From Piromyces finnis finn (lineage: Eukaryota > Fungi > Neocallimastigomycota): DNA of 64,000 nucleotides. Made by a program: the position numbers and the translations under genes. The stretch covers positions 124,001-188,000 of the forward strand of contig MCFH01000011.1 of the NCBI GenBank assembly GCA_002104945.1, in the 5' to 3' direction. Positions within the stretch are counted from its first letter, which is position 1. Every line of letters starts with the position of its first letter. Shown piece by piece: positions 1 through 64,000 of the stretch. The notes under the pieces were generated by a model, which saw only the letters and a list, made by a program, of their open reading frames with translations, did no database searches and had not been told where the DNA came from.

Positions 1-1683
1 CAGGACAACCCATTCCAACTACTGACTGCTACACTTATCTTGGTGTTCCATTTGATAAGAATCTGTCCCTTAAACCAGTAATTAAAGCTCTTAATAACAA
101 GGTTTTGAAAGGACTTTTCTCAGTCAGTAAATTCTTAAGAAATCCTAATATTCCTATTCCTTTCAAAAAACTAGTACTTAACTCACAAGTGATTAGCAGA
201 GTTTCATACTTTGCACCATTACTTGGATCCAACAAAGCTAGGTCTAGGATTGCTCAGAAGCATGTTAACAAAGGATTACGATGGGTTGCCGGAGTTCATA
301 AAGCTGTATCGTTTATATCTTTATACTCTATTTCAAAAGATTTGAATATTCCTCCATTGTCAGCCAAATGTGCGTTAGCTCAGGTTAGATGTTTTAACAA
401 ATGGAAAAACTCAAATTGTATTATCTCACACCTTGTCAATTACATTCCTAAATTTAGAAAATACACGTGGTGCAAATCAAGTAGGACACTTGATAAAAAA
501 TTAAAGAAACATGGAGATGTTAAAGCAGTTAAAAACTTTTATTGGAAAGATCTCAAAGGGAATTCAATCAAAGCGCAATATTATGATGATAATAAATTTA
601 TTGAAACTAAAGATTTTATTAAATTATGTTATGAGTACCCAGAGTTTGCCTATGGCTTCTACTGGCTATTGAAAGCAAGAAGCGGATACAAGTTGGATGC
701 TAGAGTTGCCAAAGCTGCCAAATTTGTTGATCCAGTTTGTCCTAACTACTGTCCATGTTGCAAGTGTGGAGATCAAAGTATTAAACATTGGTTATTAGAT
801 TGTCCAACATTTAGAGATATCCGTATTAAACATTATGATTCCATAGTCCAGCTATTAAATTTTTTCAGTCAACGTAATTCCAATAGTCCTATCAATAATA
901 ATGAAATTGATAATATCAGTAGAGATAGTAATAACATTAATAGTAATAGTAACAATAGTAGTAATAACAATAGTAATAGTAACAATAGTAATAGTAACAA
1001 TAGTAATAATAACAATAATAGAAATAATAATATTAGTAATGATAGCAATAGTGAAGATAATAATTCTAATTTAGATAGTAATTTAGTTAATGATAGTAAT
1101 AGTTCTAATAATCCGGTGAATATTAATGTGTATGATTATTCTAGTGTGTGCAGTAAAATATTTAAATTCCTTCTTGGGGGAAGAAGTTTTAACAATATTA
1201 ATTACAATTCAAGGGAATGGAAAGAACTTTGTAAGCGTCAGATTCAATCTGGTACTAATGAAGGAGCACCATTCTTGACGGTAACCGCGGAACTTCTAAC
1301 CAAAATCATGCCTTTTGCTATTGGCCAGCAATGGTCAATGTTCAAAAGGTTTGAAGCAACATCCAAGAGCGTCAATGCTGAAGAAACAGTAAGACAGGCC
1401 AGGAGGGCCAGCGCAACCAATGGAGATCATAATTTTGTTCCATGACAAAATTTTGATCTTTGGCTCGGTGTCCCATTGGAAGTCAAATACAATTATTATA
1501 CTTTAGTATGATAGTGGCTTTCTTACTTTAATTAAAATTACTAGAATACATTATACCCAAATTTTATTCATTTGTGTTTAATTAAACATATTTTTTTTTA
1601 TTTTTATTTTTATTTTTAATTTTTTTATTACATGTATTATAATTTTAATTAAATTAATAATAAAGTTTAAAATATTTGATGCC

Positions 1684-1737
<54 letters not shown>
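1..1737 (+). mobile_element. 3' part of non-LTR retrotransposon (LINE; copy L0), same family as the 28.9-52.7 kb array; runs off the left edge
   Basis: ORF ending at 1445 encodes the post-RT region and CCHC motif (CPCCKC...HWLLDC) and is near-identical to the C-terminus of the 1508-aa ORF at 36075-40601. It is followed by the same ~240-bp 3'UTR ending GATGCCGTT and a 51-nt poly(A) at 1687-1737. Confidence 0.95.
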
Positions 1738-1739
<2 letters not shown>

Positions 1740-2054
1740 ATTTCAAATGGTATAAATAGGATTTAAGAATTTAATTCTCTTGATGTTTTATTATTATTAT
1801 TTTTTTTTAATCTTTAATTTTTATAAAAATTATCCTATGGTAATATAGTAATTCAATTCGTTGTTGTTGATAGTAAAATTATTTGTTGATAGTAAATCTT
1901 TTTTTTTTATGTTATGAATGTATAAATGTATTTTTTTTTGTTTGGTTTTGTTTTGCTTACCTATTCTATTTAAATTTATGTTTTTACGCTTTGTATAATT
2001 TATAATTTATGGAAATAAATAAATAAATATATATATATATAAATAAATAAATAA

Positions 2055-3224
2055 TTATGATTTAATATCAATATCAATATCAATATCAATATCAATATCA
2101 ATAATATCTTGTTCCGCATTATTATTGCTGTTATTGCTATTGTTATTATTGTTGGTGCTGCTATTGATATTCTCTTGTTCATCTTTAGTATTAATGTCTT
2201 TCTTTACTTGATGTGGGGTTGCCTTTTCCATATCCTTTTTAATTGGTTTAGGTTGAAAAACATTTTTCCATATCAGAGAACTTCCTACCCAAATACTAAT
2301 ACCAAGAAAGACATCAAGGGTATAAATAGCAACAAAATGCTCTGGAATTAGCATCGAAAGAACGCCCATCGCGGCAGCAGGTGGAATGAATATTTTTATA
2401 CTTTTCATAAGAAGAATGACGCCTATGCCAATTACTATGGAAGAAATAGTCAATGGTAGATTACTTTTTATGGATAGAACATATCTTGTCACAGCGCCAA
2501 TTGCTGCGCATCCTGTAAAAAGAATAATAGTCATGATCGGTTTTTTAAGGGCTGGAACATTCTTTTTTGTGGTCATTTCTGTGAAGGCCACTAAAAGTGG
2601 AGGGGCCATACAAAATTTTATTTTTTCGTAGGTATTTAATCCACCACAAGCAACTAGGGTGACGATGACAGAACGAAAGATAAAACTTTTTAAGAATTCC
2701 TTTCCCGGTATCTGAACCTTTACCGTTTCCTTTTTTTCTTTTAATACGAATTTTTGATAGAAAAAGGTTAGGATCATAACTAAAAGAGTTAATAAAATGG
2801 CTGATAGGATGTAGATAGGACTTTCAGTTTGAATTAAAATGGGAAGGGCCATTGCTGATATCATTGGAGCAAAACCAGTTTTTGAAAAAAAGAAAATCAC
2901 TTGAGCGATCATAAATCCAATAGAAAATCGTATCCATTGCGGGATAGGAAGAAACTTTACCACGCCTACTCCAAGTATGGCACATATCGTAACAGAGATA
3001 ACAATTTTTATAAAACTAGACTTCCATACCACATGTGGTGCAATAAAACTACCTACACAAATAGCAGCAACTTCCGGGAATATAATTTCCTTTTCTTTTA
3101 ATATTTCTGATGCAAATATCATTAGGGTAATGACTAATATCATGAGTATTGAACCAGTACCCGTCTTTATTATTTTTTGTTTTTCTAGAGATTTCATTTT
3201 TAACCTATTTTTTTTTTTTAACAT
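2055..3224 (-). CDS. Intronless multi-pass membrane protein, HPP-family-like (bacterial type)
   Basis: 389-aa ORF with about 8-10 hydrophobic segments and motifs IFPEVAAI, FAPMISA, APPLLVAF and FIPPAAA that I recall from Firmicute HPP-family proteins. The C-terminus is low-complexity, with (CAATAT)n encoding DIDIDI. Confidence 0.6.
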   Translation of the reverse strand: MLKKKNRLKMKSLEKQKIIKTGTGSILMILVITLMIFASEILKEKEIIFPEVAAICVGSFIAPHVVWKSSFIKIVISVTICAILGVGVVKFLPIPQWIRFSIGFMIAQVIFFFSKTGFAPMISAMALPILIQTESPIYILSAILLTLLVMILTFFYQKFVLKEKKETVKVQIPGKEFLKSFIFRSVIVTLVACGGLNTYEKIKFCMAPPLLVAFTEMTTKKNVPALKKPIMTIILFTGCAAIGAVTRYVLSIKSNLPLTISSIVIGIGVILLMKSIKIFIPPAAAMGVLSMLIPEHFVAIYTLDVFLGISIWVGSSLIWKNVFQPKPIKKDMEKATPHQVKKDINTKDEQENINSSTNNNNNSNNSNNNAEQDIIDIDIDIDIDIDIKS

Positions 3225-3865
3225 ATATATAATAAAATTATTATATAATTATATTATTAATAAATGATATTAGTTAATTTCACATTTGAAATGTATTGAC
3301 TTTTCTTATAATAGGCATTATAAAAATTTATAAAGAAAAGTAAGTATAATAAAAAAAAAAAAAATAAAATAAAGGATGAAACTTTATAACTTTTGTTAAT
3401 TTCAAAATGTAAATTTTCACTATCACTTTTTCTTTAATGAAATTTCTTTTTTTTTTTAATTAAAAAATTATATAATTTCTACAAAATATCTATTAAAATC
3501 ATTTCAATTTTTTATTTTATTAAATACCTTTCTCTTTTTGTATATAGTTACTATTAGTTACTATTTTATTTTGGTAATTTCTTTGTTTTGAATTATTTCA
3601 TATATTCTTAATGCTCCCTTTTTTTTTTTTTTTTTTTAAAAAAAAAGTGCTTTTTTTTAATGATCAAAAATAATCAATATAATTTAATATATTGTCAATT
3701 CATTTATTGACCAATAAAATTCTAGTATTTTATTTTTTTTAAATTTTTAGTAAAAATCTTATGGAGACTTTTAGCCAGATAACCAACATCCCTTACTAGA
3801 CTTCTAGGCAACATTTTTTCAAGAAAGGAAACAATAAAGAAATTGATAAAAGATTAATATGGAAT

Positions 3866-3869
3866 GTAT

Positions 3870-3914
<45 letters not shown>

Positions 3915-3935
3915 TCTATAATAATAATAATTAGA

Positions 3936-3977
<42 letters not shown>

Positions 3978-4021
3978 TCTATAATAATAATAATAAATAA
4001 AATAATAATAATAATAAATAA

Positions 4022-4094
<73 letters not shown>

Positions 4095-4106
4095 TCTATA
4101 ATAATA
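3866..4106. repeat. Interrupted (AAT)n microsatellite
   Basis: Directly visible AAT run with a few ATCT/AAA interruptions. Confidence 0.9.
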
Positions 4107-5885
4107 ATTTTAACTTTAGTGTATCTGAATTAAAAGAGAATTTATAATATATTATTAGTATGTTTTTTTTTTAATTACCAAGAAATAAGCTAAAATATCA
4201 AATAATGGTGGTGTGTACTTTAGTTATCTTTATAAAAATCTAATAACTTTAAAATAATATAATACTACCACTACGACATTATTTACAGCAGTCCAATAGT
4301 TCTATATCAACCCTTGTATTAATAATTCATGTCACCTTTGAGACTTTTGTTTAATCAAAACTACTTTTTTTATTTCTAAATTTAAAGAATAGATGGACAT
4401 GAAGTATCTGACTTTCACGCATTCTCCACATGATAATTCACATGCTTAAATAGATTTATATAATTAAAGCATAAACTAGTTTATGTGATACATTTAATGT
4501 TAAATTAAAATTTCTATTAATTATTTATTCCATTAATATTAATTTTCCACCAATAATATTGTTTTTATTATTTCTTTTAATTACATTTTATAATGATGTT
4601 AATGTACAAAAGTATAGAGGGTTTTTTTTTTTTAATATAAAATAAAAAAGGTAAGGAATGAATTTTACCATTGAGATTATAATTTCTTCTTTTTCCCATG
4701 TTATTGAAATACATTGAGTGCTACCATTGATTAAATAAAGGATAAAGATAAAATCCTTTTTTTTTTATGTTTTACAATTTTTTTTTTAATATTTGCCTAT
4801 GTCAAAATTTTTAATTAAATGTATCTTAATATATTATTAATTATAAAATATATTATTATATATATAAAATGTATTTCAATATAAAATGGAATTTTAATTA
4901 ATTAAAAGTTGACATGGCGTAAAAAAAAAAAGTGAACATAAAAATGAAGAAAGGGAATTCCATATTTAAAATGGGAATGATGGAATGAATATACAAAAAA
5001 AAACTTATAATGAAAGGGATGATGTTTATAAAAAATAAAGGTGGGTGGTGGGTGATAACATCTTTTTAATAAAAAAAAAAAAATCATTAGTTTTTAATTT
5101 GATTCTTGATTTTGTGGTGTACAAATTTATTGTTTCAAGAAAAGTCTCTTTTTTTTTTTTGTAATGCATTCTTTCACTCCAAATTATTTTGAAAAAAAAA
5201 GAAAAGAATGGATCAAACAATGCCTTTTTTTTTATAATAAATTAATTGTAGGTTTTATAGAATGAACAAAAAAAGTGTTTTTTTTTAAATTTTTATTACT
5301 ATTCCCACCTTTCTACCTTTCCATTTTATTATGATTAATAATAAGGTTTGCCTTGCATTTTAATATAAAAAATTTTTTTTATTATTCCAAATGGGATATT
5401 ATAATGAAAAGTTATACTTTGTATAAATGAATAATAATTAATAGGATTCAACATTTTATTCTAATCATCATCTTTTAAATAACGATCTTGTTCATTCCAT
5501 TCTACTGCTTTCATTCTACTGCTTTCATTTTATATTTTTTATTAAAAAAAAAAAAAAGTTTTTTTATGGTGGATTTGATGGTGTATCATCAAACTTTTAA
5601 TTAATTAAAAAAAATTTTTTTTTTGGTATAAAAAGAGGGAAAAAGTTTTTTTTTTTTTTTTTTTAATTTTGTCTTTATCCACTTGAAAAAAAAAAAAAAC
5701 GAATTTTTTGTACATGGAAAAGGTGAAAGTTGCTTTAAACAACCACAACCTAAAACTTTTTATTTTATAATATTTCTATTATTATTTTGTATTTCATTTA
5801 TTAATAATAAATTATTGTGTAAAAATAAATAAATAAAAAAAAAAAAATCCATACTACTATTACTACTCTTTTATAAAAAATAAAA

Positions 5886-6881
5886 ATGATGCAACATCAA
5901 ATCAAGGATACTTCTTACTTATCTTCATACCCAAATACCTCACCAGAAAAAAAAGGAGTCAAGGATTTTTCAATTGCTAGTTTAATTGGGGATGAAAGAC
6001 AAACGGTGAAAGAATCAAAAATTGCTTATGATACCAACTTGTCAGCCTTTCAAAAAATTGTAAATTATATTCTTTGTTTTAATTTGGAAAATTTAAAAAA
6101 AATAGATAGTAATATTGATAAGAGAATATTTTTTCAAAGCATGGTTTTAGACAAATCTTTAAATACTAATAACTTGTCAATACTAGATAAATTTTGTAAT
6201 GTAAATAATAATCCATTATTACCGTTTAGTGATGGTGTCACTACTTTAAAAGGAAAAAAAATAAAAAATAACCTCATGAAATATATCCAAAATAAAAATA
6301 ATAATATTCGTAGTCGTCATAAAGATGAAAATACCAATGTGCCTATTCAAAACACTATCAATAGTAGCAATAGCAACAACAACAACAACGATAATACCAT
6401 TAAGACTGTTTGTTATAATGATACTATTAGTAATGACAACAGCAACAATAGCAACAACAACAACAACAATGATAATACCATTAATACTGTTTGTTATAAT
6501 GATACTATTAGTAATGACAACAACAGCAATAGCAACAACAACAATAGCATCAGTACTATTAACAATAATAATAATGAAAATGAAATATTTAGTAGTAATG
6601 ATAATAAAGTCATACATACTAAACTTAAAAGAAATAGACCAACAAAATTTTCAACAGAAAATATAAAAATGCCATTTAAAATTGATTGTTATTGCTTTAT
6701 TTGTAATAAAGTTTTTAATAGAAAATATGACCTTCGTCGTCATGCTCGTTTACATACCAATTTAACACCCTATAAATGTAAAGCTTGCGGAAAAAAGTTT
6801 TGCCGTAGTGACTATTTAAAAAATCATATTCGCAGTCATCCTTTATGTTGTTTTTCCAAACATTACCGTATGAATTATTAA
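5886..6881 (+). CDS. C2H2 zinc-finger transcription factor (two C-terminal fingers)
   Basis: 331-aa ORF with CFICNKVFNRKYDLRRHARLH, a TNLTPY linker and CKACGKKFCRSDYLKNHIRSH. The Asn-rich middle contains a ~80-bp internal duplication (DNTIxTVCYNDTISND twice). Confidence 0.9.
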   Translation: MMQHQIKDTSYLSSYPNTSPEKKGVKDFSIASLIGDERQTVKESKIAYDTNLSAFQKIVNYILCFNLENLKKIDSNIDKRIFFQSMVLDKSLNTNNLSILDKFCNVNNNPLLPFSDGVTTLKGKKIKNNLMKYIQNKNNNIRSRHKDENTNVPIQNTINSSNSNNNNNDNTIKTVCYNDTISNDNSNNSNNNNNNDNTINTVCYNDTISNDNNSNSNNNNSISTINNNNNENEIFSSNDNKVIHTKLKRNRPTKFSTENIKMPFKIDCYCFICNKVFNRKYDLRRHARLHTNLTPYKCKACGKKFCRSDYLKNHIRSHPLCCFSKHYRMNY

Positions 6882-8435
6882 AAAAAAAAACATAGTCTTT
6901 TTTTAACTCTACTTTTCATATTAAATTATCAGCTCATTCAATAAATATGTATATTTTATTTTACTTTTTTTTTTTTTGTATATACCATTTCATTATATAG
7001 TTATTAGAAAAGCAACAACAACAACAACAATCTTTTCTTTTTCAATATCATCATCATCATTCTAAATCATACTTTCTTCTTCTTCTTCTTTATTATCATC
7101 ATTCTTTTAAAAAAATTGAATTTTTTCACAAAATTTCAAATTTGTAACTTGATACATTTTAATTTATTTTTAATGTAATTCAAATTAAAATTTTTTTTTT
7201 TTTTTTTTTTAAAAAAAACATCATTCAAATGGTGAGTTTCTTTCTTTTAAAAAAATAAAAAAAGCAAAGTTTACCTCTTTAGAAAAGGGAAAAAAAGGAA
7301 TTTTAAGAATTTTTTGATGCTTTTTTTTTATTTCATTTTATTTTAAAAAAAAAAAAAGTTTGTAAAATAATTTAAAAAAAAAATAAAAATTAATGAAAAA
7401 AAAAAAATTTTTTTTTAATTTATTAAATGAAATTAAAATTTTTTGGTAAAAAAAAAAAAAAAGGAAAATCATTTTTTATTATTTTTATAATTTATTATTT
7501 TTAAAAAAAGAATAAAAAAAAAAAGATGATTTTTCTTTTTTTTTATATATTCATTTTTTATAAATAATTATAAAAATATAAAGTGAAGCCTTTTTTTCTT
7601 TTTTTTTTTTTATTTCATTTTTTTAAAATTTAAAAATAAATTTTAAATTTTTTTATAGAAAAAAATGAATATTCTTTTTTTTAATTTAAATTTTTTTTAA
7701 TTTTTTTTGTGAAACCTTCAAATTTGAAATTAAATTTTGTTATAAATAAAAAAAAAAATAAAATTTAAAAGTGTGGTTGTGCTTATGCTTGAGTGTGTTT
7801 GAATGTAAAAAAAAAAAAAAAAAAAAAAAAAAGGAAGGGAGGAAAGAGGTGAAAGTGGAGATAGAAAAAAGAATTAAAACAAGGTTATGCCTTGATTACC
7901 TAGCTGTTGTTATTATTTAATTGTTATTATGCATTTTATATCGATACACTATTTTAATAATATAAAAACTATTATTGGATACATGACAGTATACTTTAAA
8001 TTTATTTATAAACCATACCATGAATAAACTTTAAATTTTATTAAAAATCATTGACCTTTCATTTCATTCCAAAAAAAGTATTTACTATTTAACCGATTTA
8101 ATTATAGAAATTTTGATAGATTAAATTATTAAAATATATTCAATGTCTTATATATATATATATAAATGCATATTTTTATCATGGTAAATATAAATATAGA
8201 AAGTATTCTTTTTTTTAAAAAAATGAATTTGATTTTAAATTGATAAAACTATTAAAAGCTGGATTTAAGTACGATTCTATTTTTTTTTTGTATATATAAT
8301 TCTTATCTTGTTTTCGATCAAAAAAAAAAAAAAACTTTTATAATATATACACGTAAAATTTCCTTTATTAAAAAATTGTATAAAGTCATCCTTTATTAGA
8401 AATATTATTTTTATAAATAAATAAAATTATAAAAG

Positions 8436-10255
8436 ATGAATGAAAAAGAAGATTGTATTAATGTTGGTAATATGAATGACAATATTCAAATTAAACCTTT
8501 TAAGCCAAGTTTAGTAACAAGTATCCTCGACTGTATTTCCTGTCCATGTAAAGAAAAAAAAAAAAAAAGATTTAAAATTTAAAAAAAAGTGTAAATAGAA
8601 AAATGTATTAATTTTGGTTATATTCTATTTTATATCTAAAAAAAAGGTTCCTTTCTATGTTGTTGTTGTGGTTTCTTCCTGTAGGTTTTATATATATAAT
8701 CAGAAATGTTTTTTTTAATATGTAATATTATGTGATAATATATTTATTGGATTTTTATTTATACTGTTATAACGAAATTATAGGGTTAATGAGGTAATGG
8801 AAATAATTATATATTTTTTTTTTATTTATATCTATCAATTCATGTAGAAATAAAAAATATAATAATTCATAAAGTATATCATAGCATTAAAAAAAGGAAT
8901 CTTTATATTAAATAATAAAAATTAAATAATTTCTTTTATTTTTTTAAACCTCCTCAATATAGAGAGAAGAAAAACTTATTTTCCGTTATGGTAAATATGC
9001 TAAAACTGTAAAAGAACCAGGTATTCATTTTGTATATCCAACAATGAGAAATATTTATGATTATGATCGAAAAATTATTACGGTTGATTTACCAAATACA
9101 AAAATTAATGATTCTAATGGTAGTCCATTAGAAGTTTCTGCTGTGTTAAATTATCGTATTGTAGATTCAATGAAAGCTCATCTCAATGTGGTAAAATAAA
9201 AAATAGAATATATTGTTTTTTTTTTCTTTTCATTTATCATAAAGTATAAAAATATAAAATTAAACAATTATTGTTGTTGTTGTTTTAAATTTTTATATTG
9301 TTAAAAATAGACAAATTATTCAAACTTTGTTATTAATCAAGCATTAACTGTCGTTAAAAGAATTGTTGGGTAGGGTGATATATAACTATTAGAGACAAAT
9401 AAAATAAATTTAAATATTTATTAATTTTTATAATTTATTTTATAATTATCCTATTCTATATGGCTATATGTCTATATATATATTTTATTTTTTTTTTACA
9501 TTAATAAACTTTTTTTTTTTTTTTTTTAGTCGTTATCCATATGGTAAGTTCATGTTACAATTTTAAACATTACGGTTTATTAAATTTTTAAATATATTAA
9601 ATAATTTTTTTTCTATATACATCCATAGAAAGTGGGCAAGAAAATGGTATATCATTAAAAAATGGAAGTAATGAAATTCAAAATGAAATGGTTTCTGATT
9701 TACAAAAAATGGTTGAAATCGCTGGTATTGAAATTATTTCAATTTTATTAAATGAATTAAGTTATTCTGTAGAAGTTGCTTCTATTATGTTAAAGAAACA
9801 ACAAGCAAAAGCTATGGTTGAGTAAGAATCTTTTTTTTTTTATAGGTTATATTAAATAGAATGTATTATAGGATGTATATTAAAAAAGAAAAAACATTGA
9901 ATTACTTTTATTTATTTATTCATTCATTCCTTTTTTTATTTATTCCTTTATTTATTCATACAAAATTTATATATGTATATCCTTTATTTTTACTGTATTA
10001 TAATATTAAATAGGGCTAAACAAATTATTATGGAAGGCTCCATAGGATTAGCCGTAGATACTGTTAATGAAATTGAAACCCGTGGTATTACTATGTCAGA
10101 TAATGATAAATCAAAATTAATTACAAATATATTGACTGTTTCTGTGGTAATTAATTTAATGACATTCTCTTTTAAATTCTTATTTATTTATTAATTTTTT
10201 TTTATTATATAATCTATAGGGTAATAATGAAGCTCAACCAACTATTAATCTTTAA
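8436..10255 (+). CDS. SPFH/band-7 (stomatin/prohibitin-like) membrane protein, about 9 exons
   Basis: Manual GT-AG splicing gives MNEKEDC...CPCSFLCCCCGFFLVNE-REEKLIFRYGKYAKTVKEPGIHF...DSNGSPLEVSAVLNYRIVD...ELSYSVEVASIMLKKQQAKAMVEAKQIIMEGSIGLA...GNNEAQPTINL*, in frame throughout. Confidence 0.85.
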
Positions 10256-10445
10256 AAAAAAAAAACAGGATAACAACTTTTTTTTTTTTTAAATAATTAT
10301 CTTTTTATAATTAGTGATAAAAATTATCATATCTCATCATCATCTATTTTGTATATAATGTATATATATTTTAAAAGGAAAGTTTACTCTTTTTAATTAT
10401 TATCATCATCCATTTATAAATAGTTTTGTTTTGTTTTTTTCCTAG

Positions 10446-10477
<32 letters not shown>

Positions 10478-11405
10478 TTTAATATTTTTATTTAAAAATT
10501 CAATTGAAGCATCCTTTAAAAAAAAAAAATCTATAAATAAATAATAAATAAATAAAAAAAAAAAAAAAGACTTTGACTTTTTTTAAAAAAAAATAATTAT
10601 TACTTTATATTTTATTTTTAATTATTATGTTTATTATTATTATGTTTAATATTATTATGTTTATGTTTATTATTATGTTTATTATTATTAATCTATATAC
10701 ATTTATACATTTATTAAAAAGAATATAAAAAATATAATTTCTTTTTCTTTTTTTTTTTAAACAAATGAGTTTGTATTGTTTTTTAAATTGCTTTTTTTTT
10801 TTTTTTTTTTTTTTATTTATAATAATGATATTATTATTATTATTTTATTATAAATGGATTTATATATAATGGTCTATGATCTTGTAATTTATTTTTTCTT
10901 TTTTCATTATTTAATATTATATATATTATATATATATCGATTCATTTTCTTTTTTTAAAGGAAAGGATTTTCAATACTTTCTAATAAATTGGTGGTATTT
11001 TGTGGAATGGTAGGGTTATGGCTTGTATTATAATTATTAGTTTGATTATAATTCATATTTACATTTTGATTTGACATCGACATCGACATTTCTTTTTCCA
11101 ATTGTTTGGCAAATGGATTATTTGAAGAAAATCTATTAAAGAAGAAAAAAATAAATTAAAATATAGAATTAAAATATTAGAAAAAAAATTCAATATATTA
11201 TTTTGTATGTTTTATACTATGCTATAGAAAAGGGAAAAGGATAAATAAAAATAAATAAATATTATATATATTATATATCTATATCTATATATCTATATTT
11301 TTATAAAAATATGATAAACAACCATTTTTTATAGGACATGGTTGTTGTTGTCGTTGTCATCGTCATTATCAATAATGGTAAAAAAAAAAAAAAAAAAATA
11401 AAAAC

Positions 11406-14381
11406 TTACATTTTACTATTACTACCACTTGTGTTATTGGTCATTCCATTTGAACTGGTAATATAATTAGAATTTTCTGGAATAGTAGTGGTGCTATTGT
11501 TCGATTGGAACATTCTCATTCTATTATCGGCATTATTGGAATAATAGGCAGCAGCAGAAGGAGTACTTATTGTTGAACTATAGCCTAGACTATTATTATT
11601 GCTCATGGTATTGGTGTTGGTATTGCCATAGATTTGAGTTCCAGAATGGAAAACTTGACTATTATTTTGACTGGTATTGCCAAACGTTTGACTATTATTC
11701 ATATTACCACCACCACCGCCACCACCATACATCATAGGATAATTCGTGGCATTAGGATTATTTACATTATAATTGTGTATAAGTGAATCTTTTAAAATGT
11801 CATTGTTGGTATTATGGGATGGTCTATTCATAGAATTACTAACAATCATCATATTATTTTTATTTGTTGGAACTAATGCTGTAGAATGGTTATTTATAAA
11901 ATCATTATTATTACTATGATTATTACTACTATTATTAAATGGATCAAAACTATCATTGACCGATTTAATATAGTTATTATTATTATTATTGCTATTATTG
12001 GAAATGGTGGAGGTGGCAATGGTATTCGCTTTGTTAATACTATTGGTTGTAAAAGAATTATTTGGCATCATCGGTGCTGGTAATATATTCTGTTGTTGTT
12101 GTTGTTGTTGCATGAATTGCATCTGTTGTTGTTGTTGTTGTTGTTGCATAGAGGATAGAGGGTAATTTTGATTATTATTTCTATTCAAGGAAGAATATTG
12201 TGGGGAGGAAAGTTGAGGAGATGAACTTGAATTATTAGAAAATTGTGGTGATACTATAGATGAATTCATAAATGAATTTTGTTGTGAATTCATTTGTCCT
12301 GGACTAGAAAGTTGTGGTGATAAAGGGTTATTATTCATCGAATATGAATTTTGTTGGGTTGGTGAACTTTGAAATTGGTTAGAGGAAGTTCCCATACCTG
12401 AAGGAGATCCCATCCTATCCATACCATAATTCATAGCATTAGTATTGTTAGAAGAATAGGTGAAATTAGAACTTTTTGGAGAAAATGAATTAAAATTGCC
12501 TTGACTATTCATAGATAGTGGTGACTGTAAATTAGCTGAAAAGATAGAAGATATATCATCATTATTCATAACGATACTACTATTACGTTTTTGATTTGGA
12601 TTGGTTGGTGGTGGTTTAATAATAGGATTAGATGGTTGGGTCGTTGAACTAGTATCAATAGAATTAAAGAAATCATAATTATCGTTGTTGCCATTACTAC
12701 TATCATTATTTTGAACCATTGGATATGGTGGATGAGAAGAGGAAGAAGCACCACTAGTAATTGTTAATTCATCCACTAGATTATTTTTTTTTATTTATTT
12801 ATTATTAATAATATATAAAATTAAATTTTGAAATTATAATGAATAAAGTTTTTTAATAATTACTTTTTTTATTTTTCTTTAAAAAAAAAAAAAAAAAAAA
12901 AAATTGAAAAACTATTCAAAATAAAGAAAAAGAAAAATTATAAATTGTAAATAATAATAATAAATAAATAATGAAATTCCATACTTTCATTGGTAATAAC
13001 TTCTGATTCATTAATGGAGGTTTCTGATGGATTCGATGAAGAATAAGACGATAATGAGGTAACTGAACGTGAAGATTTGAGATGCTTATCATCATTCTTA
13101 TTTAAAAGATATTCAATAATTTTTTCTACATTATTATCATACTAATAAAAAAAAAAAATAGTTTTTATATCCATAATATAAAAAATATTAGTTTAATCAT
13201 TCGTATTAATGATAAATTATAATACACATTTATACAAAAAAAAAAAAAAAGAGTTTACCTTTCTAATTAATAGTAAAGTTTTAGTATTTGATTTAATATT
13301 AAAACCCATATTTTCAATTTGTTCTATGGTTTCACTTTCTTGTGATGTTGGGTTATATTCCATAGTTGAATATAAAGTTTTCTTTTCTTGATGTTTTGCT
13401 TGAGCATTAATAATTAAATCTGTAGCTTTTTGAACATTACCTTTAGTAAGAATTAGAGCTTTTAAATTATACTTTTTCTTTGTAAAACCCATTGAAATTA
13501 ATTGTTCCATTTCATTTAAATATTTTGTTTCATAGTCAACATCACTAGATGATGCTTGACTTTGGTTATAATTTCCAAAAAATGTTTTACGTTTATTTAT
13601 TAATGAATTCTATTTTGTTGGTTAAAATATGATAAAAAGAAAACATATATATTATAATTTTGTTCTATTTTTTTTTAAAAAAAAAAAATACATGTATGAA
13701 ATTTAATATAAATATATAAATTATTACTCTTTTATTTTCTTCTTGAACAAAACTCAAAGAATCATATTTTTGTCTTAAATAATCTAAAGTACTGTATACA
13801 TGATAAAAAATAAAATAAAATAAAATGCATTATTATCTATTTCTTTTATTTCTTTTACGTTTTGTTTTATTATATATATAATTTATTAAATATTTACACT
13901 GGACGATTTCTAACAACAGCTCCATAAATCTGTTTAGCATTGGCATTTCCCATTATTAAGAAATTCTGTAATAATTTAAAATAATAAATTATGTTATATA
14001 TTGTTAAATACTTTCTATTAATTTCTTTCCTATTTTTTTTTTTTTTTTTTTTTTTTCATTTGACATATCAAAATTGATAAATTATTTATTTATAAAAATT
14101 AAAAATTTTTTTTTTTTTTTTTTTTAAATAACCTGCATTTCTTCCGCAGTCCAAATATCAGTTTCTATTGATTTAACAACAGAAACTTGTGGTCCTAATA
14201 ATTGATGTAAATGACTACATTTACTACAAATAAAAACACCTAAATTTACTGAAGCATATTTTGGTTCTTTGGCACCACAATCAGCACAATACATATTTTC
14301 CGGTGTATTATGTCTAAAATTCTTTAAAATTTTATAGTTACTTTTTTGTTGTTTAGGAACTTTCTTTATTTTTAATCCCAT
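11406..14381 (-). CDS. ArfGAP-domain protein with UBA-like domain(s) and Q/N/S-rich tail (Gts1/Ucp3-like architecture), multi-exon
   Basis: First exon has the ArfGAP zinc motif CADCGAKEPKYASVNLGVFICSKCSHLH. The 13217-13510 ORF has UBA-like EQLISMGF...KALILTKGNVQKATDLI plus a second IEQIENMGF. The long last exon (11406-12776) has polyQ. Confidence 0.85.
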
Positions 14382-15785
14382 TTTTTGATGAATATTTATA
14401 GAATAAATTGAGTAAAATAAGAAAAGTGACTTTGAATTTGTCTATCAAATCCAAATATAATGAATATAAACTTTTGTAATTTTCTTTTTTTTTTTTTTTA
14501 TTAATGGATATTAATAAATATTGTATTCTTTGTATTTATCTATTTGATAGTAGTATGAATATAATTTATTAATAAAAATGAATAATCAACATTAAAATGC
14601 CTTCTTTTTTTTTTTTTTTTTTTTTTTTTGAAAAATAAAATAATAAAAATATAATTTATATATATTATATATATTAATAAATGAAACTATTAATTAATAT
14701 AATTTAATTATAATTAAACTTTAATTTCTTTTTTTTCACTTTTAAAATTTAAAAAAATCATTCTAAATTTTAAAAATTAATTTTTATTATTATTTAAAGA
14801 AAAAAAAAAAAAAAAAAAAAAAGAAATAGGTATAAAGATAAAATAAAAAAAAAAAGTCGAGATTAAAATGTTAGTAAAAGAAAAGTTGTTTTTTTTTTCT
14901 TTTTCTACTTTATTTTTAAATTAAATCTCGAAATTTTTTATTTTTTATTATACATAATCTTTACATTAGAATAAATTATAAAATTGAGAATCATTACCTA
15001 CCTTCTTTTTTGTAATGGAATAAAATAAGCTTTTAGCATCGGTGGTATATGGAAAGATTATATATAGAAAAATAAAAAAAATATTTATTTATATCTACCT
15101 TTTGCATATACAAAAGAAATTAAAGTTTTTATTTTTAGGTTCGAAAATAATGATAAAATGATATCATACACCAAAAAATCGTTTATTCCTATATAATTTA
15201 TGATTTATTGTCAAATTTTGTTAATTTGTTGTTAATACTAATGAAATGAAAATGAATACAAAAAAAAAAAAAGGATAAATAACGATTTTAGAATATTGCT
15301 GACACGGATAATAATAAATTTATTTTATTATTATTATTATAATTATTATTATTATTATTATTATTTTATTTTATCATTTTTTTATTTTTATATTTTCATA
15401 ATGATATATTTAATGTTATTATATATTATATACAATTACATAATTTTTTTTATTACTTTATTTTTTTTTTATGTTACTTGTTTTGATTTTATTTCTATTT
15501 ATTTTTAGTTATAATAAAAAAAATAAAAATAAAACCCTTTTTTTAATTTTATAGGCAATTATATAATATATTATTATCATTATTATTATTATAAAATATA
15601 TATAAAAAATTACAAGATAATAGTTCAAATTAAAACTTATTTAAAATTTATTATTAAAAAAAAAAAGAATGATATATGTGATTAATAAAAGGAAATATAT
15701 ACATATATATATAATATTTCTTTTTTTTAGATTATTTATGAAATACATTTTCTAAATATTCGTTATTGATTAAATTTATATAGTT

Positions 15786-18700
15786 TTAATCTTCTGTAAT
15801 CCAATCTATATCTTTTCCTTCTTTTAATGCTTTCAAAGCTAATACAAATTTACGATATTGTTTATCTGCATCATATTGAATAAATTGGAAGCAATAAAGG
15901 GTATATTCAGAATCAGGTACATCATGAGATGTAAATGTTGTTCCTGAAGGAATTGGGAAATTATTGTTACCATTATTTGAAGATGTCATTAAATCTTTAT
16001 TCATATTATTGTAAAAGTTATTTGTATATCTATCTTTTTTGAAATTTAGAATTAATCTTACAATATTCTTTTGACCTAATGAAAATTAAAAATATTTATA
16101 ATAATAGTCAATTTTAAAAGAAAATTATATAATTTTTTTTTTTGTATTTGTATGCCTGATTTTTTTTTATATATTATTATTTTTAAACCAAAAAAAAAAA
16201 AAAAAAGAATTAATATATTGATTAAATTTTATTGGAAATACTTACGATATTGATCATCTTCTTCAATACTAATATCTCGATAATCTATACATCTAATATA
16301 TCTATAAATTTGTTTAGAATGACTTCTCAATGCTCGAATTAATGGATGGGATATAATGTTGTTGGTGGTGGTGTTATTAACATTTCTAGTGTTTTTAGTT
16401 AACATAAATAAATCAGAAAAAAGGAAAATATGCATGGGTCGATGATTTTTATTTAGAACGTCTAAAACATCAATTTGATAAATAAGTCTACGCTTATGAG
16501 TAATAATGGTTGGTGGACAATTTTCGGTTTGTTCAAATGCTGTAAACATAGAAGTTGTTTCTTCTTCTCTTCTTTTAACTTCATTGACTTTTGTTGCTAA
16601 TAATGTCATTTCTTTCAACGCTAAACTTAAATCTTCATAATCTGGATGGGTTTGATCAATAAATTTAATTAAATCTAATATCAATAGTCATATTAAAATA
16701 TATTATATATATATAATATATATTAGTAATTATTATTAGTATTATTATTAGCATTATTAGTAGTAGTCGTCGTCGTCGTCGTCGTTGGCGTAGTAAAAAA
16801 TAAATTAATCTTTTCATAAATATTTTATTTTATCATGTTTTGACTATTTATATTTACCTTTAATTATTAAAGAATATCTAGTTGTACGTTGAACAGGGAA
16901 CATTAAATATTCTTTTAAACTTTTTCTATTTGTTTCTGTACTTGTTAAACAATCCTACATAAATATATTCAAAAAAATTATATATTTATTATTAATACAC
17001 TTTTCAATAAAATTTTTTAGTATTATAATTTTTTTTTATATTATTATTTACTTTCATAAATTGTCTAAATTGTGGATTTGTTTCTTCTTCTCTTCTAATT
17101 GCATCTAATGATCTTGCATAGTTATCAATAAAATTTTGATAAATTTGCCAGTCATTTCTCTAAAGAAATGATATGTTAATTAAAAGGGTATTTTTAAATA
17201 AAGATTTTAAATGTATATAATAATAAAATCCATAATTAATTAAAATATTAAAAAATTTATAAAAAATAAAAAAAAATTATTATACATACATATTCAATAA
17301 ATAGTTTTCCAACTAATGAATTTTTATTCCAATTACATACAACTTTATGTAATGATTTATAAAATCTTTTATGTAACTCTAATAAATCATCTATATTCAA
17401 ATTCATATTATATAAAAAATATATAAATAAATGAATAAATCATATATAAAAGAAATACTGAGAATAAAATTATTTTCAAAAAAAAACTTACCAACACCTT
17501 CAAAAATACTATTTAATGTAATAGGACTAATAATATTCTTTAATTTTTCTTTAAAGAACTAAAAAAAAAATATTTATATTGAAATAATAGTATATAAAAA
17601 ATAATGTTAAATTATCTAATAAAAATTTTCAATTTAACTTTGATTATGAAAAAATTGAAAAAAAAAAAAAATAATAATAATAATTACATTATTTAATGTA
17701 TATAGATCTGATAAATAATTTTTTTCGGTTTCATAAAGATTAGCTACAACATAACCTAGAAAATTAATATATATATATATAATTTTTAGTGAAAAGGAAT
17801 AATAATTTTAACCCCAATATATATATATATACAAGAAATATTTATAATGATATTTTTTTACCTCTTGGTTCACTGTGTAATCCTTCTGTTGGGTCAAAAT
17901 CTTCATCTGATTCTAGACATAGAGGTGTTGGTGGCTCATCTTCATCTTCATCATCTGAAAAGTCATAGGCATCAATTGGAATAGAAGTTGATATCGCATC
18001 AATTAAATTTGGACACATAACAAATATTGGATTAGAAGATAGTAATGGATTTTCGGTTAATTGAATGTCAGAATCATCAATTTTTTTAAATAGATCTTTA
18101 TCATTTATTTCAAATTCACTAGTCACAACTTTTCTGGCAGCTTCAATATCTTCGGTTAATGGATTATTACGCTTGTAGAGCTGTTCATATATTTTTTTAT
18201 TACTATCAGAATTTTTGGTGTTTAAATACATTTTACTATCAATGGTATTATTTCTTTCGGGAATTTGATGATTTTTATTCAATAAATTACTACTAACTGA
18301 ATTGCATCTATTAATTCTATCGGTAAATCTATCATTTATAGTATTATATCTAGTAGGTATCTTAGTAGTATTTGTTAAGTAATTTTGATTTTTATTGGTT
18401 TCATTTAAAGAAGAGGATGATTTCTTAGTAACTAATTTATGTACAACACCATTTTCATCCGGAACATCTGTTAGTGTTAATCCATTAAACATTTTATTAG
18501 CGTGTAATGAATGGCTTCTGACAGGATGAAATATTTTTCCTGTTCCACTCTCATCCTCTCCCACAATTCTATTAACAATAGATTTATTCAAACTATCTAA
18601 TGAACCTTTCTTTGTGAGGCCATTAGGTATAATTTTTTGAATATCAATATCGCATTGTTCACCCTTCAAATTATTATATAAAATAGGTTCTGATCCTATC

Positions 18701-20343
18701 TTTTTAGTAAGCATTTCTTTATTATTAATATTATTAAATGTCGTGGATTTATTATTATGAAGATAGTCACTAGGAACAATGATTGTATTTCTATGAGTAT
18801 TTTTTAATTTTAATAATTTATTATTAGGCGCTACGGAAAATGAATTATCGTTTAGTTGATCATTACGATTTATGTTATTAAAATTGTTAAACTCCATGTC
18901 CTCACCAATATCATCATCCATAACTTGAGGTTCTAGATACCTTGTACTACCAATATTACTGTCCAAATTGTTTATTGATGAATTTGAAAAGGATTTAGGT
19001 ATTCCTATATGCTTATTCATAGCACTATCTGATCTTTGAGTCTTTAATGAATTTGCTCTATATCTATTTTTTAAATTCCTTGAAATATTACTACTGTCAT
19101 TTTCTTCTAATTTTTCTTCGGAACCGAATGAGGAAGATTTTACATGAACATTATCATAACTAGTTAAACTTTTTTGGGAATTTAATAAAGAAGTTGGAGG
19201 AAGCGGAAAAGATATATCATTTTTATTGGTAGTTTGTGATATGGAATTGCTATCGGATACATTAATTATATTTTTGGGACTATCCATTTTTATCGGGTTA
19301 AATGGTAGTTCAGGTTGATAATTTAAAGGGGTAACATAGTTAGAAGATGGTTCACTTTCATCAACAATATTGGTTGATATATCATAAAGACCATCTTTTC
19401 TTTTATCAGATTGTACACGATCCGTACTACTGCTATTTTTTCTACTCTCTTGACTATATTTATTATAGGTATCAATTGGATTATTTAATTCACCTCTAAA
19501 ATGATTAAATCCTTGTGATGGTCGGATAGGACTTGATATTTTACGTAATTTAGCACTACTTTTAGGTTTTTGAAGTTTTATACCATCTCCATTACTTTTA
19601 CTTTTCTTATGGCTTACGCCGTGTGGAATACCAATTTCCATTACCATATCACTTCTTAATATTTTTCCATCATTTACACTACTATCTGTACCATTTTCCA
19701 TAATATTACTACTATTCATTGGGTTATTGCTATTGCCGCTATTTAATCTTCTAACTCTAGTATCACCTCTATCATATCCCTTTTTCAGGGTAATTTCACT
19801 TTTACTACTATTATCTCTACAAAGTCTTGTTTCATTACTTTCTATTCTTCCTTTGTATATGGCTTCACTTTCACTATTGTTTCTTTTCATTTTTGATACA
19901 TCATCAATAACTCGAGACAATTCGTCTGCACCACTATAGTTTTTCATGCTTTGTATTTCATAATCATAATTATTATTATAAGATGATGATACTGAATTAT
20001 CTCTTGATTTACTTTTGGGTTGAGAATAATCACCTCCTTTTGAATTATAATATATATCTTTATTTCTTACTTTTTCTCCTCTATTACTATTTTCTCTTAC
20101 TCTACAATACGCCCCAGTATCACTTTTTACTGTATTCACACTATCATCTCTTGGTCGACCTTTTTCATTGCTATTTATTATATCACCATCAATTAAATTT
20201 GGAAATTGATATAATATTTCATTTGTGGTTTTTGAAGAATTTAAATGGATATCATAATCTTTTTTTATATCACTCTCGTTTAAATTTAATGGATTAATAT
20301 TTATATGTTTATTCTGATTATTATTATTACTCATGGTATTCAA
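15786..20343 (-). CDS. Dbl-family RhoGEF (DH-PH), ECT2-like DH/PH junction, long low-complexity N-terminal exon
   Basis: DH fragments LMFPVQRTTRYSLII and DLIKFIDQTHPDYEDLSLALKEMTLLATKVNEVKR, followed by ENCPPTIITHKRRLIY...HIFLFSDLFML (PH). The first exon is an 833-codon ORF. Exact exon boundaries and stop are not fully resolved. Confidence 0.8.
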
Positions 20344-20759
20344 TTAAATTTGATTTTGATTTTATACTATTTGTTCACTATAATAAAAAAAATGTTTTTT
20401 TTTTTTAACTTTAATTTTTATTTCCAATATATATATATTTATTCCTAATAATACAACATTTAAATAAAATTTTTTAATTAAAAACCAAAAAAAAAAAAAA
20501 AAAACTCATATAATGAACAAATCTTTGGATGACATAATAATGCAGACAGATTCTTTAAAAAAAGGAAAAGAGTAATATATGTTTATGTATATTAGCCTTT
20601 ATTAAATATATGTTTATGTTTATATTAATTGACTGGTACCACTATATTATACTATGATTTTATTTTTTTTTTTTTTATAAATAAGGTTTATTAACTTTAT
20701 AGCTTTTTTTAAATAGTGTATTTCTATATTTCTATAAAAAAAAATAGAAATATATGAAG

Positions 20760-20794
<35 letters not shown>

Positions 20795-21364
20795 ATAATA
20801 TTTAGTGTTTTTTTTTTTTTAATATGGAAATTAAAATACTAAATATTATAAAAAAAAATAATACAAATTATAATTATATAGTAATTCTAATTATAATAAT
20901 ATTTATTATAAATCATAATCTAAATATATATATAAATTTTTTAATAATTATTTATATATAAAAATATTTTTTTCTTTTTTTTTTTATTTTTTTTTTTTTT
21001 TGAAATTATAATATATATGTTGTGAACAAAACTATTTCTTTTTAGTATATAAGCACTTGATATTGACGGATACATGTAATTTTTATCAATAATTTATACA
21101 TAAATAACTAATTTTCAGAATTAAATATACATTCTCAATGTAATCTTTAAACTTTAAATGTGGATAATTCATTTAATTTTTTTGTTGTTGATTTTAATTT
21201 ATTTAATAATAATGTTTCCTTTTTATCTAAAAAAGGAAAAGTGTCATTAATTGATAACATAATCAATATAAAATATTTAAATAAAAAAAATAATAAATTA
21301 CATCCTTATACCTTAAAAATTATTAAAAGTTTGATTATAGATCACTTATTTCCTTTTATTGTTA

Positions 21365-21365
<1 letters not shown>

Positions 21366-21398
<33 letters not shown>

Positions 21399-21429
21399 GT
21401 TTATTATTATTATGTTTATTATTATTATG

Positions 21430-21497
<68 letters not shown>
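21366..21497. repeat. Compound (ATT)n/(ATG)n microsatellite
   Basis: Directly visible. Confidence 0.85.
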
Positions 21498-22918
21498 CTA
21501 TAGTGTTTGTCTATTGACTATACTTTATTTAAAACTATTTCATTTTTATTATCCTTGATATAATCACTATTACTACTAAATTTAGTATTGTCCGTCTAAA
21601 TTAACAGGCATTAATAATATTTCCATTTATTATTTTTATTACTAAACATTTATTATATCAATTTTATTAAAAAAAAATATAAAGATTAAAATTTTTATTT
21701 TCTAATATTAAAAATTCTTTAAACTTTTTTAACTACTATTATAAGTTTATATATATCTATATTACTCCAAAATTTTATATAAAAAAAAAACCTTTCCTAT
21801 CAAAATCTTTCTATTTATATTCTTTTATTTTAATATTCATGCATACATATTAACATTTCAATGTTAATTAAACATTAACTATACCTATACCTTTTCTTAA
21901 TTACTGACTCTGTAGTAATTATTATTCTACTCTTCTAATAAATATAATTATAAATTATACAGAAGTTTATAATTACATTAATTAAAAAAAAATGATATAT
22001 ATTAAATGAAATATTATAAATTTGTTTATTCATTTGATATTATTCTATGGTAAAAGAAAATGAAAAATGTAACCCAAAGATATTATGACATTTTAATTAA
22101 AAAAATAATAATTAAACTTTTATGATGTAAGTGGTACAAATTATTTTTAATTTATTAATTTATTAAAAATCTTCTTTTTTTGTTTTAAATAATTTCAATT
22201 ATAAAAATTATGAATCACTCACCACTTTTTCTACTATAAAAACATTCTTTTTTGTTTTTTTTGTTTGACCTTTTTTTTTTACTTTAATCATGTGTTTTGA
22301 TAATTTATTTACTACAATAAATATTGATACTTTTTCTATTATATTTAATAATAAATTGTTTATACTATTAGAAACATTTTAACACTAAAAAAAATAATAA
22401 AGATATGTATTAATTAAAAGAAAACTAGTATAAAATTAATCACCTTTTTACATATACCTTTAAATTTATTATATAAAGCATACTATTTTCTTAATAATAA
22501 AATATTTAATTTCATGATATTATAAATTAACACTATAAAGATATCCGTATTATTAATTAAATTGCTATTGCTATTTAAATGGCGGTGATGGAGTATAGAT
22601 ATATGTACATATCAATTATTGTAACAAATGTATTGGATAAGAAGATACATTATATTTACATTAGAAATAACTATTTAATGAGGGAAGTTGTATTTCTGTG
22701 AAAAAAAAAATTAAAGAAAAAAAAATATAGTAATTACTTAAGTAACTATTACTTAAAAATAACGATAGTAAATATAATGATTATTTATTATTTTCAATAT
22801 AACAATATAAAATTCAATAAATAAAACTTTTATCTTTTTTATATAAAAAAAAAACTAATAAAAGAATAAAAATAGTAATTACTAAATATAATAATTCCTA
22901 GAATCTAACTTTTAAAAA

Positions 22919-23758
22919 ATGGAATCATCAATTCAATATGTTATGTACTGGATTATATTCAGTATATTACTTATATTAATTTCAACAATCAATTTTTCAA
23001 TATTTTATTATTTTGATTATTACAGTATATTCTTTTTTATTTTGTATTATCCAATAATTAAGGAAATTGATAAATTTACTATTAAACCATATACCAGCAA
23101 ATATGTAAAAAGTGGCGAAAATGATTCAAAAACTAAAGAAAATGTAGAAAAAAGTGTATTAAAGAAAAAATATATTATAAAAATTTGGATTAATTCAATG
23201 ATCAATTCTGGTGTTTATTATATATTTTTATCAATCTTATTAAGTTGCTTTAATTCACTAAAAATAACTACAAAAGAATCGTTTTTATTACAATTTGAAT
23301 ATTTCATGATTTTAATTGATAATGGTACTTCCCTCATTTTCCTTTCATTACTTATAACTTTAATCAATGGTTATTATGAATCTAAAGAATATACATTATT
23401 AGAAGCTGTTACTAACATATTTTTCATAACGTCTGGAATAAAATACCCATATTCTACAATACATATGAATTCGTATTGCAAATTATATTTGGAAAATGTA
23501 GATAAACTTAGTTTCTTTGAATTTTGTTATTTACATATTCGAGGTATTCGTCGTAAAACAGAGCCATTCACATTCAAAAAAGATGTTGTATACATATCTC
23601 CAGATAATCAAAAGTATATGACAATTGGTTCAGAAATATCACCACGTTGGACTCAATATATTGTATATAATTATAAAGGTAGTATTATATCTGCATCTCC
23701 TAACCTTCCAAGTAATCAAATGTATGAAGAAAAGTTTAACCTTTTATCCCTTCAATAA
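22919..23758 (+). CDS. Intronless hypothetical membrane protein, no recognised family
   Basis: 279-aa ORF with about 4-5 hydrophobic segments and a soluble C-terminus, flanked by much more AT-rich DNA. Confidence 0.55.
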   Translation: MESSIQYVMYWIIFSILLILISTINFSIFYYFDYYSIFFFILYYPIIKEIDKFTIKPYTSKYVKSGENDSKTKENVEKSVLKKKYIIKIWINSMINSGVYYIFLSILLSCFNSLKITTKESFLLQFEYFMILIDNGTSLIFLSLLITLINGYYESKEYTLLEAVTNIFFITSGIKYPYSTIHMNSYCKLYLENVDKLSFFEFCYLHIRGIRRKTEPFTFKKDVVYISPDNQKYMTIGSEISPRWTQYIVYNYKGSIISASPNLPSNQMYEEKFNLLSLQ

Positions 23759-25502
23759 TGTAGTAAATAAACAATTATATATTTTATAAAATAAATTCAT
23801 AACAATAATATTTATATCATTTACAATCATATAACCAAATAATATAAAATGCATAAAGGAAGGTTCAATACTGCAACTGTTTAATAAATAATATTGAGTA
23901 ATAAAAAAATATAGTATTTACTTTATCAAGAAAATATTTTATTATATAAAAAAATAAATCATAACATAAAGTCTATTATTGTTGTTGTTTTTATTGTTGT
24001 TTATGAATGCCTATATTTTTATTCCTTTCTATTTCATTTTATATATCATAATTTGAGTACACTCGTAATTTTTTTGCAATATGTAAACCTAAATTTAAGT
24101 TTGTTAAGATTATAAAATCATCAAGAAACTTTATTTCTACAATAACATCAACATCATTTGCTACATAAATAATATTTATTTAATAATAAAAATGGATAAA
24201 ATAAATAATTATTATTCTTTTTATAATTTAATATTTAATTATTTTTATCATTTCATAAAAAAATGTTTCTACTCGTTAGTAATATCAACTATTTATATTG
24301 CTATTAAAATATGTAAAAATGGTTTTATAAAAATTATAAAATTATAATACAAATATTAATATATATATATATAAAAATTAATATAAAACTTTAAAAAGGT
24401 TTTTTTATTATTATTATTATTAATATCATTTCAAAACAAACAAACATAGTATTAATAATAAATTATAATTAAAAACTTATACTCAATAAAAAAAAAGTTT
24501 TTTATTATTTATTTTAGTTTTTGTATTAAAGAAATCCACTACTACATGATTAATATTATAGTTATTTCTTTTTTTTCATTTTATTCTCTTATCTAAAAAA
24601 TCAAAAATAATATATTATTACAATATATAAAAGTATATTAAGTATTAAGAGAAAGCTTAAATAAATAAATTTAAAGAAAAAAAAACATTTTTTGAATTTT
24701 AATTTTCAACTACGCAGACTTTTTTTGTTAGAAATAAAATAAAATAGTATTTTTTATGTAATATCATTACTTTTCAAAAAGAATTTTATTTTTTAGATTG
24801 GTAATTGTAATCAATTTTTTTATATGAATTTCATTTAAATACCATAATAATTTTCTGGTAACATATGCTTTAAGGAATTTCTCTCTACCTGCATTAATTA
24901 CTAATGTTACACAAATACCAAAGAGGAAAAAAAAAAACCGCAGTAATACAAAAAATCATATATAAAAAAAAGTATAAATTACTATATCTATATGCATGCA
25001 TAAAATATATATATACTATAAGTAAAAAAGTAAAAAATCATACACCATATTCACTATATTATTAATTTAATAATTATATAGTTTTTATGTATTATATAAT
25101 TAAACTTTTTAATTATTTATTAAAACATCACTTCTGAGTTTTAATAAGTTTCTTTTATTATTTATATATTTTTTAAAGTTATTCATTTAATATTAAATTA
25201 GTCTTTTGATATTAAATACTTTATTCAAAATTTCGATAAAAAGTATATATCATTCATATTATAAAGTTAACATTAGTTTTTAAAGTTTATGTTAACTTTT
25301 TCAGAAATGAAACATATAAATTTAAAATTTATCATCATATCCTATATTTTAAAAATTAAATAAAAAAAATATTTTGTTGTAAAATATATTCACACAATAA
25401 AATAGAAAGAGAAATCATTATAATTATAATATAGTAATAATAAAAAGTAAATGATATTAATTAATAAAGAATAACAAAATAATAATATTATATGCATATA
25501 AA

Positions 25503-28265
25503 ATGATAAATTCAAATTTCATAAAAAAATATTTATTACTCATTTCTATCAATGTAATACTCATTAAAAATGTTTACTGTGAATATTACAGTTCTGACAA
25601 TAAAGTTGTAACCATTGAAAATATATATACAAATCTTTGCATAGCTTTTAAATCAAAGGATTATACAGCTAGACTTACTAATTGTAATAAAAGTGATTTA
25701 AAACAACAATGGATTGTACCAAAAAAAGGTAGTGGATATTATGTAAATAGATATAATACAAATATCTGTATTTACATAAAGGAAAATAAAGCAATTATTA
25801 CTAGTTTATGTTCAGAGTATAAAACTAATATGGGAGATATTTTAGTCTCAAAAAGTACAGAATCTCTTTGGACTCCTTCTGATTCTACTTTTTGTATGAG
25901 TATATTTGAAGATGATTTATCATTAATCAATGATGCTAGTGTTAGAAAAAATCCAACTATAAAGGTAAAAATGTATACTTGTAACGGTTCAAATTTGTAT
26001 CAACATTGGAAAATGAATACTATTTCTACTAATTATCCAGCAGTTACTACAAATACAAAAGTGTCAACAACAACGGTTACTCCATCTTCAACCCAAAGTG
26101 CTCGTTATACTCCATTATCAATGAATGAATCTGATAAACCATTAGATAATCCATACAGAGGATGGTTCCGTGGTGCTGTTACAGTTGATTTAAATGACTA
26201 TCCTGAACTTGACTGTAACTACATTAACAGATTCCATTCTGTTCGAAATTACAGAAATGGATTACAATATCTTGGTGTTAGATTAGCAGAATTTAAAGAT
26301 AGAAAAATTTCAAAGAAAGCTCTCGCTGCTTTAGACAATTTATTAAATGAATATAAAAAAAGAAAGGAAACCGTAGATCCAACAACTCAAATTATATTAA
26401 GATTTTATTATGATGGTGCAAATAATTGTAAAACAAAACCAAATTCTTTTGACCCTGTCATATCATTTATTGATGATGACAATGATTCAGATACCGACTC
26501 ATACAGTAAATTTAGTCAAATGGATGATGGATATTTATATGTTAATCATGAAGACCTTGAATACTTACAAGATAGATACAATCCAAATATTCTTTATTCA
26601 AATGAATCCTCTAAAAGTTCAATAAAAGCAAAGTCTAATACACAAGATAATGAAGCTACCGATAATGAAACTGAGAATACTCAAGTAATCGGATATCTTA
26701 ATGATGAAAATGATCTTGTTGTTCTTAATTTAAATAACGGAATGGGAAATACTAAACAAATTCAATTGAGTGAAGAAATGCAACAAAAATTAAGTTATAA
26801 AAGAAAACATTTCGGTAAACGTTTCCATAACAAAAATTATAAGAATGGTATTAAGGGTAAAGAATTAGAGGACTATCTTGAACATTCTGTTTTTATAAAT
26901 GACAAATTAAACAAAACTAAATTATTTGAAAACAATAAAAAATTGGGTAGGGCTGATGATAGTGAAGAATACATAATTAAAAATGCAACTATAAGTGATT
27001 TAAATAAATCTTATATTAATGTAGCCAAAGAACTTCAAGAAGTTGGATATTATCAATGTTTAGAATATTCACCAGATGATCCAAAAAAGTGTATTAGAAG
27101 TAAAAAAGTTAATACTTATTGTATATATCAAGTCAGTACTTATACTGGTTGTGAAATATATTCCACTTATGATATGGAACCAGAAAATGTAAATACAATC
27201 TTAATTCATATAACTCAATTATCAGACATTGTAAATAAATATAAGGACTTAGTATACATATATCAAGGTTCATTTGTCGGAACTTATGGTGAAATGCATC
27301 ATTCAAATTATCTTGATATTGATAATTTAACTCGTATTATGGATACTATTGAAAAAACGTTTGATCCATCGATATTTTTAAGTGTAAGAACACCTCGTTT
27401 TTACAGAGGTATTAAAAATTCATTTAATGTGATGCCAGGAGTTAATTATACATCTATCATAAATAGAATGGGATTATACAATGACGGTATGTTTTATAGT
27501 GAATCTGACTATGGTACCTATGGTAATTCAGATATTAGTGTTAACAATGGCTTTGTATCTGCCTATCGATCTCAGGAAGTTCAATTTCAAAACACTATAT
27601 GTTTAAATGTTCCAAATGGTGGTGAAGGTGTATTTAACAGAAATGTAAATGATGCCTATACAAATGTTTCTGATATCTCAAAAATTAATTCGCTATTAAC
27701 ATCCCCAGAAACATACATTAACTTTTATGTTTCTGAGGCCCATGCAAGAAATATTCATTTATCTTATTTAAACGATGAATATGACAAGGGATTATTTGAT
27801 CATTGGAACAAAACTTTAGCCAAGAATATTATTGGAACAAGTTGGAATGTTAATGGTGCTGATTATATTGCTAATCATTTAGGATATAGATATGTTATAA
27901 GAAGTAGTAAATTACTTTCTACTAATGTTTTAGATATTGTTATTGAAAATGTTGGTTACGCACCTGCCTATGTCTCCTTTAATACCAAGGTTTCATTAGT
28001 TTCAACATCACCTTCTCAAAATATAGAAATTAATATAAATTCTGATAATAAAAAATGGGGATTTATCAAGCAAGGAAATGAATATATTAAAACTGTTACT
28101 CTTTCCATTAATTTAACTAATTATTACTCAAATTTTAAAAGTAACAGTTATAATGTTTACTTTAACGTTCATGATCCAAGAACCGATGTTGATATTCAAT
28201 TAGGTAATACAAACACTTACTATGATGGTTTGGGCTATAGAGTTGGTATTCTTACTATTAGTTAA
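25503..28265 (+). CDS. Secreted putative glycoside hydrolase: signal peptide, ricin-B/CBM13-like lectin, Thr-rich linker, DUF4874/DUF4832-like catalytic region
   Basis: 920-aa intronless ORF with a hydrophobic N-terminus and C-x-...-QxW repeats (LKQQW, LYQHW). Motifs DNPYRGW, ILRFYYD, HITQL, SFVGTYGEMH, RMGLYNDG, SDYGTY, PNGGE, HLSYLN, HLGYRY and IENVGYAP match my recollection of DUF4874/DUF4832 proteins. Confidence 0.7.
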   Translation: MINSNFIKKYLLLISINVILIKNVYCEYYSSDNKVVTIENIYTNLCIAFKSKDYTARLTNCNKSDLKQQWIVPKKGSGYYVNRYNTNICIYIKENKAIITSLCSEYKTNMGDILVSKSTESLWTPSDSTFCMSIFEDDLSLINDASVRKNPTIKVKMYTCNGSNLYQHWKMNTISTNYPAVTTNTKVSTTTVTPSSTQSARYTPLSMNESDKPLDNPYRGWFRGAVTVDLNDYPELDCNYINRFHSVRNYRNGLQYLGVRLAEFKDRKISKKALAALDNLLNEYKKRKETVDPTTQIILRFYYDGANNCKTKPNSFDPVISFIDDDNDSDTDSYSKFSQMDDGYLYVNHEDLEYLQDRYNPNILYSNESSKSSIKAKSNTQDNEATDNETENTQVIGYLNDENDLVVLNLNNGMGNTKQIQLSEEMQQKLSYKRKHFGKRFHNKNYKNGIKGKELEDYLEHSVFINDKLNKTKLFENNKKLGRADDSEEYIIKNATISDLNKSYINVAKELQEVGYYQCLEYSPDDPKKCIRSKKVNTYCIYQVSTYTGCEIYSTYDMEPENVNTILIHITQLSDIVNKYKDLVYIYQGSFVGTYGEMHHSNYLDIDNLTRIMDTIEKTFDPSIFLSVRTPRFYRGIKNSFNVMPGVNYTSIINRMGLYNDGMFYSESDYGTYGNSDISVNNGFVSAYRSQEVQFQNTICLNVPNGGEGVFNRNVNDAYTNVSDISKINSLLTSPETYINFYVSEAHARNIHLSYLNDEYDKGLFDHWNKTLAKNIIGTSWNVNGADYIANHLGYRYVIRSSKLLSTNVLDIVIENVGYAPAYVSFNTKVSLVSTSPSQNIEININSDNKKWGFIKQGNEYIKTVTLSINLTNYYSNFKSNSYNVYFNVHDPRTDVDIQLGNTNTYYDGLGYRVGILTIS

Positions 28266-28620
28266 ATAATAAATAACATCATTTATTAAATAAATGATTT
28301 ATTATAATTCAACTGTATATATATGTATATTATATTTTAAACAATAAAGTATACGATAACAAGAAAATAGATAATAAAAATTATAAAAATAATTGTATAT
28401 TAATAGTAAATAATAAATAGTATCAATAAATAATAAAAATAAATAAAAAAAAGTTTAAAAAAAGCTGATTTTCATATAAGCATTAATTTTATCTTCTTAT
28501 AATATCGTTCACAAATTATCATTTTAATTGAAAAACAGTTGATCTAGTATTTAATATACTATAATATAAAATATTTACATTTAATAATGTAATGTTTAAA
28601 TATTTTTATTATTAATAAGG

Positions 28621-28748
<128 letters not shown>

Positions 28749-28885
28749 GATAGAACTATTCAAATGTCTTTTGCTAAGATAATTTAACATTTTGACACTC
28801 TTAGTTATTGTTTAAATCTTTTGAATATTGACCATTGTTGGCTAATAACATAAGTCATTATTATGGTTAAAGGTTTCCTGTCAAT
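28749..28885 (-). pseudogene. Degenerate remnants of older copies of the same LINE family
   Basis: Translates LTIIMTYVISQQWSIFKRFK...KSV versus the young LTKIMPFAIGQQWSMFKRFEATSKSV. My hand alignment gives about 15 differences in about 80 nt. Confidence 0.7.
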
Positions 28886-31800
28886 CTCTTTAAATATATC
28901 ATTAATAAAGAGATTAAAAAGAATAGGCGAAAGTGGGCAACCTTGACGGACTCCTTTCTTCACATCAAAAGATTTCGAGAATTGTCCATCTAATTTGACA
29001 TTAGCCTTAGATGTTAAATATAAATTTTTGATGAATTGTAAACTCTTACCTCGGATTCCTAAACAATCTAATTTATGGAGAATATTACCGATTGGGACTG
29101 AATCGTATGCTTTCCTGAGATCTAAAAAGGCCAAATATGTCTCTTTATTATCTAATTGACGTCTACGGCATATTTCTTGGATTGAAATGAAAAGACTGAT
29201 ACTTTCTTCCTTTTTCCGAAAACCAAATTGTTCAGGTCTAATGAAATTATTCTTTAAACCATATTCTGAGATTCTAGTGGTGACAATTTTGGAGATCAAC
29301 TTAATACCATTATTGATAAGTGATATACCTCGATAGTTATCACAATCTGTCAAATCTCCCTTCTTAGGAATAGAAACAATACTGGATTCATTCCATGAGT
29401 TGGGGAAATCTCCATCCCAAATACGGTTGAATAATTTAAGAATAAAATTTAAACCATGAGCATCATTATCTGAAATAGTATTACCGGAAGAATTATTATC
29501 TGTAGCATTATTAGAATCATTACTTGATGGAACTAATGCTTTGTAAAATTCAATTGGAATACCATCCGGACCTGATGCTTTATAATTTGGAGTAGTGAGG
29601 ATAGCTGACTTGACTTCATCAATACTAATATCTTGGTTGATATCCCACTCATCAAGCATAGGAAGTGAAAAACGTTTATTCGTTGGTTCTTCATACCAAT
29701 GCTCCAAATCAAGACTTACACCACTTGGGTCTGATGCAAGATTTTCGAAATGATCATGCCACACATCTAGTTGTTCTTCCGTAGCAACAACTAATTCTCC
29801 ATTTTTATTTTTAATTGGTTGAGCAATAAAGAAAGAATCTTTTCCAATTTTTGCAGTTTTCTTGATCCATTTCCAGGCCTTCTTAGGATTATGACTCTTC
29901 ATATACTCACATCCTGTTTTAATCCAATGAAGATATTCTTGCTTCCTAAATTCATTACATCTTTTGTGGATGTAATCAATGAGTTTACGGTAGATTTTAA
30001 TTCTTTTAATAAATTCATCTATATCATAAATTCTTTCTTTTTTAAATCTCTTATACAACTTCATTTTGATTTTTTGAAGATTAAAAATTTGTTGTGAAAT
30101 ATGAAATGAAGACTTAATAACATTATTTGCTGAAGTAATACTGAGCTCGTCTGCAATTGAAAAAGCAGTTGAAGTAAACTCTTTGGAAAGTTCATCTGTA
30201 GAAACATTAGGATCGTTGAATTTTGCTGAAAGAATTTGGAATTTATTATGACTGATAATAGATTCCTTTTCCTCAATACATTTTAATCTATTCCATTTCA
30301 GAATTTTCTTAGGAACATTAAAGTCATTAGAAAAATCTTCCATAGGAATAATTTTACCATTAATAAGAAGTGGCTTATGGTCTGATACAGGATAAAAATT
30401 ATTTATAAATGATCCTGAGTGAATAAGATCTTTCATCTTCGAATTGATAAGAGCATGGTCAATGTCGGAAGATTGATCACCTCGAGTCCAAGAGATAGTC
30501 GACCCTCTAAGCGGAAGAATTTCCCAATCTCCTAATCCATTAGTTGATAACCAGTTGGATAATTTTACTTTAGACATATTAAAATCACCAACAAGAATCG
30601 ATGGATGGGATGAATGAGTTTGTAACCACAAGCGAACTTCTAACTTTGCATGATCAACATAGATGTTGTGATGACTATGAGGCATATAAACATTACCAAT
30701 CGAGCATTTGAATCTATTCCAAAGACTAAAAGTATAAATAGAAATAATATACTTTCCAGAGAAGTTTTCAAGTGAGGCTTGACATGAATTGTGAAAACCT
30801 AAATATAAACCTCTCATTCCCGGAACTGATTCGTCAGCTTTCTTGAAAAAGTGTCTATAGTTTCGCAAAGTAACACGACAAGGATAATCTGTATTCGATC
30901 CAGAACCATTACCAGTTTCTTGGAAACATAAGAATAATGGTTTGAAAATAGCTGTGAAATAGCTAATACTATCTCTCTTTTCGTGATTCCACCCATTGGT
31001 GTTCCAACTAAGACAAAAAGAAAAGTTATCAGGCTTGTTGGATGAGGAAGAATCGTTGCTATTATTATTATTATTAAAGTCATCGTTATTAATGGATGAT
31101 GCATCAGAGGAATAAGTAGAACTATAATTAGATGGCTGTAAAACTGAAGAACTATCAACTATTGAACTGTTATCAGAGTTGATAGAACTATTAGAATTAA
31201 TTGTTGAATGTTGAGATTGAAATTGTGTTTGCTGTAGATCTGGAATATTTTCATGATGGGAAACTTGTTGAAGATCTTGTTGAAGATCTTGTTGAAGATC
31301 GGATTGTTGATGAGATTGTTGAACTGATTGTTGAAATGATTGTTGAATAGAATGTTGATGTTTATTAGAAACTAAAATTTTACGTTTGAGAGTGGAAAAA
31401 GTGTATTTGTGATTCCTTCTACTACGAGCTGAAAAGGAAATTGAGGTAACTGAAAGTTTCTTCTTTAACATGTGTAAGATTTTAATACAATCTTTTGATG
31501 AACCATGAACCTTGACTAAGAAAAAGTGATCATTGAAAGTCTGAAAATATTTAACACTAATAACTGAATTAAATTTATCTTCTAGAATAACCTCGAGTTT
31601 TTCCCATAGCATATTTACTGACCATGATCGAATACCACGGATAAAGAAGGAGCGAATATCATCTAAGGGGATACCATAAGACCGGGTACCACGTCTGATA
31701 TAATTCTTGTCTTTAATATAAAGGACTGACATGATAATAAATTCTAATTAAAAATATTGAATATAAAATAAATACTAATAAAAATTATAAATATAACGTA

Positions 31801-32501
31801 TATGGAAAAAAAATCTTTCTCTCTCTCTCTTCTTAAAAGTACTGGATAGAACAAAAATTGTTACGATGCTTTGTTTAAAGTTTCTTTTTTTTTTGAATTC
31901 TAGTTGCAAATTTTCTTTAAAAATTCTAGTTTTGGTTTGTTGTTAGTAAATTCGATTCGCTTTTTGACACTAAAATTGTTTGACTTTACTTTTCATTAAA
32001 TATTTAAATTGGTAAAAAATTTGAATCAAGAATGTCGACACCAGAAAGCTTGTAAATAGTATTTTTACATGATGTAGAGTGAATCAGTCTCTTACAAGAA
32101 ACAATACAACAATAGCTACATGAATATAAAAATACAATGCAAATGCTAAAGTTGACTACATTGGATTCTTACAAGAGAAGAGTAGTACTACATGAATACA
32201 TGAATAAAAGAAAAAAATACAGCAACAAAATGTATTACTCTTCTAATTAAATACTATACAAACTTACCTGAATATCAAACATTCAACTTATTCATCAAAT
32301 ACTTAAATTCGATGGATAAATGTTTTTTAATCGCTCAGTACCATGAGCTTAGTCCTAATAATTTTCCCTTAAAGACTAACCAAGCATCCATTGCGCAATG
32401 CTTGGATTTAATTCTTTCTACTCTCTCAGTACCATGAGCATGAGTAGACCCCCTTGAGAAACTACATTTATTAAATAAATGAAGGCACGTTCCCAAGAGG
32501 G
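28886..32501 (-). mobile_element. LINE copy H: intact 5' end (1 monomer) and ORF from ATG 31732 to mid-RT; 3' third missing
   Basis: Identity with the 1508-aa ORF stops at ...NDIFKE (28886), before the FADD motif. No poly(A). Confidence 0.92.
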
Positions 32502-32502
32502 A

Positions 32503-32562
32503 ATTTTGGTTAGAAGTTCCGCGGTTACCGTCAAGAATGGTGTTCCTTCGTTAGTACCAGAT

Positions 32563-32565
<3 letters not shown>
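32503..32565 (-). mobile_element. 63-bp internal LINE fragment (G) from the end of the ORF
   Basis: Matches the segment encoding QSGTNEGTPFLTVTAELLTKI. It lies between the poly(A) of copy F and the 5' monomer of copy H. Confidence 0.9.
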
Positions 32566-32598
<33 letters not shown>

Positions 32599-35500
32599 GG
32601 CATCAAATATTTTTACACTTTATTATTAATTTAATTAAAATTATAATACATGTAATATAAAAATTAAAATAAAATAAAAATAAAAAAAATATGTTTAAAT
32701 AAACACAAATGAATAAAAATTGGGTATAATGTATTCTAGTAATTTTAATTAAAGTAAGAAAGCCACTATTATACTAAAGTATAATAATTGTATTTGACTT
32801 CCAATGGGACACCGAGCCAAAGATCAAAATTTTATCATGGGACAAAATTATGATCTCCATTGGTTGCGCTGGCCCTCCTGGCCTGTCTTACTGTTTCTTC
32901 AGCATTGACGCTCTTGGATGTTGCTTCAAACCTTTTGAACATTGACCATTGCTGGCCAATAGCAAAAGGCATGATTTTGGTTAGAAGTTCCGCGGTTACC
33001 GTCAAGAATGGTGTTCCTTCGTTAGTACCAGATTGAATCTGACGCTTACAAAGTTCTTTCCATTCCCTTGAATTGTAATTGATATTGTTAAAACTTCTTC
33101 CCCCAAGAAGGAATTTAAATATTTTACTGCACACACTAGAATAATCATACACATTAATATTCACCGGATTATTAGAACTATTACTATCATTAACTAAATT
33201 ACTATCTAAATTAGAATTATTATCTTCACTATTGCTATCATTACTAATATTATTATTTCTATTACTACTATTGTTATTATTACTATTTCTATTATTACTA
33301 TTACTATTGTAATTATTATTACTACTATTGTTACTATTACTATTAATGTTATTACTATCTCTACTGATATTATCAATTTCATTATTATTGATAGGACTAT
33401 TGGAATTACGTTGACTGAAAAAATTTAATAGCTGGACTATAGAATCATAATGTTTAATACGGATATCTCTAAATGTTGGACAATCTAATAACCAATGTAT
33501 AATACTTTGATCTCCACACTTGCAACATGGACAGTAGTTAGGGCAAACTGGATCAACAAATTTAGCAGCTTTGGCAACTCTAGCATCCAACTTGTATCCG
33601 CTTCTTGCTTTCAAGAGCCAGTAGAAGCCATAGGCAAACTCTGGGTACTCATAACATAATTTAATAAAATCTTTAGTTTCAATAAATTTATTATCATCAT
33701 AATATTGCGCTTTGATTGAATTCCCTTTGAGATCTTTCCAATAAAAGTTTTTAACTGCTTTAACATCTCCATGTTTCTTTAGTTTTTTATCAAGTGTCCT
33801 ACTTGATTTGCACCACGTGTATTTTCTAAATTTAGGAATGTAATTGACAAGGTGTGAGATAATACAATTTGAGTTTTTCCATTTGTTAAAACATCTAACC
33901 TGAGCTAACGCACATTTGGCTGACAATGGAGGAATATTCAAATCTTTTGAAATAGAGTATAAAGATATAAACGATACAGCTTTATGAACTCCGGCAACCC
34001 ATCGTATTCCTTTGTTAACATGCTTCTGAGCAATCTTAGACCTAGCTTTGTTGGATCCAAGTAATGGTGCAAAGTATGAAACTCTGCTAATCACTTGAGA
34101 GTTAAGTACTAGTTTTTTGAAAGGAATAGGAATATTAGGATTTCTTAAGAATTTACTGACTGAGAAAAGCCCTTTCAAAACCTTGTTATTAAGAGCTTTA
34201 ATTACTGGTTTAAGGGACAGATTCTTATCAAATGGAACACCAAGATAAGTGTAGCAGTCAGTAGTTGGAATGGGTTGTCCTGCTAAGTAAAATGTTGGAT
34301 CTCTCTTGTTCTGATTTTCTATTGATTCAGGACGAATCACCATCGTTGAACATTTCTGGATACCAAATTCCATTTCATTATACAAGGCCCATTCATTAAC
34401 TCTTCTAAGCATCTTTTTTAAGCATCCTCTTGTTGGAGCACAAATAACTATATCATCTGCAAAAAGTCCACCACAGCATCGAGTGTCACCTAAACTGACT
34501 CCGAGATCTTCACACTCTTTAAATATATCATTAATAAAGAGATTAAAAAGAATAGGCGAAAGTGGGCAACCTTGACGGACTCCTTTCTTCACATCAAAAG
34601 ATTTCGAGAATTGTCCATCTAATTTGACATTAGCCTTAGATGTTAAATATAAATTTTTGATAAATTGTAAACTCTTACCTCGGATTCCTAAACAATCTAA
34701 TTTATGGAGAATATTACCGATTGGGACTGAATCGTATGCTTTCCTGAGATCTAAAAAGGCCAAATATGTCTCTTTATTATCTAATTGACGTCTACGGCAT
34801 ATTTCTTGGATTGAAATGAAAAGACTGATACTTTCTTCCTTTTTTCGAAAACCAAATTGTTCAGGTCTAATGAAATTATTCTTTAGACCATATTCTGAAA
34901 TTCTAGTGGTGACAATTTTGGAAATCAACTTAATACCATTATTGATAAGTGATATACCTCGATAGTTATCACAATCTGTCAAATCTCCCTTCTTAGGAAT
35001 AGAAACAATACTGGATTCATTCCATGAGTTGGGGAAATCTCCATCCCAAATACGGTTGAATAATTTAAGAATAAAATTTAAACCATGAGCGTCATTATCT
35101 GAAGTGGTATTACCAGAAGAATTATTATCTGTAGCATTATTAGAATCATTACTTGATGGAATTAATGCTTTGTAAAATTCAATTGGAATACCATCCGGAC
35201 CTGATGCTTTATAATTCGGAGTAGAGAGGATAGCTGACTTGACTTCATCAATACTAATATCTTGGTTGATATCCCACTCATCAAGCATAGGAAGTGAAAA
35301 ACGTTTATTCGTTGGTTCTTCATACCAATGCTCTAAATCAATACTTACACCACTTGGATCTGATGCAAGGTTTTCGAAATGATCATGCCACACTTCTAGT
35401 TGTTCTTCCGTAGCAACAACTAATTCTCCATTTTTATTTTTAATTGGTTGAGCAATAAAGAAAGAATCTTTTCCAATTTTTGCAGTTTTCTTGATCCATT

Positions 35501-35786
35501 TCCAGGCCTTCTTAGGATTATGACTCTTCATATACTCACATCCTGTTTTAATCCAATGAAGATATTCTTGCTTCCTAAATTCATTACATCTTTTGTGGAT
35601 GTAATCAATGAGCTTACGGTAGATTTTAATTCGTTTAATAAATTCATCTATATCATAAATTCTTTCTTTTTTAAATCTCTTATACAACTTCATTTTGATT
35701 TTTTGGAGATTAAAAATTTGTTGTGAAATATGAAATGAAGACTTTATAACATTATTTGCTGAAGTAATACTGAGCTCGTCTGCAAT

Positions 35787-35791
<5 letters not shown>
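32566..35791 (-). mobile_element. LINE copy F: 5'-truncated, intact RT and CCHC, 3'UTR, poly(A) 31 nt
   Basis: Starts at (F)SIADELSIT, ORF open to the stop at 32835, poly(T) on the plus strand at 32566-32596. Confidence 0.95.
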
Positions 35792-35838
<47 letters not shown>

Positions 35839-36074
35839 GGCATCAAATATTTTAAACTTTATTATTAATTTAATTAAAATTATAATACATGTAATATAAA
35901 AATTAAAATAAAATAAAAATAAAAAAAAATATGTTTAAATAAACACAAATGAATAAAAATTGGGTATAATGTATTCTAGTAATTTTAATTAAAGTAAGAA
36001 AGCCACTATCATACTAAAGTATAATAATTGTATTTGACTTCCAATGGGACACCGAGCCAAAGATCAAAATTTTA

Positions 36075-39000
36075 TCATGGGACAAAATTATGATCTCCAT
36101 TGGTTGCGCTGGCCCTCCTGGCCTGTCTTACTGTTTCTTCAGCATTGACGCTCTTGGATGTTGCTTCAAACCTTTTGAACATTGACCATTGCTGGCCAAT
36201 AGCAAAAGGCATGATTTTGGTTAGAAGTTCCGCGGTTACCGTCAAGAATGGTGTTCCTTCATTAGTACCAGATTGAATCTGACGCTTACAAAGTTCTTTC
36301 CATTCCCTTGAATTGTAATTGATATTGTTAAAACTTCTTCCCCCAAGAAGGAATTTAAATATTTTACTGCACACACTAGAATAATCATACACATTAATAT
36401 TCACCGGATTATTAGAACTATTACTATCATTAACTAAATTACTATCTAAATTAGAATTATTATCTTCACTATTGCTATCATTACTAATATTATTATTTCT
36501 ATTACTACTATTGTTATTATTACTATTGTTACTATTACTATTGTTATTATTACTATTGTTACTATTACTATTAATATTATTACTATCTCTACTGATATTA
36601 TCAATTTCATTATTATTGATAGGACTATTGGAATTACGTTGACTGAAAAAATTTAATAGCTGGACTATGGAATCATAATGTTTAATACGGATATCTCTAA
36701 ATGTTGGACAATCTAATAACCAATGTTTAATACTTTGATCTCCACACTTGCAACATGGACAGTAGTTAGGACAAACTGGATCAACAAATTTGGCAGCTTT
36801 GGCAACTCTAGCATCCAACTTGTATCCGCTTCTTGCTTTCAATAGCCAGTAGAAGCCATAGGCAAACTCTGGGTACTCATAACATAATTTAATAAAATCT
36901 TTAGTATCAATAAACTTATTATCATCATAATATTGCGCTTTGATTGAATTCCCTTTGAGATCTTTCCAATAAAAGTTTTTAACTGCTTTAACATCTCCAT
37001 GTTTCTTTAGTTTTTTATCAAGTGTCCTACTTGATTTGCACCACGTGTATTTTCTAAATTTAGGAATGTAATTGACAAGGTATGAGATAATACAATTTGA
37101 GTTTTTCCATTTGTTAAAACATCTAACCTGAGCTAATGCACATTTGGCTGACAATGGAGGAATATTCAAATCTTTTGAAATAGAGTATAAAGATATAAAC
37201 GATACAGCTTTATGAACTCCGGCAACCCATCGTATTCCTTTGTTAACATGCTTCTGTGCAATACTAGACCTGGCTTTGTTGGATCCAAGTAATGGTGCAA
37301 AGTATGAAACTCTGCTAATCACTTGTGAGTTAAGTACTAGCTTTTTGAAGGGAATAGGAATATTAGGATTTCTTAAGAATTTACTGACTGAAAAAAGCCC
37401 TTTCAAAACCTTGTTATTAAGAGCTTTAATAACTGGTTTAAGGGACAGATTCTTATCAAATGGAACACCAAGATAAGTATAACAATCAGTAGTTGGAATG
37501 GGTTGTCCTGCTAAGTAAAATGTTGGATCTCTCTTGTTCTGATTTTCTATTGATTCAGGACGAATCACCATCGTTGAACACTTCTGGATACCAAATTCCA
37601 TTTCATTATACAAGGCCCATTCATTAACTCTTCTAAGCATCTTTTTTAAGCATCCTCTTGTTGGAGCACAAATAACTATATCATCTGCAAAAAGTCCACC
37701 ACAGCATCGAGTGTCACCTAAACTGACTCCGAGATCTTCACACTCTTTAAATATATCATTAATAAAGAGATTAAAGAGAATAGGAGAAAGAGGGCATCCT
37801 TGACGGACTCCTTTCTTCACATCAAAAGATTTCGAGAATTGTCCATCTAATTTGACATTAGCCTTAGATGTTAAATATAAATTTTTGATGAATTGTAAAC
37901 TCTTACCTCGGATTCCTAAACAATCTAATTTATGGAGAATATTACCGATTGGGACTGAATCGTATGCTTTCCTGAGATCTAAAAAGGCCAAATATGTCTC
38001 TTTATTATCTAATTGACGTCTACGGCATATTTCTTGGATTGAAATGAAAAGACTAATACTTTCTTCCTTTTTTCGAAAACCAAATTGTTCAGGTCTAATG
38101 AAATTATTCTTTAGACCATATTCTGAGATTCTAGTGGTGACAATTTTGGAAATCAACTTAATACCATTATTGATAAGTGATATACCTCGATAGTTATCAC
38201 AATCTGTCAAATCTCCCTTCTTAGGAATAGAAACAATACTGGATTCATTCCATGAGTTGGGGAAGTCTCCATCCCAAATACGGTTGAATAATTTAAGAAT
38301 AAAATTTAAACCATAAGCATCATTATCTGAAGTGGTATTACCGGAAGAATTATTATCTGTAGCATTATTAGAATCATTACTTGATGGAATTAATGCTTTG
38401 TAAAATTCAATTGGAATACCATCCGGACCTGATGCTTTATAATTTGGAGTAGAGAGGATAGCTGACTTGACTTCATCAATACTAATATCTTGGTTGATAT
38501 CCCATTCATCAAGCATAGGGAGTGAAAAACGTTTATTCGTTGGTTCTTCATACCAATGCTCCAAATCAAGACTTACGCCACTTGGATCTGATGCAAGATT
38601 TTCGAAATGATCATGCCACACATCTAGTTGTTCTTCCGTAGCAACAACTAATTCTCCATTTTTATTTTTAATTGGTTGAGCAATAAAGAAAGAATCTTTT
38701 CCAATTTTTGCAGTTTTCTTGATCCATTTCCAGGCCTTCTTAGGATTATGACTCTTCATATACTCACATCCTGTTTTAATCCAATGAAGATATTCTTGTT
38801 TCCTAAATTCATTACATCTTTTGTGGATGTAATCAATGAGCTTACGGTAGATTTTAATTCTTTTAATAAATTCATCTATATCATAAATTCTTTCTTTTTT
38901 AAATCTCTTATACAACTTCATTTTGATTTTTTGGAGATTAAAAATTTGTTGTGAAATATGAAATGAAGACTTTATAACATTATTTGCTGAGGTAATACTG

Positions 39001-40601
39001 AGCTCGTCTGCAATTGAAAAAGCAGTTGAAGTAAACTCTTTGGAAAGTTCATCTGTAGAAACATTAGGATCGTTGAATTTTGCTGAAAGTATTTGGAATT
39101 TATTATGACTGAGAATAGATTCCTTTTCCTCAATACATTTTAATCTATTCCATTTCAGAATTTTCTTAGGAACATTAAAGTCATTAGAAAAATCTTCCAT
39201 AGGAATAATTTTACCATTAATAAGAAGTGGCTTATGGTCTGATACAGGATAAAAATTATTTATAAATGATCCTGAGTGAATAAGATCTTTCATCTTCGAA
39301 TTGATAAGAGCATGGTCAATGTCGGAAGATTGATCACCTCGAGTCCAAGAGATAGTAGACCCTCTAAGCGGAAGAATTTCCCAATCTCCTAATCCATTAG
39401 TTGATAACCAGTTGGATAATTTTACTTTAGACATATTAAAATCACCAACAAGAATCGATGGATGGGATGAATGAGTTTGTAACCACAAGCGAACTTCTAA
39501 CTTTGCATGATCAACATAGATGTTGTGATGACTATGAGGCATATAAACATTTCCAATCGAGCATTTGAATCTATTCCAGAGACTAAAAGTATAAATAGAA
39601 ATAATATACTTTCCAGAGAAGTTTTCAAGTGAGGCTTGACACGAATTGTGAAAACCTAAATATAAACCTCTCATTCCCGGAACTGATTCGTCAGCTTTCT
39701 TGAAAAAGTGTCTATAGTTTCGCAAAGTAACACGACAAGGATAATCTGTATTCGATCCAGAACCATTACCAGTTTCTTGGAAACATAAGAATAATGGTTT
39801 GAAAATAGCTGTGAAATAGCTAATACTATCTCTCTTTTCATGATTCCACCCATTGGTGTTCCAACTAAGACAAAAAGAAAAGTTATCAGGCTTGTTGGAT
39901 GAGGAAGAATCGTTGCTATTATTATTATTATTAAAGTCATCGTTATTAATGGATGATGCATCAGAGGAATAAGTAGAACTATTACTAGATGGCTGTGAAA
40001 CTGAAGAACTATCAACTATTGAACTGTTATCAGAGTTGATAGAACTATTAGAATTAATTGTTGAATGTTGAGATTGAAATTGTGTTTGCTGTAGATCTGG
40101 AATATTTTCATGATGGGAAACTTGTTGAAGATCCTGTTGAAGATCTTGTTGAAGATCGGATTGTTGATGAGATTGTTGAACTGATTGTTGAACTGATTGT
40201 TGAAATGATTGTTGAATAGAATGTTGATGTTTATTAGAAACTAAAATTTTACGTTTGAGAGTGGAAAAAGTGTATTTGTGATTCCTTCTACTACGAGCTG
40301 AAAAGGAAATTGAGGTAACTGAAAGTTTCTTCTTTAACATGTGTAAGATTTTAATACAATCTTTTGATGAACCATGAACCTTGACTAAGAAAAAGTGATC
40401 ATTGAAAGTCTGAAAATATTTAACACTAATAACTGAATTAAATTTATCTTCTAGAATAACCTCGAGTTTTTCCCATAGCATATTTACTGACCATGATCGA
40501 ATACCACGGATAAAGAAGGAGCGAATATCATCTAAGGGGATACCATAAGACCGGGTACCACGTCTGATATAATTCTTATCTTTAATATAAAGGACTGACA
40601 T
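36075..40601 (-). CDS. LINE polyprotein: RRM-like N-terminus, APE endonuclease, reverse transcriptase, CCHC zinc motif
   Basis: APE motifs SWNTNG, FQETG, GNVYMP, LVGDFN, SDIDHALI and VSDHKP. RT motifs KASGPDGIP, NYRGISL, QFGFR, AFLDLRKAYDSV, GVRQGCPLSPILF, LFADD and YTYLG. C-terminal CPCCKC-x8-HWLLDC. Confidence 0.96.
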   Translation of the reverse strand: MSVLYIKDKNYIRRGTRSYGIPLDDIRSFFIRGIRSWSVNMLWEKLEVILEDKFNSVISVKYFQTFNDHFFLVKVHGSSKDCIKILHMLKKKLSVTSISFSARSRRNHKYTFSTLKRKILVSNKHQHSIQQSFQQSVQQSVQQSHQQSDLQQDLQQDLQQVSHHENIPDLQQTQFQSQHSTINSNSSINSDNSSIVDSSSVSQPSSNSSTYSSDASSINNDDFNNNNNSNDSSSSNKPDNFSFCLSWNTNGWNHEKRDSISYFTAIFKPLFLCFQETGNGSGSNTDYPCRVTLRNYRHFFKKADESVPGMRGLYLGFHNSCQASLENFSGKYIISIYTFSLWNRFKCSIGNVYMPHSHHNIYVDHAKLEVRLWLQTHSSHPSILVGDFNMSKVKLSNWLSTNGLGDWEILPLRGSTISWTRGDQSSDIDHALINSKMKDLIHSGSFINNFYPVSDHKPLLINGKIIPMEDFSNDFNVPKKILKWNRLKCIEEKESILSHNKFQILSAKFNDPNVSTDELSKEFTSTAFSIADELSITSANNVIKSSFHISQQIFNLQKIKMKLYKRFKKERIYDIDEFIKRIKIYRKLIDYIHKRCNEFRKQEYLHWIKTGCEYMKSHNPKKAWKWIKKTAKIGKDSFFIAQPIKNKNGELVVATEEQLDVWHDHFENLASDPSGVSLDLEHWYEEPTNKRFSLPMLDEWDINQDISIDEVKSAILSTPNYKASGPDGIPIEFYKALIPSSNDSNNATDNNSSGNTTSDNDAYGLNFILKLFNRIWDGDFPNSWNESSIVSIPKKGDLTDCDNYRGISLINNGIKLISKIVTTRISEYGLKNNFIRPEQFGFRKKEESISLFISIQEICRRRQLDNKETYLAFLDLRKAYDSVPIGNILHKLDCLGIRGKSLQFIKNLYLTSKANVKLDGQFSKSFDVKKGVRQGCPLSPILFNLFINDIFKECEDLGVSLGDTRCCGGLFADDIVICAPTRGCLKKMLRRVNEWALYNEMEFGIQKCSTMVIRPESIENQNKRDPTFYLAGQPIPTTDCYTYLGVPFDKNLSLKPVIKALNNKVLKGLFSVSKFLRNPNIPIPFKKLVLNSQVISRVSYFAPLLGSNKARSSIAQKHVNKGIRWVAGVHKAVSFISLYSISKDLNIPPLSAKCALAQVRCFNKWKNSNCIISYLVNYIPKFRKYTWCKSSRTLDKKLKKHGDVKAVKNFYWKDLKGNSIKAQYYDDNKFIDTKDFIKLCYEYPEFAYGFYWLLKARSGYKLDARVAKAAKFVDPVCPNYCPCCKCGDQSIKHWLLDCPTFRDIRIKHYDSIVQLLNFFSQRNSNSPINNNEIDNISRDSNNINSNSNNSNNNNSNSNNSNNNNSSNRNNNISNDSNSEDNNSNLDSNLVNDSNSSNNPVNINVYDYSSVCSKIFKFLLGGRSFNNINYNSREWKELCKRQIQSGTNEGTPFLTVTAELLTKIMPFAIGQQWSMFKRFEATSKSVNAEETVRQARRASATNGDHNFVP

Positions 40602-41245
40602 GATAATAATTCTAATTAAAAAATATTGAATATAAAATAAATACTAATAAAAATTACAAATATAACGTATATGGAAAAAAATCTGTCTCTCTCTCTCTTC
40701 TTAAAAGTACTGGATAGTACAAAAATTGTTACGATGCTTTGTTTAAAGTTTCTTTTTTTTGAATTCTAGTTGTAAATTTTCTTTAAAAATTCTAGTTTTG
40801 GTTTGTTGTTAGTAAATTCGATTCGCTTTTTGACACTAAACTTGTTTGACTTTACTTTTCATTAAATATTTAAATTGGTAAAAAATTTGAATCAAGAATG
40901 TCGACACCAGAAAGCTTGTGAATAGTATTTTTACATGATGTAGAGTGAATCAGTCTCTTACAAGAAACAATACAACAATAGCTACATGAATATAAAAGTA
41001 CAATGCAAATGCTAAAGTTGACTACATTGGATTCTTACAAGAGAAGAGTAGTACTACATGAATACATGAATAAAAGAAAAAATACAGCAACAAAATGTAT
41101 TACTCTTCTAATTAAATACTATACAAACTTACCTGAAAAATCAAACATTCACTTATTCATCAAATACTTAAATTTGATGAATAAAATGTTTTTTAATCGC
41201 TCAGTACCATGAGCTTAGTCCTAATAATTTTCCCTTGAAGACTAA

Positions 41246-41604
41246 CCAAGCATCCATTGCGCAATGCTTGGATTTAATTCTTTCTACTCTCTCAGTACCA
41301 TGAGCATGAGTAGACCCCCTTGAGAAATTACATTTATTAAATAAATGAAGGCACATTCCTAAGAGGGCACCAAGCATCCATTGCGCAATACTTGGATTTA
41401 ATTCTTTCTACTCTCTCAGTACCATGAGCATGAGTAGACCCCTTGAGAAACTACATTTATTAAATAAATGAAGGCACGTTCCCAAGAGGGCACCAAGCAT
41501 CCATTGCGCAATACTTGATTTATTCTTTTACTCTCTCAGTACATGAGCATGAGTAACCCTTGAGAAACTACATTTATTAAATAAATGAAGGCACGTTCCC
41601 AAGA
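41246..41604 (-). repeat. Three tandem 124-bp 5' monomers of copy E
   Basis: Unit starts (plus strand CCAAGCATCC) at 41246, 41370 and 41493. Confidence 0.93.
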
Positions 41605-41638
41605 ATGAGATAGATTGAAATTTTATTTATGCCTTCAA

Positions 41639-41642
<4 letters not shown>

Positions 41643-41686
<44 letters not shown>

Positions 41687-44600
41687 GGCATCAAATATTT
41701 TAAACTTTATTATTAATTTAATTAAAATTATAATACATGTAATATAAAAATTAAAATAAAATAAAAATAAAAAAAATATGTTTAAATAACACAAATGAAT
41801 AAAAATTGGGTATAATGTATTCTAGTAATTTTAATTAAAGTAAGAAAGCCACTATCATACTAAAGTATAATAATTGTATTTGACTTCCAATGGGACACCG
41901 AGCCAAAGATCAAAATTTTATCATGGACAAAATTATGATCTCCATTGGTTGCGCTGGCCCTCCTGGCCTGTCTTACTGTTTCTTCAGCATTGACGCTCTT
42001 GGATGTTGCTTCAAACCTTTTGAACATTGACCATTGCTGGCCAATAGCAAAAGGCATGATTTTGGTTAGAAGTTCCGCGGTTACCGTCAAGAATGGTGTT
42101 CCTTCGTTAGTACCAGATTGAATCTGACGCTTACAAAGTTCTTTCCATTCCCTTGAATTGTAATTAATATTGTTAAAACTTCTTCCCCCAAGAAGGAATT
42201 TAAATATTTTACTGCACACACTAGAATAATCATACACATTAATATTCACCGGATTATTAGAACTATTACTATCATTAACTAAATTACTATCTAAATTAGA
42301 ATTATTATCTTCACTATTGCTATCATTACTAATATTATTATTTCTATTACTACTATTGTTATTATTACTATTGTTACTATTACTATTGTTATTATTACTA
42401 TTGTTACTATTACTATTAATATTATTACTATCTCTACTGATATTATCAATTTCATTATTATTGATAGGACTATTGGAATTACGTTGACTGAAAAAATTTA
42501 ATAGCTGGACTATGGAATCATAATGTTTAATACGGATATCTCTAAATGTTGGACAATCTAATAACCAATGTTTAATACTTTGATCTCCACACTTGCAACA
42601 TGGACAGTAGTTAGGACAAACTGGATCAACAAATTTGGCAGCTTTGGCAACTCTAGCATCCAACTTGTATCCGCTTCTTGCTTTCAATAGCCAGTAGAAG
42701 CCATAGGCAAACTCTGGGTACTCATAACATAATTTAATAAAATCTTTAGTTCAATAAACTTATTATCATCATAATATTGCGCTTTGATTGAATTCCCTTT
42801 GAGATCTTTCCAATAAAAGTTTTTAACTGCTTTAACATCTCCATGTTTCTTTAGTTTTTTATCAAGTGTCCTACTTGATTTGCACCACGTGTATTTTCTA
42901 AATTTAGGAATGTAATTGACAAGGTGTGAGATAATACAATTTGAGTTTTTCCATTTGTTAAAACATCTAACCTGAGCTAATGCACATTTGGCTGACAATG
43001 GAGGAATATTCAAATCTTTTGAGATAGAGTATAAAGATATAAACGATACAGCTTTATGAACTCCGGCAACCCATCGTATTCCTTTGTTAACATGCTTCTG
43101 TGCAATCCTAGACCTGGCTTTGTTGGATCCAAGTAATGGTGCAAAGTATGAAACTCTGCTAATCACTTGTGAGTTAAGTACTAGCTTTTTGAAGGGAATA
43201 GGAATATTAGGATTTCTTAAGAATTTACTGACTGAGAAAAGTCCTTTCAAAACCTTGTTATTAAGAGCTTTAATAACTGGTTTAAGGGACAGATTCTTAT
43301 CAAATGGAACACCAAGATAAGTATAACAATCAGTAGTTGGAATGGGTTGTCCTGCTAAGTAAAATGTTGGATCTCTCTTGTTCTGATTTTCTATTGATTC
43401 AGGACGAATCACCATCGTTGAACACTTCTGGATACCAAATTCCATTTCATTATACAAGGCCCATTCATTAACTCTTCTAAGCATCTTTTTTAAGCATCCT
43501 CTTGTTGGAGCACAAATAACTATATCATCTGCAAAAAGTCCACCACAGCATCGAGTGTCACCTAAACTGACTCCGAGATCTTCACACTCTTTAAATATAT
43601 CATTAATAAAGAGATTAAAGAGAATAGGAGAAAGAGGGCATCCTTGACGGACTCCTTTCTTCACATCAAAAGATTTCGAGAATTGTCCATCTAATTTGAC
43701 ATTAGCCTTAGATGTTAAATATAAATTTTTGATGAATTGTAAACTCTTACCTCGGATTCCTAAACAATCTAATTTATGGAGAATATTACCGATTGGGACT
43801 GAATCGTATGCTTTCCTGAGATCTAAAAAGGCCAAATATGTCTCTTTATTATCTAATTGACGTCTACGGCATATTTCTTGGATTGAAATGAAAAGACTGA
43901 TACTTTCTTCCTTTTTTCGAAAACCAAATTGTTCAGGTCTAATGAAATTATTCTTTAGACCATATTCTGAGATTCTAGTGGTGACAATTTTGGAAATCAA
44001 CTTAATACCATTATTGATAAGTGATATACCTCGATAGTTATCACAATCTGTCAAATCTCCCTTCTTAGGAATAGAAACAATACTGGATTCATTCCATGAG
44101 TTGGGGAAGTCTCCATCCCAAATACGGTTGAATAATTTAAGAATAAAATTTAAACCATAAGCATCATTATCTGAAGTGGTATTACCGGAAGAATTATTAT
44201 CTGTAGCATTATTAGAATCATTACTTGATGGAATTAATGCTTTGTAAAATTCAATTGGAATACCATCCGGACCTGATGCTTTATAATTCGGAGTAGAGAG
44301 GATAGCTGACTTGACTTCATCAATACTAATATCTTGGTTGATATCCCATTCATCAAGCATAGGGAGTGAAAAACGTTTATTCGTTGGTTCTTCATACCAA
44401 TGCTCCAAATCAAGACTTACACCACTTGGATCTGATGCAAGATTTTCGAAATGATCATGCCACACATCTAGTTGTTCTTCCGTAGCAACAACTAATTCTC
44501 CATTTTTTTTTTAATTGGTTGAGCAATAAAGAAAGAATCTTTTCCAATTTTTGCAGTTTTCTTGATCCATTTCCAGGCCTTCTTAGGATTATGACTCTTC

Positions 44601-45312
44601 ATATACTCACATCCTGTTTTAATCCAATGAAGATATTCTTGTTTCCTAAATTCATTACATCTTTTGTGGATGTAATCAATGAGCTTACGGTAGATTTTAA
44701 TTCTTTTAATAAATTCATCTATATCATAAATTCTTTCTTTTTTAAATCTCTTATACAACTTCATTTTGATTTTTTGGAGATTAAAAATTTGTTGTGAAAT
44801 ATGAAATGAAGACTTTATAACATTATTTGCTGAGGTAATACTGAGCTCGTCTGCAATTGAAAAAGCAGTTGAAGTAAACTCTTTGGAAAGTTCATCTGTA
44901 GAAACATTAGGATCGTTGAATTTTGCTGAAAGTATTTGGAATTTATTATGACTGAGAATAGATTCCTTTTCCTCAATACATTTTAATCTATTCCATTTCA
45001 GAATTTTCTTAGGAACATTAAAGTCATTAGAAAAATCTTCCATAGGAATAATTTTACCATTAATAAGAAGTGGCTTATGGTCTGATACAGGATAAAAATT
45101 ATTTATAAATGATCCTGAGTGAATAAGATCTTTCATCTTCGAATTGATAAGAGCATGGTCAATGTCGGAAGATTGATCACCTCGAGTCCAAGAGATAGTA
45201 GACCCTCTAAGCGGAAGAATTTCCCAATCTCCTAATCCATTAGTTGATAACCAGTTGGATAATTTTACTTTAGACATATTAAAATCACCAACAAGAATCG
45301 ATGGATGGATGA
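41643..45312 (-). mobile_element. LINE segment D: from mid-endonuclease to poly(A) (41 nt); probably the 3' part of the element whose 5' part is segment B
   Basis: Begins at HPSILVGDFN and has a few 1-bp indels. It shares E-type SNPs (e.g. NDAYGL) with copy E. Poly(T) at 41643-41683. Confidence 0.93.
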
Positions 45313-48300
45313 TTTTTTTTTTTTTTTTTTTTTTTTTTAACGGCATCAAATATTTTAAACTTTATTATTAATTAAATTAAAATTATAATACATGTAATAT
45401 AAAAATTAAAATAAAATAAAAATAAAAAAATATGTTTAAATAAACACAAATGAATAAAAATTGGGTATAATGTATTCTAGTAATTTTAATTAAAGTAAGA
45501 AAGCCACTATCATACTAAAGTATAATAATTGTATTTGACTTCCAATGGGACACCGAGCCAAAGATCAAAATTTTGTCATGGAACAAAATTATGATCTCCA
45601 TTGGTTGCGCTGGCCCTCCTGGCCTGTCTTACTGTTTCTTCAGCATTGACGCTCTTGGATGTTGCTTCAAACCTTTTGAACATTGTCCATTGCTGGCCAA
45701 TAGCAAAAGGCATGATTTTGGTTAGAAGTTCCGCGGTTACCGTCAAGAATGGTGTTCCTTCGTTAGTACCAGATTGAATCTGACGCTTACAAAGTTCTTT
45801 CCATTCCCTTGAATTGTAATTAATATTGTTAAAACTTCTTCCCCCAAGAAGGAATTTAAATATTTTACTGCACACACTAGAATAATCATACACATTAATA
45901 TTCACCGGATTATTAGAGCTATTACTATCATTAACTAAATTACTATTTAAATTAGAATTATTATCTTCACTATTGCTATCATTATAATATTATTATTTCT
46001 ATTACTACTATTGTTATTATTACTATTTTTACTATTACTATTGTTATTATTACTATTGTTATTATATATTGTTACTATTACTATTATGTTATTACTATCT
46101 CTACTGATATTATCAATTTCATTATTATTGATAGGACTATTGGAATTACGTTGACTGAAAAAATTTAATAGCTGGACTATAGAATCATAATGTTTAATAC
46201 GGATATCTCTAAATGTTGGACAATCTAATAACCAATGTTTAATACTTTGATCTCCACACTTGCAACATGGACAGTAGTTAGGACAAACTGGATCAACAAA
46301 TTTGGCAGCTTTGGCAACTCTAGCATCCAACTTATATCCGCTTCTTGCTTTCAATAGCCAGTAGAAGCCATAGGCAAACTCTGGGTATCATAACATAATT
46401 TGATAAAATCTTTAGTTTCAATAAATTTATTATCATCATAATATTGCGCTTTGATTGAATTCCCTTTGAGATCTTTCCAATAAAAGTTTTTAACTGCTTT
46501 AACATCTCCATGTTTCTTTAATTTTTTATCAAGTGTCCTACTTGATTTGCACCACGTGTATTTTCTAAATTTAGGAATGTAATTGACAAGGTGTGAGATA
46601 ATACAATTTGAGTTTTTCCATTTGTTAAAACATCTAACCTGAGCTAACGCACATTTGGCTGACAATGGAGGAATATTCAAATCTTTTGAATAGAGTATAA
46701 AGATATAAACGATACAGCTTTATGAACTCCGGCAACCCATCGTATTCCTTTGTTAACATGCTTCTGAGCAATCCTAGACCTAGCTTTGTTGGATCCAAGT
46801 AATGGTGCAAAGTATGAAACTCTGCTAATCACTTGTGAGTTAAGTACTAGCTTTTTGAAAGGAATAGGAATATTAGGATTTCTTAAGAATTTACTGACTG
46901 AGAAAAGTCCTTTCAAAACCTTGTTATTAAGAGCTTTAATTACTGGTTTAAGGGACAATTCTTATCAAATGGAACACCAAGATAAGTATAACAATCAGTA
47001 GTTGGAATGGGTTGTCCTGCTAAGTAAAATGTTGGATCTCTCTTGTTCTGATTTTCTATTGATTCAGGACGAATCACCATCGTTGAACATTTCTGGATAC
47101 CAAATTCCATTTCATTATACAGGCCCATTCATTAACTCTTCTAAGCATCTTTTTTAAGCATCCTCTTGTTGGAGCACAAATAACTATATCATCTGCAAAA
47201 AGTCCACCACAGCATCGAGTGTCACCTAAACTGACTCCGAGATCTTCGCACTCTCTAAATATATCATTAATAAAGAGATTAAAGAGAATAGGAGAAAGAG
47301 GGCATCCTTGACGGACTCCTTTCTTCACATCAAAAGATTTCGAGAATTGTCCATCTAATTTGACATTAGCCTTAGATGTTAAATATAAATTTTTGATAAA
47401 TTGTAAACTCTTACCTCGGATTCCTAAACAATCTAATTTATGGAGAATATTACCGATTGGGACTGAATCGTATGCTTTCCTGAGATCTAAAAAGGCCAAA
47501 TATGTCTCTTTATTATCTAATTGACGTCTACGGCATATTTCTTGGATTGAAATGAAAAGACTGATACTTTCTTCCTTTTTTCGAAAACCAAATTGTTCAG
47601 GTCTAATGAAATTATTCTTTAGACCATATTCTGAGATTCTAGTGGTGACAATTTTGGAAATCAACTTAATACCATTATTGATAAGTGATATACCTCGATA
47701 GTTATCACAATCTGTCAAATCTCCCTTCTTAGGAATAGAAACAATACTGGATTCATTCCATGAGTTGGGGAAATCTCCATCCCAAATACGGTTAAATAAT
47801 TTAAGAATAAAATTTAAACCATGAGCATCATTATCTGAAGTAGTATTACCAGAAGAATTATTATCTGTAGCATTATTAGAATCATTACTTGATGGAATTA
47901 ATGCTTTGTAAAATTCAATTGGAATACCATCCGGACCTGATGCTTTATAATTTGGAGTAGAGAGGATAGCTGACTTGACTTCATCAATACTAATATCTTG
48001 GTTGATATCCCACTCATCAAGCATAGGAAGTGAAAAACGTTTATTCATTGGTTCTTCATACCAATGCTCCAAATCAAGACTTACACCACTTGGATCTGAT
48101 GCAAGATTTTCGAAATGATCATGCCACACATCTAGTTGTTCTTCCGTAGCAACAACTAATTCTCCATTTTTATTTTTAATTGGTTGAGCAATAAAGAAAG
48201 AATCTTTTCCTATTTTTGCAGTTTTCTTGATCCATTTCCAGGCCTTCTTAGGATTATGACTCTTCATATACTCACATCCTGTTTTAATCCAATGAAGATA

Positions 48301-50992
48301 TTCTTGTTTCCTAAATTCATTACATCTTTTGTGGATGTAATCAATGAGCTTACGGTAGATTTTAATTCTTTTAATAAATTCATCTATATCATAAATTCTT
48401 TCTTTTTTAAATCTCTTATACAACTTCATTTTGATTTTTTGAAGATTAAAAATTTGTTGTGAAATATGAAATGAAGACTTTATAACATTATTTGCTGAGG
48501 TAATACTGAGCTCGTCTGCAATTGAAAAAGCAGTTGAAGTAAACTCTTTGGAAAGTTCATCTGTAGAAACATTAGGATCGTTGAATTTTGCTGAAAGTAT
48601 TTGGAATTTATTATGACTGAGAATAGATTCCTTTTCTTCAATACATTTTAATCTATTCCATTTCAGAATTTTCTTAGGAACATTAAAGTCATTAGAAAAA
48701 TCTTCCATAGGAATAATTTTACCATTAATAAGAAGTGGCTTATGGTCTGATACAGGATAAAAATTATTTATAAATGATCCTGAGTGAATAAGATCTTTCA
48801 TCTTCGAATTGATAAGAGCATGGTCAATGTCGGAAGATTGATCACCTCGAGTCCAAGAGATAGTCGACCCTCTAAGCGGAAGAATTTCCCAATCTCCTAA
48901 TCCATTAGTTGATAACCAGTTGGATAATTTTACTTTAGACATATTAAAATCACCAACAAGAATCGATGGATGGGATGAATGAGTTTGTAACCACAAGCGA
49001 ACTTCTAACTTTGCATGATCAACATAGATGTTGTGATGACTATGAGGCATATAAACATTTCCAATCGAGCATTTGAATCTATTCCAGAGACTAAAAGTAT
49101 AAATAGAAATAATATACTTTCCAGAGAAGTTTTCAAGTGAGGCTTGACATGAATTGTGAAAACCTAAATATAAACCTCTCATTCCCGGAACTGATTCGTC
49201 AGCTTTCTTGAAAAAGTGTCTATAGTTTCGCAAAGTAACACGACAAGGATAATCTGTATTCGATCCAGAACCATTACCAGTTTCTTGGAAACATAAAAAT
49301 AATGGTTTGAAAATAGCAGTGAAATAGCTAATACTATCTCTCTTTTCGTGATTCCACCCATTGGTGTTCCAACTAAGACAAAAAGAAAAGTTATCAGGCT
49401 TGTTGGATGAGGAAGAATCGTTGCTATTATTATTATAATTAAAGTCATCGTTATTAATGGATGATGCATCAGAGGAATAAGTAGAACTATTACTAGATGG
49501 CTGTGAAACTGAAGAACTATCAACTATTGAACTGTTATCAGAGTTGATAGAACTATTAGAATTAATTGTTGAATGTTGAGATTGAAATTGTGTTTGCTGT
49601 AGATCTGGAATATTTTCATGATGGGAAACTTGTTGAAGATCTTGTTGAAGATCTTGTTGAAGATCGGATTGTTGATGAGATTGTTGAACTGATTGTTGAA
49701 ATGATTGTTGAATAGAATGTTGATGTTTATTAGAAACTAAAATTTTACGTTTGAGAGTGGAAAAAGTGTATTTGTGATTCCTTCTACTACGAGCTGAAAA
49801 GGAAATTGAGGTAACTGAAAGTTTCTTCTTTAACATGTGTAAGATTTTAATACAATCTTTTGATGAACCATGAACCTTGACTAAGAAAAAGTGATCATTG
49901 AAAGTCTGAAAATATTTAACACTAATAACTGAATTAAATTTATCTTCTAGAATAACCTCGAGTTTTTCCCATAGCATATTTACTGACCATGATCGAATAC
50001 CACGGATAAAGAAGGAGCGAATATCATCTAAGGGGATACCATAAGACCGGGTACCACGTCTGATATAATTCTTGTCTTTAATATAAAGGACTGACATGAT
50101 AATAAATTCTAATTAAAAATATTGAATATAAAATAAATACTAATAAAAATTATAAATATAACGTATATGGAAAAAAAATCTGTCTCTCTCTCTCTTCTTA
50201 AAAGTACTGGATAGAACAAAAATTGTTACGATGCTTTGTTTAAAGTTTCTTTTTTTTTGAATTCTAGTTGTAAATTTTCTTTAAAAATTCTAGTTTTGGT
50301 TTGTTGTTAGTAAATTCGATTCGCTTTTTGACACTAAAATTGTTTGACTTACTTTTCATTAAATATTTAAATTGGTAAAAAATTTGAATCAAGAATGTCG
50401 ACACCAGAAAGCTTGTGAATAGTATTTTTACATGATGTAGAGTGAATCAGTCTCTTACAAGAAACAATACAACAATAGCTACATGAATATAAAAATACAA
50501 TGCAAATGCTAAAGTTGACTACATTGGATTCTTACAAGAGAAGAGTAGTACTACATGAATACATGAATAAAAGAAAAAAATACAGCAACAAAATGTATTA
50601 CTCTTCTAATTAAATACTATACAAACTTACCTGAGTATCAAACATTCAACTTATTCATCAAATACTTAAATTCGATGAATAAAATGTTTTTTAATCGCTC
50701 AGTACCATGAGCTTAGTCCTAATAATTTTCCCTTGAAGACTAACCAAGCATCCATTGCGCAATGCTTGGATTTAATTCTTTCTACTCTCTCAGTACCATG
50801 AGCATGAGTAGACCCCCTTGAGAAATTACATTTATTAAATAAATGAAGGCACGTTCCTAAGAGGGCACCAAGCATCCATTGCGCAATACTTGGATTTAAT
50901 TCTTTCTACTCTCTCAGTACCATGAGCATGAGTAGACCCCCTTGAGAAACTACATTTATTAAATAAATGAAGGCACGTTCCCAAGAGGGTAT
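45313..50992 (-). mobile_element. LINE copy C: full-length (2 monomers, ATG 50097, stop 45576, poly(A) 26 nt) with several 1-bp indels in its 3' third
   Basis: ORF pieces 47074-50097, 46940-47128, 46677-46958, 46351-46680, 45947-46354 and 45576-45905 tile the 1508-aa protein. Monomers at 50744 and 50868. Confidence 0.94.
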
Positions 50993-52600
50993 CAGGCTTG
51001 TTGGATGAGGAAGAATCGTTGCTATTATTATTATTATTAAAGTCATCGTTATTAATGGATGATGCATCAGAGGAATAAGTAGAACTATTACTAGATGGCT
51101 GTGAAACTGAAGAACTATCAACTATTGAACTGTTATCAGAGTTGATAGAACTATTAGAATTAATTGTTGAATGTTGAGATTGAAATTGTGTTTGCTGTAG
51201 ATCTGGAATATTTTCATGATGGGAAACTTGTTGAAGATCCTGTTGAAGATCTCGTTGAAGATCGGATTGTTGATGAGATTGTTGAACTGATTGTTGAACT
51301 GATTGTTGAAATGATTGTTGAATAGAATGTTGATGTTTATTAGAAACTAAAATTTTACGTTTGAGAGTGGAAAAAGTGTATTTGTGATTCCTTCTACTAC
51401 GAGCTGAAAAGGAAATTGAGGTAACTGAAAGTTTCTTCTTTAACATGTGTAAGATTTTAATACAATCTTTTGATGAACCATGAACCTTGACTAAGAAAAA
51501 GTGATCATTGAAAGTTTGAAAATATTTAACACTAATAACTGAATTAAATTTATCTTCTAGAATAACCTCGAGTTTTTCCCATAGCATATTTACTGACCAT
51601 GATCGAATACCACGGATAAAGAAGGAGCGAATATCATCTAAGGGGATACCATAAGACCGGGTACCACGTCTGATATAATTCTTATCTTTAATATAAAGGA
51701 CTGACATGATAATAAATTCTAATTAAAAAATATTGAATATAAAATAAATACTAATAAAAATTACAAATATAACGTATATGGAAAAAAATCTGTCTCTCTC
51801 TCTCTTCTTAAAAGTACTGGATAGTACAAAAATTGTTACGATGCTTTGTTTAAAGTTTCTTATTTTTTGAATTCTAGTTGTAAATTTTCTTTAAAAATTC
51901 TAGTTTTGGTTTGTTGTTAGTAAATTCGATTCGCTTTTTGACACTAAACTTGTTTGACTTTACTTTTCATTAAATATTTAAATTGGTAAAAAATTTGAAT
52001 CAAGAATGTCGACACCAGAAAGCTTGTGAATAGTATTTTTACATGATGTAGAGTGAATCAGTCTCTTACAAGAAACAATACAACAATAGCTACATGAATA
52101 TAAAAGTACAATGCAAATGCTAAAGTTGACTACATTGGATTCTTACAAGAGAAGAGTAGTACTACATGAATACATGAATAAAAGAAAAAATACAGCAACA
52201 AAATGTATTACTCTTCTAATTAAATACTATACAAACTTACCTAAAAAATCAAACATTCACTTACTCATCAAATACTTAAATTTGATGAATAAAATGTTTT
52301 TTAATCGCTCAGTACCATGAGCTTAGTCCTAATAATTTTCCCTTGAAGACTAACCAAGCATCCATTGCGCAATGCTTGGATTTAATTCTTTCTACTCTCT
52401 CAGTACCATGAGCATGAGTAGACCCCCTTGAGAAATTACATTTATTAAATAAATGAAGGCACATTCCTAAGAGGGCACCAAGCATCCATTGCGCAATACT
52501 TGGATTTAATTCTTTCTACTCTCTCAGTACCATGAGCATGAGTAGACCCCCTTGAGAAACTACATTTATTAAATAAATGAAGGCACGTTCCCAAGAGGTA
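50990..52600 (-). mobile_element. LINE segment B: intact 5' end (2 monomers), 5'UTR and first ~240 codons, interrupted by copy C
   Basis: ATG at 51707. Identity ends at ...SSNKPD (50990). Monomers at 52354 and 52478. Carries E-type SNPs and the extra QQSV repeat. Confidence 0.93.
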
Positions 52601-52661
52601 TGCGCTGGCCCTCCTGGCCTGTCTTACTGTTTCTTCAGCATTGACACTCTTGGATGTTGCT
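52601..52661 (-). mobile_element. 61-bp internal LINE fragment (A) from the end of the ORF
   Basis: Matches the segment encoding ATSKSVNAEETVRQARRASA and is joined directly to the 5' monomer of B. Confidence 0.9.
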
Positions 52662-52684
52662 ATTATTAGCAATAATAAAAATAG

Positions 52685-52756
52685 TGGAGATATCGGGGAT
52701 CGAACCCGAGGCTTCTTGCATGCAAAGCAAGCACTCTACCACTGAGTTATATCCCC
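52685..52756 (-). tRNA. tRNA-Ala(UGC), intronless, 72 nt
   Basis: GGGGATATAACTCAGTGGTAGAGTGCTTGCTTTGCATGCAAGAAGCCTCGGGTTCGATCCCCGATATCTCCA folds as a full cloverleaf with the G3:U70 alanine identity pair, anticodon TGC and a TTCGA T-loop. A T5 terminator lies 3 nt downstream. Confidence 0.97.
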
Positions 52757-53266
52757 AGCTTACTTACAATTAAATAGCAAATATTACAAATACTTTATAC
52801 ATTTCTATCATTTACTTTTAAATTATATTATTTTTAAAGTTATATATCAAATAATTAAAGAAATGAATATTCAAATAATACACCACACCAATTATACAAA
52901 TAAATTAATAATTATATGTATATATATTAATTTTACACACAAAATAAAAAAACAAAGAATTCAATATTTTGTTTTAAATATAAATTTTATTTTTCAAAAA
53001 TTTGTATTTGTTTGATTTTTTGTTTTTTTTAATGTTTTTAATTTTTTCTCATTTTAATTTTATAGAGTTTTTTTTGGAAAAGACACACATATATATTATT
53101 ATATATTTTGTTTTGTTTGTAGATTAATTTCATTTTTCTATTATTTAACTTTTAAATAAACTAATTAAAAAAATTTCATTCAAAATTTTTTTACTTATTT
53201 CATTTAAAATGGGCAAACAAATTATTTTGTTGGGGTTAAAGTTGATAAATTTAACAATTAAGCAAT

Positions 53267-54622
53267 TTACTTCTTCTTACCAGCGGCAGACTTGTCAACC
53301 TTTTCGACAGCCTTGATAACACCGACAGCGACGGTTTGTCTCATATCACGAACGGCGAAACGACCGAGTGGTGGGTATTCGACGAAGGTTTCGACACAGA
53401 GTGGCTTGGATGGAATTAACTTAACCATAGCGGCATCACCAGACTTGATGAACTTTGGGTTTTCTTCAAGAACCTTACCAGAACGACGGTCCATCTTTTG
53501 TTGAATTTCAGCGAATCTGCAAGCAATGTGAGCAGTGTGACAATCGAGAACTGGAGAGTAACCGTTGGCAATTTGACCTGGGTGGTTAATGACGATAACT
53601 TGAGCAGTGAAGGAAGCAGCTTCCTTGGCTGGGTCTCTCTTGGAGTCAGAGCAGACGTTACCACGACGGATTTCCTTAACGGAAACGTTCTTAACGTTGA
53701 AACCGACGTTATCACCTGGAACACCTTCAGCAAGGGATTCGTGGTGCATTTCAACAGACTTAACTTCAGTGGTAACACCAGTTGGAGCGAAAGTAACAAC
53801 CATACCTGGCTTGATGACACCAGTTTCAACACGACCGACTGGAACAGTACCAATACCACCGATCTTGTAGACATCTTGAAGTGGAAGACGGAGTGGCTTA
53901 TCGACTGGACGAGCTGGTGGTTCGACGGAGTCAATAGCTTCTAATAAAGTCTTACCAGTGAAGGAACCGGCCTTGGTTTCCTTGTTCCATCCCTTGTACC
54001 ATGGCATGTTGGTAGTGGCTTCAATCATGTTATCACCGTGCCATCCGGAAATTGGAACGAATGGAACAGTCTTTGGGTTGTAACCAGTCTTCTTAAGGAA
54101 GGAGGAAACTTCCTTAACGATTTCCTTGAAACGGGATTCGGACCACTTGGCAGTATCCATCTTGTTAACAGCAACAATGATTTGACGGACACCAAGAGTG
54201 TAGGCAAGAAGAGCGTGTTCACGAGTTTGACCATCCTTGGAGATACCAGCTTCGAATTCACCAGTACCGGCAGCAATAATAAGAATAGCACAATCGGCTT
54301 GAGAAGTACCAGTAATCATGTTCTTGATGAAGTCACGGTGACCTGGGGCATCAATAACGGTAACGTAGTACTTTGGAGTTTCGAACTTCCAGAGGGCAAT
54401 ATCAATGGTAATACCTCTTTCACGTTCAGCCTTAAGTTTATCAAGAACCCAGGCGTACTTGAAGGAACCCTTACCAAGATCAGCAGATTCCTTTTCGAAC
54501 TTTTCAATGGTACGCTTGTCGATACCACCGCACTTGTAAATTAAGTGACCGGTAGTGGTAGACTTACCAGAATCGACGTGACCAATAACGACAACGTTAA
54601 CGTGAGTCTTTTCCTTACCCAT
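53267..54622 (-). CDS. TEF1: Translation elongation factor 1-alpha (eEF1A), intronless
   Basis: 451 aa, [23 protein letters not shown], with DAPGH and NKMD GTPase motifs and the opisthokont insertion [15 protein letters not shown]. Strong GC3 codon bias typical of a highly expressed gene. Confidence 0.98.
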
Positions 54623-57508
54623 TTTATTTATTAAATTTAATTAGTTATTTAAGTATTAAACTAAATTAAGAGTGTGATTTTTAATCCTTGGGTGATTTTT
54701 TTGCTTTTATATGAGTTTTTCGTTACATTAATTTCTATATACGCCAATATTTGATTTTTAAACTCATAAAATATGATTGGCTAAATTAAAATAAAATTCC
54801 AATCATATTTCTATTTTTAATATTTGATGGAAAAAACCTATTTAACATATAATTTAACATATATTTAACTTTTTTTCGAGCCAATAATTTCATTAATTCA
54901 ATTTAAAAAAATATGGAGAATTAAATATGAATATATGTTATAATATATTGTATTTATTATATATTTTGACTACTAATATATAAATAACAAACTTTAATAT
55001 TAATTATATATATTAAATAAATGAAATTAGACCTTTATAAATAAATAACAATGATCATAATATATTGTTAATTAATTATTACATATATTATATTTACATC
55101 TATTTTTCCAATTTAAATAAGAGTATTAAAGTTATTATAATTTATGTATATTTTATATATATATATTTTTATATATTCTATATATAGAACTACGTACTAC
55201 AATTTGTACTGTTTAAATGTAGATTAAGTTTAATTGAATAGGTAATACATATTTGCAATATTTGCAAATATACTTAAATATATATATAACTAATACTTTT
55301 TTTTATTTAATATTTTATTGTTCAAACTACTTTAAAAATAAATGGTAAAGTTCAAAATAGTTAATTAATATATTGTATAATTAAAATTTCAAAATTATTA
55401 CAATATAACAAAAAAAAAAAAATAAATAAAAAAAAAAAGAGGGGAAGTAAAAAAAAAAAAATATTTGAATTATTTAATTCATAAATAAAAAGTATAGAAT
55501 ACTGTATGTGTATATTATGTATATTAAAAAACAATTTCAAACTAAAGACAGTTTAATAGTAATAAAATGAAGGTTAATGTTAATAAAAAAAGTAAAAGAA
55601 AAAAATTGAATAATTAGAAAAAACTCGTTAAGTAAAATAAAAAAAATTATAAAATGTAAGTGTTGTAGCAAACTTCAAATTAACACTTTATTAAATAATA
55701 AAGTTACAACAGTGGAAAAATCTTTAAGATTTTTTTTAAATATCTAAAATAAAATATTTAATAATAATAATAATAATACTTTTGTTATAATAAATAATCA
55801 TAATTAAAAAATTTATGATATAAATCAAACGAAAATGCAATTATTATAACTATTATGCTTTAAATGATTTAAAGCAAATGATATAAATATAATTAATATG
55901 TAATTGACAATTTTCTTTTGATGTAATTGAAAATTAAAATGTTAAAATGTTTCCAATAGATTAAATATTTTTTTAATTTTAAGAATTTATTAAAAGTATA
56001 ATAATTAGTAATTATAAAAGTTGTTTTTTTTTTTGTTTTTTTTTTTTTTGATGTTGAATAACAATCATAATTATATATATGAATGTTCATTATAGTATTA
56101 TGTTATTTAAAATTTAATAAAATTTAACAGATTATAACAAAAAAAAATAAAAAAGTAATTATAAAACTATAAAATGTATATATAAACATTGAATATGAAA
56201 TCAGATTATAAATAAATAAATAAAATTTTATTTTACTATAGATGGTTTTATAGTTTTATCTTATTTTATTTTTTTAACATTCATTAATCCTTATATTTCA
56301 ATTATATAGTTTAACAAGAACTTAACAAGAATAATTTATTCAAGGAATTTATAATAAATTTATTGGCTATATTAAAATCTAAATATAAAATATGAATAGT
56401 TTAATTTATAATTAGATTTATTATAGCAAATTTTGCGTGAATAAAAAAATTAGAAAACCAAATAGGAATATGTAATAATTATGTGATAATGGCATATACA
56501 TTTTATAAAAATAAAAAAATAAAATATAGTATCCCATTGAAAGAATTCTGTAAATATGAAAAAAAGTTCATTATAATAAATTAAATTTAACTTTAAAATT
56601 AGTTATTAAATTGTATATATATTTTAAAACATATATTTATAACTTTTATAATCAATAATCATTATTTAAAAAATTATTAAATTAATTTTAATTGAAAAAT
56701 AGCAACTCTTTATATTTAAAAAGCTGTAATTGCACAGTAAAAATAAAAAAGCATATATATAATTTATTATTCATTTCTAATAACCTATTGCTTATTTATT
56801 GTGAACTTTATAATTCAATTTTATTTACTTTTATTAATAAAAATCATTTTTTTATTTAATTTTATATATCTAATATTATTAAATCTTTTATTTGAGTAAT
56901 ATAAAGAAATTATTAAAGAAATTATTAATTATATATATAACACATTATTAAAATTATTTTATTATAAAAAATAATCAGAATGTTTAAAATTTAAAACTTT
57001 TTTGTATATTTTATTCTGTATATAAGTGTAATTATAATGAGTAGATTTTAAAGTTAATAAAATTAAAATTATTATTCTAACCTTTGATAAACTAATAATA
57101 AAAAAGATTTTGAATAACTATTAAACTCTAACCCTATATAATATTAAAATACGAAAATAAATATAATATATTTTATATTCTAATAGTATTATAATATTTA
57201 TTAATATAAAGTTATTTTATAATAATAAAAGTAAATAAATATTTGATAAAACCTTTGTAAATATAAACTCAATAAATATTTTAAGACAAGTTGTAATTAT
57301 TTTCTCAAATTCAATTATTGTATATTTAAAAATTTATTATATAGAAGATAAAATTATAGTTTTTATTTTGTAAATTTTTTTTGTAAAAAATTAAATTAAT
57401 TTTTATTTAGTAATTAAATTTAATTTATTTCAATAACAACAAACAACATAAATAAATTTTTATTAATAAAGAGAACGAAATAAATTTATTTTAAATTTCT
57501 ATAATTCT

Positions 57509-57545
<37 letters not shown>

Positions 57546-57644
57546 TAATTAAAATAATAATATTTTTTAATATATTATGAATTTCATATTTCTATAAATA
57601 TATATACTATAAAATAAATATTAATTTAATTAAATATAATTGTA

Positions 57645-63498
<5,854 letters not shown>

Positions 63499-64000
63499 AA
63501 ATCTATTTATACTTATATATATAAATAAAGAAAATATATTTAATTTATACCGACTTATTTTTTAGTTAATAACCAGGCAACTTGTTTTAAAATCTGTTAT
63601 TAATATAGAACTCCTTTTTTTTTTTTTTTAAATAGTATTTTTATGATAATCGAAATTAATAAAACTTTGTAAATAATAAGTTTATAAATTCATAGAATAT
63701 AAATATATTTTCTTTTTATGTATATTTTATTTTTTTATAACTTAAAATTTAGATTTTTATTACTATTACTTCTATTATTGTTATTATTATTGTTATTATT
63801 ATTATTTTTTTTAAAATAGTTTTTTAATAGGTGATTTTTTAATTTCTTATTAATTTATAATTGTGAAAAATAGATATCGAAAACGCATAATTATTAATTA
63901 ATTGGTATTATCAATATTTGATATGAAATAATTAATAATTATATATATATTACAGTGGTGTATATATAATTCTAGAATAGTTATTATAAGAGTGTAAAGT

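What the first reader, a model, noticed from the sequence alone, without database searches (positions are those of the whole stretch)
52354..52600. 124-bp LINE 5' monomer folds into a strand-specific multi-stem RNA with a candidate pseudoknot and compensatory changes
Sense-strand monomer: CCUCUUGGGAAC-GUGCC-UU-CAUUUAUUUAAUAAAUG-UA-GUUUCUCAAGGGG-GUCUACUC-AUG-CUCA-UGGUAC-UGAG-A-GAGUAGA-AAGAAUUAAAU-CCAAGYAU-UGCGCAAUGG-AUGCUUGG-UGC. Pairings seen: (1) a 12-bp stem, nt 1-12 with 39-51, one bulged C, enclosing a 7-bp AU hairpin; (2) UCUACUC/GAGUAGA topped by CUCA/UGAG; (3) CCAAGYAU/AUGCUUGG; (4) the unpaired GUGCC (13-17) can pair with the loop GGUAC (68-72) as a 5-bp pseudoknot. Outer and inner monomers of B and E differ at four sites and all keep pairing: C12-G39 to U12-A39 (double compensatory), G7.U44 to A7-U44, and U101.G116 to C101-G116. 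The inner monomer of C is an exception, with one C.A mismatch. Several G.U pairs mean the fold works only on the element's sense strand. The CUCA-UGGUAC-UGAG hairpin recurs once more just inside the 5'UTR. All four intact 5' ends (B, C, E, H) stop within about 3 nt of the monomer boundary. Established: several LINE clades (R2, RTE, L1Tc) carry 5' HDV-like ribozymes. Inference: this could be an undescribed self-cleaving or RT-binding RNA motif. By eye it does not match hammerhead, HDV, twister, pistol or hairpin cores.
Basis: partly seen in the sequence, partly recalled or inferred. Interest (0 to 1): 0.85.

Follow-up and report, generated by a model that had tools for sequence, protein, structure and literature searches.

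The report
Folded RNA head of fungal LINE
A jumping gene (LINE) of an anaerobic gut fungus starts at its first base with a 124-base unit, repeated one to three times, whose RNA hairpins related elements keep with different letters; the fold is real and uncatalogued, but nothing shows that it cuts itself.

Summary
Window 52352-52599 (minus strand) carries two tandem 124-nt units at the exact 5' tip of a LINE. Six more units sit on three other copies in the window. The sense RNA folds into a 13-bp terminal stem, an inner AU hairpin, a two-part hairpin with a UGGUAC loop, and a hairpin with a UGCGCA-centred loop. Sense folds at -40.8 kcal/mol (z -4.2), antisense at -26.3 (z -2.8).

The compensatory changes inside the window are real but too few to count: 27 of 500 shuffles do as well. 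The stronger evidence comes from diverged relatives in gut metagenomes (ORF N-terminus 42-46% identical). They start with the same architecture, keep the loops and change the stems by paired substitutions.

The pseudoknot is possible but not supported statistically. No Rfam family matches, and the fold does not have HDV-like topology. Three insertions with unrelated flanks inherited the same outer-plus-inner unit pair, so the internal junction passed through RNA uncut. That argues against obligatory self-cleavage.

Best reading: a non-catalytic, structured 5' leader module, probably doubling as a repeated internal promoter unit as in mouse L1 monomers or L1Tc Pr77. The scan already found this fold on other pieces of this genome, with the same conclusion.

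The parts
52476..52599 (-). Outer (5'-most) 124-nt leader unit of copy E. The element's 5' end lies at 52598-52599.
   Evidence: model R1, 151.9 bits
52352..52475 (-). Inner 124-nt unit of copy E. It carries the variants A8, U13, A40 and C102.
52587..52599 (-). 5' arm of the terminal stem P1. It pairs with 52547-52560 (13 bp, one bulged C, three G.U pairs).
52547..52560 (-). 3' arm of P1 (the G-run).
52582..52586 (-). Unpaired segment J (GUGCC), the 5' strand of the candidate pseudoknot.
   Evidence: The complementarity is present; the pairing is not demonstrated.
52563..52579 (-). Inner 7-bp A-U hairpin enclosed by P1.
52515..52546 (-). Hairpin 2: a 7-bp outer stem, an internal loop, a 4-bp inner stem and the hexaloop UGGUAC (52527-52532).
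52478..52503 (-). Hairpin 3: an 8-9-bp stem whose loop holds the palindrome UGCGCA.
52263..52350 (-). Decayed, shorter unit at the start of the non-repeated 5'UTR. It keeps a P1-like stem and the CUCA-UGGUAC-UGAG hairpin.
50742..50989 (-). Two units at the 5' end of copy C, which is inserted into the ORF of an older copy.
41244..41607 (-). Three units at the 5' end of copy B. The outermost (41491-41607) is degenerate.
32378..32501 (-). Single unit at the 5' end of a fourth copy. Its 5' part is outer-type and its 3' part is inner-type.
40602..41243 (-). Non-repeated 5'UTR ('tether') of copy B, between the units and the ORF start codon.
36075..40601 (-). Intact 1508-aa ORF of copy B, with AP-endonuclease and reverse-transcriptase domains. 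This is the LINE that the leader belongs to.
52684..52756 (-). tRNA-Ala(UGC) gene, 84 nt upstream of copy E and in the same orientation. A T5 terminator follows it.

Best explanation
The 124-nt unit is the 5'-terminal leader module of an abundant LINE with AP-endonuclease and reverse-transcriptase domains, from an anaerobic gut fungus (Neocallimastigomycota).

Shown:
- The sense RNA forms a terminal stem that pairs the element's first bases (a C-run) with a G-run about 50 nt downstream.
- Two hairpins follow, and their loops (UGGUAC, UGCGCA) are conserved.
- In diverged subfamilies the stems are kept by compensatory substitutions, so selection acts on the RNA hairpins and the loops are the likely contact surfaces.

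Inferred:
- Full-length copies start at the first base of the unit whatever DNA lies upstream. The unit must therefore also carry or define the internal promoter and start site. Its tandem repetition (one to three units, then a decayed unit and a tether) matches the architecture of mouse L1 promoter monomers and the dual DNA/RNA use of the first 77 nt of L1Tc.
- The RNA fold is non-catalytic. Its likely roles are to protect the 5' end and to offer loops for the element's own protein or for RNA-RNA contacts.
- The leader holds 25 upstream AUGs, so it may also serve non-scanning translation.
For: Thermodynamics and strand.
- Sense -40.8 kcal/mol (z -4.24) against antisense -26.3 (z -2.76).
- Sense is more stable than antisense in 10 of 10 leaders.
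- Sense z is -2.6 to -5.4 in six leaders (about four independent subfamilies), while a 124-nt stretch further into the 5'UTR has z between -2.0 and +0.7.

Conservation with covariation.
- W plus L002: RNAalifold recovers P1 and hairpin 2, with 4 pairs changed on both sides.
- Hairpin 3, W against L001: the loop GCGCAAUG is identical, 5 of 9 pairs changed on both sides, all cells pair, 3 of 500 shuffles reach this, and slid controls pair at 24-47%.
- Hexaloop hairpin N-R-G-U-(A/G)-C, six hairpins from five loci: 95.8% paired, all 4 pairs vary on both sides, 0 of 500 shuffles reach the covariation score.
- Inner hairpin, L004 against L008: U-A to C-G, with a U.G intermediate in L029.

Position.
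- Every relative for which the 5' end was recovered begins with a C-run paired to a G-run.
- The boundary is fixed by unrelated flanks in L004, L008 and L031 and in the four window copies.

Repetition.
- The window copies carry 1, 2, 2 and 3 units.
- A second subfamily (L032) is also tandem, and L003 has an internal duplication.

Transcription. Four RNA-type runs of the organism hold 56-66% of the sampled words of 51700-52760.

Precedents.
- L1Tc Pr77/L1TcRz (PMC3383444).
- Mouse L1 monomers and tether (PMC9022269 and PMC6454616).
- Protection of R2 RNA by 5' structure (PMC12222951).
Against: - The start site, the cap status and whether transcripts span the unit junction were therefore not observed here.
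- Promoter activity is inferred only from the start position.
- About six independent subfamilies are available, and several hairpins were picked by eye, so there is ascertainment bias. The model built from the window units finds the relatives only near noise: L001 13.4 bits (E 0.076) and L002 9 bits (E 1).
- Three of the ten leaders tested (L016, L018, L035) are not unusually stable over 124 nt (z between -0.8 and +0.1), and L002 is only weakly so (z -1.9).
- The function of the conserved loops is unknown.
Confidence: 0.58

Rival explanations
1. The unit is a self-cleaving ribozyme of an undescribed class. It cuts at its own 5' boundary and frees the LINE RNA from upstream read-through transcripts, as HDV-like ribozymes do for R2, RTE and L1Tc and twister variants do for Perere-3.
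For: - The 5' ends of four copies with unrelated flanks fall on the first base of the terminal stem.
- A stable structure sits at the extreme 5' end, and the leader holds 25 upstream AUGs, which fits an uncapped RNA that is not translated by scanning.
- LINE 5' ribozymes are an established kind (PMC3185411, PMC3774820 and PMC8501958).
Against: - No Rfam ribozyme family matches, at E up to 10 in the window or E up to 1 in nine relatives.
- The topology is not HDV-like, and all parts of a twister would lie inside P1 (reasoned).
- The outer-plus-inner unit order, with identical diagnostic variants, is shared by copies E, C and B. The internal junction therefore survived as RNA at least three times, although the inner units keep all their pairs.
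- A T5 terminator follows the tRNA and the element is rich in T-runs, so Pol III read-through is excluded.
- An earlier follow-up in this scan also found no sign of cutting. That is a lead, not evidence.
Confidence: 0.07
2. The units are only DNA-level promoter repeats holding transcription-factor sites, and the RNA fold is incidental.
For: - The tandem, variable-number architecture with a tether resembles mouse L1 monomers.
- The loop of hairpin 3 holds ATTGCGCAAT, a perfect 10-bp palindrome of the bZIP type. GTAC cores recur.
- Under lenient criteria the background rate of GTAC falling in a 'hairpin loop' is already 19%.
Against: - Stem arms change while complementarity is kept and the loops stay constant. 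Factor half-sites would be conserved in sequence, not in complementarity.
- There are nine or more G.U pairs on the sense strand against one C.A. Sense is more stable than antisense in 10 of 10 leaders.
Confidence: 0.12
3. The conserved self-complementary loops (GUAC in hairpin 2, UGCGCA in hairpin 3) are kissing-loop contacts. They would either dimerise two LINE RNAs or form the intramolecular J-loop pseudoknot. A dimer could also let the reverse transcriptase jump between leaders, which would generate the tandem units.
For: - Both apical loops contain palindromes that relatives conserve.
- Segment J keeps the form GU(A/G)C(C/U) directly after the P1 5' arm in five subfamilies and is complementary to a hexaloop in each (duplexes of -3.2 to -5.6 kcal/mol).
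- Tandem leader units arose in at least two subfamilies.
Against: - Complementarity follows automatically from a shared palindromic core.
- The only covarying pair has a chance expectation of about 0.24 over five lineages (my calculation).
- The hairpin-2 loops of L002 (GGUGC) and L001 (GUGCGG) contain no palindrome.
- RNA dimerisation is not known for LINEs.
Confidence: 0.1

Closest known systems
Mouse L1 (L1Md) 5'UTR monomers and tether
   Same: Tandem repeat units lie at the extreme 5' end of a LINE. Their number varies between copies (one to three here). A non-repeated tether separates them from the ORF (PMC9022269 and PMC6454616).
   Different: The unit is 124 nt rather than about 200 bp. 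Copies start exactly at a unit boundary. The unit is a strongly folded RNA with covarying stems, which is not a defining property of L1Md monomers. Promoter activity was not tested here.
L1Tc Pr77 / L1TcRz (Trypanosoma cruzi)
   Same: The first tens of nucleotides of a LINE serve both as an internal promoter (DNA) and as a folded RNA at the mRNA 5' end (PMC3383444 and PMC3185411).
   Different: L1TcRz is an HDV-like ribozyme. The fungal unit has neither that topology nor any Rfam match, it is repeated in tandem, and its internal junctions are inherited uncut.
HDV-like ribozymes of R2 and RTE LINEs; twister variants of Perere-3
   Same: A structured RNA begins at the element's first nucleotide, and the 5' end is independent of the flanking sequence (PMC3774820 and PMC8501958).
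   Different: Defining features are not met; see the membership test. There is no evidence of cleavage.
Stabilising 5' structures on R2 template RNAs
   Same: A stable fold at the 5' tip can protect the template from 5'-3' decay and can influence how the 5' junction forms (PMC12222951; PMC11331408).
   Different: The role here is inferred only. The family and the host differ.

Membership tests
HDV-like self-cleaving ribozyme | Nested double pseudoknot: the P2 5' strand lies between the P1 5' strand and P3, and the P2 3' strand follows P4. | tested here: not met
   The only candidate long-range pairing (GUGCC with GGUAC) puts its 3' strand inside the loop of hairpin 2. No strand lies between the lower and upper parts of the terminal stem.
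HDV-like self-cleaving ribozyme | A P1 of about 7 bp that starts at +1 with a G.U pair, plus a match to Rfam HDV-type models. | tested here: not met
   Nucleotide +1 is C, in a 13-bp stem. No Rfam match at E up to 10, and none in nine relatives at E up to 1. The descriptor features are recalled from memory; the Rfam scan is the test.
Hammerhead, twister, twister-sister, pistol, hatchet and hairpin ribozymes | A match to the family covariance model. | tested here: not met
   cmscan against 4227 Rfam families found only the tRNA and chance-level hits.
Any self-cleaving ribozyme | Site-specific cleavage of the transcript. | not testable with these tools
   Indirect evidence is against obligatory cleavage: uncut internal junctions were inherited in copies E, C and B.
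LINE 5' promoter monomers (mouse L1 type) | Tandem units at the 5' end, with copy number varying between copies, followed by a non-repeated tether. | tested here: met
   The copies carry 1, 2, 2 and 3 units. A decayed unit and then a 642-nt tether follow.
LINE 5' promoter monomers (mouse L1 type) | Each unit has promoter activity. | not testable with these tools
   There is only the inference from the start position next to unrelated flanks, and the stretch's presence in RNA-run assemblies.
Conserved structured RNA element (Rfam-style family) | A secondary structure supported by covariation in independent homologues. | tested here: met
   with caveats: few lineages, and the hairpins were chosen by eye.
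Pseudoknotted RNA (J with the hairpin-2 loop) | Covariation or probing support for the long-range helix. | tested here: inconclusive
   It never varies inside the window. Across subfamilies all combinations pair, but the chance expectation is about 0.24.

The most novel reading that the evidence does not exclude
The leader is an RNA with an activity of its own. Either it is a new class of self-cleaving ribozyme whose cutting is context-dependent (only the outermost unit), or it is a retrovirus-like kissing-loop dimerisation signal for a LINE, whose RNA-RNA contacts also drive template jumps that create the tandem units.
Probability: 0.12. Interest if true: 0.85.

Novelty: new variant of a known kind. 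Interest (0 to 1): 0.5.

Why it matters
How LINEs define, protect and complete their 5' ends is a weak spot in what is known about retrotransposition. The known answers are internal promoters, promoter monomers, and HDV-like or twister ribozymes.

This abundant fungal family offers a compact leader that:
- starts exactly at the element's first base;
- has conserved loops on covarying stems;
- has been amplified in tandem more than once.

It is a tractable candidate for a new cis-acting RNA element, whether for protein recognition, 5' protection or non-scanning translation. It is also a rare case of monomer-type 5' ends outside rodent L1. Transposable elements of anaerobic gut fungi are almost undescribed: in the held library, the searches on Neocallimastigomycota or Piromyces with retrotransposon terms listed no paper whose title or abstract describes LINEs of these fungi.

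Tried and rejected
- First guess: Dictyostelium TRE3, from the AT-rich DNA and the position downstream of a tRNA gene. Rejected. The ORF relatives come from gut and rumen metagenomes and from Orpinomyces, and earlier notes of the scan name Piromyces finnis.
- Model R1, built from the eight window units, finds the relatives only near noise. It was too sequence-specific to serve as a test of homology.
- MAFFT misaligns the outer stem of hairpin 2 in L002 by one register. Counts for that stem were therefore taken per sequence.
- A protein search with the first 240 aa found nothing.
- The exact 1508-aa product is not on record.
- Scans of genome contigs and viral contigs found no relatives.
No read-level 5' ends or junction-spanning reads were obtained.
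- No letters of 53013-53049 were used as a query afterwards. The local scan of the whole window as a target with model R1 did cover them, and reported no match there.
- The lenient count of GTAC in hairpin loops (38% in leaders, 19% in background) was too permissive to be useful.
- The pseudoknot covariation was judged uninformative.
- An RNase P-type or tRNA-like reading of the terminal stem was considered and dropped, because the 3' arm is not followed by a free end.
- No tRNA gene lies in any of the 35 distinct related loci. These short contigs therefore do not show tRNA association for the relatives.

Full report
What is there

The window is AT-rich, 16-35% GC in 2-kb steps. Between about 28.8 and 52.6 kb it holds a pile of copies of one non-LTR retrotransposon, all on the minus strand.

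An intact copy (B) has this layout:
- a poly(A) tail, seen as a T-run at 35792-35835 on the plus strand;
- one ORF of 1508 aa (36075-40601). Its reverse-transcriptase domain is residues 792-1047; the AP-endonuclease domain is called at residues 241-452 of the sister copy's ORF, 47074-50097;
- a 642-nt non-repeated 5'UTR;
- 124-nt tandem units at the very 5' end.

The finding's coordinates cover the two units of copy E: 52476-52599 (outer) and 52352-52475 (inner). Other arrays lie at 50742-50989 (two units), 41244-41607 (three units, the outermost degenerate) and 32378-32501 (one unit).

A tRNA-Ala(UGC) gene lies 84 nt upstream of copy E in the same orientation and is followed by a T5 terminator.

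Which organism

My first guess was Dictyostelium TRE3, and it was wrong. The ORF's relatives (up to 70% identity) come from gut and rumen metagenomes, from fragmented NCBI assemblies, and from one Orpinomyces protein. The host is therefore an anaerobic gut fungus (Neocallimastigomycota). Earlier notes of this scan name Piromyces finnis; I did not verify the species.

Checking the observation

- a 13-bp terminal stem P1 (columns 1-13 with 40-53, one bulged C, three G.U pairs). It pairs the first bases of the unit with a G-run;
- a 7-bp A-U hairpin inside P1;
- hairpin 2: a 7-bp outer stem, an internal loop, a 4-bp inner stem and the hexaloop UGGUAC;
- hairpin 3: 8-9 bp, with a loop holding UGCGCA.

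The sense RNA folds at -40.8 kcal/mol (z -4.24; 0 of 200 shuffles as good). The antisense folds at -26.3 (z -2.76).

Inside the window the covariation argument is therefore weak.

The extra UGGUAC hairpin in the 5'UTR belongs to an 88-nt decayed unit (E about 0.01).

The 5' ends of copies E, C, B and the single-unit copy lie within 0-2 nt of the unit start, next to four unrelated flanks.

Evidence from relatives

I fetched 35 distinct related loci, L001 to L036, of which L007 is the same contig as L001. In those whose 5' end was recovered, the element again begins with a C-run that pairs with a G-run:
- L001, L002, L003/L032 and L004/L008/L031 have a long terminal stem;
- L016, L018 and L035 have a shorter local one.

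The boundary is fixed by unrelated flanks in L004, L008 and L031.

The first 124 nt are more stable on the sense strand than on the antisense strand in 10 of 10 leaders. Sense z-scores are -2.6 to -5.4 in six of them (about four independent subfamilies). A 124-nt stretch further into the UTR is not unusually structured, with z between -2.0 and +0.7.

The architecture is kept while the stem sequences change:
- In an alignment of window units with L002 (ORF N-terminus 45% identical), RNAalifold recovers P1 and hairpin 2, and 4 pairs changed on both sides.
- Hairpin 3 of the window against L001 has an identical loop GCGCAAUG. Five of its 9 pairs changed on both sides, 100% of cells pair, 3 of 500 shuffles reach this, and slid controls pair at 24-47%.
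- A hexaloop hairpin N-R-G-U-(A/G)-C occurs on five different stems: CUCA/UGAG, CCCA/UGGG, UCCU/AGGA (or GGGA in L004, closing with U.G), CUUC/GAAG, and L005's UCCU/UGGA, whose closing U.U does not pair. It pairs in 95.8% of cells, all 4 pairs vary on both sides, and 0 of 500 shuffles reach the covariation score. The caveat is that I chose these hairpins by eye.
- The inner hairpin of L004 against L008 shows U-A to C-G, with a U.G intermediate in L029.
- G.U pairs are common on the sense strand, nine or more. There is one C.A, in the inner unit of copy C.

This pattern of conserved loops on covarying stems with sense-strand wobble pairs is what a selected RNA structure looks like. Transcription-factor half-sites would not give it.

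Pseudoknot

The segment after the P1 5' arm reads GU(A/G)C(C/U) in five subfamilies, and it is complementary to a hexaloop in each. This is not evidence of pairing.
- Both partners share the self-complementary core GU(A/G)C.
- The A/G variation pairs with U either way.
- The one covarying pair (C-G in the window and L002, U-A in L004/L008 and L035, U.G in L001) would pair in three of four random pyrimidine-purine combinations. That is about 0.24 over five lineages.
- The helix never varies inside the window.

The pseudoknot stays possible. A kissing dimer, or two copies of one protein-binding motif, would explain the same letters.

Ribozyme

Rfam 15 gives only the tRNA at gathering thresholds. 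It gives nothing relevant at E up to 10 over 51600-52800, or at E up to 1 over nine related loci.

The fold does not have HDV-like topology: the P2 3' strand would lie in a loop, no P2 strand lies between the P1 and P3 equivalents, and +1 is C in a 13-bp stem. In a twister fold, all parts would lie inside P1.

The most telling argument comes from the window itself. Copies E, C and B have unrelated 5' flanks. All three carry an outer-type unit (G8, C13, G40, U102) followed by an inner-type unit (A8, A40, C102; position 13 is U in copies B and E and C in copy C). The two-unit arrangement was therefore inherited through RNA, and the internal junction was not cut, although the inner units keep all their pairs. 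Cleavage, if any, is not obligatory.

Pol III read-through from the tRNA is excluded by the T5 terminator and by many T-runs in the element.

Best reading

This is a non-catalytic, structured 5' leader module. The conserved RNA fold at the exact 5' tip is shown. The other steps are inferred.
- Copies start at the unit's first base whatever lies upstream, so the unit must also define the internal promoter and start site. Its tandem, variable-number arrangement followed by a tether parallels mouse L1 monomers (PMC9022269 and PMC6454616) and the dual promoter/RNA use of the first 77 nt of L1Tc (PMC3383444).
- Tandem leader units occur in a second subfamily (L032), and L003 has an internal duplication. 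Amplification of the 5' module is therefore recurrent.
- A stable 5' fold can protect a LINE RNA from decay (PMC12222951).
- The 1006-nt leader of copy B holds 25 upstream AUGs, which argues against simple scanning.

Four RNA-type runs of the organism hold 56-66% of the sampled words of 51700-52760. This is weak evidence of transcription.

Earlier findings of the scan

The same 124-nt fold was noted on other pieces of this genome. Two follow-ups (s1-182122, s1-182138) reached the same conclusion: the fold is real and uncatalogued, and there is no sign of self-cutting. I reached this from my own loci and tests. What I add is the inheritance argument against obligatory cleavage, the formal counts for hairpin 3 and the hexaloop hairpin, and the showing that the pseudoknot statistic is uninformative.

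Verdict

It is a new variant of a known kind (LINE 5' leader or monomer modules). Interest is about 0.5.

Noticed in passing
window 28800-52756: At least five or six copies of the LINE are stacked or nested in one orientation, starting 84 nt downstream of a tRNA-Ala gene. Two copies begin 36 and 66 nt after the poly(A) tail of the copy upstream of them, and one sits inside another copy's ORF. No tRNA gene lies in any of the 35 distinct related metagenome loci, but their flanks are short.
   Followed up: partly
window 40602-41607 (minus): The 1006-nt leader of copy B contains 25 upstream AUGs, five per unit. The units contain no T4+ runs. Simple cap-dependent scanning to the ORF start looks unlikely.
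   Followed up: partly
window 52041-52072 (minus); also L001-L004, L008, L016, L018 and L035 5'UTRs: The best-conserved primary sequence of the 5'UTR across subfamilies is a block TTGTAAGAG-N-TGATTCACTC. It holds an AP-1/GCN4-like TGATTCA core between inverted arms. Repeated (C/T)(A/T)TGTA(A/G) motifs precede it.
   Followed up: no
L032:1-230 and L003:83-190: In a different subfamily the leader is flanked on both sides by the same 55 nt or so, which indicates a tandem unit of about 130-140 nt. L003 has a duplication of about 50 nt inside its terminal stem. The 5' module has therefore been amplified independently.
   Followed up: partly
window 32378-32501 (minus): The single-unit copy is a chimera. 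Its 5' part is outer-type (G8, C13, G40) and its 3' part inner-type (C102, inner-type junction to the tether). A deletion or template slip between two units would give this.
   Followed up: no
window 41491-41607 (minus): The outermost, third unit of copy B is much more decayed than its neighbours: about nine changes including deletions, the hexaloop shortened to UGUAC, and P1 weakened.
   Followed up: no
window 52600-52619 (minus): The spacer between the tRNA gene and the element ends in a GC-rich inverted repeat, GGCC-AGGAG-GGCC, which is unusual for this AT-rich DNA.
   Followed up: no
L005:1320, L006:841, L013:28, L023:797, L024:542, L026:900, L027:1046: A hairpin with a (A/G)CAGUAC loop on two different stems (CAAUA/UAUUG and UCAA/UUGA) recurs inside the ORF of several subfamilies. 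It may be a coding coincidence.
   Followed up: no
window 53267-54622 (minus) and 25503-28265 (plus): An intronless EF-1-alpha-type ORF lies just upstream of the tRNA gene. A 920-aa ORF with ricin-lectin (below Pfam's cut-off), DUF4874 and DUF4832 domains borders the LINE pile on the other side.
   Followed up: no
None of their letters was used as a query afterwards. They were covered only as a local target.
   Followed up: no
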